Origin: Promethearchaeota archaeon
Lineage (GTDB): Archaea; Asgardarchaeota; Lokiarchaeia; Sigyniarchaeales; SOKP01
NCBI GenBank assembly: GCA_016839555.1
Contig: JAEOUA010000012.1
Span: 1 to 64,000 of the forward strand
Reading direction: 5' to 3'
Length of the DNA stretch: 64,000 nucleotides
This document shows positions 1 through 64,000 of this stretch, one piece after another (positions within the stretch are counted from its first letter, which is position 1; the number at the start of each line of letters is the position of its first letter). The notes beneath the pieces were generated by a model that saw nothing but the letters and a program-made list of their open reading frames with translations, was not told the origin of the DNA and searched no databases. Position numbers and translations under genes: made by a program.

Positions 1-1185
<1,185 letters not shown>

Positions 1186-1707
1186 GAAAAAGGACTTTGT
1201 GATTCAGGCTTAGAGCATTATAGGTAATGCGTGTAAGAATTAAACGTAAACGATGAGAGATGAGAAATAAAAGTATAAAAAAAGGGGGTGTTCCTGTAAT
1301 TCTTTTTTATATAAATATTTTAATGGTTTAAGAAATGAAATCTCTTATACTAATTTATATTAAAGAAATCTGAAAAAGATGGAAAATTATAATTCCAATT
1401 TCACATTATTTTGAGAGCAATTCATTCCAAAATGTTAATCTTTAATTGTTAAATAGCAATTAACCCTACAAAAAATAATAATGGAATCATATAATCATAT
1501 TTTGGTTTTTTAACATAAGACTATTTAAGCATCTTATTGTTTAATATATCTAGAAATATTTAAAATATTTTTTAACAAAAACAAAATTCAAAATCATATC
1601 ATAAATATAGAGAATCCCCTTGTAAATTTTGAATATTTTGTCTATCATGTTGCTTTCAGAATAAAATAACCATACCTTAAGAATATGAATATATATAAGG
1701 AGTTAAT

Positions 1708-2541
1708 ATGTCGAACAACGAAACTGGTTTGAATAGCTCTCTTGAAATTATAGAGCTATTAATTCAGAATGAGAAATATGATTCTGCCTTAAAGCAATTG
1801 GATGAAATTTTAAAAGAAAATCCATATAGAATAGATGCCCTTTTGATGAAAGCGGATATTTATTTTTTGCAAAACCATTTTGAAAGGGCATTAGCTACTT
1901 ATGGAGATTTGCAGAAAATATATGAATCTCACTATTCTGATAAGATTGAAACTTTAGAATATTATCACATACTTAAAAAGATTGCCATAAGTCATAAATT
2001 ACAAGAAAACATTGCTCAATCAATAAATTATTACAAAAATTTACTCCAAATGTATGATATACTCAAAGATAAAAAGGATAACAATCCTACTTTAGAAGAA
2101 AAAATATTTATTCTAAATCAGTTGGGAGATTTATACACGAAATCAAAAAACTATATAACAGGACTTAAATATTATAAAAAACTCCTTAAAATTCATAATA
2201 AGCAGGGTAATAATGAGGCAATTGCCGAAGATGCCATAACAATTGGAGATGTTTATGCCATTCAAAAGCAATATAATAAAGCAAAAAAGATGTATAATAG
2301 CGCACTGAATTATTATGAAAAAACCGAAGATCAAGGAGCACAGGGGATTCTTCATTATAATTTAGGAGCCATTAATTATAAAAAAGGGGATTATCATAAA
2401 GCTCTCACTCATCTAGAGTCGGCTCTAATGAAATTTGAAAAATTAAGTTTAGAAAAGAAGGCTCTAGAAATGGAACAGCAACAATATTATAATGATACAC
2501 TTAAGTTGTGGAAAAAATTAAAGAAACTATCTTTCGAATAG
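1708..2541 (+). CDS. Tetratricopeptide-repeat (TPR) protein
   Basis: Repeated TPR-like helix pairs (LGDLYTKSKNY, IGDVYAIQKQYNKA, LGAINYKKGDYHKA). AGGAG upstream of the ATG. Confidence 0.85.
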   Translation: MSNNETGLNSSLEIIELLIQNEKYDSALKQLDEILKENPYRIDALLMKADIYFLQNHFERALATYGDLQKIYESHYSDKIETLEYYHILKKIAISHKLQENIAQSINYYKNLLQMYDILKDKKDNNPTLEEKIFILNQLGDLYTKSKNYITGLKYYKKLLKIHNKQGNNEAIAEDAITIGDVYAIQKQYNKAKKMYNSALNYYEKTEDQGAQGILHYNLGAINYKKGDYHKALTHLESALMKFEKLSLEKKALEMEQQQYYNDTLKLWKKLKKLSFE

Positions 2542-2624
2542 TTATTGGTTTATAATTTTGTATCTTATCCTTCTCAAGAATGTTCCTTGGTATTTTTTAA
2601 AAAAAGATCTATTTATTTAGAGAA

Positions 2625-3584
2625 TTAAGCATTTAAATTTTCTTTGATGATTTTCAAGATATCCGCTTTATTTGAACCAGAAGGAATATCCAGATTATTT
2701 TCTTTACAAAATTTTCTTAGATTATTAATTGTCCATCTATTAAATTGATATTGAAATTTTGGTGCTTCCTCTTTTTCTTTTTGTTTAGTCTTATTTTGGT
2801 TTTCTAAGACTTCGATAGCCTCTATGGCATTTATATCATTATTAATATGGATTCTTAATTTATAATCATCCATTTCAATGATCTCCTTTTTTAAATTCTT
2901 AAAAGGTTCCCATTTTTTTTCTTGGATTTTATTACCAAAAACTTGGGATTGTTTTTCAACTTCTCCATATAAAAGAGCCTCCCCAATCATGATATGTTTC
3001 CTAATAAATCCACTAGGAGGATTATTTTTTAAAATCTTTTCTAAAATTTTTTCATTTTGATCAACATTAATTGATTTACTTAAATCTATTGTTCTTGAAG
3101 CTTGAATCTCTATTTTTTTATTCTTATTTCTTATAGATGGTATATTTAATGATACACCGTAAGATGAAGAGAGCGGTTTTACTTTTGGCTCATATTTATA
3201 AATTTCTTTAACCGGTTCAGCCTTTACCTTCGGTTTTTCAATTTTAATTCTTTTCAACTTAAAATTATCGAGAAATTCTTGAAGTTCATCACCTTGATCA
3301 ATAGATACTACTTTACAACGATGGAAATTTGCGTTTTCTGTTAATTCCTTCTGTAATGTCGCTGCAACTCGAGATCCAATGAATTTTTTTCTTACTGACG
3401 ATTGAATACCTTTCCAAATATATATTCTTCTTATGCTTTCTTTTACAATTATAATAACTTCTGAATCTTTTAATGTTGCTTTTGCATTATTTTTAGCAAA
3501 TTGCTCTTCTGTAAGATCTAATTGGACTCTCTCTCCAGTATTTTTGAGCTTAAAAACCATAAAATGCTTGTAACTTTTCACCAT
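2625..3584 (-). CDS. Gelsolin-domain protein (single gelsolin domain + linker + X-like domain) with C-terminal SAP/HeH-like helical domain
   Basis: Gelsolin motifs IYIWKGIQSS..KK and IDQGDE..EF. C-terminal WTINNLRKFCKENNLDIPSGSNKADILKII fits the SAP/HeH pattern. ATG at 3584 preferred over TTG at 3602. Confidence 0.8.
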   Translation of the reverse strand: MVKSYKHFMVFKLKNTGERVQLDLTEEQFAKNNAKATLKDSEVIIIVKESIRRIYIWKGIQSSVRKKFIGSRVAATLQKELTENANFHRCKVVSIDQGDELQEFLDNFKLKRIKIEKPKVKAEPVKEIYKYEPKVKPLSSSYGVSLNIPSIRNKNKKIEIQASRTIDLSKSINVDQNEKILEKILKNNPPSGFIRKHIMIGEALLYGEVEKQSQVFGNKIQEKKWEPFKNLKKEIIEMDDYKLRIHINNDINAIEAIEVLENQNKTKQKEKEEAPKFQYQFNRWTINNLRKFCKENNLDIPSGSNKADILKIIKENLNA

Positions 3585-3826
3585 AATCTCAAAAAAGACC
3601 AAGATTTAATAAGTGATAATTTCTATTTTAAAAGCTTTCTTTTTAAGTGTTAAATAATTAATATAGCTTAAATTTATTTAATATTTAAAATGATAATCTA
3701 AAATAATTTACTTAAATTTTATTATTGGAAAAAAAAATTTCCAATTTCCCTTTTTAAAAATTAAATTAAAAATTAATGATCTTTTAATTTATTTGGACGA
3801 GAAGCTATAAAAAAAGATAAGAAAAA

Positions 3827-4861
3827 TTATAGCTTAATAATCCATCCATATTCATCTTCAATTTCTAATCTCTGAATGCTTGTTAATAATTCATAAAGTT
3901 TTGTAGTTAATTCTCCGGGCTGTCCCTCGTTAAAGATTCTTTTTTTATCTTCAATCGTGACTGAGCCAATTGGAGTAATAACGGCCGCCGTCCCCGTACA
4001 AAATGCTTCAGTACACTTATCTTTAAATAACTCTTTATAGGATATATCTCTTTCTTCTACCTCCATGCCCATTTTTTCTTCTGCTAATGTTAATACCGAG
4101 CTCCTCGTTATCCCGGGTAAAATTGTACCTTTTAATGCCGGTGTAGCTAATTTACCGTTGATAATCGCAAAAAAATTTGCAGTACCTACTTCATCTATAT
4201 ATTCTAAGTTTGATGCATCTAAATATATAATTTGAGCAAATCCCTTTGCTTTTGTTTCCTTTGCTGGCAACATCGTTCCAGCATAATTGCAACAGGTTTT
4301 TGCGTCGCCCGTCCCTCCTGGAGCAGCCCTTGTATATTGTTTTGATATTTCTAAATCAATTGCTTTAAAGCCTTCTGGAAAATACGGACCAACAGGAACA
4401 GTGAAAATAATGAATTTATATTCTTCCGCTGGAGCGACTCCTAATATTGGACCACTACCAATAAGTAAAGGTCTTATATATAAGGCACCTCCACTATCAT
4501 AAGGAGGAACATATTCTTTATTTGCTTTTACCACTTCCTTCACAGTTTCAATAAATTTTTCTTTATCAAAGGAAGGCATTAATAATCTTTTAGCGCTTTC
4601 ATTTAACCGATCTGCATTTTTATCTGGTCTAAATAACACAATATCTCCCGTTTTAGCTTCTAATGCTTTCATTCCTTCAAAGATTCCTTGTCCATAATTT
4701 AATACACACGCACCCGGAGAGATTTCAATCGGACCGAATGGTACAATCTTACCTTCATCCCATTCACTATTTTTATAATTTGAAATATACATCTCTTTTG
4801 TTTCTATGAATTCAAAGCCTAAATTATAGAAATCAATTTTTTCGGGTTCCATTTCTATCAT
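3827..4861 (-). CDS. ilvE: Branched-chain amino acid aminotransferase
   Basis: LNYGQGIFEGMKA, LYIRP, PLP lysine region GTGDAKTCCNYA, ILPGITR, GTAAVITPI. Confidence 0.95.
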   Translation of the reverse strand: MIEMEPEKIDFYNLGFEFIETKEMYISNYKNSEWDEGKIVPFGPIEISPGACVLNYGQGIFEGMKALEAKTGDIVLFRPDKNADRLNESAKRLLMPSFDKEKFIETVKEVVKANKEYVPPYDSGGALYIRPLLIGSGPILGVAPAEEYKFIIFTVPVGPYFPEGFKAIDLEISKQYTRAAPGGTGDAKTCCNYAGTMLPAKETKAKGFAQIIYLDASNLEYIDEVGTANFFAIINGKLATPALKGTILPGITRSSVLTLAEEKMGMEVEERDISYKELFKDKCTEAFCTGTAAVITPIGSVTIEDKKRIFNEGQPGELTTKLYELLTSIQRLEIEDEYGWIIKL

Positions 4862-5067
4862 CTATCATTATTCTATTGTTAGAAATATATATGTATTATT
4901 TATTATAAAACCTTTTTTATTAGTTTATTAAAAATAGTTTGCTTAGCTTAGATTATTATCATTTAAAAAGTCATAATTTGGCTAAGAAATCGTATGGAAA
5001 TCATAAAATTAAAATTTTATATATCGTTATATAATTCAAATTAGATAATATTCAAAAAGTATATATT

Positions 5068-5189
5068 GCCAGAGTCGCTTAGCGGTTGAGCGTCAGCCTG
5101 CAGATGGTTAACCATCAGATAGTTGATAACGAGGGTTCAATCTTTTGGAAACTTTTTTCAAGAAGGAATAAATCCCTCCTCTGGCTCCA
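5068..5189 (+). tRNA. tRNA-Cys(GCA) with two introns (37/38 at ~5104-5120; T-loop at ~5142-5172) and encoded CCA
   Basis: Acceptor GCCAGAG/CTCTGGC, U73 + CCA, anticodon arm TCAGC-CTGCAG^A-GTTGA, T arm GAGGG-TTCAAT^T-CCCTC interrupted by 31 nt. Confidence 0.88.
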
Positions 5190-5262
5190 TATATGCTTTA
5201 GTTCTTATCCTAAATATAAGCCTTCTAATTCCATTTAATAAAGAGATTATTGCGATTGCTTT

Positions 5263-6603
5263 TTATTTTTGTTTTTCCCACTTTTTAAGATAAAGTACTT
5301 CTGAAAGGGTTGATCCACGTTTTATTTCTTCTCTAATTCGATTTTCTTTTTCAAATACATCAATTGCTCTATTTGCCATTTCCTGAGCTTTTTCTTTTGG
5401 TATTACAACTATCCCCGATTCATCTCCCACAATCCAATCGCCAGGATTTATTTTTTGACCAGCACACTCTATACTCACATTAATTTCTCCTAATCCACGA
5501 GGTTCTCCTGCGGTTGGAGTAAAATATCGAGCATAAATAGGAAATTTCATTTTTCTTATATCATCAATATCCCTCACTGCCCCATCAATAACAACCCCTG
5601 AAATCCCTTTTACCTTACAACTCCATGAAGCCAATTCTCCCCATACTGCATCTTTTCCTTCGCAAGCATCAATCACAATAACATCTCCTTTTTGTGCCTC
5701 TTCTATTGCCTCTACAGGTTTACTCCAGTCACCATTGTATGCCCTTACTGTAACTGCAGGACCAACAAATTTAAAGGGTTTATCTTTTGATTCTGTCCAA
5801 ACGGGTTTTAAGCCCTGCATTTCTCCAGCTCTATGCATCGCATCGGAGATATTTGGACAAGAAACCATCATCAAAGCCTCATAAATATGCTCTTTATCAT
5901 ACTTTTTAAATAATTCGGTTTTAACCGGTTTTGCAGATGTAATTGCTTTTTTAATTTTTTGGGCAGTTTCTTTTGGGGATTCTGATTTATAAAGAGCCCC
6001 ACCGACTATAATTACATCCACACCAATTTTTTTTGCCTTTGCGGCAGTTTCACTATTAATCCCTCCTGCAATAGCCAACCATGTAGTTGGATTTAATTTT
6101 TTTTTTAATTTGCTTGCGACTTCAAGTGTTTTTTCTCCACCATATATCGTCTGTTGGTCGATCCCTACGTGAGAAACTATCATTTCGGCCCCCATACTCT
6201 CCAATTGTAATGCCCTTTCAACCATTCTCTCTGGAGGGATATCGATAGTATCGCATCCTAATAATACACCGTATTTTTGAGCGGCTTCAATTGCTTCTGT
6301 AACGGATGCATCATCGGAACCACCTAGCATTAACACGACATTAGCCCCAGATTTCGCAGCAATTTCAATTTCTATTGCACCTCCATCAACTGTTTTCATA
6401 TCCGCCACAATAGTATGTTTCGGAAATTTCTTATGTAAGGCTCGAACGGCATCCATCCCTTCTGCTTTTATTAGCGGTGTTCCTGCTTCGATCCATTCAA
6501 CTCCTCCTTCTACTCCCTCCTCTGCGATCTGCAGCGCGCGGTGAAGGTTTACTAAATCAAGAGCTATTTGCAAGAATGGTTCATTTTCTCTTTTTCTTAT
6601 CAA
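5263..6603 (-). CDS. hxlA: Bifunctional 3-hexulose-6-phosphate synthase / RraA-family protein
   Basis: LQIALD, EAGTPLIK, ADMKTVDGG (HPS); C-terminal RraA-like AVWGEL, VVIDGAVRD, GDWIVGDESGIVVIP. TTG at 6603 follows a GAGG and is the likely start (ORF track starts at 6651). Confidence 0.9.
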   Translation of the reverse strand: MIRKRENEPFLQIALDLVNLHRALQIAEEGVEGGVEWIEAGTPLIKAEGMDAVRALHKKFPKHTIVADMKTVDGGAIEIEIAAKSGANVVLMLGGSDDASVTEAIEAAQKYGVLLGCDTIDIPPERMVERALQLESMGAEMIVSHVGIDQQTIYGGEKTLEVASKLKKKLNPTTWLAIAGGINSETAAKAKKIGVDVIIVGGALYKSESPKETAQKIKKAITSAKPVKTELFKKYDKEHIYEALMMVSCPNISDAMHRAGEMQGLKPVWTESKDKPFKFVGPAVTVRAYNGDWSKPVEAIEEAQKGDVIVIDACEGKDAVWGELASWSCKVKGISGVVIDGAVRDIDDIRKMKFPIYARYFTPTAGEPRGLGEINVSIECAGQKINPGDWIVGDESGIVVIPKEKAQEMANRAIDVFEKENRIREEIKRGSTLSEVLYLKKWEKQK

Positions 6604-6764
6604 AGAGCAAAACCTCAGAATATTTTTTATTAATAAATTAAAATAATGCAAATTGAAGAATTAAAGAATATTGATATATTTAACCAGAGTACTCATAAAT
6701 TTAATTAATTAATTAAAGCAAATATAAAATTATTTTCTTATTTTTAATAACCGAATACTTTAAA

Positions 6765-8360
6765 TTAGTTGCATTCTTCCACTCTTTTTTCATATATGGC
6801 TCTTAATTTGTCCATCCAATCCTTAAAGAACATATATTTGTAGATTGAATAAAAATTATTATTTATCTCCATTTGTTTTAAATACACTTGTTTAAGAAAG
6901 ATCAAATATTTCTCTAATAATTTCAAGAAAGAGAGGGTTTTACTTGGTTCTACTAGTTGAGAAAAATAAATTTGGTTCTTACTAAATATTTTCCACCACT
7001 CTTTATATATCATTTTCGTTCCAAATAATTGCTCGGCATTATCATACAAATAAGTACCAAAATAATTATGATAAATAGCAAATCTTAGATTTACTTTATA
7101 GGTTTCAATTAAAGAATTTCCATTATATCGTTTTTCAAGGAAAAAATTTTGGCTTTCTTTAATCGTCTGTTGATCAGTTCCTGGTAAACCGATTACATAA
7201 AAAAAATTTATGGGAAAATCTAATTTGTGCGCTTCTATAATTAATTCTTCCGCTTTTTGCAAGTAATTATTAACCCCTTTGTGGATTAATGCATTATTTT
7301 TACCCAGCACTTTCCCAATTCGAGCCAAAAGTGTTTGGGATGCAGATTCTAGTCCAAATTGAGGAATTATTTGAGCATTCTTATATTTGAAAAGACTTTC
7401 TTTAGAACATAAATCTATTCTCTCTTCCACTTCAATTCTAAACGGAAAATCTCCTTGTTCTTTATTAATATGCATTATTTCTACAAAAAATTCTTGTTTT
7501 TTCGAATTTTTAGGTAGAAAGATCATATCATTAATAAATAAATGTTTAATATCCAACCAATCAATATCCCTAATCCTTTGTAATTCTCTAATACAATTCT
7601 TTACAGATTTTACTCGAACTATCTTATAACAATTGATATATTTTGCAGAATTAGGACAGTATTTGCATTGAAACGGACACCCCCTTGAAAATTCTATATT
7701 TAGATTTGAATCTTCACGATTTAAAACTTCTTTATATCGTTTGTATAATCCCAAATCAATAAGGGGGAGGATATTAAGATCTTCTATCAATTCTGGTTCT
7801 AAAATATGCAGCTGTTTGAAGGTTTTTTTGGTCGCCATAGGGTTTTTTTGTATGTAATTTCTAATTATCTTATAAAAAGGAATTTCGCCCTCCTCTTTAA
7901 TTAAGAAATCAAAGGGAGTCCTTTTTAATTTGTAAAATTGCTTTATATATTCTGGAATACTTTTTAATTCAAAATCAATTGGTCGTATTGTAGCATGAGG
8001 ACCCCCGACGATTATTATCCCTTCAGGTTTAATCTTTGATTTTATCATTGAAGCAACCTCTACAGAATTAAGATAACTAAAGGAGCTGTAACAAGAGATT
8101 GCTATAATTTTATAAGGAAATATGCTATAAACATCCGCTAACTTTTTTTCCAATTTTTTTCTATATCTTAGTATATTTTTTGGATAATATTCTGGCAGAT
8201 TTTCATATCTTAGGTCTAAATATTGTTCATTTATATTACATTTTTTTATCAGGTTTTTGGAATGTAAATAGTTGGAAATTCTATTAAATACCGTTAAAAA
8301 GGAGTTATTAGCCAATCCATAGAAATCAAATGGAAAAATATATAAAATATTCAAATTCAT
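6765..8360 (-). CDS. B12-binding-domain radical SAM protein
   Basis: IIVGGPHAT and EEGE in the N-terminal cobalamin-binding domain; FSRGCPFQCKYC (CX3CX2C); FGLESAS; IGLPG. Confidence 0.88.
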   Translation of the reverse strand: MNLNILYIFPFDFYGLANNSFLTVFNRISNYLHSKNLIKKCNINEQYLDLRYENLPEYYPKNILRYRKKLEKKLADVYSIFPYKIIAISCYSSFSYLNSVEVASMIKSKIKPEGIIIVGGPHATIRPIDFELKSIPEYIKQFYKLKRTPFDFLIKEEGEIPFYKIIRNYIQKNPMATKKTFKQLHILEPELIEDLNILPLIDLGLYKRYKEVLNREDSNLNIEFSRGCPFQCKYCPNSAKYINCYKIVRVKSVKNCIRELQRIRDIDWLDIKHLFINDMIFLPKNSKKQEFFVEIMHINKEQGDFPFRIEVEERIDLCSKESLFKYKNAQIIPQFGLESASQTLLARIGKVLGKNNALIHKGVNNYLQKAEELIIEAHKLDFPINFFYVIGLPGTDQQTIKESQNFFLEKRYNGNSLIETYKVNLRFAIYHNYFGTYLYDNAEQLFGTKMIYKEWWKIFSKNQIYFSQLVEPSKTLSFLKLLEKYLIFLKQVYLKQMEINNNFYSIYKYMFFKDWMDKLRAIYEKRVEECN

Positions 8361-8655
8361 GAATTTTTATCCATTGCATATTATAAATTTCTATATTAAA
8401 TTAATCAATACTGCTCCTAATAAACTAAACTACTATAACATATATAAAAACTTAAAAATTATGATTAGTTTAATTTCGTTATATATTAGTTTATTTCAAA
8501 ATATTTTAAGTTTTGAAAATAAAGGTATAAGTAGCTTTAAAAAAATTAAAATTTAATAACAATTTTATTATATATTATATGAATTAAAATAATATTATTC
8601 GAATATTTAAATTATTTTTTCTTAAATGAATTATACTAATAATGGAGGTTAAAGG

Positions 8656-10182
8656 ATGTCTGAAGAATACGATTATCTGTTTAAGTCTATCGTGGTTGGA
8701 GATGGCGGAGTAGGTAAGACTGCGCTTACTTTACGCTTTAGTAAAGGTTTTTTCCAGGAAAAATATAAAATGACCATAGGGGTTGATTTTCATGTTAAAA
8801 CAATAAACGTCGACTCTGATAATGGTCCAATTCGCACAAAATTGCAGATATGGGATACAGGAGGGCAGGAACGCTTCTCTAGCATCAGACCTATGTACTA
8901 TCGTGGAGCTTTGGGGGCCCTTCTTATATTTGATTTAACTTCAATTTCAAGCTTTGAACATTTACCCCAATGGATTGAAGAAGTTCGTGCTAATGCGAAG
9001 GAAGATATTCCTTTATTATTAGTTGGGAATAAAGATGATTTATTCGACCAGAGAATGGTTTCTTTAGAAGAAATCAATGAATTTACAGAAGAATTCAATT
9101 TATATTATATGGAAACTTCAGCAAAAACTGGAGATAACGTCGGCGATTGTTTCTATGTACTTGCGTGCTTGATGATACAACAAGGTGTGCCAGAAAAATT
9201 GATTGAAGAAGGTATTATTTATGCTCCAGGAAAGATTCCAATCACTAAGAAAGAAGAAACATTGATTCCGCCTGGAAAAGTCGATATGGCAGAATATGAA
9301 ACCACCCTGGCAGCAGAACCCGAACCAGAACCTGAATTAGAGTATGAAGCACCACCAATACCCGAACCAGAACCAGAACTAGAGGTAGAATATGAAGTAC
9401 CATTTCTCTCTGAATCTGAGCCAGAACCAATACCAGAGGTAAAATACGAAGTCCCTACTATGCCGGAGTCAGAAACCGTACCAGAAGTAGAATATGAAAT
9501 ACCACAACCAGAAGAAATGCCTCAAGCTTCGACAATAGAATCCCCAGCTCAAAAACCCATAGAATTTGAATTTAAAACGCCCGAGGAAGTATTAGCAGAA
9601 AATACTCAGCTACAACAAGAAGCTGCTGAAATATCATCAATTTCAGATATTACAACACCCCCTAAAAAACCAGAATACAAGCCTAAAACCATACCATTTA
9701 GCTCAACTTCCCCAATCCCTACAAAGGGACCCCAAGAATTCGTTACCGAGCAACCAAAAGAAAAATCCGAAGCTCCAACTCAATTATTTCATGGGCCACC
9801 CAAAAAGCCGTCCAAATCCTTATATGATTATTTTCCTTCAATACCCGAACCAGAACCAGAGGAGATAGTAAAAGAAGAGACAGAAGTTAAACCAACCTCT
9901 TTATTTGAGACTCTTTCACAAAGAAAAACTATTAGTCAAGAAAAAAAAGCTTCTGCATTTATTCCATTTTTTTCCTCAATAGAGCAGGAGACTTCAGAAA
10001 CAATTGAATCCTCCCTCGAGGCGATACCAAGTATCGAAGATATAGAATCACCTAAGGAGGTTGTTAAAACAAAAAAAATAGCAGCTACAAAAAGTAAAAG
10101 TGGGGTCGTAATATGTCCTAATTGTGGAGCGACGTTGTCAACAGATTATGCGTTTTGTAATAAATGCGGAACTAAGCTATAA
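8656..10182 (+). CDS. Rab-like small GTPase with long Pro/Glu-rich tail and C-terminal zinc ribbon
   Basis: GDGGVGKT, TIGVDF, KLQIWDTGGQERF, YYRGA, NKDD, ETSAK. C-terminus CPNCG...FCNKCG. GGAGG upstream. Confidence 0.93.
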   Translation: MSEEYDYLFKSIVVGDGGVGKTALTLRFSKGFFQEKYKMTIGVDFHVKTINVDSDNGPIRTKLQIWDTGGQERFSSIRPMYYRGALGALLIFDLTSISSFEHLPQWIEEVRANAKEDIPLLLVGNKDDLFDQRMVSLEEINEFTEEFNLYYMETSAKTGDNVGDCFYVLACLMIQQGVPEKLIEEGIIYAPGKIPITKKEETLIPPGKVDMAEYETTLAAEPEPEPELEYEAPPIPEPEPELEVEYEVPFLSESEPEPIPEVKYEVPTMPESETVPEVEYEIPQPEEMPQASTIESPAQKPIEFEFKTPEEVLAENTQLQQEAAEISSISDITTPPKKPEYKPKTIPFSSTSPIPTKGPQEFVTEQPKEKSEAPTQLFHGPPKKPSKSLYDYFPSIPEPEPEEIVKEETEVKPTSLFETLSQRKTISQEKKASAFIPFFSSIEQETSETIESSLEAIPSIEDIESPKEVVKTKKIAATKSKSGVVICPNCGATLSTDYAFCNKCGTKL

Positions 10183-10280
10183 TATAGTCATAAGCTTATT
10201 GCAATTATTTTTTACATAAAAAATAGTCACATTGGGGATTCATAACTTTTAAATAAAAGATTCTTCCAAATAATTCAATC

Positions 10281-10736
10281 TTATTCATTATTTTCTGTTT
10301 CGGAAGAAGAAATTTTATATTTATAATATTTTCCCTTATTATTTTCAATAACCCTTTCTTTATTAGTTAATTCCACTTCTATATAATAAATTAATGTAGT
10401 TTCTTCGGGAATCTCGAGTATTTCTGCTTCAAAAATATCATCTGATTTCTCTTCCATTTTTATTTCATACCAGGATTGACCATTATTGGGGCTAAATTTT
10501 AAAAAAACGTTCTTAATTGGTTCTGTAAAATTCTCTTCAGTCACTTTTACAACCATTTTTACATCTTTTTTAAGTTCAGCCCCTTTTTCTCGCTCCTTTT
10601 CATATTTTTCTTGATCCCACGGAGTTTTACAAAATGGACAAGAGACGTACCAACTTGGTATTTCTTTACCACAGTTTGAGCATGTTCTGGTGAAATATTT
10701 TGAAGTTTTTATTTTGAATTCTTTTTTTTTTCCCAT
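10281..10736 (-). CDS. Zinc-ribbon protein with C-terminal Ig/CBM21-like beta-sandwich
   Basis: CSNCG...CPFC ribbon. C-terminal alternating beta pattern with SW, YYIEV and ENNKGKYY (compare CBM21 DNNxxxNY). Confidence 0.6.
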   Translation of the reverse strand: MGKKKEFKIKTSKYFTRTCSNCGKEIPSWYVSCPFCKTPWDQEKYEKEREKGAELKKDVKMVVKVTEENFTEPIKNVFLKFSPNNGQSWYEIKMEEKSDDIFEAEILEIPEETTLIYYIEVELTNKERVIENNKGKYYKYKISSSETENNE

Positions 10737-10866
10737 ATGTTCAGAAAATATTATATTAAATTTTTTTAAATTTTATTAATTAATTCGTATTTTTATTTAA
10801 AGAATTAAAGAATTTTAATTAAATCTTTTTCATTAATTTTACTAAATTCACTTAAATATTTAGAAA

Positions 10867-11475
10867 ATGAAAATAAAAAAATCTGAGATTGAATCAATTT
10901 TAGATTCAATCGATGATCTTATTGAATTAAAAGTATTAATACGTAAAATAGCTCCAAATTACAAAATAAATGAAAAAGTATATCAGAAATTTCTCTCGAA
11001 ATTAAAAACATTAAAAAAGAACCTTGATCCTCTTTTTTCACATTATTTAAATGCTGAGAATCTCAATAAAAGAGAGGAATTTATTAAAAACCAGAAAGAA
11101 AAAATTAAAAAAGCATTAAGTAAGGATAATATCGCTATAATTTCCTCTAATTCTGCCAAAAAGATTCTTAAAAATATGGGAATAGACCCCAGAAAATTAA
11201 TAATCACAGGAGGGCCTCTCTTTTTCGAAGATTATAAAGAAGTTAATCCACAGATTCCTGATAGTGCTTTAAAAGGAATAAAAAAAAAATGTAATAACTT
11301 AATTCAAGAAATTAAAAACCGGAATTGGAATAAAAATAAAAATTTATATTTTTTATATGAGAAAGGAGATTTAAGCGATGAATTAACGCTTAAAAAACTT
11401 GATCGAATTTCAGATTTGATTAATCAAAAGGTGAAAATTATAGAAATAAACTCTTGGAAAGATTTAGAGTCCTAA
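10867..11475 (+). CDS. Conserved archaeal protein (DUF2100-like)
   Basis: GIDPRKLIITGGPL..EDYKEVNPQIPD.ALKGI resembles the DUF2100 family. Confidence 0.65.
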   Translation: MKIKKSEIESILDSIDDLIELKVLIRKIAPNYKINEKVYQKFLSKLKTLKKNLDPLFSHYLNAENLNKREEFIKNQKEKIKKALSKDNIAIISSNSAKKILKNMGIDPRKLIITGGPLFFEDYKEVNPQIPDSALKGIKKKCNNLIQEIKNRNWNKNKNLYFLYEKGDLSDELTLKKLDRISDLINQKVKIIEINSWKDLES

Positions 11476-12639
11476 TTTTTTTACCACATTTTCTAAGTCT
11501 TTAATGAATTTTGAGAGGTGGGATGTAGTTATATGCGGCATAATGACGATTCTTATTAAATTAAAATCTTCAAATTTTCCTAACATCCAATGAAGTTTTC
11601 TTAGTTCTTCATCTAATTCACATATACTTTCGCCGCTTTCTGTTGTAATTCCCACGATATTCATAACAGGCTCAGTAGCTAGTCTTATTCCCTCAATTTC
11701 TTTAATTCCTTCACATAAATAACGAGTATTTTCCATACATTTGTTCAAAATCTTCTTAAAACCATTCATTCCTAAATATTTCATAAGAGCCCAAAATGAG
11801 ATTACTGGGCCACCAGGGCGAGTACCAACAATATGTAGATGTTTAAAATTCCCTCCAGCCAAATATGGAATCTCAAAACCAGTTTTTTGAATAATATTTT
11901 TGTTTCTTAAAAAAATCCCTCCAGAAGGAATGACGTTTAACCCCATTTTATGGGGATCTGCAGTGATAGAATCCACTTGATCTACATGAAAATCCCATTC
12001 TGGGATCTTATACCCTAAATCTTTTAAAAAAGGCAAAACAAATCCTCCAAACGCAGCATCAACATGAAAGAAAATATCTTTATTTTCAATCATTCTACCT
12101 ATTTCTTGAATAGGATCTACTAATCCTAGTGAGGTTGTTCCCGCAATTCCAACAACTAAACATGTATTTTCATTTATTAATGATTTGAAATGTTCTTTGT
12201 CTAATTGAAAGTTATCCTTTAATTGTGTTTTTCTTAATTTGATTCCTAGCAGTTCTGCCGATTTATCAAAAGACATATGTGCTGAGATAGGAAGAACCAT
12301 TTCAGGTTCATTTATGTCCGGTCGTAACTCTTTAGCAATTCTCACAGCAATTAAATTTGCTTCAGATCCTCCTGTCGTAAACGAACCTATTATTTCTTTT
12401 CCATTATATAATTCCCCGATTTCCCTAATAATTTCATCTTCTAACTCTGCTGTACCGGGAAATAATCCTGGATCCCCTAAATTCTTATTAACATATTTAC
12501 AATATATTTCCCTTCCAAATTCATGCGCAGCTGTACACATTGATCCCAGGATATGACCTGAACTGTATCTATAGTCTTTCGATAATTTTTTGTCTAAAAT
12601 TTTTAATATATCTCGTTTCTTTAATCCTTCTTTTAACAT
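11464..12639 (-). CDS. mfnA: L-tyrosine/L-aspartate decarboxylase (group II PLP decarboxylase)
   Basis: ILGSMCT, NLGDPGLFPG, TGGSEAN, HVDAAFGGF, DPHKMG (PLP Lys), GTRPG. Confidence 0.93.
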   Translation of the reverse strand: MLKEGLKKRDILKILDKKLSKDYRYSSGHILGSMCTAAHEFGREIYCKYVNKNLGDPGLFPGTAELEDEIIREIGELYNGKEIIGSFTTGGSEANLIAVRIAKELRPDINEPEMVLPISAHMSFDKSAELLGIKLRKTQLKDNFQLDKEHFKSLINENTCLVVGIAGTTSLGLVDPIQEIGRMIENKDIFFHVDAAFGGFVLPFLKDLGYKIPEWDFHVDQVDSITADPHKMGLNVIPSGGIFLRNKNIIQKTGFEIPYLAGGNFKHLHIVGTRPGGPVISFWALMKYLGMNGFKKILNKCMENTRYLCEGIKEIEGIRLATEPVMNIVGITTESGESICELDEELRKLHWMLGKFEDFNLIRIVIMPHITTSHLSKFIKDLENVVKKLGL

Positions 12640-12809
12640 TTCTCTAATTTAAAATTAATAATGATTAAAATGATTTCCCATTGGAATTATCATATAATAT
12701 TCACTAAAATCATATATCATGTGATCAAAATCAATACTGTGCTATTATAAACAGTAAACTTGATTATTTGAAATGATAAAAAGCCTAAACCTGAAAATTA
12801 TATTATAAA

Positions 12810-13127
12810 TTAAATAAATCTATTGTTCTCTCTTTTTTTATATTTTTTTAATGTATTTATAAGTCCCTTTTTTAAATCAACGTTGTAATAATTTGCAAGA
12901 CATACCAAAGCAAAAAAAATATCTGTTATCTCTTCTTCAATTCCCTTTTTCTTAACATTAGCTTTTTTAGGTTTATACCCTTCACTATAATTAATTTCTC
13001 TCGCTAATTCACCTAGCTCTTCGACTATAGCAGCAAGCATCGAGAGGGGTGACCAATAACCTCCATGATTTTGTATCCAATCATCAATTTTTTTTTGAAA
13101 ATCAGAAAGCCTTTTTTTTTCGCTCAT
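12810..13127 (-). CDS. MazG-like nucleotide pyrophosphohydrolase
   Basis: EELGELAREI...EEEITDIFF acidic motif. Confidence 0.85.
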   Translation of the reverse strand: MSEKKRLSDFQKKIDDWIQNHGGYWSPLSMLAAIVEELGELAREINYSEGYKPKKANVKKKGIEEEITDIFFALVCLANYYNVDLKKGLINTLKKYKKRENNRFI

Positions 13128-13210
13128 GATCTATTATATCATAAAAAAAATATATTTATTTTTATAAAATTTTAAAATAATAAAGAGTAGAAAATAAAAT
13201 TGGACTCTTT

Positions 13211-15322
13211 CTATACTTTTTCTCTTTGGCGTGCTTCCCATTCCGCTTTTTTTCCAGCATTATATCTATTAACTTCACTATAATATCCTGTAATGCGGGA
13301 ATAGACTTTTACATCTTCTGTAAAGCATTTTGGACAAGTCCATTGTCCACCTCGAAACATTTTCCTACATGATGGACAATAAGTGAAGTCGGTCGTATAA
13401 GCAAAATAAGCCGTATTTGTATTAAGACATATGTTTTTCGTAAGCTCCCATAATCCCTTTATGTCTGGTTTCTGCTCACCAAGCCAGAGATGAGTGATGA
13501 CTCCCCCTTGAACAATTGGATGGAAATCTCCTTGCTTTTTTATTCTCTCGTATAAAGGAATATTCGCATCATACCTAAAATGACTTGAATTTGTATAATA
13601 GGCAGATTCTCCACTAGATTGTGGAATTGCTTTTTTAGGGAAATGCTTAAGATCTAATTTCGCAAGTCTATTCGCTGTGGATTCAGCGGGCTGCTCCCAG
13701 AGAGAATAAGAATATCCATCTCTTTCTGTCATAGAATTGCATTTTGCAACCATATAATTTAAAACTTGTTTTCCAAGGTTATATGCATTTTCGCTTTCAT
13801 GGAGCTCTTCTCCAGTTAAACTCTGTGCTGCTTCATTTAATCCTGTAAATCCGATTGAAAGATTTTGATCCTCCATTCTAAAGATTGGAGTGTCCTTGAT
13901 TTTTCCACTACATAATGGAAGATGTCCTGTTTCGAGTCTTTTTTCTATTAAATGCCATTTTTTAATTAAAATACGAGAGCAAAGTTCCATTTTATTATCT
14001 AATATTTTAAAATATTCATCTTCATTTTTAGCAATATAGGCATATCTGGGAAGATTTAAGCTCACACTTTGAAGAGACCCGATAGAAACATATTCTTTCC
14101 ATACATTTTGTTTTTTTCTTTTTTCCGGATCAAAATTACATTTACTAATAATTTGATCACCTCTGAGGAATTTTCTACAACACTGGCTATGTATCTCATC
14201 GGGCATCCAATCTGGGCACATATTAAGGAAATAAGGTGTTCCCATTTTCACAACCTCTTCCATCAATTTAAGGTATGAAGGCTCGAATTCTTTTAACCAT
14301 TCTTTTTTTATCTTGATTTCGTGTTTTGGAAATGCAAATAGTTTTCCATTGTGATCTCCCTTAATATATACATCTGTCAACGAATCAAAAAGTCTTAAAC
14401 ATTCTTGTTTATAATCTCCATATTTTCCAACAATCTTCCCATGATGACCAATTGCTGGAATGTCTAACAACCCTTTTGGAACTGTGGGTGTACATGAAAT
14501 TGAAGTAAAAGGAACTTGTCCTCCTCTAGCCGCAAATATTTGATTTGTCTCAAAAATTAGACATTGCATACTCTGTTCAATTTCCCTATCGCTTATCCCT
14601 TTCGCATATGGTGCTAAAAATGTTGTCAAATAATCATAGCCTTGCCCTCCTGAAAATTCTCCTTGAATGATACCTAACCATTTTGCTAAATGAGTAACTG
14701 CCACTCTTAGACTCCCAGCAGGCCCAGATTGACTGCAATGCGCCCAACTACTCACTGGGGGTAAACCATTTTCCAAAATCATTCGAGCGTCCCATTCTTG
14801 GCAAAATGGCCTTAAATCGAAATATCTTAGCATATGTACATGGATGTCTCCATAGAGATGAGCATGTGCCTCTTCGGAATTTAATATCCTAAGAAGGGCA
14901 TATTCTTCGGAGATACGATTTGCTGCCCAATGATGGATGCTCTCTGGATTCATATCTTGGTTTGCGTTTTCTTTTATTCCCCTTTTTAAAATTTCTTCAT
15001 AATCCATCAAAGGCATCCCTATTCTAGTATATAGCTTTCGTTCCTTCTCGAAATGTTGTTCTGAAAGGACTGAACAAACGATCTCTCGAATATGAGGGCC
15101 AGAAAGAAATTTTATTCCAGAAGAGATTATCCTTCTAACTACAATTTCGGTTATTTGTTCCGCAGACTCAAGATCTAATCCCGTTTCTTTTATAATACTT
15201 TCTTCAATTTTAATAGGATTAAAATCAACCCAATCCCCTTCAGTGCGAAAAACTCGAGGTAATAAACTCTTTAATAATTCTTCTTTTCTTTCATTTTTAT
15301 ATGATTCTTGTTTTAAAACCAT
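13211..15322 (-). CDS. nrdD: Anaerobic (class III) ribonucleoside-triphosphate reductase with N-terminal ATP cone
   Basis: ATP cone, SGGQ, RGGQVPF, QCCR, PAEST, YYTNSSH, Zn site CPSC..CPKC, glycyl-radical motif YSRITGYY. Confidence 0.95.
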   Translation of the reverse strand: MVLKQESYKNERKEELLKSLLPRVFRTEGDWVDFNPIKIEESIIKETGLDLESAEQITEIVVRRIISSGIKFLSGPHIREIVCSVLSEQHFEKERKLYTRIGMPLMDYEEILKRGIKENANQDMNPESIHHWAANRISEEYALLRILNSEEAHAHLYGDIHVHMLRYFDLRPFCQEWDARMILENGLPPVSSWAHCSQSGPAGSLRVAVTHLAKWLGIIQGEFSGGQGYDYLTTFLAPYAKGISDREIEQSMQCLIFETNQIFAARGGQVPFTSISCTPTVPKGLLDIPAIGHHGKIVGKYGDYKQECLRLFDSLTDVYIKGDHNGKLFAFPKHEIKIKKEWLKEFEPSYLKLMEEVVKMGTPYFLNMCPDWMPDEIHSQCCRKFLRGDQIISKCNFDPEKRKKQNVWKEYVSIGSLQSVSLNLPRYAYIAKNEDEYFKILDNKMELCSRILIKKWHLIEKRLETGHLPLCSGKIKDTPIFRMEDQNLSIGFTGLNEAAQSLTGEELHESENAYNLGKQVLNYMVAKCNSMTERDGYSYSLWEQPAESTANRLAKLDLKHFPKKAIPQSSGESAYYTNSSHFRYDANIPLYERIKKQGDFHPIVQGGVITHLWLGEQKPDIKGLWELTKNICLNTNTAYFAYTTDFTYCPSCRKMFRGGQWTCPKCFTEDVKVYSRITGYYSEVNRYNAGKKAEWEARQREKV

Positions 15323-15716
15323 AAGTAATTACTTCCTTTTCTTTGAAAATTTCTTTTCAACTAATATATATATAATATATTACTAGTTTCGATGAGAAAT
15401 TTTTGTCGGCATAGCCATTGGAGTAAATCAAGTCATTAATTTCTCATTAAATTTATTTTATGAAACCCTTATGCATAATAATTTGTTTCTTTTTCAATTT
15501 AAACTATTATATTAATATGCTAATTGATTTATTCCCCTAAATCTCTTAGAAGCTTTATGTAAAAAATCTTTTTTTTGTTGAGATCTTGTTTTAAGTAGAT
15601 ATTTCTTGATAATGTCGGCTTTTTTGAGATATTGTTATAAACTTTATTATTTTTAAAAGATATTTCTATTTAAATAAAAAAAGAGTTAGCAAAATTTCTA
15701 AAAAGCAATAAAAAAA

Positions 15717-16043
15717 ATGATTAATCCTACAAATATAGATAATGTTGAAGCAGTGAAAGCGTTGGAAGGCATCTATAGAAAAACTTTAATGTATAATGAT
15801 GATGTAATGCTTTGTTTCTTTTCCCTAAAAAAGGGCTCAGAAATCCCTCTGCATAACCATGTTTCTCATCAAATTGGATATGTGTTAAAAGGTAAATTTG
15901 AATTAATTACTGAAAATAATAGTTTTATAGTTAGAGAAGGGGATAGTTATGTCTTCAATTCGAATGAAAAACATGGAGCAAAAATATTAGAAAATAGTGA
16001 AGTTATAGAAGTATTTAATCCTACCCGTCAAGATTATAAATAA
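15717..16043 (+). CDS. Cupin domain protein
   Basis: PLHNH..HQIGYVLKG and GDSY....NEKHG cupin motifs. Confidence 0.88.
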   Translation: MINPTNIDNVEAVKALEGIYRKTLMYNDDVMLCFFSLKKGSEIPLHNHVSHQIGYVLKGKFELITENNSFIVREGDSYVFNSNEKHGAKILENSEVIEVFNPTRQDYK

Positions 16044-16088
16044 TGTCGCTATTTTCTTCAATAATTCTTTTCTCATTGGATATTTGAC

Positions 16089-16448
16089 TTACCATTGATA
16101 GGCCGCGAGTGCAAAAATAGCAAACATGCAAAATAAGAATTCTCCTATCATCCAATCTAGAAATAATATCTTTTTTTTTTCAGGATTATTTTTAATATTT
16201 GATGCGAGACCAAATGATAATGCAGAGGATGTTCCTAAAAAAATAACCAAAGTAAATGAATATACATTTGTATTAAAAATTATAGAAGAAATATTTAAAA
16301 TATAATCCTCTGCAAACCATAATGCTAAATATCCAGCAAGGACTAATAAAAAAATCCATCCTGCGAATTCTATACTTTTTATAAATCTATCATCAAGTGT
16401 ATAGGGTTTTTTCTCTTTTTCTACAGTTTTTTTCTTAAATTTTGACAT
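16089..16448 (-). CDS. Small membrane protein (3 predicted TM helices)
   Basis: Basic N-terminus and three hydrophobic stretches; AAGGA upstream. Confidence 0.7.
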   Translation of the reverse strand: MSKFKKKTVEKEKKPYTLDDRFIKSIEFAGWIFLLVLAGYLALWFAEDYILNISSIIFNTNVYSFTLVIFLGTSSALSFGLASNIKNNPEKKKILFLDWMIGEFLFCMFAIFALAAYQW

Positions 16449-16546
16449 TTTAATCCTTCTTTGCTAACTATTAAAATTTAAAAATATTATAATGATGTAT
16501 CTTTTTTTACAAAAAAAGTTTGTGCTCTCTCTTTTAAAATGATATT

Positions 16547-17032
16547 TTATTTATTAGATTTCAAAAACACTATGGCTTTAGCAATATCACCTTGGCATTC
16601 CCTTAAAACAGATTCTGCTTTATCTTTATCTACATTAGCTTGTGCTGCTACGAGCATAATATCATTTTCAGTTATTGTTGGTTTTACTTCCTCCTCAATT
16701 TCTTCTCCTTCTTCTCCTTTTTCAATAACTTGTTGTTCCCCGATTTCTATTTCTCCTACAGGATATTCTTCAGCCTCACCGATCACTTGATATATTGATT
16801 GACCCATTTGTTCCATTTCCACTACCTCCGGTTGATTAATTACTAGAGTTTTATCAGTTCCTTCAATAATAACTCTCGTGGCATCAATTGGATTCATCTC
16901 TATGCCTTGCTGTTGCATTCTTCTTCGCATCGATCGGGAGCTATATGATTGACCAGGTCTTGTTTTAACCATTTTGGGTTGTTTTGGCTTACTTTTTTCT
17001 TTCTTTTGTAATTCTTTAGGCAATTTTACCAT
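16547..17032 (-). CDS. nac: Nascent polypeptide-associated complex protein
   Basis: NAC domain (MRRRMQQQGIEM..IDATRVII) and C-terminal UBA (DIMLVAAQANV...GDIAKAI). Confidence 0.92.
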   Translation of the reverse strand: MVKLPKELQKKEKSKPKQPKMVKTRPGQSYSSRSMRRRMQQQGIEMNPIDATRVIIEGTDKTLVINQPEVVEMEQMGQSIYQVIGEAEEYPVGEIEIGEQQVIEKGEEGEEIEEEVKPTITENDIMLVAAQANVDKDKAESVLRECQGDIAKAIVFLKSNK

Positions 17033-17119
17033 TCTTTTATCAGATTCCTTTAATCATTTTTTTAAATATAATTTATTCTTATATAAATATAATAAATCTG
17101 AATTTTTATTTTTTAATTT

Positions 17120-17605
17120 TTAATATTTATCAATACCTTTTCTCACGTTAACTGCAACGCCCCGTTCAAATGTTTTGATATAAGGAATGGCAATATTAAT
17201 TCTTCCAATTGCCAATAATTCATCTTCCTGATTAACTACTATCACTTCATCCATTGGTCTAAGATCATCATCTGCATCAACGACGTGCTTGCAAAAAACA
17301 TTTCTTCCCTTTTTTATAAATGGTGAAACCTCCGTTAAGACTACCACTCTAAGTCTTGGAGGATTAGTGTGTTTAAGTATTTTTTTTGCGGCTAAGAAAG
17401 ATAATGTGAAAAGTCCAGTCGTTGGTTTTAACGTAAGAAGCAATTCTTCATTGAAATAAACATATCTGATTTTATGTGTATTTTTAGACCTTATAATTTT
17501 AAGTTCTTCACTCTCCTTAAATAATATATCCGTTATTTCTGGACTAAATTGATAATCTGAAATGCCTTTAAGTTTTCTTAGGTCGAGCAGTTTTTGTATG
17601 TCCAT
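17120..17605 (-). CDS. PUA-domain RNA-binding protein (archaeosine tRNA-modification C-terminal-like)
   Basis: DYQF, GRNVFCKHVVDAD, DEVIVVN..DELLAIG, GVAVNVR. Confidence 0.85.
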   Translation of the reverse strand: MDIQKLLDLRKLKGISDYQFSPEITDILFKESEELKIIRSKNTHKIRYVYFNEELLLTLKPTTGLFTLSFLAAKKILKHTNPPRLRVVVLTEVSPFIKKGRNVFCKHVVDADDDLRPMDEVIVVNQEDELLAIGRINIAIPYIKTFERGVAVNVRKGIDKY

Positions 17606-17682
17606 AAGTAATATAAAGATTAGGACGTATTAATCAATAATAAGGGAGAGATATTTTAATGATAAAAATAATTGAAAAAATA

Positions 17683-18903
17683 TTAAGAATAGATTCTTGA
17701 TTCAATGCATTGATCTTTCATTTTATTCATTACTTTAGAAATTGCGCCTAAAAAATCCTGTTTTGTAACTATTTCTGAATCTCTGCGAATGGCGAACATC
17801 CCTGCCTCTGTGCAGATGGCCTTAATATCTGCCCCCGTGGCACCTTCAGTGATTTTTACATAATTTTCAATTCTTACAGTATCATCCATATTTAAATTTC
17901 TCATATGAATTTTGAAAATGGAATACCGTTCTTCTTCACTTGGGATTGGAAATTCGATCATTCTGTCAAATCTCCCCGGTCTCAATAAGGCAGGATCTAA
18001 AATATCAATTCTATTAGTTGCTCCAATCACTTTTACATCTCCTCTCGTCTCGAAACCATCTAACTCGCTTAATAATTGCATTAAGGTCCTCTGAACCTCC
18101 CTATCTCCTGATGTGGCTATTTTAAGTCTCTGAGAACCAATTGCATCTAGCTCATCAATAAATAATATTGTGGGTGCTTTTTCTTTTGCCAGACTAAAAA
18201 TCTCCCTCACTAATCGAGCTCCTTCTCCTATAAATTTTTGAACTAATTCTGAACCAATAATTCTAATAAAAGTTGCCTTTGTTTCATGAGCTACTGCTTT
18301 TGCCATCAACGTTTTACCTGTACCTGGAGCACCAAAAAGTAATACCCCCTTTGGAGGCTCAATTCCGACTTTTTTAAATAAATCTGGTTTAAGTAATGGT
18401 AGTTCAACAGTTTCTGTCACCTCTAATTTTTGTTCTTTTAATCCTCCAATATCATCATAAGAAATATCTGGAATTGAGTCAATAACTTCCATTCCTTTGA
18501 CAAATGGATCTAATTTTGTTGGTAAGACCTCCATGATCGCAAATGTTCTTTGATTTAATGCAACTCTCATTCCGGGCATTATTTTTTCGTTTTTTACTTT
18601 TCTGCTGGTATTTACTACAAAACTTGGACCAGTGGAACTTTTTACGATTACTCTCCCGGTATTTTCATCTAAGATATCTATTACACTTGCAGAGACTAAA
18701 GGAGGTTCTCTTAATCTGTCTATTTCATTCCTTAAACTATGAAGTTCCTGTTCTAACCTTAATCGTTCTGCATCTAATAATTGCTTTTCGGTTTCTAAAT
18801 TTCTGAGCCTTTTTTCAAGATGCCTCGTGTAAGTTATAATATATTGCTCATCCTTTATTTCTTCTTTTTTCTTTTCTTTTGTTGTTGTCAAATCCAATCC
18901 CAT
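17683..18903 (-). CDS. pan: Proteasome-activating nucleotidase
   Basis: Coiled coil + OB fold, GAPGTGKT, FIDELDAI, DREVQRT, RPGRFDR; C-terminal HbYX motif (IYS). Confidence 0.97.
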   Translation of the reverse strand: MGLDLTTTKEKKKEEIKDEQYIITYTRHLEKRLRNLETEKQLLDAERLRLEQELHSLRNEIDRLREPPLVSASVIDILDENTGRVIVKSSTGPSFVVNTSRKVKNEKIMPGMRVALNQRTFAIMEVLPTKLDPFVKGMEVIDSIPDISYDDIGGLKEQKLEVTETVELPLLKPDLFKKVGIEPPKGVLLFGAPGTGKTLMAKAVAHETKATFIRIIGSELVQKFIGEGARLVREIFSLAKEKAPTILFIDELDAIGSQRLKIATSGDREVQRTLMQLLSELDGFETRGDVKVIGATNRIDILDPALLRPGRFDRMIEFPIPSEEERYSIFKIHMRNLNMDDTVRIENYVKITEGATGADIKAICTEAGMFAIRRDSEIVTKQDFLGAISKVMNKMKDQCIESRIYS

Positions 18904-19113
18904 TTATGTTTAATTTATTTTTTTTACTCTAATAATAAACTTCTACTAATTTATATTTATAGATAGTTTTCTAAGTTTATAATATTATTTACTTATAAAA
19001 AACCTTAATTTTATAAAAAAAAATGAAACCATTATAAACAAAAATTATAAGAAGTCATAATTAATTTAGATATATAAAGAAAAAAACTCATAATATTACT
19101 TTATACAAAGTAT

Positions 19114-19650
19114 ATGACCAATCCTAAGCTTAGAGATGTTGAAGAGTGTCCAATTTGTGGAAAGATTTTATGGTCTGGAGGTGTTGATGTAATAATAGAG
19201 GGAGCAGAAATGAGGGTTTGTCAAAATTGCGCGAAGCGTGGAAAAAGGGTTATCCATAAACAAGCAACGAGACCACCATCAAGGAGTAGGGAAAAATATA
19301 CAGTAAAAACTTCATCTTCTAAAGCATCTAAAAGAAAGGATGATTATTTTGAGCCCGAAGTAGTGTTAATTGATAATTATAATGAAAAAATTCGCAAAGT
19401 AAGAGAACGTAATAATTTGACACAAATTAAATTTGCTCAAAGTCTTCAAGAAAAGGAATCATTGATTAGAAGGATAGAACAGAAAAAGGCAAAACCAACC
19501 ATCAAATTTGCAAAAAAAATAGAAAATAAATATAATATCAAGTTGCTAAAGGAATCTGATACCGTAAAAGTCGATACTAGTAAATATATAAAAAAAGGAG
19601 ATTCGGGAGTATCATTGGGAGCTTTTATTAAAAAAAAAAGGACGGATTAA
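19114..19650 (+). CDS. mbf1: Archaeal multiprotein bridging factor 1 (Zn ribbon + HTH)
   Basis: CPICG..IEGAEMRVCQNC and Cro-type HTH; divergent from pan. Confidence 0.9.
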   Translation: MTNPKLRDVEECPICGKILWSGGVDVIIEGAEMRVCQNCAKRGKRVIHKQATRPPSRSREKYTVKTSSSKASKRKDDYFEPEVVLIDNYNEKIRKVRERNNLTQIKFAQSLQEKESLIRRIEQKKAKPTIKFAKKIENKYNIKLLKESDTVKVDTSKYIKKGDSGVSLGAFIKKKRTD

Positions 19651-19666
19651 CTCTATTTTGGATTTA

Positions 19667-20251
19667 TTATTCTTTATTCTTTTTTGTTGAAAAAATAATA
19701 TTTTGGTTCTGGATTATCCGCTTTTTTAAAAAATCCAACACATCTTCGTTTTCTTCAGCTACTAATTGCCCTCCGCACTCAGTACATCGGAAATTTAGCT
19801 CAAAAGCTTCCTCAAAAGTATATTTAATCTTATTTTCCTCACAATTCTCACAAGAGAAGAAATAATTTTCCTTCTCATAATGGAAGCGATCACGCAATTT
19901 CTCTTGAATTAATTTTTTTTTTTCCAATAATAATTCTTCTATTAGATCGAATTCGCCCCACCAATAATATATAAACCATCCAGTGGATTTATCTCTTATT
20001 CTTCTAAATTGCGCTAATCTTTCTGAATATAATTGATATAAAGTTTTTCGAACTGTATTTAATTTTAAAATTTCTTCATCTTCTGGTTCAAAATCTTTTT
20101 TTCCTTTAATTCGGTCCTTAATTCTCTCCGCAATATCTTCATCTGTGATCTCCTCGTCTTCAGAATTTAACAATTCCTTCCCCACTTCTATCGCAATTTC
20201 TCCGCCAATGATATATAAAAACGATTTTAATAATGGATTTAATTCTTTAAT
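19667..20251 (-). CDS. tfe: Transcription factor E alpha subunit (probable ATT start at 20251)
   Basis: TDEDIA, LNTVRKTLYQL, RDKSTGWFIYYW, CENC...FEEAFELNFRCTECG. The frame is open 22 codons upstream of the GTG at 20185 (IKELNPLLKSFLYIIGGEIAIE) back to an ATT next to an in-frame TAA. Confidence 0.92.
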   Translation of the reverse strand: MKELNPLLKSFLYIIGGEIAIEVGKELLNSEDEEITDEDIAERIKDRIKGKKDFEPEDEEILKLNTVRKTLYQLYSERLAQFRRIRDKSTGWFIYYWWGEFDLIEELLLEKKKLIQEKLRDRFHYEKENYFFSCENCEENKIKYTFEEAFELNFRCTECGGQLVAEENEDVLDFLKKRIIQNQNIIFSTKKNKE

Positions 20252-20355
20252 TTATCTCTTCCCTCTTATTAATGATGATGTTTTTAATTTTTTATATAGA
20301 TTTATAAGATTTACTATTATAGCATTCTTTAAAAAATCAATTAAAATATAATATT

Positions 20356-21132
20356 TCATACTGTAATTGAATACTGTTTTTCAATAACAGCATCATCTAT
20401 TTCGGCAGCTCTTATCAATTTTCCTTTTCTAATTGCCAAAATTCTTAGCATTTTTGAATCATTTATATTTTTGGGTATTTTTATTTCTTCGATTTTATAC
20501 AAATTTGTTAGTGAAATCTGATCCCACTTGTTAGGTAAATCCGCTTTAAAATCGGGTAGAAGCTCATCAAGTACCATCTCTAAATTAGTTTTATTATTAC
20601 TCATATATCCACTACAAAAAGACACATTCTTATCAATATTATCATCTATTGGGTTTTTTTTTGAGGGCCTGGGTAATGATGTTTTAGTAGAAACTTTACA
20701 ATATTTATTTTTATTAAACGATAACATTAAAAAGCTATGTATTCTGAATTCCTCAATTACTTCTATTAACTTACTTTTACTTAGTTTGTCATTAAATTCT
20801 GCTTTATATTTTATAACTTTTCCTGTTGATTGCTTTAGGTTCCAGTTTAGATTTAAATTTTTTATTGTGGAACTAATGTCTTGTAATGAAATCACTTTTC
20901 CCTTCACTTTTATTTCATTTTCTTGTAATGTCCTCACTATAAGTTCTTGAATAATATCTTCATATTCCAGAGACCCCTTTAGGGTTATTTTAGTGGAATA
21001 TTTCCTGATTTTCACAGCTGGGCCCGCAAATTCACCTCTCGAATAGCGATTAAAATGGCGATGGACCTCCATATGATTTTCTGCTGGCTCTTCTAAATCC
21101 GGATTTTCAATTACTTTTCTTAAAAAATGCAT
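20356..21132 (-). CDS. Conserved hypothetical archaeal protein
   Basis: 258-aa ORF with HRHF.RYSRGEF.GP and LPRP motifs; function not recognised. Confidence 0.7.
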   Translation of the reverse strand: MHFLRKVIENPDLEEPAENHMEVHRHFNRYSRGEFAGPAVKIRKYSTKITLKGSLEYEDIIQELIVRTLQENEIKVKGKVISLQDISSTIKNLNLNWNLKQSTGKVIKYKAEFNDKLSKSKLIEVIEEFRIHSFLMLSFNKNKYCKVSTKTSLPRPSKKNPIDDNIDKNVSFCSGYMSNNKTNLEMVLDELLPDFKADLPNKWDQISLTNLYKIEEIKIPKNINDSKMLRILAIRKGKLIRAAEIDDAVIEKQYSITV

Positions 21133-21458
21133 GATAGTTCAATATCTCTATTAATTAAAAATTTAAATTTATATTAAATTCTCTATCGAAAGTTATTAAA
21201 TAACAAAATTATTTTAAAAAAGCATTATATCTTTTTATAATTTTTGTCTATTTAAAATTTAAAGGATTTTCTTTAAATATATTAATTGAATGGGCAATTC
21301 TAATTGATATGAATTTAAAAAACCTTCCTACTGAAAATACGTAATTTCGACGAAAACTGATTGAAATTATTTTAAACAGGTCTTTTAATCATTCATAAAT
21401 TTAAATAGTCATAAGATGTTTTTTAAAAATATCTAAATACACATTTAATATTTAAGGA

Positions 21459-21689
21459 TTGTTTTATATGCTCTTACAAACTGAATTTGAAGTAATTTCA
21501 GTACCTTTATGGGTTTTTGCATGGATTTTTCTCGTAATTGGGATAATCGCATTAATAATTTTAATGGTTTATGCAAAATATGGAAGAGAATTTTCAATGA
21601 AATTTACAATTATTATTATTGCAATTATTTCCATCTCTTTAGCTTTTTCTGTACATTTCTTTTTACTTAATTCAGGTTTAATATTCTAA
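21459..21689 (+). CDS. Small two-TM membrane protein
   Basis: Two hydrophobic helices separated by KYGREF; start uncertain. Confidence 0.6.
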   Translation: MFYMLLQTEFEVISVPLWVFAWIFLVIGIIALIILMVYAKYGREFSMKFTIIIIAIISISLAFSVHFFLLNSGLIF

Positions 21690-21786
21690 TGGTAAATTAT
21701 ATCCTTTCTTATTGAATTATTTTATATTAAGAAATGTAAAAAAAAGGTTATTGAACAATCTTTAAATATAAAAAATGAAATGGAAA

Positions 21787-24700
21787 TTAAATCTTTTCCT
21801 TTAATTTTAACCTAGGAGCCAATCCTAAGGACATCATTTCCTGTAAAAGTAGTTTGAATGCGTATGAACATACAACTTTACTTATAGTAGTTCTTTCACC
21901 GCACACCGGGCAATATCTCTTATCACGGTTCCTATCATACACTGCCAGAAGACCACATTTCTCACATACAAGAATTGTCGTTTTATCCGATTCATCTAAT
22001 AATCTTTCTTTAAGAAGAAGTGCAGAACCATGACCTACTAAACAATCACGCTCCATCTCTCCAAATCGAAGCCCACCCTCACGAGCACGTCCCTCTGTTG
22101 GCTGACGAGTTAAAATCTGGACTGGTCCTCTTGCTCTTGCATGAAGTTTATCGGCAACAAGATGATATAATTTTTGATAATATATTGGTGCACAATAAAT
22201 CCCTGCTTCGTATTTTTCTCCCGTGATTCCATTATACATAGTTTCTCTGCCATTAAATTCAAATCCTGCTTCTACTAATTGTTCTTGTAGTTCTGTAATA
22301 TTTTTCCATTCAAAAGCAGTTGCATTTCCTAATTTTCCGGTATTACATGCTATTTTTCCACTAATACCTTCGAATAATTGACCCAAGGTCATTCTGGAAG
22401 GCATAGCATGCGGATTAACAATAATATCGGGAATGACTCCTGATGCTGTAAATGGCATGTCACTTTCATCAACAATCATACCAAGAACACCTTTCTGTCC
22501 ATGTCTTGAAGAAAATTTATCTCCTAGCTCTGGAATTCTTAAATCTCTTACTTTAATCTTAACCAATTTATTTCCATCAACAGTTTCAGAAATTATTACT
22601 GTATCAACGATTCCTTTTTCATTATGTCTCATATTTTTCGATGTTTCACGTCTATTTGGTTGCATTAATTCAAATTCTTCATAAGATTTAATAAATCGTG
22701 GAGGGGAAGTTCTCCCTATTAATACATCTCCCCCATTCACTGGAGTCTCTGGCTCGATAATACCGTCATCCTCAGATAACAGTCTATAAGATTCGGCAGA
22801 TTTGAATCCCCGAACACCTCGCTCTGGGATTTCAAACTTATCTACTTCTCCACCAGGATATTTTCTTTCTTCTGCATCATAGGTTCTAAAGAAATGACTT
22901 CTCGCTAAGCCTCTTTCAATTGAAGCTTTATTAATAATAATGGCATCTTCAATATTGAAGCCTTCATAACTCATCATAGCGACGATGAAATTCTGTCCTG
23001 CAGGTCTCTGGTTAAATCCTATGATATCCATTGGACTCGTTTTAACTAAGGGTTTTTGGGGGTAATGAAGAGTATGTCCTCTTGTATCTAATCGTAAATG
23101 CATATTTGCAGCAAATAATCCTAATGCTTGTTTAACCATTCCCGCTTCATAAGTATTTCTCGGTGATTGATTATGTTCTGGAAAAGGAATAATTGATGCA
23201 CAAATACCTAAAATTGCCGCTGGTGAAATTTCTAAATGAGTATGTTCCGCTGTTATTTCTTCTTCAAACATGGCAATAAACGCATTTTCTTCCTCTTCAG
23301 CATCTAAGTATTCAATAACGCCTTTATCGATTAGGTCTGACCATTGATATTTTCCCTCTCTTAACTTCATAATATCTTCTTTTGTTATCAGGGGCTTCTT
23401 GTTCTTAACAACATATAAAGGTCGTGTTGCTCTTCCCGCGTCACAATTGATTTGTATCTCTTTTGAATCGGAATAATATCCAATATTAACATGCTCACCA
23501 ATTTCTCTTCTTCGACGCTTTTCTCTAAGTTCAAGGATAAAAGAATTATAGTTTTGATGAATTCCCACCAATTTTCCATTTAAAAATACTTTTACTTTAT
23601 CACCTTCAATACTTCCGACTTGATTTATTGGAATAACGCCGAGATCTATTAAAATATTTTCAATGATCCTCTCATCGGTTCCCACAGAAATAATAGAAGC
23701 AAGCCCAAGATTTTTTACTAGACCACAATTTGGACCTTCAGGAGTCTCCGCTGGACATATTTTTCCCCACTGAGTGGGATGAAGATCTCTCGCTTCAAAG
23801 TGAGGCTGACTTCTGCTTAGAGGTGAGACTACTCTTCTTAAATGACTTAATGTGCCAACAAGATTTGTTCTATTTAATAGCTGACTAACTCCCGCTTTTC
23901 CACCTACCCAATTTCCTGTTGCTAATGCATGTCTAATTCTTTCCGTTATAACATCCGCTCTTACCGCCGTTTTTATATTAGGTGCTCTCCCCCTCACTGC
24001 TGTCCGTTCCAATTGATATTTAATATCTTTAACAAGATTGAGAAAGGCAACTCTAAAAAGAGAAGTAAATAGGTCTCCAGCAAGTTTTAATCTCTTATTA
24101 GCATAATGGTCTTTATCATCGGGTTCTCGCAGTTCTAATGCAAGTTCCATGACTTTTTGAGCCATTTGTCCTAAATAATAAGCTTTTTTAACCCTATCTT
24201 CTTCATCATTTCCAATATGAGGTAATAAATAGCGATCTAATACTTGGAGTGCTCTTCTAATACGATAATCTTTCGTCTGCCCTATGGCAACTCGCTTTCC
24301 TATATAATCTAAGGCATTTTGTTTTGATTTTTCCGGATCTTTCAATACTTTAATCTCTGATGCTACATCTATAACGGGTATCAATTCTTTTTGAATATCC
24401 TCATCCTCCGTTATCGCTTCAAAAATTTCCCTATCTGATTCTAATCCCAAAGCACGCATTAAAATCGCAAGGGGAATTTTTCCTGGGACGGATGGAAAGG
24501 AAACTCTTAAATTCCCATCTTTTTTTCTTTCAATATTTACTGGGGCTCGAAATCCGCTTCTTGTAGAAAAAACCTTTGCTTGATGGGTAGCACTTGAACT
24601 GCGGCTAGCTTCCTCAGCAAGAATCCTATTTGGAGCCAAATCCTCTTGAGTCACTAAGACTCTCTCTGTGCCATTAATAATAAAATATCCTCCTGGGTCG

Positions 24701-25146
24701 AGTGGATCCTCTCCCCTATTTATTAATTCCTGGTCAGAAAGAGATTCTAAAGGACATCTACAACTTTTTAACATTATCGGGATCTTACCGATGTAGATAT
24801 CTAATGTTTCTTTTGGCTCCTCTCGCTGCGTTCTTTCATCTATAGTTATTGGTGTCATCTCTAGTGTAATATCGGCAGCATAGCTTAGTTCTCTTATCCG
24901 TGCTTCGATTGGTGAAATTTCCATGGTCGCTCCATCTGCCTCACGTACTTTAGGTCGCCCAACTTTAATCTTTCCGAATCGTATTTTAAAGCCGGGAATA
25001 TCGGGGATAACTTCTGAACTTTCCTCCGTTATCTGTTGCATCTCTCGCTCGATGAAGTCATTATAAGAATCGAGATGTTGTCGAACGAGTCCTTTTTCAT
25101 TAAATAAGGCTTTAAGAGCTGTCCAATTATCTTCTGCTGTTAACAT
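21787..25146 (-). CDS. rpoB: DNA-directed RNA polymerase subunit B (Rpo2, unsplit)
   Basis: GGYFIINGTERV, ETPEGPNCGL, GDKFSSRHGQKG, RFGEMERD, C-terminal Zn ribbon. Confidence 0.99.
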   Translation of the reverse strand: MLTAEDNWTALKALFNEKGLVRQHLDSYNDFIEREMQQITEESSEVIPDIPGFKIRFGKIKVGRPKVREADGATMEISPIEARIRELSYAADITLEMTPITIDERTQREEPKETLDIYIGKIPIMLKSCRCPLESLSDQELINRGEDPLDPGGYFIINGTERVLVTQEDLAPNRILAEEASRSSSATHQAKVFSTRSGFRAPVNIERKKDGNLRVSFPSVPGKIPLAILMRALGLESDREIFEAITEDEDIQKELIPVIDVASEIKVLKDPEKSKQNALDYIGKRVAIGQTKDYRIRRALQVLDRYLLPHIGNDEEDRVKKAYYLGQMAQKVMELALELREPDDKDHYANKRLKLAGDLFTSLFRVAFLNLVKDIKYQLERTAVRGRAPNIKTAVRADVITERIRHALATGNWVGGKAGVSQLLNRTNLVGTLSHLRRVVSPLSRSQPHFEARDLHPTQWGKICPAETPEGPNCGLVKNLGLASIISVGTDERIIENILIDLGVIPINQVGSIEGDKVKVFLNGKLVGIHQNYNSFILELREKRRRREIGEHVNIGYYSDSKEIQINCDAGRATRPLYVVKNKKPLITKEDIMKLREGKYQWSDLIDKGVIEYLDAEEEENAFIAMFEEEITAEHTHLEISPAAILGICASIIPFPEHNQSPRNTYEAGMVKQALGLFAANMHLRLDTRGHTLHYPQKPLVKTSPMDIIGFNQRPAGQNFIVAMMSYEGFNIEDAIIINKASIERGLARSHFFRTYDAEERKYPGGEVDKFEIPERGVRGFKSAESYRLLSEDDGIIEPETPVNGGDVLIGRTSPPRFIKSYEEFELMQPNRRETSKNMRHNEKGIVDTVIISETVDGNKLVKIKVRDLRIPELGDKFSSRHGQKGVLGMIVDESDMPFTASGVIPDIIVNPHAMPSRMTLGQLFEGISGKIACNTGKLGNATAFEWKNITELQEQLVEAGFEFNGRETMYNGITGEKYEAGIYCAPIYYQKLYHLVADKLHARARGPVQILTRQPTEGRAREGGLRFGEMERDCLVGHGSALLLKERLLDESDKTTILVCEKCGLLAVYDRNRDKRYCPVCGERTTISKVVCSYAFKLLLQEMMSLGLAPRLKLKEKI

Positions 25147-25292
25147 TTTTTTAAAAAAAATATTTATTTAATGAGAATAAGAAACCCTCGCAAAAAAATT
25201 TTATGGAAAAGAAAGAAACCAGAATTCATTCTCTTTTTTTAAAAAACTGTAATTTACTATCATTTAAAAAAGATGTAAATAATAAGCGTCAT

Positions 25293-25550
25293 TTATTTCT
25301 TTTCTTTCTTAACATATCTATAATATTCTACTTCCCGAACTGTGGTATCCGATTCGCGAATGATTTTAACCACGTCTCCCTCTTTTGCTCCTATCGCTAA
25401 GGCAACAGGATCTTTTTCGAACATTTGAGGAAGATCGGTATAGCGTATTTTATATCTACCCAAGATATCTTCTGCTTGAGATTTCGTTAGCAGAATATGT
25501 TTTGGAGTTAACTTATGTAATAGGACATCAAGAGCAGTCTTTTTGGGCAT
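25293..25550 (-). CDS. rpoH: DNA-directed RNA polymerase subunit H (Rpo5)
   Basis: HKLTPKHILL, LPQM..KDPV, GDVVKIIRES, YYRYV; directly upstream of rpoB. Confidence 0.96.
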   Translation of the reverse strand: MPKKTALDVLLHKLTPKHILLTKSQAEDILGRYKIRYTDLPQMFEKDPVALAIGAKEGDVVKIIRESDTTVREVEYYRYVKKEKK

Positions 25551-25636
25551 TTTCTTATCCTCATTCTTATATTATTCTATAAAATATAGGATATCTAAAA
25601 AATTTAATTTTTATAAAAATAAATCAAAAAGATAGT

Positions 25637-26275
25637 TTAATTCTTTGAAAGCGAATAGTGAAATACCCAATACCCACTTCTTTTAATCTTAATTATAACA
25701 TTATTATTATTAAAATTTTGGTTTAAATAGTTGAACACATATTCTGCTCCCATTTTTCTTCGAAGTACGAATTCGAAAAAACCACCTCGCTTTAGATAAT
25801 TTGGAATTTCATCAAAAAGATTTAAAAATTTATCCCTTCCCTGCCTAACAGGAGGATTCATATAGATTCCATCGAACTCGATATTCCTATTCTTTAATGC
25901 TTTAAAATAGTCTCCATCAAGAACAAATAATCGATCTTGAGAATACGGCAAATTTATTTTAATATTTTCCTTAACGCACCAAATTGCGCGCTTATTAAAC
26001 TCAATAAAATATACTTTACTCTGTGGTGATTCATATGCTAACACAATTCCAATTGGTCCATAACCACAACCCAAATCCAATAAAACACTGGGTTCTTTTG
26101 GAATATGCATGTGTTTTATTAATATTTTTGTTCCTAAATCTATTTTATTCTTCGAAAAAACACCTGTAGTGGTTTTAAAAATATATAAATGTCTCCTTAA
26201 ACTTTCCGATATCGTAAATACTTTTAAATCTACATCTGGAAAGCGTGAAGAATAATGATCATTTTTAGCTGGCAT
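25637..26275 (-). CDS. Class I SAM methyltransferase, RsmC/MTS family
   Basis: GVFS...IDLGTKIL, LDLGCGYGPIG, NPP. Confidence 0.9.
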   Translation of the reverse strand: MPAKNDHYSSRFPDVDLKVFTISESLRRHLYIFKTTTGVFSKNKIDLGTKILIKHMHIPKEPSVLLDLGCGYGPIGIVLAYESPQSKVYFIEFNKRAIWCVKENIKINLPYSQDRLFVLDGDYFKALKNRNIEFDGIYMNPPVRQGRDKFLNLFDEIPNYLKRGGFFEFVLRRKMGAEYVFNYLNQNFNNNNVIIKIKRSGYWVFHYSLSKN

Positions 26276-26276
26276 C

Positions 26277-27296
26277 TTAATCCTGCTCTATCATTTCTGC
26301 TTTTTGATCCCATCGTGGATAGGTTCCTCTTTTCATAAACACTTTATTAGATGTGACCATAATGCCATTTTTCGCTTTATATATCGACATTGCATCTTTT
26401 TTGCTAATCCCGAATCCGATTAATTCCCCTTTTAGAGACATTATTGCTACTTGCATATTTGGTTGAATTCTGGCATCAAGACTGCAAATTCCTGCAGCAG
26501 CGAGATCTGCCCCATGACAAATGGCATCCACCGCAGTGTCTCGAACATAAATCTTTAACATATGTGAAACCATTTTTTCCATCGGGGATATAATATTCTT
26601 TAAATAAAAACTATCATTTTCTTGTTGGTAGATCGTAAATGCATCTTTCAAATTTTGGAGAGTAATTAAACTTTTATCTTCCTTAAAATTACCGACCCTT
26701 GTTCTCCTTAATTCAAGCATATGAGCTCCTGAACTTAAAGCCTCTCCTATATCAAAACATAGTTTTCGAATATAAGTCCCCGCTTCACATCCAACTTTAA
26801 ACAAAACATATCTATTATGTATTTCTAAGAGATTAATATAGTAAATCTCTCTTATTCGAAGTTGTCTCCTCACTGAAGATTTCATTGGCGGTCGCTGATA
26901 AATTTTTCCTGTAAATATATCAAATATTTTCATAATCCTTTCTTTAGGTTCTTCTTTATGTAAATACATTACGCAGACGTATTCCTTTGGAGCAGTTAAT
27001 AACGCTGAAAGAACTCTTGTAGCACGCCCTAATGCAATGGGTAACACTCCAGTAACACCTGGATCTAGCGTCCCACCATGTCCTACTTTAACTATATATA
27101 AAATTTTTTTTATCCATGAAACCACTTCATGAGAGGTTGGACCACTAACCTTATCAAGATTAATTACTCCATATTTTAATAATTCTTGTACATTTCTCTC
27201 TTCAGGGCTTTTACCATAGCTCAGACTGGTCTCAGAATCAGATTTTATTAATAATTGCTCTGGTTCATCCAAAGGAATTTTAACTGATTTCTCCAT
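26277..27296 (-). CDS. cbf5: H/ACA RNA-guided pseudouridine synthase Cbf5 (TruB family)
   Basis: NLDK..GPTSHEV, GHGGTLDP, GTYIRKLC, ELRRTR, PUA domain. Confidence 0.96.
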   Translation of the reverse strand: MEKSVKIPLDEPEQLLIKSDSETSLSYGKSPEERNVQELLKYGVINLDKVSGPTSHEVVSWIKKILYIVKVGHGGTLDPGVTGVLPIALGRATRVLSALLTAPKEYVCVMYLHKEEPKERIMKIFDIFTGKIYQRPPMKSSVRRQLRIREIYYINLLEIHNRYVLFKVGCEAGTYIRKLCFDIGEALSSGAHMLELRRTRVGNFKEDKSLITLQNLKDAFTIYQQENDSFYLKNIISPMEKMVSHMLKIYVRDTAVDAICHGADLAAAGICSLDARIQPNMQVAIMSLKGELIGFGISKKDAMSIYKAKNGIMVTSNKVFMKRGTYPRWDQKAEMIEQD

Positions 27297-27335
27297 GATA
27301 AATTAAAAAATTGTTGGTAAGAATCTAGTACAATT

Positions 27336-27381
27336 TTAATGATTTTAGAATAATAATATTAATGATTTTAGAATAATAATA
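27336..27381. repeat. Perfect 23-bp tandem duplication (TTAATGATTTTAGAATAATAATA x2)
   Basis: Two identical copies at 27336-27358 and 27359-27381, between tRNA-Lys and the cbf5 start. Confidence 0.9.
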
Positions 27382-27447
27382 AAATATTCTTTTTTAAGGA
27401 AAAATCTTATTTGAAATTGATTTATCTTTTTTTAAGGGTAAGGTAAG

Positions 27448-27552
27448 CGGGCTATGTGGGATTTTCACCTCTATTCGAAGCGAATAAAAAATATTGAACC
27501 CACGACCTTCAGGTTAAAAGCCTGCTGCGCTACCTGCCTGCGCTAATAGCCC
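27448..27552 (-). tRNA. tRNA-Lys(UUU) with a 31-nt T-loop intron (59/60; 27462-27492)
   Basis: Minus strand: acceptor GGGCTAT/ATAGCCC, G73, anticodon arm CAGG-CTTTTAA-CCTG, T arm GTGGG-TTCAAT^T-CCCAC. BHB with central helix TTCA/TGAA. Confidence 0.92.
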
Positions 27553-27685
27553 TTTAAAACTAATATATATTTATAATTTTTAAAACTAAAAAGTCAAGAT
27601 TTTAAATCCATAATAATATAAAAATTTTATTTAGTGAAAGCATAAAACCATAATCTTTAAATAGATTTACTATAATGAAGTATTA

Positions 27686-28747
27686 TCACGAGCTTTGAGT
27701 AAAATGTTCATATCCTTTTATTTTTAATTTATACTTCTTACCTTTATTTGAAATATATATTTCTGAATCATCAATCACCACTCCTATTTTAAGTAGTGTA
27801 CCCTTATTTTCTCGAATTATTTTCTTAGCTCTTTTATATTTTTTAGGATTTATTGTAAAAAGATGAATAAATTCCTCTCCTCCATTGAAAATGAGATCTT
27901 CCAGCGAAACATTAAATTCTGCCGAATATTTTTTGGCCTCCATATCTATTAAATTTTCGTCCATCATAATTTCAAATCCAAGTCCGGAATTAGAAACCAT
28001 TAATTCTCTCAAAGATTTTGCTAAACCATCAGAGGAATCTATACTTGCAGTCGCTAATTCATATTTGGAGAGAATTAAACCTTCAAAACCTAATTCTGGA
28101 TTTAAAATACTATTAATTGCATTCTGAAAGGCCTTAAACGCATCAAGAGGTTTTTGTTTATTTAATAATATATCAAATCCCACACCAGTTAATCCAAATT
28201 TTCCATTCGCAACCACAAGATCACCACTCTTCATTCCTTTTCTATATAATATTCTATTTTTTTCTTGAATCCCAAATATAGTAGGATTTATTATTATTTC
28301 TTTTGTTTGGTTTATATCCCCTCCGATATATTCGATATTATATTGTATACAACACTCAATAATTCCATTCATTAATGATTTAAACTCATGAATTTTTAAA
28401 TCAAATGGTAAACCAAGTGATATAAAAATCGCTTTTGGCTTTACCCCCTTAACTATAATATCACTCAAATTTATTAATACTGATTTAAAACCAATCTGAA
28501 AATAATTCATTGGTTTTGGAACGTCTGTAGTCGAAACCAGCATATCCGTGTTTAAAACAAGGACCGTTCGGTTTTGAGCCTTATCGTGTTCATAATTAGA
28601 GATCTCATAAAAAAATGCATCATCCCGGATTAAGAATTTCTTAGTTTTTTTATATATTAATTCCTCTATTAAATTAATAATTCTTGTTTCTCCTAGATCT
28701 TTTAATTCTCTTTTATTATTGTTGGACGTCATAAAAAAACAGACCAT
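27686..28747 (-). CDS. thiL: Thiamine-monophosphate kinase
   Basis: LGETRII, DDA, TDML, NLSD, GGD, DSSDGL, GGEEF. True start may be the ATG at 28732. Confidence 0.92.
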   Translation of the reverse strand: MVCFFMTSNNNKRELKDLGETRIINLIEELIYKKTKKFLIRDDAFFYEISNYEHDKAQNRTVLVLNTDMLVSTTDVPKPMNYFQIGFKSVLINLSDIIVKGVKPKAIFISLGLPFDLKIHEFKSLMNGIIECCIQYNIEYIGGDINQTKEIIINPTIFGIQEKNRILYRKGMKSGDLVVANGKFGLTGVGFDILLNKQKPLDAFKAFQNAINSILNPELGFEGLILSKYELATASIDSSDGLAKSLRELMVSNSGLGFEIMMDENLIDMEAKKYSAEFNVSLEDLIFNGGEEFIHLFTINPKKYKRAKKIIRENKGTLLKIGVVIDDSEIYISNKGKKYKLKIKGYEHFTQSS

Positions 28748-28792
28748 AAAGTTAAAATTTTTTATTAATTTATATGTATTGATTCTTTTTAA

Positions 28793-28865
28793 GCCTCTGT
28801 AGCTTAGTGGTTAGAGCAATTGATTCGTAATCAATAGGTCGGGGGTTCAAATCCCCCCAGAGGCT
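28793..28865 (+). tRNA. tRNA-Thr(CGU), intronless
   Basis: GCCTCTG/CAGAGGC acceptor, anticodon arm ATTGA-TTCGTAA-TCAAT, GGGGG-TTCAAAT-CCCCC. Confidence 0.96.
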
Positions 28866-28868
28866 TTC

Positions 28869-29882
28869 TTAAACATTATCTAAGGTAAAATACGTCTTTA
28901 TCATTTTTAAAGCTAATATTTCAAAGGAGTCATTTATATTTTCTCCCGTTTTGGCACTAGTTTCTATATATGAAATATTTAGATTATCTGCTAGTCGCTG
29001 GCCTTCTTCCATGTTAACTTCTCTTTGATCTTCCAAATCGATTTTATTTCCCACTAAGATTAATGAGATTTTAGAACAAACCTTTTTAATTTCCTCATAC
29101 CAATCCGTAATGTTATCATAAGTCTCTCGCCGCGTGACATCATAGACAAGAATCCCTACTTCTGCATTGGCTAAATAGGATTTTCTGACCCTTTTGAATT
29201 GTGTCTGACCCGCAAGATCCCATATAACAAATCTTACACTTGTTCCTAATCCTTCAAAATTACACTGTTTTTTCATAATTGAAACTCCAATTGTTCCCTT
29301 ATAATCTGATTGAAATGTATCTTCTACAAACCGGTGAACCATACTAGTTTTTCCCACAGCTCCATCGCCTCCCAAGATCAGTTTGAACGCATATTCATCG
29401 CCCTTGCTTTTGATTTTTTTCAATTTATTAATCTCTCGTACTATTTTGCTATCTTGTTTTTCTATAATGATTTTAGGAATTACAGGACTAACTGTTCTCC
29501 CGTCAAAAATACGAGCAATCTTTTCAGCAGTTAAATACGCTGTAGGGAGGATTGGATCAACCATAGAAAGCCCATCTAACACAGTAACAAATACAGCATG
29601 TTCTCCTGCTTCAGAAAAAATCAATCGATATTCATCGGTATCAAATGTTCCTGTTCCAAAAGATCCTGAACTAAATTCTTTAGTTATTCTTTCTAACACG
29701 GGTTCCACTAACGCACTTAGCCCACCAACTAAGTCCTCTTTTACTGTTTTATCTACTGAACTAGAGATCGCATCCATAATTAATCCTTCACGATCTGCTA
29801 TAATAGCAGCAATTAAATTATCTCCTAAAGCCTCTTTATACCACATAAGAAGAGCGTGTAATTTTTCTCTGTCAACAGTCAT
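28869..29882 (-). CDS. Roadblock/LC7 domain fused to a Rab-like small GTPase
   Basis: N-terminal roadblock pattern (AAIIADREGLI...LIFSEAGEHAVFVTV); GTPase GDGAVGKT, TIGV, WDLAGQ, NKID, ETSAK. Confidence 0.88.
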   Translation of the reverse strand: MTVDREKLHALLMWYKEALGDNLIAAIIADREGLIMDAISSSVDKTVKEDLVGGLSALVEPVLERITKEFSSGSFGTGTFDTDEYRLIFSEAGEHAVFVTVLDGLSMVDPILPTAYLTAEKIARIFDGRTVSPVIPKIIIEKQDSKIVREINKLKKIKSKGDEYAFKLILGGDGAVGKTSMVHRFVEDTFQSDYKGTIGVSIMKKQCNFEGLGTSVRFVIWDLAGQTQFKRVRKSYLANAEVGILVYDVTRRETYDNITDWYEEIKKVCSKISLILVGNKIDLEDQREVNMEEGQRLADNLNISYIETSAKTGENINDSFEILALKMIKTYFTLDNV

Positions 29883-30222
29883 AGTTCTTCAAAAACTATT
29901 CTATGGTTAAAATTAATTCTTGCTAATAATACTTAATTATTATAAATGATTAATATGTTTCCTAAAAAATAAAAATATTTTTTAAAAAATTTTTTGCTAA
30001 CTATAATTACTCCCATAGTTGTATTTTACTTTTTATTTTAACAAAAGATTTGAAGAGAAAAACTGTAAACCTTTACCTTTTTATATTATTTTTAAAATAA
30101 TTGAAATCAATAAAATTTTCTATAAGAATATCCGATCTAAAAAAATTTTATAATTTAGGTATATTATTATGGTTATATTAGTAATCGAGGTCTTTTTATT
30201 AATAGTAGTAGGATTTTAAATT

Positions 30223-30336
30223 GCAGAGGTCGCCAAGCCTGGCCAACGGCGCTAGACATCTGCTATCTTTAGTAGGTGGAAGAGACCGAGGCTCTAGTCT
30301 CATAGGAGTACGAGGGTTCAAATCCCTCCCTCTGCA
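30223..30336 (+). tRNA. tRNA-Leu (probably GAG) with a 29-nt non-canonical intron in the anticodon arm (~30258-30286)
   Basis: Acceptor GCAGAGG/CCTCTGC, A73, Leu-type D arm GCCAAGCCTGGCCAACGGC, long variable arm, GAGGG-TTCAAAT-CCCTC. Spliced arm is CTAGA-CCGAGGC-TCTAG. Confidence 0.82.
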
Positions 30337-30369
30337 TTCATTATATTCTCTCCAAAAAATAAGATTTTT

Positions 30370-33300
30370 TTAAAAGAAGTCAGATAATTTTTGCTGCTTT
30401 ATCCGAGGGTTATTAGTCAAACTCGCAACATATTCTTCAATTAATTCCATTCTCTGCGATATATATTTATCTAGCTTAAATTCTTTACACAATTTTAGTG
30501 CTTTTGGTATATACTTTTCAATTCCTCCACGATTTACGGTTAAGATAATATTTCCTCCACATTTAGGACAATCACCTCCATTTGAAATGGGGGGTCGTCG
30601 GTATTTTGCATTGCATTTTACACATCTAAATTCTTGTTGACAAAACTTCCTTAGATTTCCCAAAATATCTGGATTGAAATGAGTAGAGATTATTTTCTCC
30701 GCTACCATTTTTTCATCGACAGCATTAATAATTTTTGCTAAGTGCAATTGAGCTTCAATTTTATCATCCATTGATTCATGAGTTTTATATGCTGTTATTT
30801 TTGGACCTGCATTAATATCACTAGTAGGGATGTTATACCCAATATTCTCAAATTGGTCATTGGAACCAAGTCTGTGCTTCACTAATTTCATAAGAGGTTC
30901 AATTTCATTCGGGGATGCATAACGCTCGGTAGCTTCATAAAACTCTAAAGGATAAGAATATAAGGTGTCTAAATTGTGAGCTTCTGTATCTATCTCGTTA
31001 GGATCCAATAAAGTACTGATAACTAAGGTAGCATCCATTCTCCCTCCAATTTTATCTGGCAAGTAATGCCGAGAAAAGTTTAATAAGGGATCTAAAAGAA
31101 GCATTATTCCATCTTCATCTCCATCACAGTTCCTTCGCTTCGCTGCATGCCAATAAGGATGAGCGTAGATGGATCTTGCGGGAGAAAAGCCTATTATGCG
31201 ACCTACAATCCCTGCACTCGTATGAGGTGCGAGCCCCACCACTAGGTGGCCAATTAAATCTTCTTTTTCTTTAACATTATAAAATCTATCTAAATCATAA
31301 AACAATTCTAATTCATCATCAAGGAAATGTGATACCTTTACAAGGTATTCAGCACAATCCTCTGATAAGATAACATCTTGTACTTTTAGTTCAATGATCT
31401 GGTTTTCATTTGAAATAGGTTCTGAATTAATGTCTTTTTGATACCCTAAATTTTTTAATTTTTCAATGGAAATTCCTATTTCTTTAGTTTTAAAATGGGT
31501 TAGAGGGATATCAGTTGCATCATATCTTATTTCTGCAGTTTTATATACTAACACATCGTTTTTAGCTCTTAATATGCCTTTTTCAATTGGTTCAGCTACA
31601 CTAAACTTATTGCTAAGCCCAAAAATCCCTTTCATTTTTTTTGGAAGATAAATGTTCAAAGAATTTAAGATCTTTTTCACATATTTCTTAATATTAAATA
31701 ATGCTTCATTAGAATAATATAGTTGTTTTTGACATTGACTACATCGTTCAATATGAGTAGGATATACTTTATTACATGTTTTACATATTTTTAATAAATC
31801 AGTATGCTCTCTACATTTAGGACATTTATTAAAAATAGTAATAATTCCGCATTTTGGACAAATCCTTCTACAAATATCAATTTTTATTTTTCCTAATTTC
31901 ATAGCGTCTTCCACTAAACGAGTGTTTCCAACCTGTTTACTTAAGGGAAAAAGTGTATGCACGCCTTTCATACTCTTTCTTTGGGATTTTTCTGGACGTC
32001 CCATTCGAGATCCCATAAAATAAGGTGCTTTATTTTTTACCTTTATGGAAGATATTCTTTTAAAATAGGTATAAAAATTAATATCCTCTTCAAGTTTTAT
32101 AGCAGGCCCATTTTCTAAACTAAATAAATGAAAATAAATATAATTCATAGCTTTACTAAATAATATCTTTCCATCTTTGACTTTATGGATAATAAAGGCT
32201 TTTTCTAGAAGTTTTTTAATCTCTTTTGTTTTCTCTAAAATTATACTATTTTTTGATGGTTGATAACCTTTTAGAAAAGCCTCTCTGAGGGCTTCAATCT
32301 CATTTATTGATAAATTTCCCCAATAATCTGTATAAAATGGATGCAAAGGTATATCATATTCCTTTGAGAGTTTTATTGCTTCCATTGCTGTGGGGATTTC
32401 ATCAAAAGGATTTTTTACATAGATTTTATATTCTTTTGCTTTAATTCCCCCTTTTTCTAGTATTTTACTTAATTCTAATGCCCACCATTCTTCCACATAA
32501 CCGGAAGGGATTAATTTATGATTATTTTCAGAAAATTCACCGAATCCAAATAGAATGTCTCCGAGGAATAAAATTTTTTTTATTTTTGGGTATAAATTTT
32601 CAGCTTTTTTTTGATTAGTTATTTTCACAACATCTCCGTTATATAATTTAACGATAGGAGGTTCTATTGAAGTCACGGGACAAATACTAGTACTTTTTCC
32701 TGGTCTTTCTGTTCTTAATTGTGTACCTATTGCTATAAATTTGTCTAATAATACCATTGTTGCTGGATTGAGTCCTCCCGCTGCAAGACCGGTATTTCTT
32801 GACCTTCCATATCTTATCCTATGCCCTCCTTTTGTTGATGGGCTCCCAAAAACCGGTCTTCCTGCGATAATGTCTGCTATATATTTTGCATTTGGAGTTA
32901 TTATATTCGGATCTTCTGCTTTTATTTCTTCTTGTTTTGCTTTAAAATTTTCCTTATTTGCAATTTTCTTTAAGTCTGATAACCAGTCCCAGCCTTCTAA
33001 GTTCATGTTCTTAGCGATTTTGAGTAGTTTTGGGGCTTTTAACAATATTCCATCATTTAGCACCAGACAAGCGCCCCCTCGTATATTATTTGTTTTAACT
33101 CTAGGTAAATCTCTAAAGGCAGAAACTTCTTCATCTTCAGTTGAATCTCCATTAATTTCAACTGGTAAATTTCTTACGGCAAATCTTATTTCATCATTGG
33201 ATGAGGGATATTGGAGGTGTATTTTTCTATCATACAATTTTATTTCTTCTACATATCTCCCAATTTCTCCTTCTGAAGCGCTATATTTTGGAATCTCGGA

Positions 33301-33804
33301 TCTTCTTCTGACAAAATCAGCGATGAGTACACATAATCCTGCTGTAGTCCCTCCTGCTGCTCGAATTGGTCCAGCAAAATAAAGAGATAAGTATTTATTT
33401 CCTTGCTTATCAGTTCTAATTTTAATCTTAGAGATACCTTCTAAAGGAGCGCTTACAACCCCCATTGTTTTTATTGCAAGCCCCACTCGAATAGCTCTCT
33501 CAACTCTTGCTTCTAATTTATTAATATTTCCAATTTTTTTATCTAAAATTTGAGACACCACTTCAAATACAATCTGATCCTCTGAATATCCCTCTTCTTT
33601 TAATTTTCTAATTAGTTTTGCGACACCTTTAGGCCCAACTAATTTTTCTACTCTTCCAGCTAAATCTTTTGCTTGAGGACATTCCACAAAAAGTTCTGGA
33701 TCTTTCCCTTTTTGACGTGCTCTTTCCGCAATATCATAACATTTATTCACACTCCTTTGAATTAAATCTATATATTGTTTTAAGTCCTCGCTCATTTCTA
33801 CCAT
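30370..33804 (-). CDS. polC: DNA polymerase D large subunit DP2
   Basis: AGPIRAAGGT, RYGRSRNTG, RMGRPEK, catalytic RRNCDGDED, Zn ribbons, C-terminal PIP box QQKLSDFF. Confidence 0.98.
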   Translation of the reverse strand: MVEMSEDLKQYIDLIQRSVNKCYDIAERARQKGKDPELFVECPQAKDLAGRVEKLVGPKGVAKLIRKLKEEGYSEDQIVFEVVSQILDKKIGNINKLEARVERAIRVGLAIKTMGVVSAPLEGISKIKIRTDKQGNKYLSLYFAGPIRAAGGTTAGLCVLIADFVRRRSEIPKYSASEGEIGRYVEEIKLYDRKIHLQYPSSNDEIRFAVRNLPVEINGDSTEDEEVSAFRDLPRVKTNNIRGGACLVLNDGILLKAPKLLKIAKNMNLEGWDWLSDLKKIANKENFKAKQEEIKAEDPNIITPNAKYIADIIAGRPVFGSPSTKGGHRIRYGRSRNTGLAAGGLNPATMVLLDKFIAIGTQLRTERPGKSTSICPVTSIEPPIVKLYNGDVVKITNQKKAENLYPKIKKILFLGDILFGFGEFSENNHKLIPSGYVEEWWALELSKILEKGGIKAKEYKIYVKNPFDEIPTAMEAIKLSKEYDIPLHPFYTDYWGNLSINEIEALREAFLKGYQPSKNSIILEKTKEIKKLLEKAFIIHKVKDGKILFSKAMNYIYFHLFSLENGPAIKLEEDINFYTYFKRISSIKVKNKAPYFMGSRMGRPEKSQRKSMKGVHTLFPLSKQVGNTRLVEDAMKLGKIKIDICRRICPKCGIITIFNKCPKCREHTDLLKICKTCNKVYPTHIERCSQCQKQLYYSNEALFNIKKYVKKILNSLNIYLPKKMKGIFGLSNKFSVAEPIEKGILRAKNDVLVYKTAEIRYDATDIPLTHFKTKEIGISIEKLKNLGYQKDINSEPISNENQIIELKVQDVILSEDCAEYLVKVSHFLDDELELFYDLDRFYNVKEKEDLIGHLVVGLAPHTSAGIVGRIIGFSPARSIYAHPYWHAAKRRNCDGDEDGIMLLLDPLLNFSRHYLPDKIGGRMDATLVISTLLDPNEIDTEAHNLDTLYSYPLEFYEATERYASPNEIEPLMKLVKHRLGSNDQFENIGYNIPTSDINAGPKITAYKTHESMDDKIEAQLHLAKIINAVDEKMVAEKIISTHFNPDILGNLRKFCQQEFRCVKCNAKYRRPPISNGGDCPKCGGNIILTVNRGGIEKYIPKALKLCKEFKLDKYISQRMELIEEYVASLTNNPRIKQQKLSDFF

Positions 33805-34050
33805 GATCCGAACCTTCTTTTATTTTTTTAAGCTATTCACTTTTGAATATATACTTTATTTTATTTTACTCCAAATTAAATTCATTATTAATACATTATT
33901 TCTGAATTAATAAGTTTAGAGACTGTTAAGTTATTAATTTATTAAATATATAGCCTCTCTGGATTTTAAAAAAGATATTGTTTGTTTAATAATAAAGAAT
34001 AAAATTATAATTCAACAATAATAAATTATATCTCTTATGGAGGAATAGCT

Positions 34051-35904
34051 TTGAAGCAGGAAACCTTAGATAAAAAGAAATCATTATTAAAGAAATTAAT
34101 TGATACTAATATCAATATTTCTCCCTCAGCTTTACAATTTCTTATGAATATTGAACATCCGTTAGAAAAATTAGAATTTATTATAAAAGAAACTAGTTTT
34201 ATTCCATCTTTTAAGAGTAATTTAACGTTTGAAACTCTCAAATCCATTTCTAATAAAGAAATTCAAAATGCACTAAAAAGAATGGATATAGGTAAATTTG
34301 TGAAGGATAAGGTACAAGACTTAAAAAAAGAAAAATCCCTCCCTAAAGCAGAATCAATGGATCAAAAAAAGGAATATTCCCAAAATTCAATTCTCCAGAA
34401 AGAACAAAATAATTATTCAATTACTACTCAAAAAAGGCAGACAAAAAAGTTAAATTTAATAAATTCTATTTCAGAAAAAGTCGATAAGGAAATTAATGCG
34501 ACAATGATATCTGATAATAATTTAAAATTATCCTATATCTCTGAAAAAAAACTTCAAGAAAGGGAGATCATTACAGAAAAAATTAAAAAAATGAGTTCTC
34601 CCCTTTCTTCATTCAAATTTAAACCTACTGCAAAAGAATATGATTCTAATTATAAAATAAAAATGGATCCAACAGGAAAATTATTTACTTCTGGAGAATA
34701 TGAGGATTTCTACAATTTAACTCTTGATAAATTTAAAAGATTAAAAAATTTAATGTGTAAAAGACCAGAGACTCATTCCTCTACGAATATAAGCAATATC
34801 CAGAAATTTTCTAACAAAAGTGAAGTATCTACGATTGGACTAGTTAAAAATATTAGAAAAACTAAAAATGACCATTATTTTTTTGAATTGGAAGATCTAA
34901 CAGGAACAATCAATGTATTAGTTAGAAATGACTCTGAAAACCGAGATTTAATCCGAATAATTGAAAAAACAATAAATGATCAAATGCTATTTGTAAAAGG
35001 CAACTATAGTGCTAATAATAGTGAAAGAGATGGTATTATTTTTGCAGATAATGTTTCAAAAATCGATATTCCCATAGAATTTAAGCCAAATACTTCACAT
35101 GAGCCATTATCAGTAGCATTAATTTCCGATTTTCATATAGGAAGCCGAGAATTTGAAGAAGCCCTCTGGAATAATTTTGCAAAATTTCTTAAAGGAAAAA
35201 TGGGAAATAAGAGCCAAAGACTTTTGGCTGGAAGAATTAAATATATTATAATAAATGGAGATTTAATAGATGGCATTGGAGTGTATCCAAATCAAAAGGA
35301 TGATCTTATCATCCCTGATATTTATGATCAATTTAAAAAAGCAGCCCAATTAATTTCTGAAATTCCAGATTATATTAAAGTATTTTATAGCTCAGGAAAT
35401 CATGAACCAGTGAGAAATGCAATCCCTCGTCCTGCAGTTCCAAAAAAATACTGCACCGAATTAATAGATCTTGGAATAGAGAATTTAGGAAATCCATGCA
35501 TGATACAGATACATAATGTAAATTCATTAGTATTTCATGGAGATAGTCTTCTAGATTTAAATCATTCTATTCCCGGCTTAACTAATGAGAAACCTGCAGA
35601 AACTATGAAAGAATTATTAATTTGCAGACATCTTGCTCCTTCTTTTGGAAATAAAACTCAAATTGCTCCCTCAGAAAAAGATTGGTTAGTGATTGATGAA
35701 GTTCCCCAAATTTTTCATACGGGACACCTTCATATTAATGATTATGGTGTATATCGAGGTGTAAGATTAATTAATTCGGGATGTTTACAGTCTCAAACAG
35801 ATTTTATGAAGAGCTTCGGAATAAAACCAACCCCTGGAGAAATACCTATAATACAATTGGATACTCTAGAGAATTTTCAATTAAATTTAAGAAATTATGA
35901 TTAA
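34051..35904 (+). CDS. polB: DNA polymerase D small subunit DP1
   Basis: OB fold (LEDLTG) and phosphoesterase motifs SDFHIGS, GDLIDG, GNHE, HGDS, RHLAP, GHLH. GGAGG before the TTG. Confidence 0.95.
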   Translation: MKQETLDKKKSLLKKLIDTNINISPSALQFLMNIEHPLEKLEFIIKETSFIPSFKSNLTFETLKSISNKEIQNALKRMDIGKFVKDKVQDLKKEKSLPKAESMDQKKEYSQNSILQKEQNNYSITTQKRQTKKLNLINSISEKVDKEINATMISDNNLKLSYISEKKLQEREIITEKIKKMSSPLSSFKFKPTAKEYDSNYKIKMDPTGKLFTSGEYEDFYNLTLDKFKRLKNLMCKRPETHSSTNISNIQKFSNKSEVSTIGLVKNIRKTKNDHYFFELEDLTGTINVLVRNDSENRDLIRIIEKTINDQMLFVKGNYSANNSERDGIIFADNVSKIDIPIEFKPNTSHEPLSVALISDFHIGSREFEEALWNNFAKFLKGKMGNKSQRLLAGRIKYIIINGDLIDGIGVYPNQKDDLIIPDIYDQFKKAAQLISEIPDYIKVFYSSGNHEPVRNAIPRPAVPKKYCTELIDLGIENLGNPCMIQIHNVNSLVFHGDSLLDLNHSIPGLTNEKPAETMKELLICRHLAPSFGNKTQIAPSEKDWLVIDEVPQIFHTGHLHINDYGVYRGVRLINSGCLQSQTDFMKSFGIKPTPGEIPIIQLDTLENFQLNLRNYD

Positions 35905-35947
35905 TTATATAGTGTAAATAATAAGAATTAGCATTTTTTAAATTCTA

Positions 35948-36631
35948 ATGAACCTAAAAATACCAAAGAAAGACCCCTCAGAGCTAATGCTCTATCTTTG
36001 GAAAATTATTGATTTACCTAAAATTTCGGAGAAAGATTTATTATACTTGATTTCTTTTGAATTTTTTTTAGTATCTCCAGAACAAGGGCTCAAATTAATT
36101 CAAAATAGCCTTAAAAATAATATCTTAATAAAAAATTCAGACAATACCATTTCCCTAAATAAAGACCTTCAACACAAATTATCAAACTGGCAAAAAAAAA
36201 GAAAAAATAAAATTATTGAAAATGAAAAAATAAATGCTGAAAGAGAAGCTACTTTAAGGCAATTTAAAAAAGAATCAAAATCAGATTTTAATGTGATTTT
36301 AAAGGCTTTTTTAGATAAAGGCACTATCAATAGAGCAGTATCTGTTTCAGAAGATGCGTTTCATATCCAAACTGTAGATATTGATAAAGGAATAATAAAA
36401 GCAAAAGTTGCTGGTTCTAAAAAAGAATCTTATATTATACAAATTGATATGAATAACAAAACTCTTAAGCATGATTGTCATGATTTTGTGAATCGAAGGT
36501 CAAAAAATAAGAAATTTTGTAAGCACTTGACCAGGTTTTTTCTAATCTTAAAGGATAAAAATGAAGCTCTAGCAATTAAAATATTAAATACCATCGCAGG
36601 CTCTATTCCAGATTGGGACTTTACAGAATAA
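35948..36631 (+). CDS. Winged-helix + SWIM zinc-finger protein
   Basis: C-terminal V.GSKKESY.I...HDCHDF...FCKH SWIM-like signature; N-terminal helical/wHTH region. Confidence 0.7.
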   Translation: MNLKIPKKDPSELMLYLWKIIDLPKISEKDLLYLISFEFFLVSPEQGLKLIQNSLKNNILIKNSDNTISLNKDLQHKLSNWQKKRKNKIIENEKINAEREATLRQFKKESKSDFNVILKAFLDKGTINRAVSVSEDAFHIQTVDIDKGIIKAKVAGSKKESYIIQIDMNNKTLKHDCHDFVNRRSKNKKFCKHLTRFFLILKDKNEALAIKILNTIAGSIPDWDFTE

Positions 36632-36741
36632 AATAATAGGATTATTCTTTAAATAATTTGGCTTTTTTAAATAATTCTTTTTTAAAAATAAGTTATTAAT
36701 TATAAAGAAAAATAAAAAAAGATATGTGGTAAAAAAATTCT

Positions 36742-38052
36742 TTATCCTAATCGTCTAAATGTGCTATCACTTATTCTAACTTTATTTTTTTGTATTAAAA
36801 TGGGCTTATAGTTCAATAAATCTTTTATTTTATTAACTTCCATAAAAATAGTTTCTAAAAGCTTCTTATCAATATTTAATTTAATAACCTTAGTCCTTCC
36901 ATAATATCCCAATGATTTTTTCTCAGCAGTGATTATCTCAGCGGAGTGAAGTTCATTAATATAATCACTAATTCTTCTTCGAGTTAATGTGCTTACGCCT
37001 GGAATAAGATTTGCAAGTTCTTTATGTACTTCATAAATGTCTCCTGAAACAATGATTCTTTCTTTCGGAAATTTTGAAATTAAATAAATTGAGGTTAATA
37101 CTAATTGAGCTTGTAAAGGCATTCCTTTAATATAATCAATTATATGGTCTCTTTCTAATTCTTCTTGCGCCTTTCTAACATGCTCATTTGAAACATATTT
37201 ATTATGAGATCTTTCAGCTATTTCTCCTGCTTTTCGAAGTAATTGAAGAGCCTTTCTCGCATCCCCATGTTCTTCTGCAGCTAAAGCCGCACATAATCGA
37301 ATTACTCCCTCATTTATTACTCCTTCTTGAAATGCAATTTTTGCACGGCTTTCCAATATATCACCAAGCTCTTTTGCATTATATCCCGAAAATGTGATAT
37401 GTTCATTTCCCAAACTTGAAACGACCCTTGGATCTAAATTCTCTTTGAATTTCAGCTTATTCGAAATTCCAATTAAACAGGTTCTGCAATTATCCAAATT
37501 TTCATTTAATCTAGTTAAATCATAGAGAATTTCATTTCCTTGCTTAGTATCCGTAATCAAATCAATTTCATCTAACACTAAGAAACAAAGAGAATTCTTT
37601 ATTTTATAATCCAATAATCCCAAAAGCTTCTTGAAGATTACATCTTTCGGAAGGCCTGTAGGAGGAATCTGTTCACTTCCCACAATAGTGTTATATATAT
37701 GAGCAAGAATTCGATACGGAGTTGAAACAATACTACAATTGATATAAATCCACCATGGTTTAATTTTTTCGGAATATTGCGCTAATTTCTCACTCACAAA
37801 CCTTACAGTAGCTGTCTTACCCGTCCCTGTCTTTCCATAAATTAAAAAATGGGAAGGCACATCTCCTCTTAATGCACATGCAGTCCTGCTCGCTATCTGC
37901 TCAATCTCCTTATCTCTATGGGGCAATTCATGGGGAACAAAGGAGGGTTCTAAAGCCTCACGCTTTTTAAAAAGTTGTGGCCCATTAAGATATTTTTTAT
38001 AAAAATCGTCTATATTAAAGCTCTCATAATTATCATCCTTATTTGTCAACAA
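36742..38052 (-). CDS. cdc6: Cdc6/Orc1 replication initiator
   Basis: LPHRD, YGKTGTGKT, LDEID, LDPRVVSSL, HGDARKA, C-terminal wHTH with YGRT. Confidence 0.96.
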   Translation of the reverse strand: MLTNKDDNYESFNIDDFYKKYLNGPQLFKKREALEPSFVPHELPHRDKEIEQIASRTACALRGDVPSHFLIYGKTGTGKTATVRFVSEKLAQYSEKIKPWWIYINCSIVSTPYRILAHIYNTIVGSEQIPPTGLPKDVIFKKLLGLLDYKIKNSLCFLVLDEIDLITDTKQGNEILYDLTRLNENLDNCRTCLIGISNKLKFKENLDPRVVSSLGNEHITFSGYNAKELGDILESRAKIAFQEGVINEGVIRLCAALAAEEHGDARKALQLLRKAGEIAERSHNKYVSNEHVRKAQEELERDHIIDYIKGMPLQAQLVLTSIYLISKFPKERIIVSGDIYEVHKELANLIPGVSTLTRRRISDYINELHSAEIITAEKKSLGYYGRTKVIKLNIDKKLLETIFMEVNKIKDLLNYKPILIQKNKVRISDSTFRRLG

Positions 38053-38077
38053 TTCATAACACCATTTTCATTTTTTT

Positions 38078-38128
38078 CTGCAATGGAAATATTATCACTC
38101 GGTCTCCTTTCCACTCCATGAACAAAAG
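38078..38128. promoter_or_regulatory. Possible inverted mini-ORB-like pair upstream of cdc6
   Basis: CAATGGAAAT (38081-38090) and TTTCCACT (38108-38115) resemble the TCCAGTGGAAA ORB core; weak match. Confidence 0.25.
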
Positions 38129-38374
38129 TAGATTTTTGTTATATTTAAAGTTACTTATTAATGCCCTACTCATTAAAAAAATGTTAAGGTTTTAATAATT
38201 GAAATTAAAAAATCAACCTTTTCAGCAATTAATAATATTTATGTCGCTCTATTAAAAAATAATTGTTTGTACATTATTTAATATAATATTAATAATTTTA
38301 TCTGATAGAAAAAAAGAGAATTATATTGTGGGTATTCAGTTTAAATTTAGTGAAATTTACTGAAAAATCAAGAA

Positions 38375-39184
38375 TTACCAAGGGACATCTTTCAATCCAA
38401 TTACATAAGCTACCGTGTTTGCTATGATATCAACCGCTGGCGTTATTATGATTAAAAATATGATAATATTAATATCCGGAGCTCGATAACCCGCTAAGAA
38501 AAGAGCTGGAAGAGAAGCAAATAAAATACTAAAGATAATAAAATCCAATTGGTCCACCAACCAGAAAGGAGAACCAGAGGGAATATTGAACCTCCTTTTC
38601 AAGAAAGAACCTATAAGATCTCCTATCGCAGCTCCATACCCACATAAAAATGCTCTAATGAACAAAATTAAAATGCCGAAAGGAAAAGACCCTCCAATAA
38701 AGTAATATTTATAGATTTCAACTTTACTATAAAGTTTATATTGCCCCATTGTTGCAGCCACTTCCACAATGGGCAATATTAATGGCCATAATATTAAAAA
38801 AAGGAGATAAACCGCCATAGATATTGGAATTCCTATAAGTAGAGGTCCTAATATAAGCCCTTTCCATGTTTTATGATCTCCTAATAGTCTTCTGCCATCA
38901 ATAAAATTTTTTCCACGATCAATAGGCTTTCCATTTCCCGTTAAAACCATTCCCGCATTTGAAATATATCCGGGCATAATAAAAAGCAGTGAAAAGATTA
39001 AGGTAGCCACCCAATCTGCCCAAGAATATAAGAGGGAGAGGACTATAAAATCAATGAAAAATAATATACCAAAAAATATAGCTAAAGAAAACGCAATTCT
39101 TCTATTTGCTTGGTTAGAGCGTTTTGCTTTATTATTATTTTCCAAAAGAAAGTATGTCCTCCTTTTATTTAATACAATTTTCAA
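38375..39184 (-). CDS. carS: CDP-archaeol synthase
   Basis: PGYISNAG, PID.G.NFIDGRRLLGDHKTWKG, GDLIGSFLKRR, DQLDF, GLKDVPW. Start may lie slightly downstream, after an AGGAGG. Confidence 0.93.
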   Translation of the reverse strand: MKIVLNKRRTYFLLENNNKAKRSNQANRRIAFSLAIFFGILFFIDFIVLSLLYSWADWVATLIFSLLFIMPGYISNAGMVLTGNGKPIDRGKNFIDGRRLLGDHKTWKGLILGPLLIGIPISMAVYLLFLILWPLILPIVEVAATMGQYKLYSKVEIYKYYFIGGSFPFGILILFIRAFLCGYGAAIGDLIGSFLKRRFNIPSGSPFWLVDQLDFIIFSILFASLPALFLAGYRAPDINIIIFLIIITPAVDIIANTVAYVIGLKDVPW

Positions 39185-39310
39185 CTATTAAAAAGGATAA
39201 TAAAAAGTAATAAAAAGAATTTTCTAATCGATTTTGATTAAAAAATCATATTTGGTTTTTAAAGAATAAAATGAATCTAAATGATTCAAATAATGCAAAA
39301 GAATAAGAAA

Positions 39311-39790
39311 TTATTCTAATAATAATTTCCCCAATTGTTCAGCCCATTGTATTACTTTTTCTGGATCACGAAAATTTTCTATCGTTTTTCCACCTTGCAT
39401 ATAACAACCACCAAATGCATTATACGCTATTGGTTTTAAGTGTGGCCTCTTTTTTAAGATTTTTCCAATATAATCTTCAACAATTTGATCATGCTGGAAC
39501 TCTGGATTACCTGCCTTGCCCGAAGATAAATAAATTGCTAACTTCTTATTACTAAAATTGTTTTTACTTAGGAAAGATTTTGGCCGTCTATACCAACGAT
39601 CCATTCTTATACCACTCCCAACTATTATGTTATCATAGTTGGTTATATCTGGATTCTTATTTTCTTTAAGATTAGTGATATCAACTTCCAATCCGAATTT
39701 TTTATTCAAAACGGATGCAATAAGTTCAGCATTTTCTTTAGAAACTCCAGATTTCGTTTCAAAGGCTATAATTGTTTTATTTTTAACCAT
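39311..39790 (-). CDS. Flavodoxin-domain protein (HemG-like)
   Basis: TKSGVSKENAE, YDNIIVGSGI, AFGG, DPEKVIQWA. Confidence 0.85.
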   Translation of the reverse strand: MVKNKTIIAFETKSGVSKENAELIASVLNKKFGLEVDITNLKENKNPDITNYDNIIVGSGIRMDRWYRRPKSFLSKNNFSNKKLAIYLSSGKAGNPEFQHDQIVEDYIGKILKKRPHLKPIAYNAFGGCYMQGGKTIENFRDPEKVIQWAEQLGKLLLE

Positions 39791-39997
39791 TTAATTCACT
39801 TTATTTTATCCAAATTATTTTTAATTAATTTTTAAAAACAGTAATTCATTAATGATTTCCCTATTATAAAAAAACATAATAATAGCAAATTTTCTAAATA
39901 TATTGATGTATTTAAACTTTCCTAATTAGTCTGATTATTTATTATGCTAAAGAGAGGGCCAACTAATTGGAGAATGGCCATAAACAAGCATTTTTTA

Positions 39998-40501
39998 TTA
40001 AAAGTAGAAAGCAGATACTTGACACTCAATCTCAAATATAAAATTACAATCCTCAATTTTTATTGAGTTTTTGAAAAGCTCATTAATCGCTTTTATATAA
40101 TTTCCTTCTCTTCCTATAGCAACCCCTCTATCTCTGAACGTTAGTATATAAACTGAAGCTATTATTTTTTTAGAATCAACAGATTTTATTTGCACATCAT
40201 GGATATAGAGGTCAGGAAATAGACTAAATATCTGTGAAATTAATTTTTTTTCGGTTCTAATTATTAAAACTTTCTTATTAGGAATCTCCTTTCTTATGGA
40301 TGCAATATAATTCGAAACTGAAAAAAAATGTTGATCTTTGACAAAAAAGAAAATAAAATCTTCAATAATAATCACGCTCTCGGGAAAAAGTCCCGTTTTG
40401 TTATGAAAATATTTATAAAGTTTTAATTCTAAGTTTGAGAATTTTTTTATAATTCTTATATCCCTTGAAAATAATGATTTCTCAGTGATATTATTAAGCA
40501 T
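39998..40501 (-). CDS. Archaeal NusA-like KH-domain protein
   Basis: DRGVAIGREGNYIKAI KH motif; N-terminus FHNKTG resembles archaeal NusA. Confidence 0.7.
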   Translation of the reverse strand: MLNNITEKSLFSRDIRIIKKFSNLELKLYKYFHNKTGLFPESVIIIEDFIFFFVKDQHFFSVSNYIASIRKEIPNKKVLIIRTEKKLISQIFSLFPDLYIHDVQIKSVDSKKIIASVYILTFRDRGVAIGREGNYIKAINELFKNSIKIEDCNFIFEIECQVSAFYF

Positions 40502-40598
40502 TACCCTTCATTTTACATTCTTCATTTTAAACCCCTAAGAAAATTAATTTTTCATTTTGTACTATATTAAACAAGTATTAGATTTTAAATGATAAATT

Positions 40599-41036
40599 AT
40601 GAAAGAACCAGGATTTGAATTTCTTTCACACACAGCCGATATAAAATTAAGATGTTGGGGGAATACTTTGGAACAAGCATTTACTCAAGCAGCCTATGCT
40701 CTGATGACTGTTATTTCCCCCAATTTGGAAAAAATATCAAAAAAGACCCCAAAAACCATTATTATCGAAGCTGAAGATAAGGAAGCACTTCTTTTTGATT
40801 TTCTCTCTGAATTTTTATTCATTTTTGATGTAGAAAAGTTAATTTTTAGTAAAATTAAGGTTCTATCTATTCAGAAGAGGAATGATAGATATGAACTTAA
40901 AGCTAGTATGAAAGGAGAGGTATTTAATAAAAATAGTCATGAAATAGGGACCGAAGTAAAGGCGATAACTTATTCTTATATGAAAATTGAAGAGAAAAAA
41001 GACAATATTATTTTAGAACTGGTACTTGATATCTAA
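40599..41036 (+). CDS. Archease (RtcB activator)
   Basis: FEFLSHTADI, LLFDFLSE, EVKAITY, LDI C-terminus. Confidence 0.95.
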   Translation: MKEPGFEFLSHTADIKLRCWGNTLEQAFTQAAYALMTVISPNLEKISKKTPKTIIIEAEDKEALLFDFLSEFLFIFDVEKLIFSKIKVLSIQKRNDRYELKASMKGEVFNKNSHEIGTEVKAITYSYMKIEEKKDNIILELVLDI

Positions 41037-41065
41037 TTTTCTAAAAGCTGTAAATATTTTATAAT

Positions 41066-41791
41066 TTATTGTATTTCTATAAATTTAAGCAATCCTAAAT
41101 TATCAAGATGATCTATAATAACTTGAATTCTAGATTCTGGTAATCCTACTTCCTCAGCAATATCTCTTGCAGTATGAAAACCGTCCGCTAAATGAGCGAT
41201 CTCATATTGTTTCTCATCTAAAAAGCCTTGAGTTATAACTTGTTTTGGGAGTCTCTTTGAAGTCCATTCTGGCTTTTTATCGGATATGTCCCTAAGATCC
41301 TCTTCAGTTAACACGAACCCTTTCTTTGCGAGGCGATTTTGAGATTTGGTAAAGTCTTTTTTATATATTTTTAAAATGGGTATGTTTAAAGGAATTTCGG
41401 CCACTCTGCCATTTTCCATTATTTTATCAATTGTTTCTGAAAAGTCTCTAAATATTCTTACATCACCAGACCAATTTTGAAGCTCATCCACAAACCTTTC
41501 AAGAAATCTATCGATGACATCTTTTAACGCTTTATGGGTAACTCTGGCATCATCATTCTTATCTGCTGCAGCAGTCACAAGAACTCCTTTTTTAAACACC
41601 AAAATAAGATAAAATACTTGCATATCTATAACTTTAAGTTCTCCGGAGCCCTTACTAAACTCAAAACTAAAATCTTTCAGTGCCGTAATAAAACCGCTTA
41701 CAAGGTCTTGATTAAATTCAATTGAACCATATTTGCGATAAATAAGACAGATACCTGTATTCTGGTCGATTACGTAAACATTATGAATCAT
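41066..41791 (-). CDS. Longin-domain protein with C-terminal winged helix
   Basis: MIHNVYVID..TGICLIYRKY..QDLVSGFITAL..F longin-like start; ADGFHTARDIAEEVGL...LDNLGLLKF wHTH. Confidence 0.75.
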   Translation of the reverse strand: MIHNVYVIDQNTGICLIYRKYGSIEFNQDLVSGFITALKDFSFEFSKGSGELKVIDMQVFYLILVFKKGVLVTAAADKNDDARVTHKALKDVIDRFLERFVDELQNWSGDVRIFRDFSETIDKIMENGRVAEIPLNIPILKIYKKDFTKSQNRLAKKGFVLTEEDLRDISDKKPEWTSKRLPKQVITQGFLDEKQYEIAHLADGFHTARDIAEEVGLPESRIQVIIDHLDNLGLLKFIEIQ

Positions 41792-41905
41792 TTTGAATAA
41801 TTATTCACTATTTCTTAATTTAACTATTTTAAAATTAAATATATAATAATAATATAATTATATAAAATTTCTTTAAACAAAAATTCTATAAAAATATCAG
41901 AAAAT

Positions 41906-42232
41906 ATGATTGATCACAATAAAGAACAAGTATTTTTTGTAACATCTTCTTCTGAAGATGAGGCTAGAAAACTAGCTCGTTATCTTGTTGAAAAAAAAAG
42001 GGCTGCTTGTGTTAACATCATTAAGCTAATTATCTCTATTTATAGGTGGGAGGATTCTATTGAAGAAAATGATGAATTTCTTTTAGTTATTAAAACAACC
42101 AAGGAAAAATCTGAGGATCTTATTCACGCAGTAGAGAATATTCATAGCTATGAAACGCCTGAATGTATCGGACTCAATATTGAAGCAGGCTCAGTAAAAT
42201 ATTTAGAGTGGTTAAGAGATGCCGTAAAATAG
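41906..42232 (+). CDS. cutA: Divalent-cation tolerance protein CutA
   Basis: AACVNI, SIYRWE, IKT, HSYETPE, YLEWL. Confidence 0.95.
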   Translation: MIDHNKEQVFFVTSSSEDEARKLARYLVEKKRAACVNIIKLIISIYRWEDSIEENDEFLLVIKTTKEKSEDLIHAVENIHSYETPECIGLNIEAGSVKYLEWLRDAVK

Positions 42233-42316
42233 TGTAATAACTGCAAACTTAGATAAAAAACTGATAACCTATTATACAAAACTAAATATTAAATGATATA
42301 TATTTGATAATAAGAT

Positions 42317-43093
42317 ATGAACATTTTTCGTCTAAATTGGGTATTAATTGATATCATTATTATCTTTCTGCTAATATTTTTATTGGTTTCTGTGAAATTA
42401 TATAAAGAAAATGCACGATGGAGAAATAATATCTCAAATCTCTCATTAGAAGCAATATCGCTTCCATTAAATCAGAATATAACGACAATTCAAGAAAAAA
42501 ATGTAAAAGATTTAAGATTAGTGAGAAATATACAATCCAAAGCGGGAGATAATAAACCACTCATAATATTTAGTAAAAATAAAGCCTATGAAGATTTAAT
42601 TGAGATCTTAACGTACGGATTAGCATCTTATGGTTTTTCTATCATCTCTCTAAAATTTAAAACGAAAACTTCTTTTTCTTTATCTATACTCTCAGAAATT
42701 ATTAATCAGAAAATCTCAAAACAATATTTAAAGTATATTTTGATTAGCTTTGAATTTTCAAAACCTCTTTATAACTCTGTTTTAAATGATTCTAAAAATA
42801 GGGGTATGATTCTAATTAATCCAACTTATAATAAAACTATTCTAAATACTTTCAAAAAGGTATTATCGTCTGATAATATGAAAAATAAACTATGTCTGAT
42901 TTATAATTATTACTCTTTTTTCATCTTTAAAAATAGGAACTTAAAAAAAATATTAAATTCATTATCTGATGAGGAATCTAGGCAGATTAAATTAAATATT
43001 ATTCAAAATGCAAGAGTTTTATTTAAAAATTATGAAACAATATTATTAGGTTTTATAATTCAATATATTGAAGAAAGAATTAAGGATTCTTAA
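42317..43093 (+). CDS. Membrane-anchored hypothetical protein (possible degenerate alpha/beta fold)
   Basis: N-terminal TM helix; LASYGFSII and GMILINP hint at a hydrolase-like fold with no nucleophile motif. Confidence 0.55.
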   Translation: MNIFRLNWVLIDIIIIFLLIFLLVSVKLYKENARWRNNISNLSLEAISLPLNQNITTIQEKNVKDLRLVRNIQSKAGDNKPLIIFSKNKAYEDLIEILTYGLASYGFSIISLKFKTKTSFSLSILSEIINQKISKQYLKYILISFEFSKPLYNSVLNDSKNRGMILINPTYNKTILNTFKKVLSSDNMKNKLCLIYNYYSFFIFKNRNLKKILNSLSDEESRQIKLNIIQNARVLFKNYETILLGFIIQYIEERIKDS

Positions 43094-43102
43094 GACTTAA
43101 TC

Positions 43103-43804
43103 ATGTCCAAAGAGCATATACTAAGAAATCATTATAAAAAAGTAATATATTCCGAAGAACATTTCTCTCTTCTTAAAAATAAAAGAATTCAAGCTAAAAA
43201 ATTGTTAAATATCTTTAAAAAGGAAAATTTAATCGGATATGTTTATGGAAGTATTGCTCGAGGAGATATTCATCAAAATAGTGATATTGATATCATTTTT
43301 CTTTATCGAATCCCCCCCTATAAAATTGAATATATCCTAAATAAAAATAATATAAATAAATACAATAGAGAAATAATTGCTGCTACTCCCTCTGATTCGG
43401 TAAAATTGTATATTCATATAACTGAACTAATATCCATTACAATTCCTTTAACCAAATTAAATAAAAATAATCTAGAATTCTATGATTTTGGGGGAAAAAT
43501 CGATTATAAACAACTTAAAAATAATACAAGAGTGCCGGGAATCGATAAAAGGTTGGTCCTTATAAAACCTACAGAAGAGGGACATGAAGAATTTTCCATT
43601 ATTAATCAAGAACATATTGCTGCGAAAATCGTGGGCGTCTCTCTGGATACTATTAATGAACGAAAAAAAGTTCTCCTTAGAAGAGAAAAATATGGCCGAA
43701 CAGGCGTATTTTTAAAGAAAGAACTAGCATTACACGAGACTGTGGAGGGTGCTTTAAAGAAAATAGCAGAAAAAAATAGTATTATTCGAAAAAAAATATT
43801 TTAG
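43103..43804 (+). CDS. Pol-beta superfamily nucleotidyltransferase
   Basis: YGSIARGDIHQNSDIDI, EFYDFGG, RVPGIDKRL, GRTGVF. Confidence 0.9.
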   Translation: MSKEHILRNHYKKVIYSEEHFSLLKNKRIQAKKLLNIFKKENLIGYVYGSIARGDIHQNSDIDIIFLYRIPPYKIEYILNKNNINKYNREIIAATPSDSVKLYIHITELISITIPLTKLNKNNLEFYDFGGKIDYKQLKNNTRVPGIDKRLVLIKPTEEGHEEFSIINQEHIAAKIVGVSLDTINERKKVLLRREKYGRTGVFLKKELALHETVEGALKKIAEKNSIIRKKIF

Positions 43805-43805
43805 C

Positions 43806-44966
43806 ATGAAAGAAAAAATTATTGAGTCTATAGAAGGAAATTATTATATTAAGCAACGCGGGATTCCCAAAGGATGCCAGCAGTGTCTTAAGGGAGCAAA
43901 AGCGGTTTTATTTCTTAATGGAATCTGTCAAAATCCTCCTCATTGCTCCTGGTATTGCCCCATTTCTGAAAAAAGAAAAAATAAATTGATATCTTATATA
44001 GATGAAATCAAAATATCAAGGAAGGAGGATATTTTTACTGAAATTTCTAAAATTAATGCTCTAGGAATGAGCATCACAGGTGGTGAACCTTTACTTCCTG
44101 CTAACTTAGAAAACACCCTAAAATACATTAAATTAGTCAAAAAAAAGAAGGGAAAGCGTTTTCATATACATTTATATACTAATGGTATAAATTTTAGCAA
44201 TAATGTCGCTAATAAACTCTCTAAGGCTGGTTTGGATGAGATCAGATTCCATCCTCCTAAAAATAAATGGAAAAATATAAAATATGCATTAAATAAAGGA
44301 ATGATTGTAGGAGCAGAAGTGCCGTTGATACCTGAGCGGTACCACATGACAAATCTAAAAAACCTTATCTTATATTTAGATGAAATTGGTGCTGATTTTA
44401 TAAATTTAAATGAATTTGAATATTGTCAGCCAAATAGCAAAAATCTCCAATCAAAAGGTTATGAATTGAAAGAAGGAACTATTTCCTCCGTAAAATATAG
44501 TAAAGAAGAGGCTCTTCCTCTATTTAAAGAGTTTATCCCAAAAACATCTTTAAAAATTCATTTTTGTTCAATCAAGGCTAAAGATTATTATCAATTAAAA
44601 AATCGATATCTGCGAAGAGCACCTAATATTAAAACGCCCTATGAAGAAATCAGTGAAGAAGGCCTCCTTATTTATGGTCAAATTGAGGGAAACGAGGCAG
44701 ATATAACTAAACTCAAAAATTATTTATTAAATAAATCTGGAATGCCTACTAAATTAATCTCTTTTAAAGCAGCCTGCATTAAATTACCATATTATGTATT
44801 AGTTGATGATGATTTTTTAGAATTTTTAAAAAGCTTTAATTTAAAGGGATATATAGTAGAATGTCTACCTTTTAATGAATCTGATGAAAAAGAATATAGA
44901 CAAATAACAGAAATAACTCCAATAGAAGTGTTTAAAGAAGAGATTGATTATATCGATAAAAATTAA
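43806..44966 (+). CDS. Archaeal radical SAM protein (COG2108-like)
   Basis: PKGCQQC..GAK, CQNPPHCSWYC, SITGGEP, HIHLYT, GLDEIRFHP, NLNEFE. Confidence 0.88.
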   Translation: MKEKIIESIEGNYYIKQRGIPKGCQQCLKGAKAVLFLNGICQNPPHCSWYCPISEKRKNKLISYIDEIKISRKEDIFTEISKINALGMSITGGEPLLPANLENTLKYIKLVKKKKGKRFHIHLYTNGINFSNNVANKLSKAGLDEIRFHPPKNKWKNIKYALNKGMIVGAEVPLIPERYHMTNLKNLILYLDEIGADFINLNEFEYCQPNSKNLQSKGYELKEGTISSVKYSKEEALPLFKEFIPKTSLKIHFCSIKAKDYYQLKNRYLRRAPNIKTPYEEISEEGLLIYGQIEGNEADITKLKNYLLNKSGMPTKLISFKAACIKLPYYVLVDDDFLEFLKSFNLKGYIVECLPFNESDEKEYRQITEITPIEVFKEEIDYIDKN

Positions 44967-45244
44967 CAAGTCAATATTTTTCAAGATATATATTTATTAA
45001 AAACTATAAAATAAGAAAATTCTTACAGATTCTCTTCATTAATAATTTCAATTAATCTTAAGAAACCTATAATTAAGAGGTTTATTATGAAATGGAGTTC
45101 AAATTTCTATTTTTCAAAGAGTACAGATTTTAGAAAATTTAGTAAGTTTTAATTTAGAGGGAGAAATAAATTTTATGAGGACTATAACACATAATTAATA
45201 GAACAAAGGCTAATTGAATAATTTCATATACGACATAAATAATT

Positions 45245-45724
45245 ATGAAAATCACAGCTGTAAAACTAAAAGATTTGAATAAAATTACTAAATTGGAAAA
45301 AAAAATTTTTAGAAAAAACGCATTTTCAAAAAAACTACTAAAAAAATTAATTCTAACTAGTCTTCTTTTCTTAAAGCTTGAAATTGGTGTTATAAAAAAA
45401 AAAATAATCGGTTTTATAATTATCCTTAAAGATAAAAATAATAGGGCGAATTTAATAAATCTTCTAATCGATTCTAAGTATCATAAAAACGGGTTTGGAA
45501 CTATTCTTTTAAAAACTGCTTTAACCAGACTTGAAAATAAATCAATGGTTTTTAAAAAAATTATTCTAAATGTAAACGTTGAAAATCTGCCCGCTATTCG
45601 ATTATATGAAAAATTTAATTTTAAAATAATAGAAAAAATCGAACATTATTATTATACAGGCGAAGATGCGTATTTAATGGAATTAAATTTGAGAAAAATA
45701 CAAAAATTCAATCAAGGTGCTTAA
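45245..45724 (+). CDS. GNAT acetyltransferase (RimI/Ard1-like)
   Basis: HKNGFGTILL, N..AIRLYEKFNF, YY..GEDAYLM. Confidence 0.88.
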   Translation: MKITAVKLKDLNKITKLEKKIFRKNAFSKKLLKKLILTSLLFLKLEIGVIKKKIIGFIIILKDKNNRANLINLLIDSKYHKNGFGTILLKTALTRLENKSMVFKKIILNVNVENLPAIRLYEKFNFKIIEKIEHYYYTGEDAYLMELNLRKIQKFNQGA

Positions 45725-45874
45725 AAAGTTCAAATTTAGTGAAATAAGATTATTTTTCATTTAAAAAGAATCTATTCATCAAAATTTAAATAGATAAACT
45801 TTTTTTTATGTTATAATAAGAATATAAGAATATAAATATAGTAAATTTCTAAATTTAAAAGGTGTGTTATAAAC

Positions 45875-46036
45875 GTGACCCCCGAATTAGATGACGAATT
45901 AAAAAATGAGATTAGAAAAGGAGTAAAGCTCCAAAAAGTCGATGAGGCGGAGTTAAGAAGGAGGGAAGAAGAGAAAAAAAAGCGACTAGCAGAGCTTGAA
46001 AAAGTAAAACAAGCCCTTGAAAAGCCAAATCCATAA
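45875..46036 (+). CDS. 53-aa WH2-motif microprotein (absent from the ORF track), candidate actin-monomer-binding protein
   Basis: GTG start after AAGGTGTG. Translation MTPELDDELKNEIRKGVKLQKVDEAELRRREEEKKKRLAELEKVKQALEKPNP. Purine-rich coding composition in an AT-rich gap; T-tract downstream. Confidence 0.8.
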   Translation: MTPELDDELKNEIRKGVKLQKVDEAELRRREEEKKKRLAELEKVKQALEKPNP

Positions 46037-46056
46037 ATAATAACTTGTTTTATTGC

Positions 46057-46076
46057 TATTTTTTTATTTTTTTTTG
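46057..46076 (+). terminator. Archaeal-type oligo-T terminator after the WH2 microprotein gene
   Basis: Two adjacent T-runs ~20 nt after the TAA stop. Confidence 0.45.
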
Positions 46077-46187
46077 AATAGATTTTAAATCCATTAATTT
46101 AAAATAGTTTTTTCTTATTAGAATTAATCTTTTCTTTTACGCTTTACTCTTATATTCAAATAATATCAAATAGGCTTACGGATCACA

Positions 46188-47261
46188 ATGAGAATTCTAG
46201 CACAAGATAAAAAAAAAGGAGAAATCACGGTAATAGTAGAAAATCTAAATGATTTATGGTCATTATATAATATTATTACTAAAGGGGATACAGTGATCGC
46301 TTTAACTCAAAGAAGGGTTGTTATGAAAGAAGGTTCTACAGGGGAGAGAAAATTGATGAAACTAACATTATCTGTAGAGGATGCTGCATTCCATGAATTT
46401 ACTAACCGATTGCGGATAAAGGGGACCATTTTAGAAGGACCTAAGGATTATGTAAGCTATGGGTCTTATCATACATTTAATATAGAAATAAATCATGAAC
46501 TCACTATAATAAAAGATGAATGGTTAAATCAAGATCTCAAGAGATTAAAAGAGTCTTCTAAATTATCATCAAATTTTGTTATGTTAATAATAGCTATTGA
46601 ATCTGGATTAGCAAATATCGCTTACTCTACAAATTATAGTTATAAGAAAATTGCAACTGTTACTAAAAATATTCCGGGAAAGCGATATGAGCAATCATTT
46701 CGCAATAAATTTTTAAAAGATTTTTTTGAGGACATTAAAAGGATTATTGAAACTAGAGTTCAAAATAAGGATGTGAATCTTATAATCCTATGTGGTCCGG
46801 GTACTATCAAAGATAAATTAGCAAAACATCTCAAAGCAACTGCTAATGAGGAATATATTAATAAAATAAAAGTAATCCAAGCGAGTTCAGGAACGGAAAG
46901 TGCTATTTATGAGGCATTAAAATCTGATGAAATGGCTAATATAAAAAATAAAGCAAAAATTCTCCAAGAAACAAAAAAAATTGAAAATGTATTAGCTCAA
47001 TTTGGGAAGGATCCCGATCTTGTCGCAATTGGATTCGATGAAATTACTGAAGCGGCACAAAGAGGTGCTATTGACCAGTTATTAGTCGCAGATACTATAA
47101 TTCGAGGAGCTTCTAAATCAAACAGATTAAAAATAGAGGATATAATAAACCAAGTGGAATATGCAGGGGGAAAAGTCGATATTTTAAATTCAAAACATCC
47201 CGCAGGAGAGCGGCTAGTCGACTTAGGCTCACTTGTGGGAATTTTACGATATAAATTCTGA
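46188..47261 (+). CDS. pelA: Pelota / Dom34 ribosome rescue factor
   Basis: NDLWSLYNII, FHEFTNRLRIKG, GSYHT, IPGKR, GPG, H.AGERL..LGSLVGILRY. Confidence 0.95.
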   Translation: MRILAQDKKKGEITVIVENLNDLWSLYNIITKGDTVIALTQRRVVMKEGSTGERKLMKLTLSVEDAAFHEFTNRLRIKGTILEGPKDYVSYGSYHTFNIEINHELTIIKDEWLNQDLKRLKESSKLSSNFVMLIIAIESGLANIAYSTNYSYKKIATVTKNIPGKRYEQSFRNKFLKDFFEDIKRIIETRVQNKDVNLIILCGPGTIKDKLAKHLKATANEEYINKIKVIQASSGTESAIYEALKSDEMANIKNKAKILQETKKIENVLAQFGKDPDLVAIGFDEITEAAQRGAIDQLLVADTIIRGASKSNRLKIEDIINQVEYAGGKVDILNSKHPAGERLVDLGSLVGILRYKF

Positions 47262-47291
47262 TTATAGGCAAATCTCTAATTAATAACTTTC

Positions 47292-48347
47292 ATGGTAAAA
47301 ATTAAAAAATCCGATATGAATGAAATTATATATGTGAATAAAAAATCGAAAATCCCATTATTGGGTTTAGATTTTCTGGGAATTATAGATCGGGGTACAA
47401 ATATTATTGAATTAAAGCCAATCACTTTATGTAATCTAAAATGCCGATATTGTTTTGTAAGTGCTGGAGAATATGATACTAATTTTATAATCGATTCTCA
47501 ATACCTGATAGAACAAGTCCAGACAATTGCTGAATTCAAAGGACATTATAATCTCGAAATTCACTTAGCCCCCTACGGAGAAATCTTACTATATAAGAAT
47601 TTATATGATCTTATTGATTCTCTATGGGAAATCAAGGGAATTGAGATTATTTCGATGCAAACAAACGGTTTACTACTAAATCCTGATATTATTAAGGAAT
47701 TTTCAGAGCATAATTTAACAAGAATTAATATAAGTGTAAATACTTTTAATCCTCGACTTGCTCAATATCTATGTGCTACTGATAACTATAATGTGGAAAT
47801 TCTATTAAGAAATATTCATATGTTATTAGACTCTAATATTAATGTTTTAATTGCTCCGGTTTGGTTTCCCGGTGAAAACAGAAATGATATCATGGAAATT
47901 ATTCAATTTATAGTAAATTTAAGAGATGAAGGATATACTAAAGAGCAAATTCAATTAGGGATTCAAAAATATTTAGTATATAAAACAGGAAGGAAATTAA
48001 AAAAAATCAAACCTAGGTCTTGGGGGTATTTTTATCACCAATTATCTGAGTTAGAAAATAAATATAATATTAAATTGAAATTAGGACCGAAAGATTTTGG
48101 AATTCATTCTCGCCCACTTTTTAATTTTCCCCTTAAAGAAGGTGAGATCATTTCAGTTGAAATTGTCTCTAAAGGAAGGTGGAAGAATGAATGTATTGGT
48201 AAAATAAATAATCAATTTTGTACTAAAGTCCTTTTAAATTATCCATTAGAGTATTCGAAAGATCTATTAGGGAAGAATATTAAGGTTAAGATATTAAAAG
48301 CAAAGAATACGGAGAATCTAATAACTTCATATGTGCCCTATCAATGA
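47292..48347 (+). CDS. Archaeal radical SAM protein with C-terminal TRAM-like domain (COG2100-like)
   Basis: GIIDRGTNIIE, CNLKCRYC, SMQTNG, LIAPVW.PG.N, IQKY..YKTGR. Confidence 0.88.
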   Translation: MVKIKKSDMNEIIYVNKKSKIPLLGLDFLGIIDRGTNIIELKPITLCNLKCRYCFVSAGEYDTNFIIDSQYLIEQVQTIAEFKGHYNLEIHLAPYGEILLYKNLYDLIDSLWEIKGIEIISMQTNGLLLNPDIIKEFSEHNLTRINISVNTFNPRLAQYLCATDNYNVEILLRNIHMLLDSNINVLIAPVWFPGENRNDIMEIIQFIVNLRDEGYTKEQIQLGIQKYLVYKTGRKLKKIKPRSWGYFYHQLSELENKYNIKLKLGPKDFGIHSRPLFNFPLKEGEIISVEIVSKGRWKNECIGKINNQFCTKVLLNYPLEYSKDLLGKNIKVKILKAKNTENLITSYVPYQ

Positions 48348-48580
48348 TATATTATTAAAAATACTCTTAATATTTCGCTGCTTTGAAGATAGAGAATAAT
48401 ATAAAAGGAAATAATGAGGTTTTTTTTCAACAAAATAATCTCTCTAAAGAATTTAGAAAAATTGAGAAAAACGAATCTACATTAAATTGATCTATTAGAA
48501 CATAAATATAAATAGTCTCTCTTTTTATAAATTATACAAGAATAATTCAAATTAATATCTATTTGAAAAAATAAATTATT

Positions 48581-49219
48581 GTGAGTCTTATGCCCATTTT
48601 AACGAGTGAAGATGAATTAGATTTATCAAAATTAGAAAATGAATTAGCTAATGAATTAGAAAACCATGCGAAGGCAGAAAATAAAGTAGTTAAAGCAAGA
48701 AAAAAATTAGCCGAAAAAGTAACTGATATGTATATTACACGAGGATCCTTTAACAGAACTATGCGAGATGTGTTAAAACAAATACAGATGCTCGCCCGAG
48801 AACATAAATCAAACGTGAAAGAGGAAGATGTTAATGCCCTCACAGATCTAATAAAAAGAAGCGAAATAAATCTCGAAGCACATAAAAAATATGTTGATGT
48901 GATCAAAGAATTAACCTTAAGAAAGGATTATATGATTGAAAAGCAAATTGAATTTGCTCAAGCTTTAAAAATTGTTGCCGATAGAAGAAAGGTAGTAATT
49001 AAAAAAGCTTTAGATGTTGAAAAGATAAAAAATAAGATGGTAGAAGGCGATAAATTAAAAGAATTGGATCAAGAACAAAAAGATAAACAGAGAGAATTCG
49101 ATAGAGCAAGGGATATTCTCCTAAAAAAAATTGAGCAATTTAAAGATGTGTGCGATGAGATTCAATCAGATCTCTCGAAAAATAAAGATATTCTTAGCGA
49201 TCCCCATGCCTATTTATAA
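48581..49219 (+). CDS. All-helical coiled-coil protein, BAR-domain-like
   Basis: ~210 aa forming three long amphipathic helices with a basic tip RRKVVIKK...KIKNK. DKLKEL...REFDRARDILLKKIEQF resembles SNX/Vps5-type BAR helix 3. Fold is inferred. Confidence 0.55.
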   Translation: MSLMPILTSEDELDLSKLENELANELENHAKAENKVVKARKKLAEKVTDMYITRGSFNRTMRDVLKQIQMLAREHKSNVKEEDVNALTDLIKRSEINLEAHKKYVDVIKELTLRKDYMIEKQIEFAQALKIVADRRKVVIKKALDVEKIKNKMVEGDKLKELDQEQKDKQREFDRARDILLKKIEQFKDVCDEIQSDLSKNKDILSDPHAYL

Positions 49220-49526
49220 TTAGTATTTCCGTTTGCTAAATCTTAATGTTTTCACAATCACTTTCTCTCATATTCCTTTTTTCTTATTATTTCTAATTAA
49301 AATTAATTCATTAAAAAAATGGAGTAATTCATCGAATTATTTCCTTAGATAAACTCATTTTTATGTTGACATAAAAGAATAAGGAATATAGGATAAAGAT
49401 TAAATATAAATATAAAAATTAATATAAAATAATAGTAGATTAAAAATAGTAAATGGGAATAAAATTAGAAAAAATTATTTTTAATTTATCCTAAATAAAG
49501 AAAACGAGAAAAAAAGGAGTATTAAA

Positions 49527-50009
49527 ATGGCAGAAGAATTCACACGCTACTTAGAAGAAGCCAGAAAGGAACCTTTGGAACAAAAGGTGAATGACTTTGG
49601 CGAAATTGTAGAAAAAATAATGCGTATTATCCTTAAAATCCCTGATTTAGTGGATCAATCACTTGGGAGAATGAACCAAAAAATATCCGCATTAGAATCT
49701 AACATTAATCGATTAAATAATCAAATATCAAGCGGTCAACCATCAGCTGGTGGTTCAGCACCAGAGATTGGTGCCTCAGTACCGAAAGCTAGTGTCTCAT
49801 CACTTTCAGCCCCAAGTGGTCCTCCGGGAACACCCCCACCCTCAAGTGGTCCTCCGGGAACACCACCTCCTTCGGGCGGTCCCCCAGGTGGTCCCCCAGG
49901 AGGTCCTCCAGGTGGCTCACCAAGACCAGCTGGGCCTGTATCATTACGAGGGGCTATTATGAGTGAATTAAAAGAATTGTTCGCAAAGAGACAGCAATCT
50001 CAAGGCTAA
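49527..50009 (+). CDS. Coiled-coil + polyproline + C-terminal WH2/FAB-like helix protein (candidate actin assembly factor)
   Basis: AAGGAG before the ATG; heptad coiled coil in aa ~15-68; GPPGTPPP x2 and GGPP x3; ends LRGAIMSELKELFAKR. Confidence 0.7.
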   Translation: MAEEFTRYLEEARKEPLEQKVNDFGEIVEKIMRIILKIPDLVDQSLGRMNQKISALESNINRLNNQISSGQPSAGGSAPEIGASVPKASVSSLSAPSGPPGTPPPSSGPPGTPPPSGGPPGGPPGGPPGGSPRPAGPVSLRGAIMSELKELFAKRQQSQG

Positions 50010-50254
50010 TTTATTAGAATTAAAAGCTCTACTTAATCTGATGATTTATTTAACCAATCTCTTTTCTATTTTATATTATTTTACCTGAAGAATCCCCATT
50101 CTTTTGAAGAGATAAATATTTTTTACTTTTTTAGTTATAAGAAGAAAAGTTTTATTAATTCATGGAAATGTATTTAGATAGCAAAAAATTAAAAAAAATC
50201 TAAAAACTAAAAACATTATAATATTTAAAATATTTTGGAGGAATTTTAAATCTA

Positions 50255-51994
50255 TTGTCTAAATTTGGAACAATTACTGACTCGAACAAAAATGTGAAGG
50301 TTCATCACGATCTGATGCGACAAGTCTTAGAAATTCTGTCCCTCATTAGAGTGATGAATAATTATTATTATAAAAAAAAAGAAATTCAAGAGAAGATTAG
50401 ACCTACCATCTCCTCTTTTATCTATGAATTAAAAGGATTAGAGAAAAACAAGGACTGGCTTTTTAGTATTCCTTCCGTATTAAGTACTATTAATCAAGAA
50501 TTTGTCAACAAAAACGATTCCTTTCGATTTCCAGACGGTATTATCCTTTTTGAAGCATGGATGAATTTAGGTCTCGAAAGTTTATATCCGCAGATTGTAT
50601 TTTGCTTTAAGGTTCCTGGTTTTCTTAAAGGTGAGAAATCTCGATATATTTTTCAGTTTGTTTTTTCCATATCACGAGGAATTGGATTCCCGATCTATTT
50701 TTCTCCAGAATATTATAATTATACTCCTAAATTTTTGAAATATCTAAATCCTCTATTTAAATGGATTTATAAAATTTCCCATTTTAACAATATTCTTATA
50801 AAAGGAGCGATTGAAAATAGATTAAATACAAAACGGCATCATCCTGGTGAATTCGAATCGGTAATTATTTCTGAATTTGAGAATAATATCTATAAAGGAA
50901 TTAATACTCTCTTTCATGGCTATTTTACGAATGAACCAAAACTATTAGGTAAGTTCAATTCTTTAAATGAAGTCTTAGAAAAGATTATTTTTTCTTATAG
51001 AATTGGAGACCATGCGATGTGTGTACTGAATGCTTCTGATAAGGATATGCCCTATCTTAACATTCCTTTAGTCGATTACAAGTTAATAAAACAAAGATAT
51101 GAAGTAGATTTCTATTCATATATTGAAAAATTAATGAATGTAAATAATCTTCTATCCAAAAAAAGCGATTATTATTATAGAAAAGGAAAATACCTTATAT
51201 TAAATCTCCCTCTTGTGGAAAAATTTAAATTTTTGTTTTATATTATAAAAAAGATATTTCTTCCAACCCAAAAGATACCAGATAAATTTGAAAATATTGA
51301 AAATTACCATAAACATAAACATTTACTCGAACATTTACGAAATTTATTATGGACCACACCCTTATATTGCCACACAATCCATGATCCTTCTAGAATAAAA
51401 GAAATTTTTAAGTTTTCCCAAAAACCGGAGGAGTTAGATGAATTTGAATATGAAATAACTTCCAGAGAGTCAATTTTTTTCTCTTTTATAAAATCGTTTG
51501 AAAAAGAAAAACAATTTAGATTTGAGAATGAAGAAGTAATCAATGCATTGGGAGATTTACGAGATAGCATGGCTAAGATGTGGTTATATTTTAGGGAAAG
51601 ACATTTCAACTCCGCTATTAGAAAATTGAATACGCTTGTAAATCTCTCAGTAGATAATAAAAATTACAAAAGCATTATAAAACAAACCATTAAACAATTA
51701 ATTCCAATCATGGCAGTGTATGAAATTTTCATCAGACCTTTGTCGAATTCTTTCTTTCCAGAATCAATTCCCCAAACTAAGCGTTTAGGTGCTTACCTTG
51801 CAAAATTTTTTACCTCAAAATATAATCCTCTGGGTCTGAGTTTAATTAATTTTTTTAATAAACTCGCATATCGAAATTGGGCAAATCTGGTATTGAATAA
51901 AAAACTAAATAGAAGAGAATTTTTCAATTTAATAGTTAAATTACCAATTTGGAAACATATCCCAAATTATATCCGGGACTTCGTATTAGATTGA
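50255..51994 (+). CDS. Large hypothetical, mostly helical protein
   Basis: 579-aa ORF, GGAGG upstream of the TTG; no recognisable motif. Confidence 0.7.
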   Translation: MSKFGTITDSNKNVKVHHDLMRQVLEILSLIRVMNNYYYKKKEIQEKIRPTISSFIYELKGLEKNKDWLFSIPSVLSTINQEFVNKNDSFRFPDGIILFEAWMNLGLESLYPQIVFCFKVPGFLKGEKSRYIFQFVFSISRGIGFPIYFSPEYYNYTPKFLKYLNPLFKWIYKISHFNNILIKGAIENRLNTKRHHPGEFESVIISEFENNIYKGINTLFHGYFTNEPKLLGKFNSLNEVLEKIIFSYRIGDHAMCVLNASDKDMPYLNIPLVDYKLIKQRYEVDFYSYIEKLMNVNNLLSKKSDYYYRKGKYLILNLPLVEKFKFLFYIIKKIFLPTQKIPDKFENIENYHKHKHLLEHLRNLLWTTPLYCHTIHDPSRIKEIFKFSQKPEELDEFEYEITSRESIFFSFIKSFEKEKQFRFENEEVINALGDLRDSMAKMWLYFRERHFNSAIRKLNTLVNLSVDNKNYKSIIKQTIKQLIPIMAVYEIFIRPLSNSFFPESIPQTKRLGAYLAKFFTSKYNPLGLSLINFFNKLAYRNWANLVLNKKLNRREFFNLIVKLPIWKHIPNYIRDFVLD

Positions 51995-51995
51995 C

Positions 51996-52577
51996 TTAAA
52001 ATTCTAAAAAACCAGGGTCATCAAATAAATCTTCTATATCTTTCTTCTTTTTGATCCCCGTTTCTTCGTGCTCTGAAAACAAACTATCCTCATCTGTTTT
52101 AATACCTGATTCTAATTCGCTAGTTTCTAATTCAAGTAAAGCATCCTTCTCCAAGCTTTTATATTTGCTACTTTTTTCTTTCCATTCTTGTATCTCGTCC
52201 ATATCATAATCTCCCTCATCTAAAAGTTGCGCGGCTTTTACTCTACAAAGATCCGATAAGATTGAAAACGCAAATGCCAACTCTCCCCACTCTTTGTTCT
52301 CTTTTAATTTATTGATTCGCTTTTTTAACCGCTGAATCTCTTGCTCAGCATAATATATATCGATAAAATCTCCAAAAGCATCCACAGGTTCGGAAATTGA
52401 ATTAATTAACACTTCTTTTTCTAAACCACAATTTCCACACTTAACTGTGGCAAAACCTCCCTTCTCTCGTAGATTCTCTACTTTAACTGATTTTTCCCCG
52501 CATTGGGGGCATGTAAAAATTTTTGGGAGTTTTTTAACTCTCCGATAAGTGGTTTGTTTTCGTTTACGACGCCCCAT
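51996..52577 (-). CDS. elf1: Transcription elongation factor Elf1 with long C-terminal extension
   Basis: MGRRKRK...LPKIFTCPQCG...CGNCG...EPVDAFGDFID; AAGGAG upstream. Confidence 0.9.
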   Translation of the reverse strand: MGRRKRKQTTYRRVKKLPKIFTCPQCGEKSVKVENLREKGGFATVKCGNCGLEKEVLINSISEPVDAFGDFIDIYYAEQEIQRLKKRINKLKENKEWGELAFAFSILSDLCRVKAAQLLDEGDYDMDEIQEWKEKSSKYKSLEKDALLELETSELESGIKTDEDSLFSEHEETGIKKKKDIEDLFDDPGFLEF

Positions 52578-52781
52578 AATAAATCTCCTTAAATTTTTTG
52601 GTTAATACTTTTTTATTTTATGTATTTTAAAAATGAGTAATTAATTCATAGTTAATATAGAAGCATCCCTAAAAAATTTTTGCGTAAAACATTGCTAAAA
52701 CGTCAATTTCCATAAAATTTTTTAGGTTTGCTACATTTTTCCATTCAGTAATTCTAATTACCCAAATTAAATACAGTTTAG

Positions 52782-53888
52782 TTGATAATAGTCATGGAGC
52801 ATAATAGTTTATCCTTAGAATATGATCGGAATTTAATCATTAGGATCCTTGAAGATATCAATATGCGATATATAATCCTTTTTCTCTATATCATCAGAAA
52901 TGATTTATTTAGAGATTTGAAAGACCCCAAGATTATTGAATCTTATAATAGGGTATTAGCATTGGATGAGATTTATAAAGGGAATATTATCACATTTTGG
53001 GAAAAGGAGTTCACAAATATAGCGATAGATCTTGGTCTATTTAAAAATATTAGAAGTATAAGGGAGTTTGAGCAGAAAGATCAAGATTTAATCATTAAAT
53101 TTGGAGAAAATACAATAACTGTGGAAGGAGATACAATTTCAGTTCCCGCGGATACGCTCCACTTAATGATCACCAAAAAATTTAAATTCCTCACAAAAAG
53201 AAATTTTAATATAGCTCTCACTCAGCTGAAAGGTGTAAGGTGCGAATATAATGGAATGATTCATCCTTTTATTTATCAGATTGGAGAGGAGGATTATACC
53301 TTATCCGACGATTTATATTATATTTTAGATCAATTTGGTAATATTTATCAAGCAATGAAAATAGAAAATACAATTGAAGTATTCTATGAGAAAATAAAAG
53401 AGATATCAGACAAGCTAATTGAATTTATAGCTATTTTTGATCTAGCTTTAAATAGTAAACAAGCGATAAAAAAAATAAATCAGGCAATAGAAGAAAATAA
53501 AGATATAATTGAACAATTAAAAGAAGAAAACATCTCTTTATCAGATAAATTTGAATATGAAAATCTCGATAAATCTAAACCCATTTTTAAAGATTGGCAT
53601 TCTCGACTAATCCAATTACTACAATTTCGCTATAGAATAGATAATATAGAGCAAGAGGTAATCAAGTTAAGAAATTATTATTCTGGGTCTGAAAAAAAGT
53701 ATAATTATTTAGATTATATCGAAAAAGTGTCTTTTAATGAAGATGATATTGTAAATAATATTAGAAATGATCTGCTTGAAGCTCGGAATAAATTAATTGA
53801 TATAAATGATATTATTAAAAAACTAAATAAAAAAGAAATTAAGCTTTTAAATTTAGATTATGAAAGATATCTTATTGAAAGCAGCTAA
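52782..53888 (+). CDS. Hypothetical protein, N-terminal winged-helix-like region + coiled coil (first gene of the 8-gene cluster)
   Basis: Helix + wing pattern LTKRNFNIALTQL...FIYQIGEEDYTLSD, then long heptad helices. ATG at 52794 is an alternative start. Confidence 0.7.
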   Translation: MIIVMEHNSLSLEYDRNLIIRILEDINMRYIILFLYIIRNDLFRDLKDPKIIESYNRVLALDEIYKGNIITFWEKEFTNIAIDLGLFKNIRSIREFEQKDQDLIIKFGENTITVEGDTISVPADTLHLMITKKFKFLTKRNFNIALTQLKGVRCEYNGMIHPFIYQIGEEDYTLSDDLYYILDQFGNIYQAMKIENTIEVFYEKIKEISDKLIEFIAIFDLALNSKQAIKKINQAIEENKDIIEQLKEENISLSDKFEYENLDKSKPIFKDWHSRLIQLLQFRYRIDNIEQEVIKLRNYYSGSEKKYNYLDYIEKVSFNEDDIVNNIRNDLLEARNKLIDINDIIKKLNKKEIKLLNLDYERYLIESS

Positions 53889-54051
53889 CTAATAAAATGA
53901 AAACTACATTATTTAATATTGAGAGTGTTTTATCAGAAGGGTACTTTTCACAATTAAACGTAAATTTTTTTGGAACGGATTATTTTTATGTAACAACTTA
54001 TTTTAATATAATTAATTTTTTAAAATATTCAATTAATTAAGGTGTGCTCTA

Positions 54052-55029
54052 GTGAAATGTCCGTCATGTGATATTGAAATGAATCAACTTGTTGATGGGA
54101 TTTTTGAATGCCCCAAATGTAAAAAAATCATCAGAGAAAAAAGAGAAGAGGCAGAAAAGGGAAAAGAAAAAAAGAAAATAATCGGAGAGCTTTTAGATGG
54201 AGTTTACTTTCATAACAATTTTTCAATAAATCAACAATATGAGATGGTAGAATCGGGTATTTTAATTAATAAGACGGATACTAGAGCCTTTGGGGCTTTA
54301 ATTTGTCATAGTGCATATTTAGAAAATGAAAAGTATATCAGATTATCTTGGTGGAAAAAATCGTTCTATCGACATGGGGGTATGATAAAAATATACGAAA
54401 AAGAGGTCTTAAAGAACCTTATCAAAGCTTTAGAAAAAATATATGATAATTTTGATGAATTTTGGATATTTAAAGGAAAATTTAGAGAAAATCAAACTAA
54501 AAGCGAGGAAGATATTTTAAAAGAGAAAAAATTAGACCTTATCAAATTTAGAATTATTGAAAATCGTACGTGTCCAAACTGCCAAAAGAAAATGAATAAA
54601 AATAAATCGCATTATGAATGCCCATATTGTGGAGAAATTGTTATTTTGGAAGGTTATAATCAACCAATTTTTAATATAGCTCCCGCGGATTTAAAATTAA
54701 ATTTTCAAGGAAACTTTCCTATCAATTATTATCTCCCAATAAGCGGAATTACCATAAAATGGCTTATGGGAGAGTGGAAAGCCCTTGTTGTGATCTATTC
54801 CAAAGATAATCCTAACAAAAAATGGCTTCGATTTTATTGGTGGGTCCGAGATCTTAAAAATATTATGAAATATGGGACACGTAGATTTGCAGAGGATAAT
54901 CAACTTGGATGGCAAGCTAAAAAAGGCTCTGGAACGACAAACATATATAATAAAGAATCTATCAAACCTTTAATTGAAGCATTAAAAATTTTAGCTAAAG
55001 AATTAAATTGGAATATTAAAGAAAATTAA
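54052..55029 (+). CDS. Internally duplicated (Zn ribbon + PC4-like beta/alpha) protein
   Basis: Two CPxC..M......ECPxC ribbons, each followed by KYIRLSWW / KWLRFYWW and IYxKE....LI.AL. Confidence 0.7.
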   Translation: MKCPSCDIEMNQLVDGIFECPKCKKIIREKREEAEKGKEKKKIIGELLDGVYFHNNFSINQQYEMVESGILINKTDTRAFGALICHSAYLENEKYIRLSWWKKSFYRHGGMIKIYEKEVLKNLIKALEKIYDNFDEFWIFKGKFRENQTKSEEDILKEKKLDLIKFRIIENRTCPNCQKKMNKNKSHYECPYCGEIVILEGYNQPIFNIAPADLKLNFQGNFPINYYLPISGITIKWLMGEWKALVVIYSKDNPNKKWLRFYWWVRDLKNIMKYGTRRFAEDNQLGWQAKKGSGTTNIYNKESIKPLIEALKILAKELNWNIKEN

Positions 55030-55044
55030 TTGGGATGAATTGAG

Positions 55045-56184
55045 TTGGAAAATAGCAAAAATCCTACATGGAAAAAATTATTAGGAGATTTTATTCAAGG
55101 GTTGGATCGGGCGATTCACTATTTAGAAGAACGAGATGTTGAGAGAATTCCCGGCGCCAGAGAAGCTCTAATACGTAGATTGGAAAATATGCATACTCAT
55201 TTTCCAAAAAATAATGGAGAGATTTTCATAAAAGCGATCAATGATAAAATCCAAAATGCATTTTTCCCTAATACTAAAAATTTTGCTGAAGCTTTTAAAA
55301 AAATCTTAAAATCCCGAACTCATGAGCAAGATTTTATAATTAATGAATTAATCAATGGATTTGTATCGTCTAAGGCTAAAGCTATAACATCTGAAACACA
55401 AGTGCCAATAATAGATCGAATGGTGGAGGCATTTAGTAGTCGAAATGATTTTCATATTGTAGACCACCAATTTTATGCTATGTTCGGTGATCCTAATAAG
55501 CCTCGAAAATATGTGAAAAAAAAATTAGAAGAATTAGTATCCCTATTTGGACTTGTTTCAAAAGAATTGGTTGTTGAAAAGGATAAAAGGAGGAGCGAAA
55601 GAAAAGTCTATACCTTTTATACTTTTCCTGATGAAATTTTAGCTATTCTTGAAGAAAAATACATTATTATTGATGAAGAACTGGGCTATGCATACGTTTC
55701 TGAAGAATTTGACAGAAACGTGTTTATTTGCATGTTTCTTGCAAATATTGCAATACATCGGGACAATTTAGAAGAGATTGGTGGAGAGTATACGGTCAAT
55801 GGAATTTCCGCAATATTTGCCTTAATTTTATTATTAAGTTTCATGCCAAAAATAAGAGTAGATGAAAATAATCCCATATTGCGGGATCCTTCTTTTAATG
55901 AAAATAATATGAGTGTTATTCCTAAGTCTTGGATGATGAAAAAAGTATTAGATAAACTTTTTGAACCATTAATTAAAATAATCGCCTACAGGCTTGGGGG
56001 CGGATTATGGTTATCAAAGATAATTGATTCTGAAATAAATAGAAAAATTCATAATCAAATACGATTTCTCCTTAAGGATGTTAACCGCTGGATATTAGGC
56101 GAGCTGGTCCGTATAGAAATACCAATCTTCGTTGAGATTTCCAATATATTCCAAGAAATTATCATAGGAACAGAAACAGAATAA
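55045..56184 (+). CDS. Hypothetical protein with internal winged-helix-like segment
   Basis: RKYVKKKLEELVSLFGLVSKELV...RKVYTFY; TTG start 6 nt after GGGATGA. Confidence 0.7.
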   Translation: MENSKNPTWKKLLGDFIQGLDRAIHYLEERDVERIPGAREALIRRLENMHTHFPKNNGEIFIKAINDKIQNAFFPNTKNFAEAFKKILKSRTHEQDFIINELINGFVSSKAKAITSETQVPIIDRMVEAFSSRNDFHIVDHQFYAMFGDPNKPRKYVKKKLEELVSLFGLVSKELVVEKDKRRSERKVYTFYTFPDEILAILEEKYIIIDEELGYAYVSEEFDRNVFICMFLANIAIHRDNLEEIGGEYTVNGISAIFALILLLSFMPKIRVDENNPILRDPSFNENNMSVIPKSWMMKKVLDKLFEPLIKIIAYRLGGGLWLSKIIDSEINRKIHNQIRFLLKDVNRWILGELVRIEIPIFVEISNIFQEIIIGTETE

Positions 56185-56202
56185 TTAAAATGAAAAATTA
56201 AG

Positions 56203-57480
56203 GTGTTAAAATTGAGATTAGAGAAATGGACTGATATTTTACCAAGGTACCAGACATTTATTAGCCATATGAAGCCGATTTTGCGAGAAACTAGAAGGAT
56301 TATTGAAGATCTGGATGCTGATTTATTATATGATACTGAAGTCCTAGATAAAATTCGTGAGGAGGAGGAAAGAAGGAATATCCGTAAGGTAAGAGCTTTA
56401 TCAGAATTTTCAGCAATGTATAGATCAAATGTCTATGAATTAATGAAAGATTTTATCACAAAATATAGAGATCGTATTTCACTTATAGATATTAAAGATT
56501 ATATCATCGATTTTCTTCAAGAATCCATAGAGGCACTTACAATTTTACGTAATATTACAAATCCAGATCAAAAAGATCTAGAGCAAACATATTTATATAC
56601 ATTAGTTAAATTTCTTGAAAAAATCTTATTCCCAAAAGGAAATAGTATTAATGTGATATATGAAAAATTATTAGTACACACTCCTGAATATTATGAATCG
56701 CAAAGACATTTATTAAAAACTCATACTCATTATAGAGAAGACTTAGAGCATTCAGATTTTTTTACAGTTCCTGCAATATCACCAAAAGTATACCAGATCA
56801 TTAATAATATCACCTCTTTTTTTAATTTAGATCCTAATTATGGACCTCTTCCAGAGAATAAAAATCATGAAATTCCTATGATTTTAAAGAATGATGTGTT
56901 TTTACCATATATTGATTCAATCGCTAAAGCTGAAGAGGAAGCTATTAAAAGTATTGCTGAAAGAATAGGTCTTCGGGTGATTGATGATATATTTTTGGCT
57001 CCAAAAAAAGAATTTATAGATCTCTTATTAGATAACAATTTTTTAAGAGAAAAAAAGCAGTCAGATGGAACAGTAAGGTATATACCGCAATTTAGTAATG
57101 AAACATTAATATTATATTATTTAGCATTTGCTTCAAGAAGAAGAGGTTTTTTATCTAAAGAATTAATAAATTGGATTACAATTAACTTTGCGTTTTTAGT
57201 TTATATGGGAATACTAAAATGGAAATTGTCAGATGAAAATATTTTTTATTCCATTTTTAAAGACCTCCAAACAAATGAAAAAGTATTACCTTATCTAATG
57301 AAGTTAATTTGTTTTCCCAATTATTTAGGGCTCGATAAAACAAAAATAAGGGACTCTCCACAGTATAGAAAAGAAATTTTCAATTTTATAGGAGCACAAA
57401 TAGATAATATTCAAAACCTTGTTGAAAACGTAGGGCAATATTGTTATGAAAAATTTGAAAAAGGAAAAAAAAATAAATAA
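56203..57480 (+). CDS. Hypothetical helical protein (possible wHTH near the C-terminal third)
   Basis: 425-aa ORF 18 nt after the previous stop; FIDLLLDNNFLREKK..GTVRY segment. Confidence 0.7.
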   Translation: MLKLRLEKWTDILPRYQTFISHMKPILRETRRIIEDLDADLLYDTEVLDKIREEEERRNIRKVRALSEFSAMYRSNVYELMKDFITKYRDRISLIDIKDYIIDFLQESIEALTILRNITNPDQKDLEQTYLYTLVKFLEKILFPKGNSINVIYEKLLVHTPEYYESQRHLLKTHTHYREDLEHSDFFTVPAISPKVYQIINNITSFFNLDPNYGPLPENKNHEIPMILKNDVFLPYIDSIAKAEEEAIKSIAERIGLRVIDDIFLAPKKEFIDLLLDNNFLREKKQSDGTVRYIPQFSNETLILYYLAFASRRRGFLSKELINWITINFAFLVYMGILKWKLSDENIFYSIFKDLQTNEKVLPYLMKLICFPNYLGLDKTKIRDSPQYRKEIFNFIGAQIDNIQNLVENVGQYCYEKFEKGKKNK

Positions 57481-57502
57481 TATAAAAAAGAGATGAAATA
57501 AT

Positions 57503-58579
57503 ATTACATATACGGATGAAGAAATTAAGGAAAGATTAAGCAAATATGGCGCAGTATATTTACCAAATGACGTTAAAGAAGATGTAAATGATATAAAGGG
57601 TAACGAATTTAAAAAAGAAAGATTAGATGATTTTTTTAAAGCTCTTACCAGTTATAAGGATATTTCAGAGCAGTTGAAAAAAACTAAACTGTCTCCTAGC
57701 TTAACAGTATTATTATATGGACCTCCAGGAACAGGTAAAACCTCTTTAACAAGAGCGTTTTCCAAAAAATATAAAATCCCTATGTGTGTTGTTGAGTCTG
57801 ATAGGCTGGTTTCTCCATTGTTAGGGGATACTATAAAAAATATACGAAATGTAGTAGAACTAGCGGCTGATGTGGCTAAAGAAAATGGTTCTTTTGTATT
57901 ATTTTTTGATGAGATAGATGCTATAGGCTCTGAGAGATCGAATATCCATGAAGTAGGAGAAATTAAAAGGGCTGTTATCTCCTTTTTACAAGTCATTGAT
58001 AAAGTTAATTATGAGGGGATTCCACTTGCTATTTTTGGAGCAACAAATCACCAACACCAGCTGGATTCTGCGATTTGGAGGCGTTTTACATTTCATTTGA
58101 ATTTTGATTTTCCTAATTATGAGTTAAGAAAAGAAATTATTGAATCTTTTTTAGAAAAAATAGAAAAAGCAGATATCGGTATAGATGATACTATATATAA
58201 AAGATTAGATAATGAATATAAGGAAATTAAAGAAATTCATAAAAATCTAGAGGCGAAATTGGGAAGAAACATTTCTGAATTTGAAGATAATTTATTATGG
58301 AATGAGATAGAAAAGAAAAAGCAATTAGAAGGATTTTTAAAATTAACACTTGGATATTCTGGCTCAGATATAGAAAGAGGAACTAGGGTAGCTTTATTTA
58401 AAGTAATTCAAACAGGTATCTTAACCTATAATATTTTTTATAATTCTTTAGAGTTAGTAGGGGGTACTGCCGTCCATGTTAAAAGACAAGACATTTTAAG
58501 CAATAATAGAAAATTAGGAACTAGATCCGAAAAATATAAAGCAAGCCGACCCAATACTTCTGGTCCTCCAGAATTATAA
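57503..58579 (+). CDS. Classic-clade AAA+ ATPase (probable ATT start at 57503)
   Basis: GPPGTGKT, FFDEIDAI, EVGEIKRAVISFLQ, ATNH..LDSAIWRRF. The frame is open 57 codons upstream of the TTG at 57674 and includes the pre-Walker-A segment VNDIKGNEFKKERL. Confidence 0.9.
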   Translation: MTYTDEEIKERLSKYGAVYLPNDVKEDVNDIKGNEFKKERLDDFFKALTSYKDISEQLKKTKLSPSLTVLLYGPPGTGKTSLTRAFSKKYKIPMCVVESDRLVSPLLGDTIKNIRNVVELAADVAKENGSFVLFFDEIDAIGSERSNIHEVGEIKRAVISFLQVIDKVNYEGIPLAIFGATNHQHQLDSAIWRRFTFHLNFDFPNYELRKEIIESFLEKIEKADIGIDDTIYKRLDNEYKEIKEIHKNLEAKLGRNISEFEDNLLWNEIEKKKQLEGFLKLTLGYSGSDIERGTRVALFKVIQTGILTYNIFYNSLELVGGTAVHVKRQDILSNNRKLGTRSEKYKASRPNTSGPPEL

Positions 58580-58617
58580 TATGAGAAAATATATTATTAA
58601 ATAAGAGGGATACATAT

Positions 58618-59649
58618 TTGGAAATAGAAATATTCGATCTTAACAAAATTAAAGAATTTTTTATTAATACAGAAGAATTAGAAGGAAAATTTGTTCAAAA
58701 TAAATCAAATTATGAAGATTTACAGAAATTTACAACAAATATTAAAAATATAGTAGAAAATAAAGAAATAATCGAAAAAATTGATAATATTTCTGAAAAA
58801 CTAAAAAAGATTTATACTCGCCTTCTTGACGTTTCCCAAATTAATTTAAAAAATTTAATCACCTCTCAAGACAAATTAACTAAAACTTATAAACAAGTGC
58901 ATATAGATAGATTAGAAAATAGTGATATTAATAAGCAAAAAGCAAAAAAAATTGGTTTATCTTTTATAAAGAATAAAAATATTTCGAAAGTAATTAATAA
59001 GATCTCTTTCATACCCTCTATAAATATAAGTCAGTGGTCAGATATTCTTGATTCTTTAAATGATAATGATATCTTCATGAAGATTATTAAAAATGTGAAC
59101 AATTATTATCAATTACTTTTAGAAAAAAAATTTAAGGCGGAACTCAGGAAAATTCCAGAGGATATTCAACAAACCTTAATTAACGATTTTAAAAAAGCCT
59201 TTTTTGAAGACGCAAACCTTAGTTTTAAAAATTTTATAAGAAATATCGAGTCTAAATTATCTGAAGATGAATTAACACAAAGGAAAAATCTAATTGAAAA
59301 AACCAAAAAAAGAGAAGAATTAGCTTCTCTAAAAAAACAACAACAAGAACAAAAAAGCACTTTTGAAGATTATTTTAAATACCCTGAGAAAGAATTTCAA
59401 AGAATAAGAAGAAAAAAACAAAGAAAGAGTTTATCTGAAATTGACCAAGAACCTAAAAAAAAAAAGTACATTGATGATGATAAAAAAGAGAAAATAGAGA
59501 AATTTAAATCTAAATTTGAAGATTCCTTTGATAAAATATACCTAAATCAAAAACAAGATTCTAGAGATCCTCTCGACTTAATTCGAAAAAGAAAGAAAAA
59601 GAAAGAAGAGGAATATAAAGATTTTATAGATAAGCTCAAAAAGGAATAG
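58618..59649 (+). CDS. Charged coiled-coil hypothetical protein
   Basis: Helical, Lys/Glu-rich ORF; GAGGG before the TTG; within the cluster. Confidence 0.7.
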   Translation: MEIEIFDLNKIKEFFINTEELEGKFVQNKSNYEDLQKFTTNIKNIVENKEIIEKIDNISEKLKKIYTRLLDVSQINLKNLITSQDKLTKTYKQVHIDRLENSDINKQKAKKIGLSFIKNKNISKVINKISFIPSINISQWSDILDSLNDNDIFMKIIKNVNNYYQLLLEKKFKAELRKIPEDIQQTLINDFKKAFFEDANLSFKNFIRNIESKLSEDELTQRKNLIEKTKKREELASLKKQQQEQKSTFEDYFKYPEKEFQRIRRKKQRKSLSEIDQEPKKKKYIDDDKKEKIEKFKSKFEDSFDKIYLNQKQDSRDPLDLIRKRKKKKEEEYKDFIDKLKKE

Positions 59650-59661
59650 AAGTGATAAAAG

Positions 59662-61263
59662 ATTTCAGATGAAAATTTAGAATTTTTTATAAAAGGAAAA
59701 AAACTCACAATAGAGAATCAATTCAATTTAGTTTTAGGAGATTTTTCGATTAATGAACTGGAACACTATAAAAAATATGAAACCTTTTCTACCTATGATG
59801 ATTTTAATCTAATCTCTATAAATCAATTGTCAAAATTTATCCAACTCATTAATAATTCCTATAATGAGATTGAGAAAGTTAATCATCTTTTAACCTTTTT
59901 AGAATCTTTTAAAACAATTTCTAGCAAGAATATTATCATATTAAACCATTTTAAAAATGCTTTAGATTCACTAAACTCTACTCTTAAATTTATATCTTTA
60001 AAAAATAAACTAAAGTCATTAAAGCGAGAATTAACATTTTCAGAAATCAAATATAAATCTAGTAAAATATCTGCAAACAGAAATCTTATAAAAAAATTAA
60101 AGCAAAGTATTGCGAAAAACAAAAAAGAATTAGATTCTATAAAGCAAGACTATTTTAATATTAGAAATCAGAGAAATGAGATATTAAAAGCAATAAATAA
60201 TTATCAAGGTAAAGTTGATGAATTGAATCAAGAAAAAAAGCTAAAATTCAACGAAATTAATGAAATAATTAGAACTACTGAAACACCTCCATTAAATAAT
60301 AAAAAAGAGTTTTTACTTGGTCTAGATTTATCAAATGATGAAAAAATGAAGAAATTAAAACAAGAGGCAAAAAGTATTAATAATGATATAAAAGATTTTA
60401 AATCTAAGATAGCTGATAAGAAAGGAAAATTGAGTGATATTGAACCAAAATTTCAAATCTATGAACAACAATATACTTCATCAAAAAATACTATTGAAAA
60501 AAATGAAACTCAGATAAATGAGATTCAAGCAGAAATGGAAAATCTCATACAACCAAAAGAAGAAATAGAATTTAATAATTCCAACGTGAAAGAATTTGAT
60601 ATGATTAGATCTCCTGAAATTCTTGAAGATGAAATTGATAAAATTAAAATGCAATTAGAAAAAGAAAAGAAATCTAATCAATTGCTTAATAAAAATATTA
60701 TATCCTGTTTAAATTCAATAGATAAGAATCTATCGCAAATATTATCACAAATAAACGAAAATGAAGGAAATCTGACATTTTCAATAGAACAAGAAATTTT
60801 ATCATCAACTATAAAGCAATTTCGAAGATTTGAATCATTGTTAACGAAAATAGAACAAATAATGAATTATTTATTGCGTGAAATAAATTTGAACTTGGAT
60901 TTGAAAATTGCTATTACAGAAGAAAGCAATGAATTTTTTCTACATCCCATATTTTCTCGAAACAAGGAGCAAAATTTAAAATTTGATGAATTAACTACTC
61001 CAGAAAAAATATTTTATGTGGTCGTGTTTTATATTGCTTTAATGATTATTTTAAATAATACATTGATCTTGTTTTCAAATTTATTTCTTCATCAAGACTA
61101 TAATAAACGAGGTTCTTTGTTTAGAACACTTAAAAAAATGATTCCAGCTATTAAAAGCAATAGCAAATTGAAAGATTTCAAATTTATTTTTGTAATTTCG
61201 AATCTTGAAATGAAAAAAAAAATTGATAATATAAATATAATTACATTTGAAAAGGGCTTATAA
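59662..61263 (+). CDS. Short SMC/Rad50-like coiled-coil protein with degenerate ABC-ATPase motifs (probable ATT start at 59662)
   Basis: N-terminal ENLEFF..GKKLTIENQFNLVLGDFS matches the SMC head start but lacks GxGKS. Long coiled coil. C-terminal FDELTTPEK (compare LSGGEK), LILFSNLF (degenerate Walker B), FKFIFVISN (compare QFIVITH). Confidence 0.65.
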   Translation: MSDENLEFFIKGKKLTIENQFNLVLGDFSINELEHYKKYETFSTYDDFNLISINQLSKFIQLINNSYNEIEKVNHLLTFLESFKTISSKNIIILNHFKNALDSLNSTLKFISLKNKLKSLKRELTFSEIKYKSSKISANRNLIKKLKQSIAKNKKELDSIKQDYFNIRNQRNEILKAINNYQGKVDELNQEKKLKFNEINEIIRTTETPPLNNKKEFLLGLDLSNDEKMKKLKQEAKSINNDIKDFKSKIADKKGKLSDIEPKFQIYEQQYTSSKNTIEKNETQINEIQAEMENLIQPKEEIEFNNSNVKEFDMIRSPEILEDEIDKIKMQLEKEKKSNQLLNKNIISCLNSIDKNLSQILSQINENEGNLTFSIEQEILSSTIKQFRRFESLLTKIEQIMNYLLREINLNLDLKIAITEESNEFFLHPIFSRNKEQNLKFDELTTPEKIFYVVVFYIALMIILNNTLILFSNLFLHQDYNKRGSLFRTLKKMIPAIKSNSKLKDFKFIFVISNLEMKKKIDNINIITFEKGL

Positions 61264-61265
61264 AA

Positions 61266-61775
61266 ATGGAAATAGATAATAGATTATATCAAAACACAGT
61301 AAGAAAAATAACAAGACTTATTCTTACAAATGAACAAAAAATGATACGAGAGGAAGACTTAATTAATATTTGTGAAGAATCCTTAGACTTTGATCAAATC
61401 ATTAATGAAATCTATAATAATTTGAAAAAAGTAGGATTAGAGTTAATAGTATCAACCTATCTCGAACAAAGATATTATATCTTAACTTCTGAAGGGATAG
61501 ATGATAATATTACTCCAAGTCAATATGGTACCTTAGCATTAATCCTTGCCTTAAGCAAAGAGGTTAATGATAATCTAAAATTAAGCGACGCAAAAAAGAT
61601 TTTCTCAAAAGTATGGAATGATGTTGAATTTTTAATTGAAAATGACTATATTCAAAAAATTTCGATTAACGATCTTGAAATCATCAAGATAACACCTCTC
61701 GGGAAAGCATTAATGAAAAACGTTATTCAAGATTTGAAATTAAAAAATTTACTCGAAGTGTTTAAAAAAGAATAA
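61266..61775 (+). CDS. Tandem winged-helix KITE-like protein (Nse1/ScpB/MksE type)
   Basis: FDQIINEIYNNLKKVGLELI....QRYYIL (WH-A) and VEFLIENDYIQK...IKITPLGKALM (WH-B); starts 2 nt after the SMC-like gene. Confidence 0.7.
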   Translation: MEIDNRLYQNTVRKITRLILTNEQKMIREEDLINICEESLDFDQIINEIYNNLKKVGLELIVSTYLEQRYYILTSEGIDDNITPSQYGTLALILALSKEVNDNLKLSDAKKIFSKVWNDVEFLIENDYIQKISINDLEIIKITPLGKALMKNVIQDLKLKNLLEVFKKE

Positions 61776-61803
61776 ATGAAAAATTAAAAATCAAAAAAAA
61801 TGC

Positions 61804-62217
61804 TTATTCTAAATCCATTTTAAATTGCTCAAAAATTTTTTTCACTCGCTCCGCGGAGGGCCCTGATCCCCTTACTCCATTCTCATCTACCACAATTTTC
61901 CCATTCAAAATAGATATTATACCCTGTTCTTCGTTATATTTTACATGCCCCTTCGAAAAAATGGTTGCAATTCTGTCTGCTAAAGCTACCATCGGAAATG
62001 GTTCCTCTTCTAAGGTAATATATTGATAATACTTTTCGCTGATTAAAACTTTTGGAAAGGATTGACCCTTTTCATTTTTTACGTCTGTAAGGATTAAGCT
62101 TGAATTATTCGAAACTCCTTTTAATTGCCCTACGAAATATCCATTGCTCACATGAACTTTAACGATTTGTTCCATAAATTTTGCTAATTCCGTGTTAAAC
62201 TCTCTTTCAATACTCAT
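61804..62217 (-). CDS. Lsm/Sm-like protein with C-terminal domain (SmAP3 type)
   Basis: N-terminal Sm1/Sm2 pattern (VKVHVSNG.FVGQLKGV...LILTDV); C-terminal GSGPSAERVKKIF. Confidence 0.82.
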   Translation of the reverse strand: MSIEREFNTELAKFMEQIVKVHVSNGYFVGQLKGVSNNSSLILTDVKNEKGQSFPKVLISEKYYQYITLEEEPFPMVALADRIATIFSKGHVKYNEEQGIISILNGKIVVDENGVRGSGPSAERVKKIFEQFKMDLE

Positions 62218-62256
62218 TATAACTCATCTTATTGTTAATTATACATATAATCTCTA

Positions 62257-62940
62257 TTAAATTTTATTTTCAGCTACTAAATAGTTGATAAACTCATCTA
62301 TATTTTCGCCCGTTTTTGCACTAGTTGTAAATATTTTAAGATTTGGATTAATCTCTTCAGCATCATGTATCATCTCATCAAGATTTACGTCTACTACATC
62401 AAGGAGATCTATCTTATTAATAACTGCAATATCAGACATTTTAAACAACAATGGATGCTTTTTAATAACCCATTCTCCTTCAGTAATAGAGACAACAACC
62501 ATACGGGTTTCCACTCCCAAAATAAAATCAGAAGGACAAATCAAATTACCTACATTTTCAATAAATACAATATCGAAGATCTTTAAATCAATATTATTGA
62601 TAACTTGTGAAATATGATAAGAATTTAAGGCACATTCACGAGCTGTATTTATCTGTATCGATTTTGCACCGCATTTTTCTATTCTATCTGCATCAATTCT
62701 TGTAGCAACATCCCCATTAATTACAAGTATTCTTTTTCCATTATCTTTATTTTGCCTAATTTTCTTGATTATTTCTTCTAAAAGAGATGTCTTACCAGCT
62801 CCAATAGCGCCAACAATATCAAAAGATTTTATATTATTTTGAATAAATGTTTTTCTGTTTTCTGCTGCTAAAAGATCATTATTCTTTATTAAATCTTCAT
62901 TTAATTCAATAATTCTTGAAAATCCTTCATTTTTCGGCAT
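62257..62940 (-). CDS. hypB: Hydrogenase nickel incorporation GTPase HypB
   Basis: GAIGAGKT, DADRI, QINT..EC, ENVGNLICP, SITEG, NKIDL, SAKTG. Confidence 0.92.
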   Translation of the reverse strand: MPKNEGFSRIIELNEDLIKNNDLLAAENRKTFIQNNIKSFDIVGAIGAGKTSLLEEIIKKIRQNKDNGKRILVINGDVATRIDADRIEKCGAKSIQINTARECALNSYHISQVINNIDLKIFDIVFIENVGNLICPSDFILGVETRMVVVSITEGEWVIKKHPLLFKMSDIAVINKIDLLDVVDVNLDEMIHDAEEINPNLKIFTTSAKTGENIDEFINYLVAENKI

Positions 62941-63082
62941 TTTATGACCTTCTAATTTTTAAGTAATGATCAATAAAATAATAGAGATTATTAAAAAATA
63001 AGATTGGTTCATTGATATTTTTTATGAATTTAGGTAAGAGAACAGAAAGTAATTTTTAGAAAATAAATAATATGAGTGATTA

Positions 63083-64000
63083 TTAGAAAATTAAGTTTTG
63101 ATATTTTACTTTAAATTTAAAGACAATATAAGAACCAAAAATACCCCCAAGATCTGGCAAGTAAATGACAAAATACAATAAGTCTTGATAGATTGCCCAA
63201 TACAGTAATGCGGGAACAAGTCTAAAAAGGATCAGTAATATGAGAATAATCCTACCTTTCATTCGAATTGGAATGAAAAACAATAAGAAGGTCATTTCTT
63301 GATTTAAAGAAGAAAATATCAGGAAACTAATAACGCCCATTAAGCCTCCATAAGCCATCCCACCAAAGATGAACGTGATTTTTATTGGATCATAATAAAA
63401 TAATTGAAGTGGCAAGAAAATGAGTGTAAAAAAGACGCCAGACATAAAGGCACAAAATAGATACAATCCAAATAAAAATCGACTTCCAAAGCGTAATTCC
63501 ATAATCTTTATGATATTATAAAACAATAACACTAAAATTAATAGAAAAAATATTCCAAAATACGATTCAGAATAGTTGATAAAAAGTGAGGTGAAAAAGG
63601 TCCATATATAATAGCTGAAATAACTGTAATAGCTCAAACACACATATTGAGGTATGATTAAGGCTACAATCGACATGATAAAAATTGTAAAAATTAAAAA
63701 AGTCGAGACGGAACCCATGGGTCGTTCTTCCATGGTTCTTTCAAATATATCTTGCGCTCTTTTTTGTTGTTTATCTTGTCGCCTTAAATATCTTTTTATT
63801 TTTTTTGGCTCTTCAGTAGACAAGAATTCATTTGCTTGCTGCTTCGGTCTTCTTGTACCTCTTGGAACGGTAGGAATGTGTTTTTTTTCAAAAGTACACT
63901 CGTGATTTTCAGGGAGCCTATGCTTTTTACAATAAATCCCTCCACAATATTTACATCTAAAGGGAAGATATCCCATTTCCTCTCCACAATATTCACAATG
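63083..64000 (-). CDS. AN1-type zinc finger fused to a rhomboid-family membrane domain (5' end outside the window)
   Basis: Frame is open to the window edge: HCEYCGEEMGYLPFRCKYCGGIYCKKHRLPENHEC, followed by ~6 TM helices with WTFFTSLF, ELRFGS, FFIPIRMK. Confidence 0.85.
   Translation of the reverse strand, partial: HCEYCGEEMGYLPFRCKYCGGIYCKKHRLPENHECTFEKKHIPTVPRGTRRPKQQANEFLSTEEPKKIKRYLRRQDKQQKRAQDIFERTMEERPMGSVSTFLIFTIFIMSIVALIIPQYVCLSYYSYFSYYIWTFFTSLFINYSESYFGIFFLLILVLLFYNIIKIMELRFGSRFLFGLYLFCAFMSGVFFTLIFLPLQLFYYDPIKITFIFGGMAYGGLMGVISFLIFSSLNQEMTFLLFFIPIRMKGRIILILLILFRLVPALLYWAIYQDLLYFVIYLPDLGGIFGSYIVFKFKVKYQNLIF

Follow-up and report, generated by a model that had tools for sequence, protein, structure and literature searches.

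A stand-alone WH2/beta-thymosin-like microprotein of Asgard archaea as a candidate actin-monomer binder

In eukaryotes, both the buffering of monomers and nucleation depend centrally on WH2 and beta-thymosin modules. The actin regulators known to date from Asgard archaea are profilins and gelsolin/cofilin-type proteins only (PMC12050087, PMC13716822), and WH2-like contacts are described there only as four-residue motifs in gelsolin linkers (PMC9433394; PMC13716822 and its preprint). The residue touched by these LKKT-type motifs, actin Asp25, is conserved in Loki actins (PMC9433394). Here we describe a microprotein of 53 residues, encoded in a window of 64,000 nucleotides (the whole stretch of DNA that was analysed), which appears from its sequence to be a single WH2/beta-thymosin-like module and probably works like WH2 or thymosin-beta. 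The preliminary description of this DNA had taken a free-standing WH2 microprotein to be undescribed in archaea. This is borne out by our literature searches, in which neither a description of the microprotein nor one of independent WH2/beta-thymosin units in archaea was found; the accession numbers of its orthologues are not mentioned in the literature searched. The gene and its surroundings are arranged as follows.

45245-45724: GNAT acetyltransferase (Pfam), upstream neighbour of the microprotein gene
45820..45841 (+): AT-rich, TATA-like stretch, a possible promoter of the gene's own, inferred from sequence
45859..45864 (+): Shine-Dalgarno-like AAGGTG, 10 nt 5' of the GTG start
45875..46036 (+): coding sequence of the 53-aa microprotein, GTG start at 45875, TAA at 46034-46036
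46047..46075 (+): oligo-T tracts (T7, T9), likely archaeal terminator before pelota
46188..47261 (+): pelota (eRF1 domains 1-3; Pfam), downstream neighbour
47292-48347: radical-SAM/TRAM protein (Pfam), beyond pelota

The coordinates (45875-46036) and the 53-aa translation given in the preliminary description are exact; the translation contains DELKNEIRKGVKLQKV, and the N-terminus agrees with homologues that start M-T/A-P. The Shine-Dalgarno sequence, AT-rich upstream region and T-tract terminator that had been ascribed to the gene are present as well (T7 and T9 at 46059-46075) and recur at 30 homologous loci. At almost all of these loci GGTG stands 7-10 nt 5' of the start, the loci share an AT-rich block 30-55 nt ahead of the start codon, and T-rich tracts follow the stop codon in 30/30, while the start codon itself differs (ATG, GTG or TTG). 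Conserved expression signals combined with a variable start codon indicate a translated, monocistronic gene. The GC content of the ORF is 38.9%, that of the flanks 14.7% (150 nt upstream) and 18.5%. Orthologues were identified by exact-sequence look-up in Promethearchaeum syntrophicum (DSAG12_00453 / QEE14640.1), Lokiarchaeum ossiferum (WP_371806818.1) and 'Ca. Harpocratesius repetitus' (MCF2139253.1), each annotated as a hypothetical protein. In the MK-D1 expression table DSAG12_00453 is transcribed (RPKM 347 vs 271-333 for its neighbours) and carries no eukaryotic signature protein flag. Judged by these features, the 53-codon ORF is a real monocistronic gene that was skipped by annotation.

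The family is well conserved within one lineage. A word-indexed search returned 62 relatives with lengths of 42-60 aa, most of them labelled Lokiarchaeota or Promethearchaeota, and an exhaustive phmmer search retrieved 30 cluster representatives. A 695-aa phage tail-fibre protein (P0081) among the phmmer matches was a spurious repeat match and was discarded. Compared with the window copy, the microproteins at 30 loci have 62-80% identity, against 45-61% for the flanking GNAT and pelota proteins. The preliminary description had proposed conservation and dN/dS as a check on the ORF, to be abandoned if it proved not conserved or expressed. The check came out in favour of the ORF: with the family profile, 142 of the 153 genomes in the window's order show an unbroken frame, the median pairwise dN/dS is approximately 0.07, and the MK-D1 orthologue is transcribed. 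Conservation and dN/dS refute the idea of an untranslated chance ORF in an intergenic spacer. Such an origin could be suspected from the short length, the GTG start and the failure of any library family to match, and it is hardly credible for a gene with annotated orthologues in cultured species, of which the one in MK-D1 is transcribed.

Outside the window's order, the family profile gave zero matches in about 247 genomes of the phylum; a broader profile matched 124 of 130 genomes in the order, plus marginal matches elsewhere. By these profile searches the family is restricted mainly to one Lokiarchaeia-type Asgard order, the one with P. syntrophicum and L. ossiferum, and it went undetected in most other Asgard classes, a distribution that suits an invention within the lineage better than an ancestral module of eukaryote type. 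ORFs of 60-62 aa (L132:774-959 (+), L133:1465-1653 (+) and L134:1432-1614 (-)), which occur in one genus belonging to a different Asgard family, are likely distant relatives of the microprotein (E 3e-4 to 7e-3). They share the N-terminal motif E-E-L-K-R-E-I-K-K-G-A-K-L-x-H-V, differ in the middle and have a C-terminal L-L-E-K-L-R-A-E-G-K-L-E-E-E-D, without the R-EEE-KKK-R helix. In another Asgard family, a protein of 222 aa or more, incomplete at a contig end (L135:1027-1692 (+)), for which Pfam gives no family, contains A-E-L-K-A-S-I-L-T-G-V-S-L-K-K-V-E-K-E-E, a near-canonical WH2-type string.

The microprotein itself consists of two segments.

45887..45943 (+): WH2/beta-thymosin-like segment, residues 5-23 (amphipathic helix, G16, then V-K-L19-Q-K21-V22-D23)
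45944..46021 (+): long charged C-terminal helix, residues 24-49 (core R-EEE-KKK-R-x-EL-EKVK)

In the first segment L5, L9 and I13, spaced i, i+4, i+8, form the hydrophobic face of an N-terminal amphipathic helix, which is followed by a motif of the L-K-K-V/T type; this motif reads LKKV in many relatives and LQKV in the window protein, with Q for the first K. In the family alignment I13, K15, G16, L19, K21 and D23 show little or no variation, and the first five of these are signature positions of WH2. From an alignment of 56 sequences AF2 predicts (pLDDT 89.9) a helix at residues 3-15, a non-helical stretch at 16-23 (GVKLQKVD) and a helix at 24-49 with pLDDT >90, so that the charged helix which the preliminary description had placed after the WH2-like part reappears in the model. 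As modelled, this helix-linker-helix arrangement is the beta-thymosin layout: a stand-alone peptide of about 45-55 aa (here 53 aa) with N-helix, LKKT-type linker and C-helix. A Foldseek search of the PDB with the 53-aa model gave no match, which is not surprising for so short a helical peptide.

The charged C-terminal helix is the best-conserved part of the protein (invariant E31, E32, E33, R37, E40, K43 and A47) and matched no known family. Since the strongest conservation thus lies in a half that has no counterpart in WH2, and since the PDB matches of this half are coiled-coil proteins, at the level of noise only, a reading without actin has to be considered. The protein could be a helix-linker-helix adaptor or oligomerisation module whose functional core is the charged helix, e.g. 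as a coiled-coil or partner-binding element reused in other proteins, and its WH2 likeness would then be convergence in a K/E-rich amphipathic peptide. The proteins that carry the module and the profile searches bear on this choice from both sides.

L050:4864-6327 (-): tandem-module protein; others are L094, L096, L097, L051 and P0069
L102:1501-2253 (-): profilin domain, linker, module and small C-terminal beta-rich domain; proteins of this type have 251-302 aa
L054, L055, L140 and P0092: Ras/Roc-like GTPase-module-RHH proteins
L052, L053 and L137-L139: LRR-module-RHH proteins
L059 and L142-L144: small module proteins with RHH only

Genomes of family f3, the cultured species included, encode a 55-aa stand-alone protein together with one tandem protein of approximately 490-505 aa, which consists of about ten modules of 45 aa. 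The tandem modules often read hydrophobic-hydrophobic-x-E-I-x-x-G-x-x-L-K-K-I/V, and the tandem proteins are candidate multi-WH2 nucleators or filament-side binders; no actin link was seen among the genes beside the L. ossiferum-type tandem-repeat gene. The 55-aa subfamily has the motif EIE-x-x-DKSK-L/M-x-K-V, in which the spacing from helix to LKKV is two residues longer. Four of its members (L091, L092, L093 and L098) end in A-E-G-K-W-E-E, an acidic tail with a conserved Trp that recalls the acidic motif of the WASP family.

Fusions of a profilin domain with the module are found in two paralogue lines of genus g11 (L102, L103, L105 and L106) and in a metagenomic protein (P0082). A profile of the fused profilin domain (A6) matched the PDB entries 5zza (8e-18), 7pbh, named 'Profilin' (1e-14), 5yed (5e-14) and 5zzb (3e-13), the last of which is the Lokiarchaeum profilin (PMC10907219). 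By this homology the domain is a genuine Asgard profilin, an identity that rests on the profile search, the single-sequence AF2 model of a fusion reaching a pLDDT of 39. A second profilin-like family of approximately 205 aa (L108-L131, e.g. L108:1474-2091 (-)) is widespread in family f1; it has a Gly/Pro/Ala-rich linker and a conserved C-terminal helical domain with the pattern I-D-P-Q-L-K-G-E-I-x-x-F-L-E-W-I-K ... Y-I-N-Y-Y-L-Q-Q-N-N. The module is absent from this family and from the profilin-like family of approximately 420-440 aa. In the remaining fusions the RHH-like domain matches DUF6290/NikA-like/CopG, and the helix of the GTPase, LRR and RHH proteins reads [S/N]-L-R-x-x-[IV]-[ML]-x-E-[LI]-K, in keeping with R-x-x-L-L-x-x-I, the canonical WH2 helix pattern.

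The close fit to the WH2 consensus emphasised in the preliminary description holds at the level of the motif and fails at the level of the Pfam model. The search with Pfam WH2 (PF02205) that it had proposed left the window protein unmatched up to E 10 (gathering threshold 23.1 bits), and a PF02205 scan of the whole genome does not retrieve the microprotein locus. The sole Pfam WH2 score in this genome lies outside the window, in a 44-aa open frame on contig C12 (236148-236186 (-), L001; 12.3 bits, E 0.9). Among 62 close relatives only two gave a weak match to Pfam WH2; scores of 14.1 and 13.4 bits were obtained for P0077 and P0088, and the relative P0074 lies above the cut-off (23.7 vs 23.1 bits). 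Pfam Thymosin (PF01290) matched neither the window protein, even at E 10, nor the 55-aa subfamily, and NCBIfam contains no family for the microprotein.

The reverse search, in which four family profiles built from non-overlapping sequence sets were each run against 177,635 distinct PDB sequences, gave a consistent picture. The best match of profile A1 (62 stand-alone proteins) was N-WASP with three WH2 repeats (E 7e-6), and the WH2 peptides of N-WASP (2vcp), Spire (3mn7) and MIM (2d1k) were matched as well. Profile A4, made from the N-terminal approximately 26 residues of 44 diverse members, found N-WASP, the VopL WH2 structure 3m1f and again N-WASP as its best three. For profile A3 (the 55-aa subfamily of cultured Lokiarchaeia) the best match was a thymosin-beta4/Cobl hybrid (4pl8_H, E 0.05), aligned along E-I-E-x-x-D-K-x-K-L-K-K, and all six matches of profile A7 (36 repeat units from the tandem proteins of approximately 500 aa) were WH2 chains of N-WASP or Spire. 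Single WH2 repeats score just 7-12 bits against the family profiles, with per-domain E-values >1, and the lone strong E-value (7e-6) stems from the chain with three repeats. Each E-value alone is weak, though as a comparison of sequences the agreement of four profiles on WH2 and thymosin-beta4 is unlikely to be due to chance. In a language-model search, the named clusters of the ESM Atlas that lie closest are those with PF01290 Thymosin, at scores of 0.86 and 0.85, which, being below 0.9, count as a lead only.

For the adaptor reading these results cut both ways. It is in line with the failure of the window protein against Pfam WH2, with the fusion partners RHH and LRR, which have no known actin link, and with the observation that the GTPase, LRR and RHH fusions often match profile positions 12-50 only. 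It does not account for WH2 and thymosin-beta4 peptides coming first of 177,635 PDB sequences with four non-overlapping profiles, for the invariance of the WH2 signature positions I13, G16, L19 and K21, or for the canonical R-x-x-[IV]-[ML]-x-E-[LI] helix of the fused forms, and the profilin fusions point towards actin. On this evidence we consider an adaptor unrelated to actin unlikely.

The main argument for a role other than actin binding comes from the neighbourhood. Families f1, f2 and f3 preserve the order GNAT - microprotein - pelota - radical SAM even though the identity of the flanking proteins is only 40-60%, and pelota is the most persistent neighbour, which would suit an accessory protein of translation or ribosome rescue that acts together with pelota. 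However, the adjacency is missing at L040, L041 and L048, and pelota is not among the MK-D1 neighbour annotations of DSAG12_00453; at the L. ossiferum-type locus the neighbour search covered the 1.5-kb flanks only. The gene moreover has its own Shine-Dalgarno sequence, promoter-like block and T-tract terminator, with a spacer of 150 nt before pelota, and because of these signals we read the adjacency as inherited gene order and not as an operon. No ribosome-related family was matched, and no translation factor occurs among the fusion partners. A function with pelota is therefore improbable, and we continue with the WH2/thymosin-like reading.

Farther downstream, 3' of pelota and the radical-SAM gene, lies a block of three genes (48581-51994) that is conserved in genus g2 (L042, L043 and L045) and was undetected at f3 loci. 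The first (48581-49219 (+)) codes for a helical protein of 212 aa with a weak FCH/F-BAR match (E 0.025), and the third (50255-51994 (+)) for a protein of 579 aa that matched no family. The second (49527-50009 (+)) encodes a protein of 160 aa without a Pfam family. It has an N-terminal helical part, long polyproline runs of the type G-P-P-G-T-P-P-P and a C-terminal stretch P-V-S-L-R-G-A-I-M-S-E-L-K-E-L-F-A-K-R, which fits the R-x-x-[IV]-[ML]-x-E-[LI]-K helix found just ahead of the module in LRR and GTPase fusions (L137-L142, L059). The combination of polyproline and helix recalls PRD-WH2 proteins.

A BAR-like and a polyproline protein encoded nearby, together with the acidic Trp tail G-K-W-E-E of the 55-aa subfamily, speak for a further option raised in the preliminary description, namely the V module of a split nucleation-promoting factor, taken here to be of the WASP/WAVE type with an Arp2/3-like complex as its target. 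This option did not survive closer inspection and is very improbable: the window protein ends in A-L-E-K-P-N-P and lacks an acidic or Trp-containing tail, no C-region was matched, so that the features of a VCA unit are not present, and Pfam ARPC4 (PF05856) is unmatched in the 92%-complete genome.

We therefore return to the reading as a stand-alone WH2/thymosin-like peptide, for which a partner is available. A canonical Lokiactin (L002:1474-2616 (+)), with 97% conservation across the family, is encoded in the genome and keeps the cleft motifs SLYASGR and SILSSL. WH2-type helices contact the actin cleft residues Tyr143, Ile345, Leu346 and Leu349 (PMC10907219), to which, in our own reading, the two motifs would correspond. 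The prediction that the microprotein binds Lokiactin monomers is one that we are somewhat more inclined to accept than to reject. The thymosin-like factor postulated in the preliminary description finds partial support in several indirect lines that converge (profiles, P0074, Atlas clusters, AF2 model and profilin fusions), and falls short in Pfam membership.

A possible mechanism would be as follows. Helix 3-15 would dock in the cleft of the barbed face of actin, and L19-x-K21-V22 would extend along subdomain 1, with the G-V-x-L-x-K-V stretch drawn out across the acidic surface near actin Asp24/25. The charged helix 24-49, of 26 residues, would presumably run up the face of the actin molecule. 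The resulting 1:1 complex could buffer or sequester G-actin, or pass it on to barbed ends; sequestering as in thymosin beta4 and barbed-end growth as in ciboulot would both fit the data. The same module recurs in approximately ten tandem copies and in profilin fusions, and the GTPase, LRR and RHH proteins are candidate signalling links. If the module binds G-actin, these latter forms could be actin-sensing signalling or transcription proteins.

That the module is the functional equivalent in archaea of the eukaryotic WH2/beta-thymosin G-actin-binding motif, and perhaps its true homologue, and that Lokiarchaeia possess a whole WH2-based toolkit, is a possibility that we put forward tentatively and regard as rather doubtful. 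If true, the toolkit would comprise a thymosin-like monomer buffer, nucleators or filament rulers with about ten tandem modules, profilin-WH2 hybrids, and GTPase-, LRR- and RHH-linked forms, of which the RHH-linked ones could tie G-actin levels to signalling or transcription, similar to eukaryotic RPEL/MRTF. Control of actin by WH2-type modules would in that case be no invention of eukaryotes alone, and the question bears on how much of actin control predates eukaryogenesis. As a conserved, transcribed candidate of about 50 aa exists in cultured species (P. syntrophicum and L. ossiferum), this question is directly testable with a synthetic peptide. Genes of fewer than 60 codons, which are missed by ORF tracks, can evidently carry candidate cytoskeletal functions.

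Compared with the WH2 family (PF02205; N-WASP, WAVE, WIP, MIM, Spire, Cobl and bacterial VopL/VopF), the archaeal module has the same succession of an amphipathic helix of about 12 residues, a Gly and L-x-K-V/T, and it likewise occurs singly, in tandem arrays and near profilin-related functions. It differs in that the window protein, a free-standing archaeal protein of about 50 aa, has K for the second Leu of the LL pair and LQKV for LKKV and lies below any Pfam threshold, and in that the archaeal unit includes an invariant charged helix of 26 residues, with a repeat period of approximately 45 aa. With the beta-thymosins (thymosin beta4, ciboulot and actobindin; PF01290) it shares the stand-alone format of about 45-55 aa and the sequence of N-helix, LKKT-type linker and C-helix. 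In the 55-aa subfamily of cultured Lokiarchaeia even the spacing is thymosin-like, and its E-I-E-x-x-D-K-S-K-L-K-K can be aligned with thymosin beta4. The C-helix of the microprotein, however, has a far greater length, a high charge and no relation in sequence to theirs, and Pfam Thymosin is not matched. The linkers of Asgard two-domain gelsolins place an L-x-x-V/T motif against actin Asp25 (PMC9433394), as would the microprotein, but they are four-residue motifs within gelsolin folds, have no preceding cleft-binding helix and are not independent modules. Finally, the Leishmania profilin with an inserted WH2-like helix (PMC10907219) resembles the g11 fusions in that profilin and a cleft helix are combined in one polypeptide; in Leishmania the helix is an internal insertion, whereas in the g11 proteins a complete module follows the profilin domain and a linker.

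Follow-up and report, generated by a model that had tools for sequence, protein, structure and literature searches.

A WH2-like microprotein and its neighbours on a conserved chromosome stretch of Loki-type Asgard archaea

Four genes of a Loki-type Asgard archaeon, encoding proteins p53, p212, p160 and p579, had been proposed to form one membrane-actin assembly module. Our comparison makes it probable that they are instead four separately transcribed genes of differing evolutionary age on an inherited stretch of chromosome. As one dedicated module, they are not supported genomically. The smallest, p53, is a conserved microprotein under purifying selection. Relatives of p53 include profilin fusions and a ten-repeat protein recovered in a published Lokiactin co-immunoprecipitation (co-IP).

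Gene order and the module proposal

The window is the whole 64,000-nucleotide stretch of DNA that was analysed. The genome that it comes from belongs to f1, a family of Loki-type Asgard archaea; f2 is the sister family. All six plus-strand ORFs of a first-pass annotation were recovered with matching coordinates. The features of the region are as follows.

45875–46036, + strand: p53, a 53-residue microprotein (conserved ORF, coding pattern)
45887–45943, + strand: p53 residues 5–23, WH2/β-thymosin-like helix plus LQKV (conserved motif)
45944–46024, + strand: p53 residues 24–50, conserved charged helix (conservation)
46188–47261, + strand: pelota, mRNA surveillance (TIGR00111, E 3.7e-78; eRF1 domains 1–3)
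47292–48347, + strand: radical SAM enzyme with TRAM-like C-terminus (PF04055, E 5e-24)
48590–49219, + strand: p212, predicted elongated three-helix bundle; ORF open from GTG 48581 (orthologue starts, model)
49527–50009, + strand: p160 (phylum-wide family)
49527–49736, + strand: p160 N-terminal helical/coiled-coil domain (sequence)
49737–49925, + strand: p160 Gly/Pro-rich polyproline tract (sequence)
49926–49994, + strand: p160 near-invariant C-terminal motif PxSLRGAIMxELKxLFxKR (conserved phylum-wide)
50255–51994, + strand: p579, mixed α/β (invariant RHHPGEFE, HGY, GDH and HxxH)

The genes for p53, p212, p160 and p579 are real and chance ORFs are excluded. Across f1, p212, p160 and p579 are conserved at 40–65% identity. 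Pelota and the radical SAM enzyme are outside any actin function. The radical SAM gene, which otherwise has just generic MoaA-like and radical-SAM-core (pVip) similarity, lies 30 nt past pelota and is probably co-transcribed with it. AT-rich spacers with terminator-like T-runs occupy every gap except that between these two genes. The gaps before p212, p160 and p579 measure 233, 307 and 245 nt, each with runs of at least six T past the stop codon. This supports the earlier caution that the genes were not clearly one operon.

Gene order is kept in all 20 f1 loci over ~12 kb, housekeeping genes included. The order is nucleotidyltransferase, radical SAM, GNAT, p53, pelota, radical SAM, p212, p160, p579, Elf1 (on the opposite strand) and further genes. 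This collinearity is limited to f1. In three closed f2 genomes, those of L. ossiferum, Harpocratesius repetitus and Prometheoarchaeum MK-D1, the p53-like, p160 and p212 genes are separated by 55–390 kb. The phyletic ranges of the four genes also differ, from p579, found in f1 only, to the phylum-wide p160.

In the module proposal the four genes were gathered for joint function. The BAR-like protein would provide curvature sensing, the polyproline factor oligomerisation and profilin-actin recruitment, the WH2 peptide monomer delivery, and the 579-residue protein a further subunit. The co-orientation and unvarying order in f1 fit this scheme, as does the position of p212, directly upstream of p160 and co-oriented in 24 of 25 f1 genomes. 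Independent evidence ties the p53 unit to actin, the predicted p212 fold is BAR-compatible, and BAR-domain proteins and an Arf GTPase are published from the L. ossiferum Lokiactin co-IP (PMC13716822). However, the collinear stretch also takes in pelota, two radical SAM genes, GNAT, Elf1 and more, and so is not specific to the four genes. The homologues are unlinked in relatives and their phylogenetic profiles diverge, p579 was lost from several genomes while the other genes stayed, and the spacers carry T-runs. In the co-IP, the p212 orthologue reaches just 0.71, and p160 is not among the rows of the part available. Archaeal profilins do associate with polyproline, but by a mechanism apparently divergent from that of eukaryotic profilin (PMC10907219, JBC). 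We consider such cooperation improbable, and favour the inherited stretch with four separately transcribed genes.

The p53 unit and its actin-associated relatives

The p53 gene starts with GTG; AAAGGTG is found 6–7 nt upstream, and T7 and T9 runs lie past the stop. An ORF of 50–58 residues is conserved in 125 of 134 f1 genomes. Differences per site at codon positions 1, 2 and 3 are 0.23, 0.16 and 0.49 respectively, which is a coding pattern. The p53 unit has ~47 residues and consists of an amphipathic helix, Gly-x-x-Leu-x-Lys-Val/Pro and a charged helix. It is present in f1, f2, f28 and f29, and f12 gave weaker matches.

Residues E8, L9, I13 and L19 are invariant and coincide exactly with WH2 contact positions. 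The best PDB match, the N-WASP tandem WH2 construct 3m3n_W, is not significant (E 0.08 with a single sequence and 0.04 with a profile), and L, I, G, L and V are spaced identically in the two. None of 20 p53 members matched Pfam WH2 or Thymosin, even at E 10. A WH2 regular expression picked out 3 proteins in the proteome of the window genome versus 1.5 in shuffles. The WH2-like letter pattern by itself is thus no more than chance.

Like WH2 domains (Pfam PF02205; N-WASP, WAVE, WIP, Spire, Cordon-bleu) and β-thymosins, p53 is short and occurs stand-alone or in tandem. With WH2 it shares an amphipathic helix whose hydrophobic residues stand four apart (i and i+4), then Gly three residues on, and Leu-x-Lys-Val spaced as in LLxxIxxGxxLKKV. 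As in thymosin, a second helix follows. Tandem and profilin-linked forms also have counterparts, in eukaryotic nucleators and in a trypanosomatid profilin with a WH2-like insert (PMC10907219). Conversely, the p53 unit falls below the Pfam WH2 and Thymosin scores, and the basic pair of LKKV varies, with Q, E, S, D or P occurring there (for instance LQKV, LEKP and LSPV). The long second helix of this putative actin binder spans ~27 residues that are conserved and strongly charged, and the repeat period is ~47 residues.

Among the papers found, the sole WH2-like elements described so far in Asgard archaea are the linkers of two-domain gelsolins. These are of LKKT type (LVDV in Loki, LRRV/LKHV in Thor/Heimdall) and contact actin in crystal structures (PMC9433394, PMC7444086). 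Such linkers are four-residue motifs, not known as microproteins, profilin fusions or arrays, whereas p53 is an independent helix-plus-LxKV unit. In Crenarchaeota, a short C-terminal helix of Arcadin-2 binds crenactin. Archaea thereby offer a precedent for regulation of an actin homologue by a small helical peptide via the hydrophobic groove. Arcadin-2 belongs to another lineage, is unrelated in sequence, and differs from p53 in having no LxKV part and no known tandem or profilin-fused forms.

In at least 45 clusters of ~250-residue proteins, a profilin domain (5zza_P, E 2e-9) precedes the p53 unit. In f2, proteins of ~490 residues are made of about 10 tandem p53 units. The L. ossiferum ten-repeat protein (488 residues, 56.41 kDa) was mapped to GNAMCCOK_04085 via gene order and three molecular weights. 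In the part of Supplementary Table 2 available from the anti-Lokiactin co-IP (10.1101/2025.11.30.690169), GNAMCCOK_04085 has a log2 enrichment of 4.53 (adjusted P 0.0021), with 44 peptides and 70.5% coverage. Its row stands directly above that of Lokiactin (4.44). The co-IP was made with formaldehyde cross-linking (10.1101/2025.11.30.690169), so the ten-repeat protein could have come down indirectly.

Might the WH2 likeness be coincidental? The p53 unit would then be a generic charged helix (single α-helix or coiled-coil), with a non-actin target or no specific target. Cross-linking, stickiness or a cross-reacting antibody would have brought down the ten-repeat relative with Lokiactin indirectly. 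The missing Pfam matches and the chance-level regular expression accord with this, and the PDB matches at E 0.04–0.08 stand alongside coiled-coil proteins such as M protein. In the same part of the co-IP table, the single-unit L. ossiferum orthologue GNAMCCOK_02436 is not significantly enriched (log2 0.57), and the unrelated Elf1 is "significant" at log2 1.36 (10.1101/2025.11.30.690169). The p53 gene also adjoins translation-related genes: pelota in f1 and a ZPR1-like gene in f2. However, profilin fusions recur and are conserved down to about 47% identity, which would be puzzling if the unit had nothing to do with actin. Moreover, the ten-repeat protein is enriched as strongly as the bait itself, and the invariant residues are exactly those of WH2 contacts. 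Coincidence is hence unlikely in our view. Of the "WH2 microprotein" first annotated here, the actin-associated motif is supported by its natural profilin fusion and co-precipitated relative; WH2 membership in the Pfam sense is not, and the single-unit orthologue is only weakly enriched.

p212, p160 and p579

The 212-residue ORF first annotated at 48581–49219 is present. The start is more likely ATG 48590, giving 209 residues, because orthologues begin MPI(I/V)TH and a 209-residue form is on record. The family is confined to f1 and f2. The adjacency of p212 and p160, peculiar to the f1 lineage, could still be functional, which counts against reading the region as no module.

An AF2 model of p212 (pLDDT 90.5) has helices at residues 9–73, 81–151 and 156–200. 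BAR domains lead two independent structure searches. The best matches include arfaptin (Z 13.0), IMD (12.3), SNX1 (11.8), FAM92A1 (11.1) and Lsp1, although Z 13 falls inside the range reported by the tool for unrelated helical bundles. Like members of the BAR superfamily (arfaptin, SNX-BAR, I-BAR/IMD, FAM92/CIBAR), the p212 model folds its ~210 residues into three long antiparallel helices. No BAR-type sequence model exceeded threshold with p212, FCH reaching E 0.014–0.025 only. The p212 orthologue GNAMCCOK_02568 (UYP46261.1) is ~46th in the L. ossiferum proteome table (10.1101/2025.11.30.690169). In the co-IP, its enrichment is 0.71 (adjusted P 0.053). It is distinct from the two "BAR" proteins of the L. 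ossiferum study, UYP45610.1 and UYP47554.1.

There is close to an even chance that p212 is some other abundant long helical bundle (a cytoskeletal or structural coiled coil, ESCRT-III/PspA-like or secretion-type) with p160 next to it by accident. Unrelated bundles score equally (SipB, Z 11.6; PE/PPE, 10.1), and WXG100-type and SLT_2-associated clusters reach TM 0.63–0.67. The top Foldseek match is a trypanosome receptor, and the automatic UniRef name is "Chromosome partition protein Smc". The BAR, FAM92 and arfaptin HMMs all stayed below threshold, and hhalign against L. ossiferum Bar2 gave a probability of 0.9%, with no profile similarity. Conversely, arfaptin ranks first in both shape searches and BAR-superfamily domains fill 7 of the 9 top VIA rows. 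A language-model search also places p212 near an Asgard FAM92/BAR cluster (0.86), and the modelled protein has the size and three-helix topology of a BAR monomer. The BAR-like assignment is thus compatible with the fold but unspecific, and p212 may be a BAR-type membrane scaffold.

The p160 family has more than 190 clusters and is present in 91 of 151 phylum genomes. Its invariant stretches are MAEEF...IPDLVD and LRGAI..ELK.LF. Its neighbour in distant lineages is phosphoglucomutase, VTT/DedA, UbiA, PIG-L, tRNA endonuclease or UDG. The C-terminal motif also occurs in an Arf-family GTPase of the window genome, and in the membrane-anchored DSAG12_01673 of MK-D1, directly downstream of the 2DGel gelsolin. 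p160 resembles Ena/VASP, WASP/WAVE and verprolin-type proteins in combining a coiled coil that would oligomerise it, a polyproline tract and, at the C-terminus, a short amphipathic helix that is basic and conserved and whose RxAhhxEL pattern resembles the first WH2 helix. It differs in having no EVH1, WH1, SCAR homology domain, LKKV or acidic tail. Similarity to BRK1, WAVE or VASP was not detectable; BRK1 came up only at E 0.51, surrounded by generic coiled-coil matches. The hhalign comparison of the C-terminal helix with the p53 unit was not significant. Loki profilins were reportedly found by Akil and Robinson in 2018 not to bind polyproline. The L. ossiferum p160 orthologue, GNAMCCOK_02219, is expressed and is not among the Lokiactin co-IP rows listed in the part available. 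The annotation as a VASP/WAVE-like polyproline factor is right about the tract and about a conserved helix at the C-terminus, but the kinship is not seen.

p579 was described as a large helical protein; the model instead has about 10 β strands plus helices, weakly like the NLP fold (Z 5.7–6.6). It has just 25 matches in 1.84 billion representatives and no Pfam family, with partial relatives of ~430 residues outside f1. Within f1, p579 was not found in genomes G132, G150, G019 and G117, and G083 holds a remnant only. We found no link to actin or membranes that would make it part of a module. It is a dispensable protein, mainly of f1.

Proposed roles

The comparisons above establish that the genes are real, conserved and unlinked outside f1, and they document the fusions, the repeat architecture, the modelled folds and the match to published proteomics. 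That p53 binds actin directly, and that p212 or p160 has any of the roles below, we infer. p212 is an abundant protein modelled as an elongated three-helix bundle, possibly a BAR-type membrane scaffold. p160 would act as a phylum-wide adaptor, oligomerised through its N-terminal coiled coil. Its flexible polyproline tract would lead to the C-terminal helix, which would serve as a portable motif for docking to a conserved partner. The p53 unit may bind actin like WH2 and β-thymosin peptides. The barbed-face cleft of actin would take up its first helix, and from there LxKV and the second helix would extend up the monomer or follow one strand of the filament. A single unit would then be a low-affinity binder of monomer or filament; in relatives, fusion to profilin or tenfold repetition would make high-avidity versions of it.

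Genes between 45875 and 51994

The window opens contig 12, as its first 64 kb, of an Asgard genome of 3.74 Mb that is 92% complete. Eight actin-family matches were found in this genome (best E 4e-134). It shares an order with Lokiarchaeum ossiferum, Harpocratesius and Prometheoarchaeum MK-D1 and belongs to a different family; we refer to the family of the window genome as f1 and to theirs, its sister family, as f2. NCBI class labels (Thor, Hod, Heimdall) on some metagenome bins, with proteins ~50% identical to those described here, look unreliable and were left out of the taxonomy. The open reading frames named in the first-pass annotation were all present on the + strand. The features are listed below.

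45875-51994, + strand: genes for four uncharacterised proteins of 53, 212, 160 and 579 aa (p53, p212, p160 and p579), with pelota and a radical SAM gene interleaved
48590, + strand: ATG, probably the start of the p212 gene
51996-52577, - strand: Elf1 gene, encoding a ~100-residue acidic C-terminal extension

Pelota was confirmed by TIGR00111 (E 3.7e-78) and the radical SAM enzyme by PF04055 (E 5e-24). Among the named genes, only these two had matches; p53, p212, p160 and p579 belong to no family in Pfam or NCBIfam. A defence-island reading was dropped, as PADLOC assigned no defence family to any of the four.

The p53 unit and its probable association with actin

The gene for the p53 microprotein is real. 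Open reading frames of 50-58 aa, with 64-77% identity, occur in nearly all f1 genomes and their differences peak at third codon positions (0.23/0.16/0.49). The conserved core reads LDDELKxEIKKGVxLQKVDE, followed by REEEKKKRMEELEKVKxAL. It had been proposed that p53 is a WH2 peptide. In a search of 177,635 PDB sequences, the best match was indeed an N-WASP tandem WH2 construct, 3m3n_W, though this was not significant (E 0.08, profile E 0.04). The alignment pairs DELKNEIRKGVKLQKVDE with DALLDQIRQGIQLKKVEQ. The spacing L9-I13-G16-L19-V22 fits WH2, with little or no variation at the L, I, G and L. Conversely, the two basic residues of the WH2 motif are not kept in the p53 family, which has LQKV, LDKV, LSPV or LEKP. 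The WH2 model PF02205 did not match p53 at E<=1, nor any of 20 family members at E<=10, and a whole-genome scan at E<=10 did not list the p53 ORF; HMMER filters could conceal very weak matches in such searches. A WH2 regular expression found 3 proteins in the proteome of the window genome, compared to 1.5 in shuffles, which is chance level. The architecture also looks like that of beta-thymosin by eye, most of all in the f2 orthologues. The beta-thymosin model PF01290 gave no Pfam match for the p53 family, and the single-unit orthologue of MK-D1 matched neither thymosin nor WH2 in the PDB. On letters alone, the WH2 likeness of p53 is weak.

The likeness gains weight because the p53 unit, a ~47-residue repeat of amphipathic helix, GxxLxKV/P and charged helix, recurs in profilin fusions and in ten-repeat proteins, which are two independent lines of evidence. 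In the fusions, which are proteins of ~250 aa, the unit is preceded by a profilin domain similar to Asgard profilins of solved structure (5zza_P, E 2e-9). At least 45 clusters, drawn from numerous metagenomes, make up this family. It is conserved down to ~47% identity, and the unit has invariant F, F, G, L, E and D residues. In f2, ~10 tandem units with a period of ~47 residues make up proteins of ~490 aa in L. ossiferum, Harpocratesius and MK-D1.

The L. ossiferum proteins can be traced in the tables of a crawling-motility study (preprint 10.1101/2025.11.30.690169, published as PMC13716822). We mapped the ten-repeat protein to locus tag GNAMCCOK_04085. Its monoisotopic mass of 56.41 kDa fits, as do, in order, the masses of the gene three before (47.31 kDa) and the gene two after (57.98 kDa). 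The distance in locus tags to the 2DGel1 gelsolin is consistent as well. In the anti-Lokiactin co-immunoprecipitation (co-IP) table, GNAMCCOK_04085 has a log2 ratio of 4.53 (adjusted P 0.0021, 44 peptides, 70.5% coverage), and the row directly beneath it is Lokiactin itself, at 4.44 (10.1101/2025.11.30.690169). The single-unit orthologue, GNAMCCOK_02436 (8.24 kDa as called), was detected and only 0.57 log2 enriched in the same table (10.1101/2025.11.30.690169). These ratios are to be read knowing that formaldehyde cross-linking was used (PMC13716822) and that many unrelated proteins in the table are nominally significant at lower ratios (10.1101/2025.11.30.690169). Profilins, gelsolins, an Arf GTPase and BAR proteins are named in the main text, where a term search returned no other protein (PMC13716822).

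Hence, the WH2 claim is kept in part. The profilin fusion and the ten-repeat co-IP make p53 probably actin-related, whereas PF02205 does not match it and the regular expression performs at chance. In our reading, the p53 unit would be an actin-associated motif that works like WH2 or thymosin, and we infer direct binding. A single unit would be weak as a monomer; arrayed or profilin-tethered units would be strong in avidity. In the literature on Asgard archaea and WH2, no description was found of the p53 microprotein, the profilin fusion or the ten-repeat protein. The only WH2-like elements reported there are four-residue LKKT-like linkers within gelsolins (PMC9433394, PMC7444086).

Two further proteins stand out in the co-IP table. 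GNAMCCOK_04250 (20.61 kDa, log2 5.11, 91.7% coverage) ranks one row higher than the ten-repeat protein in the sheet, which is sorted by ratio, and GNAMCCOK_03900 is a protein of 6.54 kDa (log2 2.53, adjusted P 0.004). Neither is in the identifier table of the preprint (Suppl. Table 3). Other loci with p53-type units or profilin-like domains are listed below; G000 is the window genome.

L052:1931-2287, in genome G113: 118-aa protein with a p53-type unit after a ribbon-helix-helix (NikA-like) domain
L049-L051, in genus g4: ~250-aa coiled-coil proteins with a C-terminal p53-type unit, preceded by a proline-rich stretch
G000:C7:296256-297518 (L061:652-1914, - strand): 420-aa protein with profilin-like N-terminal and TrmB-type winged-helix domains, directly downstream of a second lokiactin paralogue (actin gene C7:297275-298411)
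G000:C1:395603-396460: third profilin-like protein, of 285 aa, with a long helical tail

Properties of p160, p212 and p579

The p160 family comprises >190 clusters. Its members have a near-invariant N-terminus (MAEEF...IPDLVDQS), then a heptad stretch and a tract rich in Gly and Pro. The motif at the C-terminus, RPxSPxSLRGAIMxELKxLFxKR, is recognisable phylum-wide. The motif is portable. Two proteins that carry it together with polyproline are listed below, with the gelsolin gene that precedes one of them.

L114:4612-5676, in MK-D1: two-domain gelsolin MKD1-2DGel
L114:5811-7904, in MK-D1: DSAG12_01673, 697 aa, co-oriented with and 135 nt downstream of the gelsolin gene; p160-type motif (E 2e-9, LRGGMTEELKTLFSK) and C-terminal membrane anchor
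G000:C4:29634-31178, - strand (L124:1135-2679): Arf-family GTPase of 515 aa (PF00025, E 3e-22); long C-terminal extension ending in a polyproline run and a weaker p160-type motif, SMLSELKDLFVKR (HMM E 0.005 within the proteome)

The recurrence of the motif in DSAG12_01673 and in the Arf-family GTPase may point to a common partner, which could be related to actin or to membranes. In L. ossiferum, p160 itself was the sole carrier in a search of the genome that included the co-IP Arf. The p160 orthologue there, GNAMCCOK_02219, is expressed and does not occur in the part of the co-IP sheet that the analysis covered (10.1101/2025.11.30.690169).

Of the features expected under the proposal that p160 is a polyproline factor of VASP/WAVE type, a polyproline tract is present, and an invariant C-terminal helix may correspond to the actin-binding one. 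The proposal fails at the level of domains: Pfam and NCBIfam detected neither EVH1/WH1 nor SCAR/WASH homology domains, and the p160 profile matched only generic coiled coils in the PDB, BRK1 among them at E 0.51. A match to RhoGAP9 was discounted, as it ran through the proline tract only. Kinship of the p160 C-terminus with the p53 unit was rejected; hhalign paired ELKxLF with ELKxxI at E 0.31, which is not significant. We regard p160 as a putative conserved adaptor.

A gene for a VTT/DedA-type membrane protein (PF09335) adjoins the p160 homologue or is close by in three distant families, f3, f21 and f12 (loci L028, L042, L032, L034 and L043). A UbiA prenyltransferase is also nearby in some of these loci. 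The VTT/DedA arrangement could reflect local synteny or a membrane link.

For p212, the claim of BAR likeness was examined by structure prediction. The AlphaFold2 monomer model, built with 20 orthologues (pLDDT 90.5), has three long helices in a BAR-type three-helix topology of ~200 residues. Foldseek returned no match below E 0.02, and most of the weak rows are BAR domains. A Foldseek-independent structure search placed arfaptin first (Z 13.0, rmsd 5.0, 189 residues aligned), then IMD (12.3) and SNX1 (11.8), in a tool that warns that Z below ~13 is common for helical bundles. These are followed by I-BAR, Lsp1, SNX5, FAM92A1 and ACAP1, and SipB, PE/PPE and other bundles are interleaved among the BAR matches. 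In an atlas shape search, arfaptin was listed first with TM 0.60, and unrelated bundles reach 0.63-0.67. The sole BAR-type sequence model seen was FCH, under the cut-off (E 0.014-0.025) in 4 of 20 family members. BAR, FAM92, arfaptin and IMD models gave nothing at threshold for p212, and profile searches with PF03114 and PF06730 found nothing in the window genome.

The p212 orthologue of L. ossiferum is UYP46261.1, or GNAMCCOK_02568, mapped via the accession offset and two masses. It differs from both BAR proteins named by the crawling-motility study, and kinship of p212 with one of these, Bar2, was rejected (hhalign probability 0.9%). In the preprint tables, GNAMCCOK_02568 is the ~46th most abundant protein and has a co-IP ratio of 0.71 (adjusted P 0.053; 10.1101/2025.11.30.690169). 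BAR proteins in the Asgard literature are mentioned, as far as the searched text of PMC13716822 goes, only as co-IP by-catch. Taken together, the predicted three-helix shape is BAR-compatible, but no sequence model reaches threshold and unrelated bundles score alike. 'BAR-like' is a fair word for the modelled shape of p212 and for no more.

The p579 monomer model is mixed alpha/beta with pLDDT 69. Among the invariant residues are RHHPGEFE, HGY, GDH and HxxH. When 1.84 billion representatives were searched exhaustively with a profile, 25 proteins were recovered, mostly fragments; the remote relatives belong to no Pfam family and a language-model atlas had no usable match. The 15 best Foldseek rows are NLPs, all weak (E 0.055-0.65), and comparison with the NLP fold (VIA) gave Z 5.7-6.6 across 138-156 residues. 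Between RHHPGEFE and the cation-binding GHRHDWE-type motif of NLP/NPP1 proteins there is only a loose resemblance. The NLP toxin fold is the sole recurring structural hint, and the likeness is too weak to use. Nothing connects p579 to actin, and its place in an actin module is not upheld.

Linkage, range and meaning of the gene neighbourhood

The first-pass annotation had grouped these genes as a membrane-actin assembly module. Gene order is constant across 20 f1 loci. The constant block also holds a nucleotidyltransferase, both radical SAM genes, GNAT, pelota, Elf1 and genes beyond. Because the block includes these surrounding housekeeping genes, the f1 gene order is inherited collinearity and not selective clustering. 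Even within f1, two genomes have no p579 between p160 and Elf1, and a third has only a remnant. All spacers except that between pelota and the radical SAM gene (30 nt) are 150-307 nt long with 15-19% G+C and runs of at least six T past the stop; the genes are therefore likely to be separate transcription units. The context of Elf1 was compared in the window and at loci L039/L040 and L110-L112. Elf1 is convergent with p579 in f1. The f2 genomes have Elf1 co-oriented with p160 and immediately upstream of it, followed by a gene for a membrane protein whose C-terminus is hexapeptide-repeat-like.

Outside f1 the genes are unlinked, as the p53-like, p160 and p212 genes are 55 to ~390 kb apart in three closed f2 genomes and p160 adjoins unrelated housekeeping genes in distant lineages. 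Their ranges differ too. Each protein was searched against 151 genomes spread across the phylum, and profiles were run afterwards. The p160 protein was found in 91 of 151 genomes from many families, and p212 in 26 of 151, from f1 and f2 only. For p579 the count was 33 of 151, mostly in f1 (21 of 25 there), and proteins of ~430 aa elsewhere matched in part. The p53 unit occurs in 165 of 400 genomes: f1 (125/134), f2 (13/14), f28, f29 and f12 (19/19), that is, one order plus f12, where scores with a model built from f1 alone do not exceed 17-18 bits and the alignment covers the N-terminal half only. Loss of linkage in relatives and differing phylogenetic profiles had been named in the first-pass annotation as counting against the module, and both were observed. 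Hence, the module finds no support as a genomic unit or as a functional unit that has been demonstrated.

A broader version holds that Loki-type Asgard archaea have the parts later fused in eukaryotic WASP/WAVE/VASP-type factors, each as a small protein of its own or as a portable motif: the WH2-like unit, the polyproline-plus-helix docking motif and p212 as a BAR-type scaffold. The f1 genes would then be juxtaposed through cooperation at actin-filled protrusions. We consider this improbable. That genes are neighbours within one family does not amount to evidence of a 'proto-WAVE complex', and that over-reading is removed here. The parts are better described one by one, with p53 probably actin-related, p212 BAR-compatible and p160 probably a conserved adaptor.

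To our knowledge, profilins and gelsolins are the only Asgard actin regulators characterised, and we know of no nucleator or filament-length factor. The question served is by what means Lokiactin filaments are nucleated, stabilised and anchored in Asgard archaea. The p160 family, with its portable C-terminal motif, is a phylum-wide puzzle that deserves a partner screen. The p53 unit, which occurs alone, fused to profilin and in a ten-repeat protein as enriched as Lokiactin in a published pull-down, is a specific candidate within reach of peptide synthesis.

Follow-up and report, generated by a model that had tools for sequence, protein, structure and literature searches.

The gene at positions 49527..50009 of the window, by which we mean the whole stretch of 64,000 nucleotides analysed here, encodes a protein of 160 amino acids (P0001). 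A first-pass annotation had compared this protein with eukaryotic actin factors of the VASP or WAVE/WASH type, reading it as a coiled coil followed by proline tracts and an actin-binding helix. The locus thus raises the question whether P0001 belongs to an actin assembly machinery or has closer relatives pointing to another function. All features mentioned below for the window lie on the plus strand.

The gene and the predicted architecture of its product

The open reading frame was present and its translation was exactly the 160-aa protein quoted in the first-pass annotation. All three segments emphasized there could be located: SLGRMNQKISALESNINRLNNQISSG at residues 45-70, the GPPGTPPP/GGPP repeats at residues 98-130 and GAIMSELKELFAKR at residues 142-155. 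Seven nucleotides 5' of the ATG, a GGAG sequence (49516..49519), which may serve as a ribosome-binding site, is embedded in a very AT-rich leader. The GC content climbs from about 0.2-0.35 to 0.55-0.58 within the Pro/Gly tract. A homology search recovered at least 191 relatives (136-186 aa), and their number, conservation and distribution place the P0001 gene far beyond a chance ORF.

AlphaFold2, run with an alignment of 30 sequences, predicted helices at residues 2-13 and 17-68 (pLDDT 93-96), disorder over residues about 69-139 (mostly pLDDT below 50) and a C-terminal helix at residues 140-158 (pLDDT about 80-86). The pTM of the monomer model was low (0.29). The three-part design suggested earlier was recovered, with a long helix at the N-terminus, disorder in the Pro/Gly tract and a further helix at the C-terminus, but the "coiled coil" is, in the model, one long predicted helix.

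The first helix (residues 2-13, AEEFtrYLEEar; 49530..49565), delimited by conservation and by the AlphaFold2 model, forms an acidic/aromatic cap. Its AEEF is invariant across the Loki order, and the cap is missing from the GTPase-fused versions described below, which match the family profile at positions 11-142 only. It is followed by the stalk, a single long helix (residues 17-68; 49575..49730) defined by AlphaFold2, conservation, coiled-coil-type PDB matches and its match to GTPase tails; residues 17-46 are nearly invariant and residues 47-68 heptad-like. The adjoining G/P/S/A linker (residues 69-139; 49731..49943), predicted to be disordered by pLDDT values below 50, differs in length and composition from lineage to lineage and ends in a conserved RPAxPxS. 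Sequence and GC content mark Pro/Gly repeats within it (residues 96-131; 49812..49919), GPPGTPPPS twice and then GGPP three to four times, at a site where most Loki-order relatives carry a PPPPP(P) run. Two tandem 30-nt copies (aagtggtcctccgggaacacc...; 49814..49873) encode SGPPGTPPPS twice. P0001 is longer than most of its relatives because of this local duplication, the extra copy being absent from the relatives. The protein ends in a cationic amphipathic helix (residues 140-158, LRGAIMSELKELFAKRQQS; 49944..50000), which was identified by conservation, AlphaFold2 and its helix values.

Pfam disclosed no family above threshold for P0001, and the weak matches to GIT1_C, DUF2076, YwqH and FlgN were discarded as coiled-coil or low-complexity noise. 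In the language-model Atlas, P0001 yielded Asgard clusters only and no Pfam family. A Foldseek search with the monomer model gave no PDB match, which is not surprising for a model made up of a single long helix and disordered sequence. According to its sequence and Pfam, P0001 has neither a P-loop nor a G domain and is the free-standing form of the module.

Distribution and conservation of the family

Judged by sequence, P0001 belongs to an unannotated protein family that is Asgard-wide. A deep profile search gave 596 matches at E<=1e-3, part of which are coiled-coil noise. The family was present in 152 of 301 sampled Asgard genomes and in all 64 near-complete genomes of the source's own taxonomic family; it is single-copy in the source genome. 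An alignment of 121 homologues revealed near-invariance at residues 1-46 and 133-155, so that both ends of the protein are co-conserved at a very high level and the linker is free to vary. The first-pass annotation had named a lack of conservation of the terminal helix as an argument against its own proposal. In the orthologues this helix is extremely conserved, with a nearly invariant core (h..ELK.hF.K+) and the phylum-wide form R..h..ELK.L[FL]..[KR]. As for the proposed proline tract, the GPPG/PPPPP runs are present in the Loki order, but they are not kept across the family or in the GTPase tails. True polyproline is restricted to the Loki order, while distant members and many GTPase tails contain P/S/A/T linkers instead.

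Relationship to the tails of Arf/Rag-like GTPases

At the sequence level, the only demonstrable relatives of P0001 are the C-terminal tails of Arf/Gtr1-RagA-like small GTPases. In five fusion proteins (394-464 aa), the family module follows an HhH-like region at the N-terminus and an Arf/Gtr1_RagA G domain (Pfam E 1e-19 to 1e-24); these proteins end in SLRGAIMGELKELFAKKK-type helices. One of them, MHA1681664.1, is named "ADP-ribosylation factor-like protein" by NCBI. Over its positions 11-142 the family profile matched these fusions with E values of 9e-15 to 3e-8 in the whole library and of 1e-17 to 1e-23 in a local test. The post-G-domain helix of the tail-bearing GTPases and the stalk of P0001 are homologous.

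The source genome itself contains a 515-aa GTPase (contig C4:29631-31178) with the stalk helix, HPPPPPPK and NIRVSMLSELKDLFVKRG. A 282-aa GTPase paralogue located 4 kb away possesses the stalk and a degenerate end. When the C-terminal profile was run against 4,059 ORFs of this genome, only P0001 and the 515-aa GTPase were found at E<0.01. Residues 144-155 of P0001 (IMSELKELFAKR) match the terminal motif of the GTPase tails. Of 29 related Loki-order GTPases, 21 end in h..ELK.hF.K+ after a flexible linker, while five have a globular C-terminal domain instead.

The Loki-order GTPase tails and P0001 therefore contain a homologous stalk helix, a flexible linker and the terminal helix in the same order. 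P0001 differs from the fusions by the absence of the G domain and the HhH-like region and by the additional invariant N-terminal AEEF cap. The stalk sequences of the tail-bearing GTPases differ considerably, whereas the terminal helix stays the same. The free form occurs across the phylum, and GTPases with this tail were detected in the Loki order only; in five genomes of Odin-, Thor- and other lineages, the free form was the sole carrier of the motif found. Thus, the free protein must function without tail-bearing GTPases in these other lineages. The coexistence of fused and free forms in one genome weakens Rosetta-stone logic, as it could reflect shared ancestry of the module and not physical cooperation.

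Properties of the terminal helix

The terminal helix of P0001 has moderate values (H 0.28, muH 0.31, z +2, D 0.95), which would be compatible with lipid binding. The family means are H 0.25, muH 0.34, a charge of about +3 and a D of about 1.25. These values fall inside the range applied to the membrane helices of Asgard Arf proteins (HeliQuest-type; range from PMC11914678), and archaeal-type lipids have been reported to be permissive for the adsorption of amphipathic helices (bioRxiv 2024.02.28.582541). Two arginines break the hydrophobic face of the helix, whose hydrophobic moment is only moderate. The invariant consecutive residues E-L-K sit on three different helix faces, and a specific protein groove therefore fits better than plain lipid adsorption.

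The N-terminal helix of Arf/Sar and the C-terminal helix of MinD are, like the helix of P0001, short, cationic and amphipathic and reside at a protein terminus. Its L-K-x-L-F-x-K-K-like pattern presumably resembles the sequences of Arf1 and MinD as well. However, the Arf/Sar and MinD helices are attached directly to the nucleotide-binding domain, whereas the P0001 helix follows a 70-residue flexible linker and the stalk. The invariant E-L-K triplet and the arginines in the hydrophobic face would also be unusual for a pure lipid anchor.

Comparison with VASP, WAVE/WASH and other actin factors

The suggested resemblance to BRK1/HSPC300 did not exceed chance level, BRICK1 being found by the family profile with an E value of 0.54 at a rank of about 48 among generic, mostly trimeric coiled coils. 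What P0001 has in common with BRK1/HSPC300 and the WAVE/WASH bundle is a short helical segment with heptad-like spacing. Pfam searches revealed no WAVE homology domain, and a VCA region was not found. The comparison of the terminal helix with the C helix of VCA domains could not be maintained either: there was no WH2 match, and the C-terminus is basic (KRQQSQG), without an acidic or tryptophan motif. P0001 gave no match to EVH1 (WH1; PF00568) at E<=1, a domain carried by the real VASPs used for comparison, no match to WH2/GAB (PF02205) at E<=10 and none to VASP_tetra (PF08776); its long helix is N-terminal. A PDB search with the C-terminal profile yielded no WH2 chain, and no chain containing the VASP FAB was found in the PDB.

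The likeness to the VASP FAB was of another kind. Using hhalign, the terminal helix of the whole family was aligned to the real VASP FAB with a probability of 75% (P 2.5e-5); in 300 helix-block shuffles this score was never attained. This profile-profile similarity goes beyond composition, but it is weak for P0001 and its Loki relatives, since the Loki order alone gave a probability of 24% (P 8e-4). By far the strongest value was obtained with the Thor-like branch (GGLMGELKxLLAARRKK; 95%, P 6e-8). Among 4,087 sequences scored with a VASP-FAB HMM, this branch occupied ranks 1-5 and P0001 rank 246. As the likeness is absent in other lineages (probability 1.6%), it looks derived in one branch and not ancestral. 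The family profile gave 8.3 bits or less on real VASPs, which is under the chance ORFs of the source genome (10.0-10.4 bits).

With regard to the overall design, Ena/VASP EVH2 and P0001 are alike in combining an oligomerising helix, in P0001 a predicted one, with proline-rich sequence and a short amphipathic helix of basic character. The VASP FAB and the terminal helix of the P0001 family can be aligned in register (G-L/I-M-x-E-h-x-x-h-h-A-+-R-+), significantly so for the Thor-like branch. The order of the parts is however reversed, the putative coiled coil of P0001 being N-terminal, and EVH1, GAB/WH2 and the VASP tetramerisation domain are missing.

Genomic neighbourhood

The upstream neighbour (48581..49219), recognized by synteny, encodes a 212-aa protein that was confidently modelled as a long bundle of three helices with a BAR-like shape (pLDDT 91). 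Nearly every genome of the source's taxonomic family has it beside the family gene, which does not hold beyond this taxonomic family; in L. ossiferum and MK-D1-like genomes its homologue is not beside the family gene. Its matches to folds of the BAR superfamily were weak (best E 0.03, not significant), with unrelated three-helix bundles scoring equally; MIM IMD and IRSp53 I-BAR were among these weak BAR matches, with TM values of 0.42-0.52. MIM/ABBA contains an I-BAR domain, a proline-rich region and a C-terminal WH2, and the gene pair studied here is similar in that a BAR-shaped bundle is followed by a proline-rich linker and an actin-motif-like helix. Unlike MIM/ABBA, it consists of two separate genes, the terminal helix of P0001 is not a WH2, and the adjacency exists within one taxonomic family only. 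The BAR-shaped neighbour in the source's own taxonomic family was counted in favour of a tethering role.

Farther upstream, 3.5 kb from the P0001 gene, a conserved 53-aa ORF contains an EL...I.KGV.LQKV segment. Pelota is encoded two genes upstream in the Loki order, a synteny that is confined to this one order and interrupted by an unrelated radical SAM gene. In distant lineages, the family gene is surrounded by unrelated genes of a housekeeping kind (PGM, LarA, molybdopterin oxidoreductase, PIG-L, DedA/VTT, NUDIX and tRNA endonuclease), and a phylum-wide operon is therefore not supported. Neighbourhoods compared within and beyond the Loki order disclosed no conserved adjacency of the free-tail gene to any GTPase. 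A 437-aa gene downstream in Odin-like genomes was considered as the fused GTPase and ruled out.

Expression in L. ossiferum and the Lokiactin co-immunoprecipitate

The probable orthologue in L. ossiferum, GNAMCCOK_02219, is expressed as a protein; it was detected in 16 of 16 published proteomes with a mean log2 intensity of 18.47. This tag was assigned by its position and by the adjacent Elf1-like gene, whose product has the monoisotopic mass of GNAMCCOK_02218 (24.01 kDa), the other neighbours being absent from the table. According to a study on Lokiactin (bioRxiv 2025.11.30.690169), an Arf/Rag-like GTPase of the same G-domain subfamily as the tail-bearing ones co-precipitates with Lokiactin in L. 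ossiferum, and GNAMCCOK_02219 is not among the listed co-IP rows down to a log2 ratio of -0.95. The co-precipitated "Arf", GNAMCCOK_04696 (38.1 kDa), was matched by exact mass to G336:C1:5471999-5472988. It was rejected as a tail carrier, as it has a globular C-terminal domain and no tail. Similarly, the 212-aa neighbour is neither of the two "BAR" proteins of the co-immunoprecipitate, since its homologue is located at about tag 2559 and not at 01913 or 03871.

Discussion

Because the only demonstrable relatives of P0001 are GTPase tails and not VASP or WAVE, the protein most likely serves a GTPase system as a tether or docking module. More specifically, it may be a free-standing paralogue of the Loki-order GTPase tail that acts as an oligomeric tether or adaptor and shares its docking target with those tails, a reading that we give about an even chance. 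The conserved long helix most likely oligomerises as a coiled-coil stalk, as suggested by the single long helix and the coiled-coil-like matches, and the P0001 stalks would assemble, possibly jointly with the homologous stalks of the GTPases. The P/G/S/A spacer would give reach and may be stiffened by polyproline in the Loki order. The cationic terminal helices might then dock where the GTPase tails dock, most likely at the membrane surface or on a conserved membrane-proximal partner. P0001 may in this way cooperate or compete with the GTPases.

It is also conceivable, if rather unlikely, that P0001 is a regulator or partner acting directly on the Arf/Rag-like GTPases, either via co-assembly of the stalks or via its terminal helix on the G domain. 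Its stalk might supply a terminal helix to GTPases without one, e.g., the 282-aa paralogue, or the helix might act as a decoy of the tails that the GTPases themselves carry or compete with them, by analogy to the nucleotide-switched N-terminal helix of Arf. Such a function would agree with the homology of free and fused forms in stalk and terminal helix, with the occurrence in the source genome of a GTPase whose tail is complete besides one with a stalk and degenerate end, and with the AEEF cap exclusive to the free form. The invariance of the amphipathic helix is typical where a helix is also packed on protein, as is the Arf N-terminal helix in the GDP form. Where the free protein occurs in a lineage and no tail-bearing GTPase is detectable, another partner would however be needed, and a conserved gene adjacency to any GTPase was not found. 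The original idea of a minimal actin assembly factor, whose stalk oligomerises, whose polyproline recruits profilin-actin and whose terminal helix attaches to G- or F-actin in the manner of the VASP FAB or of a WH2 helix, appears improbable. GTPase-borne tails would here couple the GTPase switch to actin. The residue order shared with the VASP FAB, which is strikingly FAB-like in the Thor-like branch, the PPPPP(P) runs of Loki-order members, the BAR-shaped neighbour together with the conserved 53-aa ORF, and the Arf/Rag-like GTPase reported in the Lokiactin study speak for it. We also counted in its favour that no filament nucleation machinery has yet been discovered in Asgard archaea (PMC9433394). 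On the other hand, the FAB likeness is weak in P0001 and the Loki order, real VASPs score below chance ORFs, and neither EVH1, WH2 or VASP_tetra matches nor a WH2 chain among the PDB matches were obtained. Moreover, polyproline is not kept across the family or the GTPase tails, and some Asgard profilins have been reported without polyproline binding, others as weakly binding. Finally, the co-precipitated "Arf" is without a tail, and GNAMCCOK_02219, although expressed, is missing from the co-IP rows considered above.

Two further explanations were given still less weight. The terminal helix might pack into the grooves of its own oligomeric stalk, similar to a trimer of hairpins, and thus be a structural element or a conformational switch. 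The co-conserved ends with a variable linker would then reflect an intramolecular contact, and the nearest sequence matches of the stalk include trimeric coiled coils and stalks of viral fusion proteins. The low pTM of the monomer model and the presence of the same terminal helix on GTPases with considerably different stalks speak against this explanation, which is very unlikely. Docking on another conserved hub, as a MIM-like helix on the MIT domain of Vps4 (ESCRT) or as a C-terminal peptide on translational GTPases like that of a stalk protein, is extremely unlikely. MIM1/MIM2 and the archaeal P1 stalk usually have such a layout, with a conserved helix at the extreme C-terminus after a flexible linker rich in proline, and Loki-order genomes have Pelota two genes upstream. 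But the MIM1 consensus, which we take to be (D/E)xxLxxRLxxL(K/R), is not matched by P0001, which has a glutamate at the key arginine position. ESCRT or translation genes are not conserved neighbours across lineages, the Pelota synteny being restricted to one order.

A broader version of the actin proposal, in our opinion a long shot, regards stalk, linker and helix as an actin- or profilin-engaging module, both free and GTPase-fused, that would form, with the BAR-shaped neighbour and the conserved WH2-like 53-aa protein of the same syntenic block, a primitive GTPase-switchable membrane-actin assembly system. If true, this system would be the missing elongation/nucleation machinery of Asgard archaea, and in the Thor-like branch the FAB-like helix would be either a relic of the Ena/VASP FAB or a parallel to it.

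Returning to P0001 as a probable tether or docking module, we note that Asgard archaea possess dozens of eukaryote-like small GTPases; as regards their access to membranes or effectors, studies have dealt only with the N-terminal helix in a few Arf-like members. New is a conserved tail module, in which stalk and spacer are followed by an invariant ELK.LF helix and which is used on Arf/Rag-like GTPases and, phylum-wide, as an abundant free protein. Its 20-residue peptide offers a handle for finding the docking site, lipid or protein, common to these GTPases. Should the tail dock on the membrane, it would correspond, in a prokaryote, to the anchors that eukaryotic GTPases have in their hypervariable regions; should it engage actin or profilin, Asgard archaea would have a first candidate for regulated filament assembly. 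Both outcomes would inform on how the control of membranes and cytoskeleton was organised before eukaryotes.

Gene, protein and distribution of the family

The ORF at positions 49527-50009 (+) is real, and its translation yielded the same 160-aa protein (P0001) that the first-pass annotation had quoted. A GGAG motif lies 7 nt 5' of its ATG in a very AT-rich leader. Within the Pro/Gly tract the GC content increased sharply to 0.55-0.58, and a tandem 30-nt duplication (49814-49873) encodes SGPPGTPPPS twice. AlphaFold2, run on an alignment of 30 sequences, predicted a short helix (residues 2-13), a single long helix or stalk (residues 17-68, pLDDT 93-96), disorder at approximately 69-139 and a terminal helix (residues 140-158, pLDDT ~80-86). 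Together with the repeat tract, this model bore out the proposed three-part design of helix, Pro/Gly tract and terminal helix. Pfam searches with P0001 gave nothing above threshold.

A word-indexed search returned no fewer than 191 homologues, 136-186 aa long and all annotated as hypothetical; the source names were those of Loki/Promethearchaeota, Thor- and Hodarchaeota. With a Loki-based profile, the gene was found in 152 of 301 sampled Asgard genomes. All near-complete genomes (64/64) of the taxonomic family to which P0001 belongs possess it; the source genome contains only one copy. Two tandem paralogues (130 and 147 aa), whose stop and start overlap by one base, reside in one genome of another family within the same class (G240, contig C93; L028:3998-4833). 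Among 121 homologues, residues 1-46 and 133-155 were near-invariant and the length of the linker varied; the terminal helix is thus conserved in orthologues. Distant members from other Asgard families exhibited the same plan: the N-terminus is acidic/aromatic, and a long helix and a linker of P/S/A/T/G precede a terminal helix with the core R..h..ELK.L[FL]..[KR]. Since their linkers mostly lack polyproline, the PPPPP(P)/GPPG tract, though real in P0001, is lineage-specific, an elaboration of the Loki order that does not define the family.

The module recurs as a tail of Arf/Rag-like GTPases

When a profile made from the alignment of the whole phylum was run against 1.84 billion representatives, the hits were family members, coiled-coil noise and five proteins of 394-464 aa. 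These five harbor the whole module of stalk, linker and terminal helix at the C-terminal end (E 9e-15 to 3e-8 over profile positions 11-142) and terminate in ...SLRGAIMGELKELFAKKK and variants. Their N-terminal parts comprise an HhH-like region and a G domain of the Arf/Gtr1_RagA type (Pfam E 1e-19 to 1e-24), and one of them is an 'ADP-ribosylation factor-like protein' in NCBI. The source genome itself encodes a 515-aa GTPase (contig C4, 29631-31178) with a stalk helix, HPPPPPPK and NIRVSMLSELKDLFVKRG, and at a distance of 4 kb a 282-aa paralogue with a stalk and a degenerate end. Applied to the 4,059 ORFs of this genome, the C-terminal family profile singled out P0001 and the 515-aa GTPase only. 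By sequence, the structures nearest to the G domain of the GTPases are Arf/Arl.

In a census of 29 related GTPase ORFs of Loki-order genomes, 21 terminated with h..ELK.hF.K+ behind a flexible linker, which was often not proline-rich. Two carried a degenerate copy, one was cut by the contig end, and five possessed a globular C-terminal domain in place of the tail. In five genomes of other lineages the motif was present on the free protein only. Thus, we concluded that it is the free protein that is widespread, fused tails being a feature of the Loki order. Two reports on Asgard Arf GTPases (bioRxiv 2024.02.28.582541; PMC11914678) mention neither proline-rich nor coiled-coil tails.

Members of a single Arf/Rag-like G-domain subfamily end either in the stalk-linker-helix tail or in the globular domain (L111, L113, L114, L118, L119; G336:C1:5471999-5472988), the latter being roadblock-like by eye only. 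A GTPase-rich locus of the source genome (C4:28134-37291; L093, L094, L101) accommodates within 8 kb the 515-aa and 282-aa GTPases, a 349-aa protein whose GTPase domain is preceded by an additional N-terminal region, and a coiled-coil protein of 367 aa. A profilin-like gene is located ~22 kb further on this contig.

Comparison with actin regulators

P0001 had been likened to a minimal VASP or WAVE/WASH-type factor. The supposed BRK1-like coiled coil dropped to chance level, as the PDB matches of the family profile were generic coiled coils, most of them trimeric, and BRICK1 followed at about the 48th place (E 0.54). WH2, EVH1 and VASP_tetra were not detectable by Pfam, nor did the C-terminal profile match a WH2 chain in the PDB. 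Real VASPs, containing WH1 and VASP_tetra domains, were retrieved at 100% identity with a short typed motif that served solely as bait.

The terminal helix was compared with the VASP FAB segment in four tests. The C-terminal family profile aligned with FAB in register at no more than 8.3 bits, a value exceeded by chance ORFs of the source genome (10.0-10.4 bits). Profile-profile comparison gave a probability of 75% (P 2.5e-5), and 0 of 300 column shuffles of the helix block reached the observed score, indicating that the resemblance lies in residue order and not in composition alone. A lineage split identified the Thor-like branch (GGLMGELKxLLAARRKK) as the source of the signal (95%, P 6e-8); with a VASP-FAB HMM its members occupied ranks 1-5 of 4,087. 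The Loki order reached only 24% (P 8e-4), P0001 ranking 246th of 4,087, and the remaining lineages 1.6%. Judged from these alignments, the FAB likeness does not look ancestral; it seems to have been derived in one branch, or short basic amphipathic helices have converged on it.

Gene neighbourhood

In the Loki order, the family gene belongs to a block comprising Pelota, a radical SAM gene, a ~207-aa protein, the family gene, an optional ~578-aa unknown and an Elf1-like gene on the opposite strand. Beyond this order its neighbours are unrelated housekeeping genes, so that there is no operon common to the phylum. The gene of the 207-212-aa neighbour was present in 24/25 and 1/2 genomes of two Loki-order families and in none of the other families (151 genomes sampled overall). 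In P0001's taxonomic family the two genes are adjacent almost without exception, in one case with their order swapped; this adjacency was not seen in L. ossiferum-like or MK-D1-like genomes. The 212-aa neighbour of P0001 (48581-49219, +) was confidently modelled as a long three-helix bundle (pLDDT 91, pTM 0.77). Fold matches were weak (E 0.03-0.2, TM 0.45-0.60) and mostly of the BAR superfamily (BAR, F-BAR, I-BAR and arfaptin domains), with unrelated bundles among them, and its language-model neighbours included FAM92/BAR clusters (0.81-0.86). The predicted protein is BAR-like by shape and at most a candidate member of the BAR superfamily.

Downstream of P0001, a 579-aa ORF (50255-51994, +) without a Pfam match occupies the same place in two related loci, where it measures 551-578 aa, and is missing from a third. 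The adjacent Elf1-type zinc ribbon (51996-52577, -; G336:C1:2628036-2628656) carries a helical, acidic C-terminal extension of ~115 aa ending with DLFDDPGFLEF. Upstream of Pelota, the 53-aa product of a conserved ORF (45875-46036, +) has a charged helix after an invariant segment, EL...I.KGV.LQKV, which resembles WH2 by eye. The ORF occurs in 35/40 genomes of the taxonomic family, always in this syntenic block, and its product did not match Pfam WH2 at E<=10. In Odin-like small genomes, a DedA/VTT-domain membrane protein is encoded upstream of the family gene (L020:3117-3854), and a protein of 437 aa with a weak nucleotide-binding signal of the CobW type (L020:4532-5845) is encoded in the same direction 25 nt downstream.

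Expression and Lokiactin co-IP data in L. ossiferum

In the genome matched to L. ossiferum (G336), which belongs to the same order, the actin gene resides at the position predicted from tag 03343. The family orthologue (2,628,799-2,629,257; 152 aa, 16.13 kDa) is the gene immediately downstream of the Elf1-like gene, which agrees with GNAMCCOK_02218 in mass (24.01 kDa) and in position; the orthologue is thus probably, though not provably, GNAMCCOK_02219. This product was detected in 16/16 proteomes (mean log2 intensity 18.47; profilin-2 lower, 17.38), confirming, given the probable mapping, that the family protein is made.

In a Lokiactin co-IP from L. ossiferum (bioRxiv 2025.11.30.690169), an 'Arf GTPase' was reported as enriched, as were profilin and gelsolins. 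The 'Arf' (GNAMCCOK_04696) corresponds by its listed mass to a 329-aa P-loop ORF (5,471,999-5,472,988; monoisotopic mass 38.10 kDa) of the same G-domain subfamily as the tail-bearing GTPases, to which it is 31-39% identical (E 1e-24 to 1e-29). As a tail-bearing GTPase it was rejected, because it has the globular C-terminal domain instead. GNAMCCOK_02218, the probable Elf1-like orthologue, was enriched as well (log2 ratio 1.36, adjusted p 0.034).

That P0001 engages actin is an improbable reading in our estimate. The FAB-like Thor branch, the polyproline of the Loki order, the BAR-shaped neighbour and the nearby WH2-like micro-ORF speak for it, whereas GNAMCCOK_02219 is absent from the listed co-IP rows, which reach down to a log2 ratio of -0.95. 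As the mapping is only probable, the listing is cut short and proteins associated with membranes are, according to the authors, disfavoured (bioRxiv 2025.11.30.690169), this absence weighs only mildly against a stable association with actin.

Possible function of the family

P0001 is a real and conserved protein, which is also expressed, as seen from the probable L. ossiferum orthologue. On sequence grounds, it is related to the tails of Arf/Rag-like GTPases and not to Ena/VASP, WAVE/WASH or BRK1. The terminal helix (family means of HeliQuest type: H 0.25, muH 0.34, charge ~+3, D ~1.25) fits the window used for calling membrane-binding helices in Asgard Arfs (PMC11914678), and archaeal-type lipids are reportedly permissive for such helices (bioRxiv 2024.02.28.582541). 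Its moderate moment, a hydrophobic face broken by arginines and an invariant E-L-K triplet distributed over three faces argue for a specific protein contact. We place much higher confidence in the homology to the GTPase tails than in the mechanism considered here, to which we give an even chance. P0001 would be a free-standing, probably oligomeric tether, whose flexible arms present the invariant cationic amphipathic helix. The terminal helices may thereby reach the same target as the tails of the Arf/Rag-like GTPases, most likely the membrane or a membrane-proximal partner.
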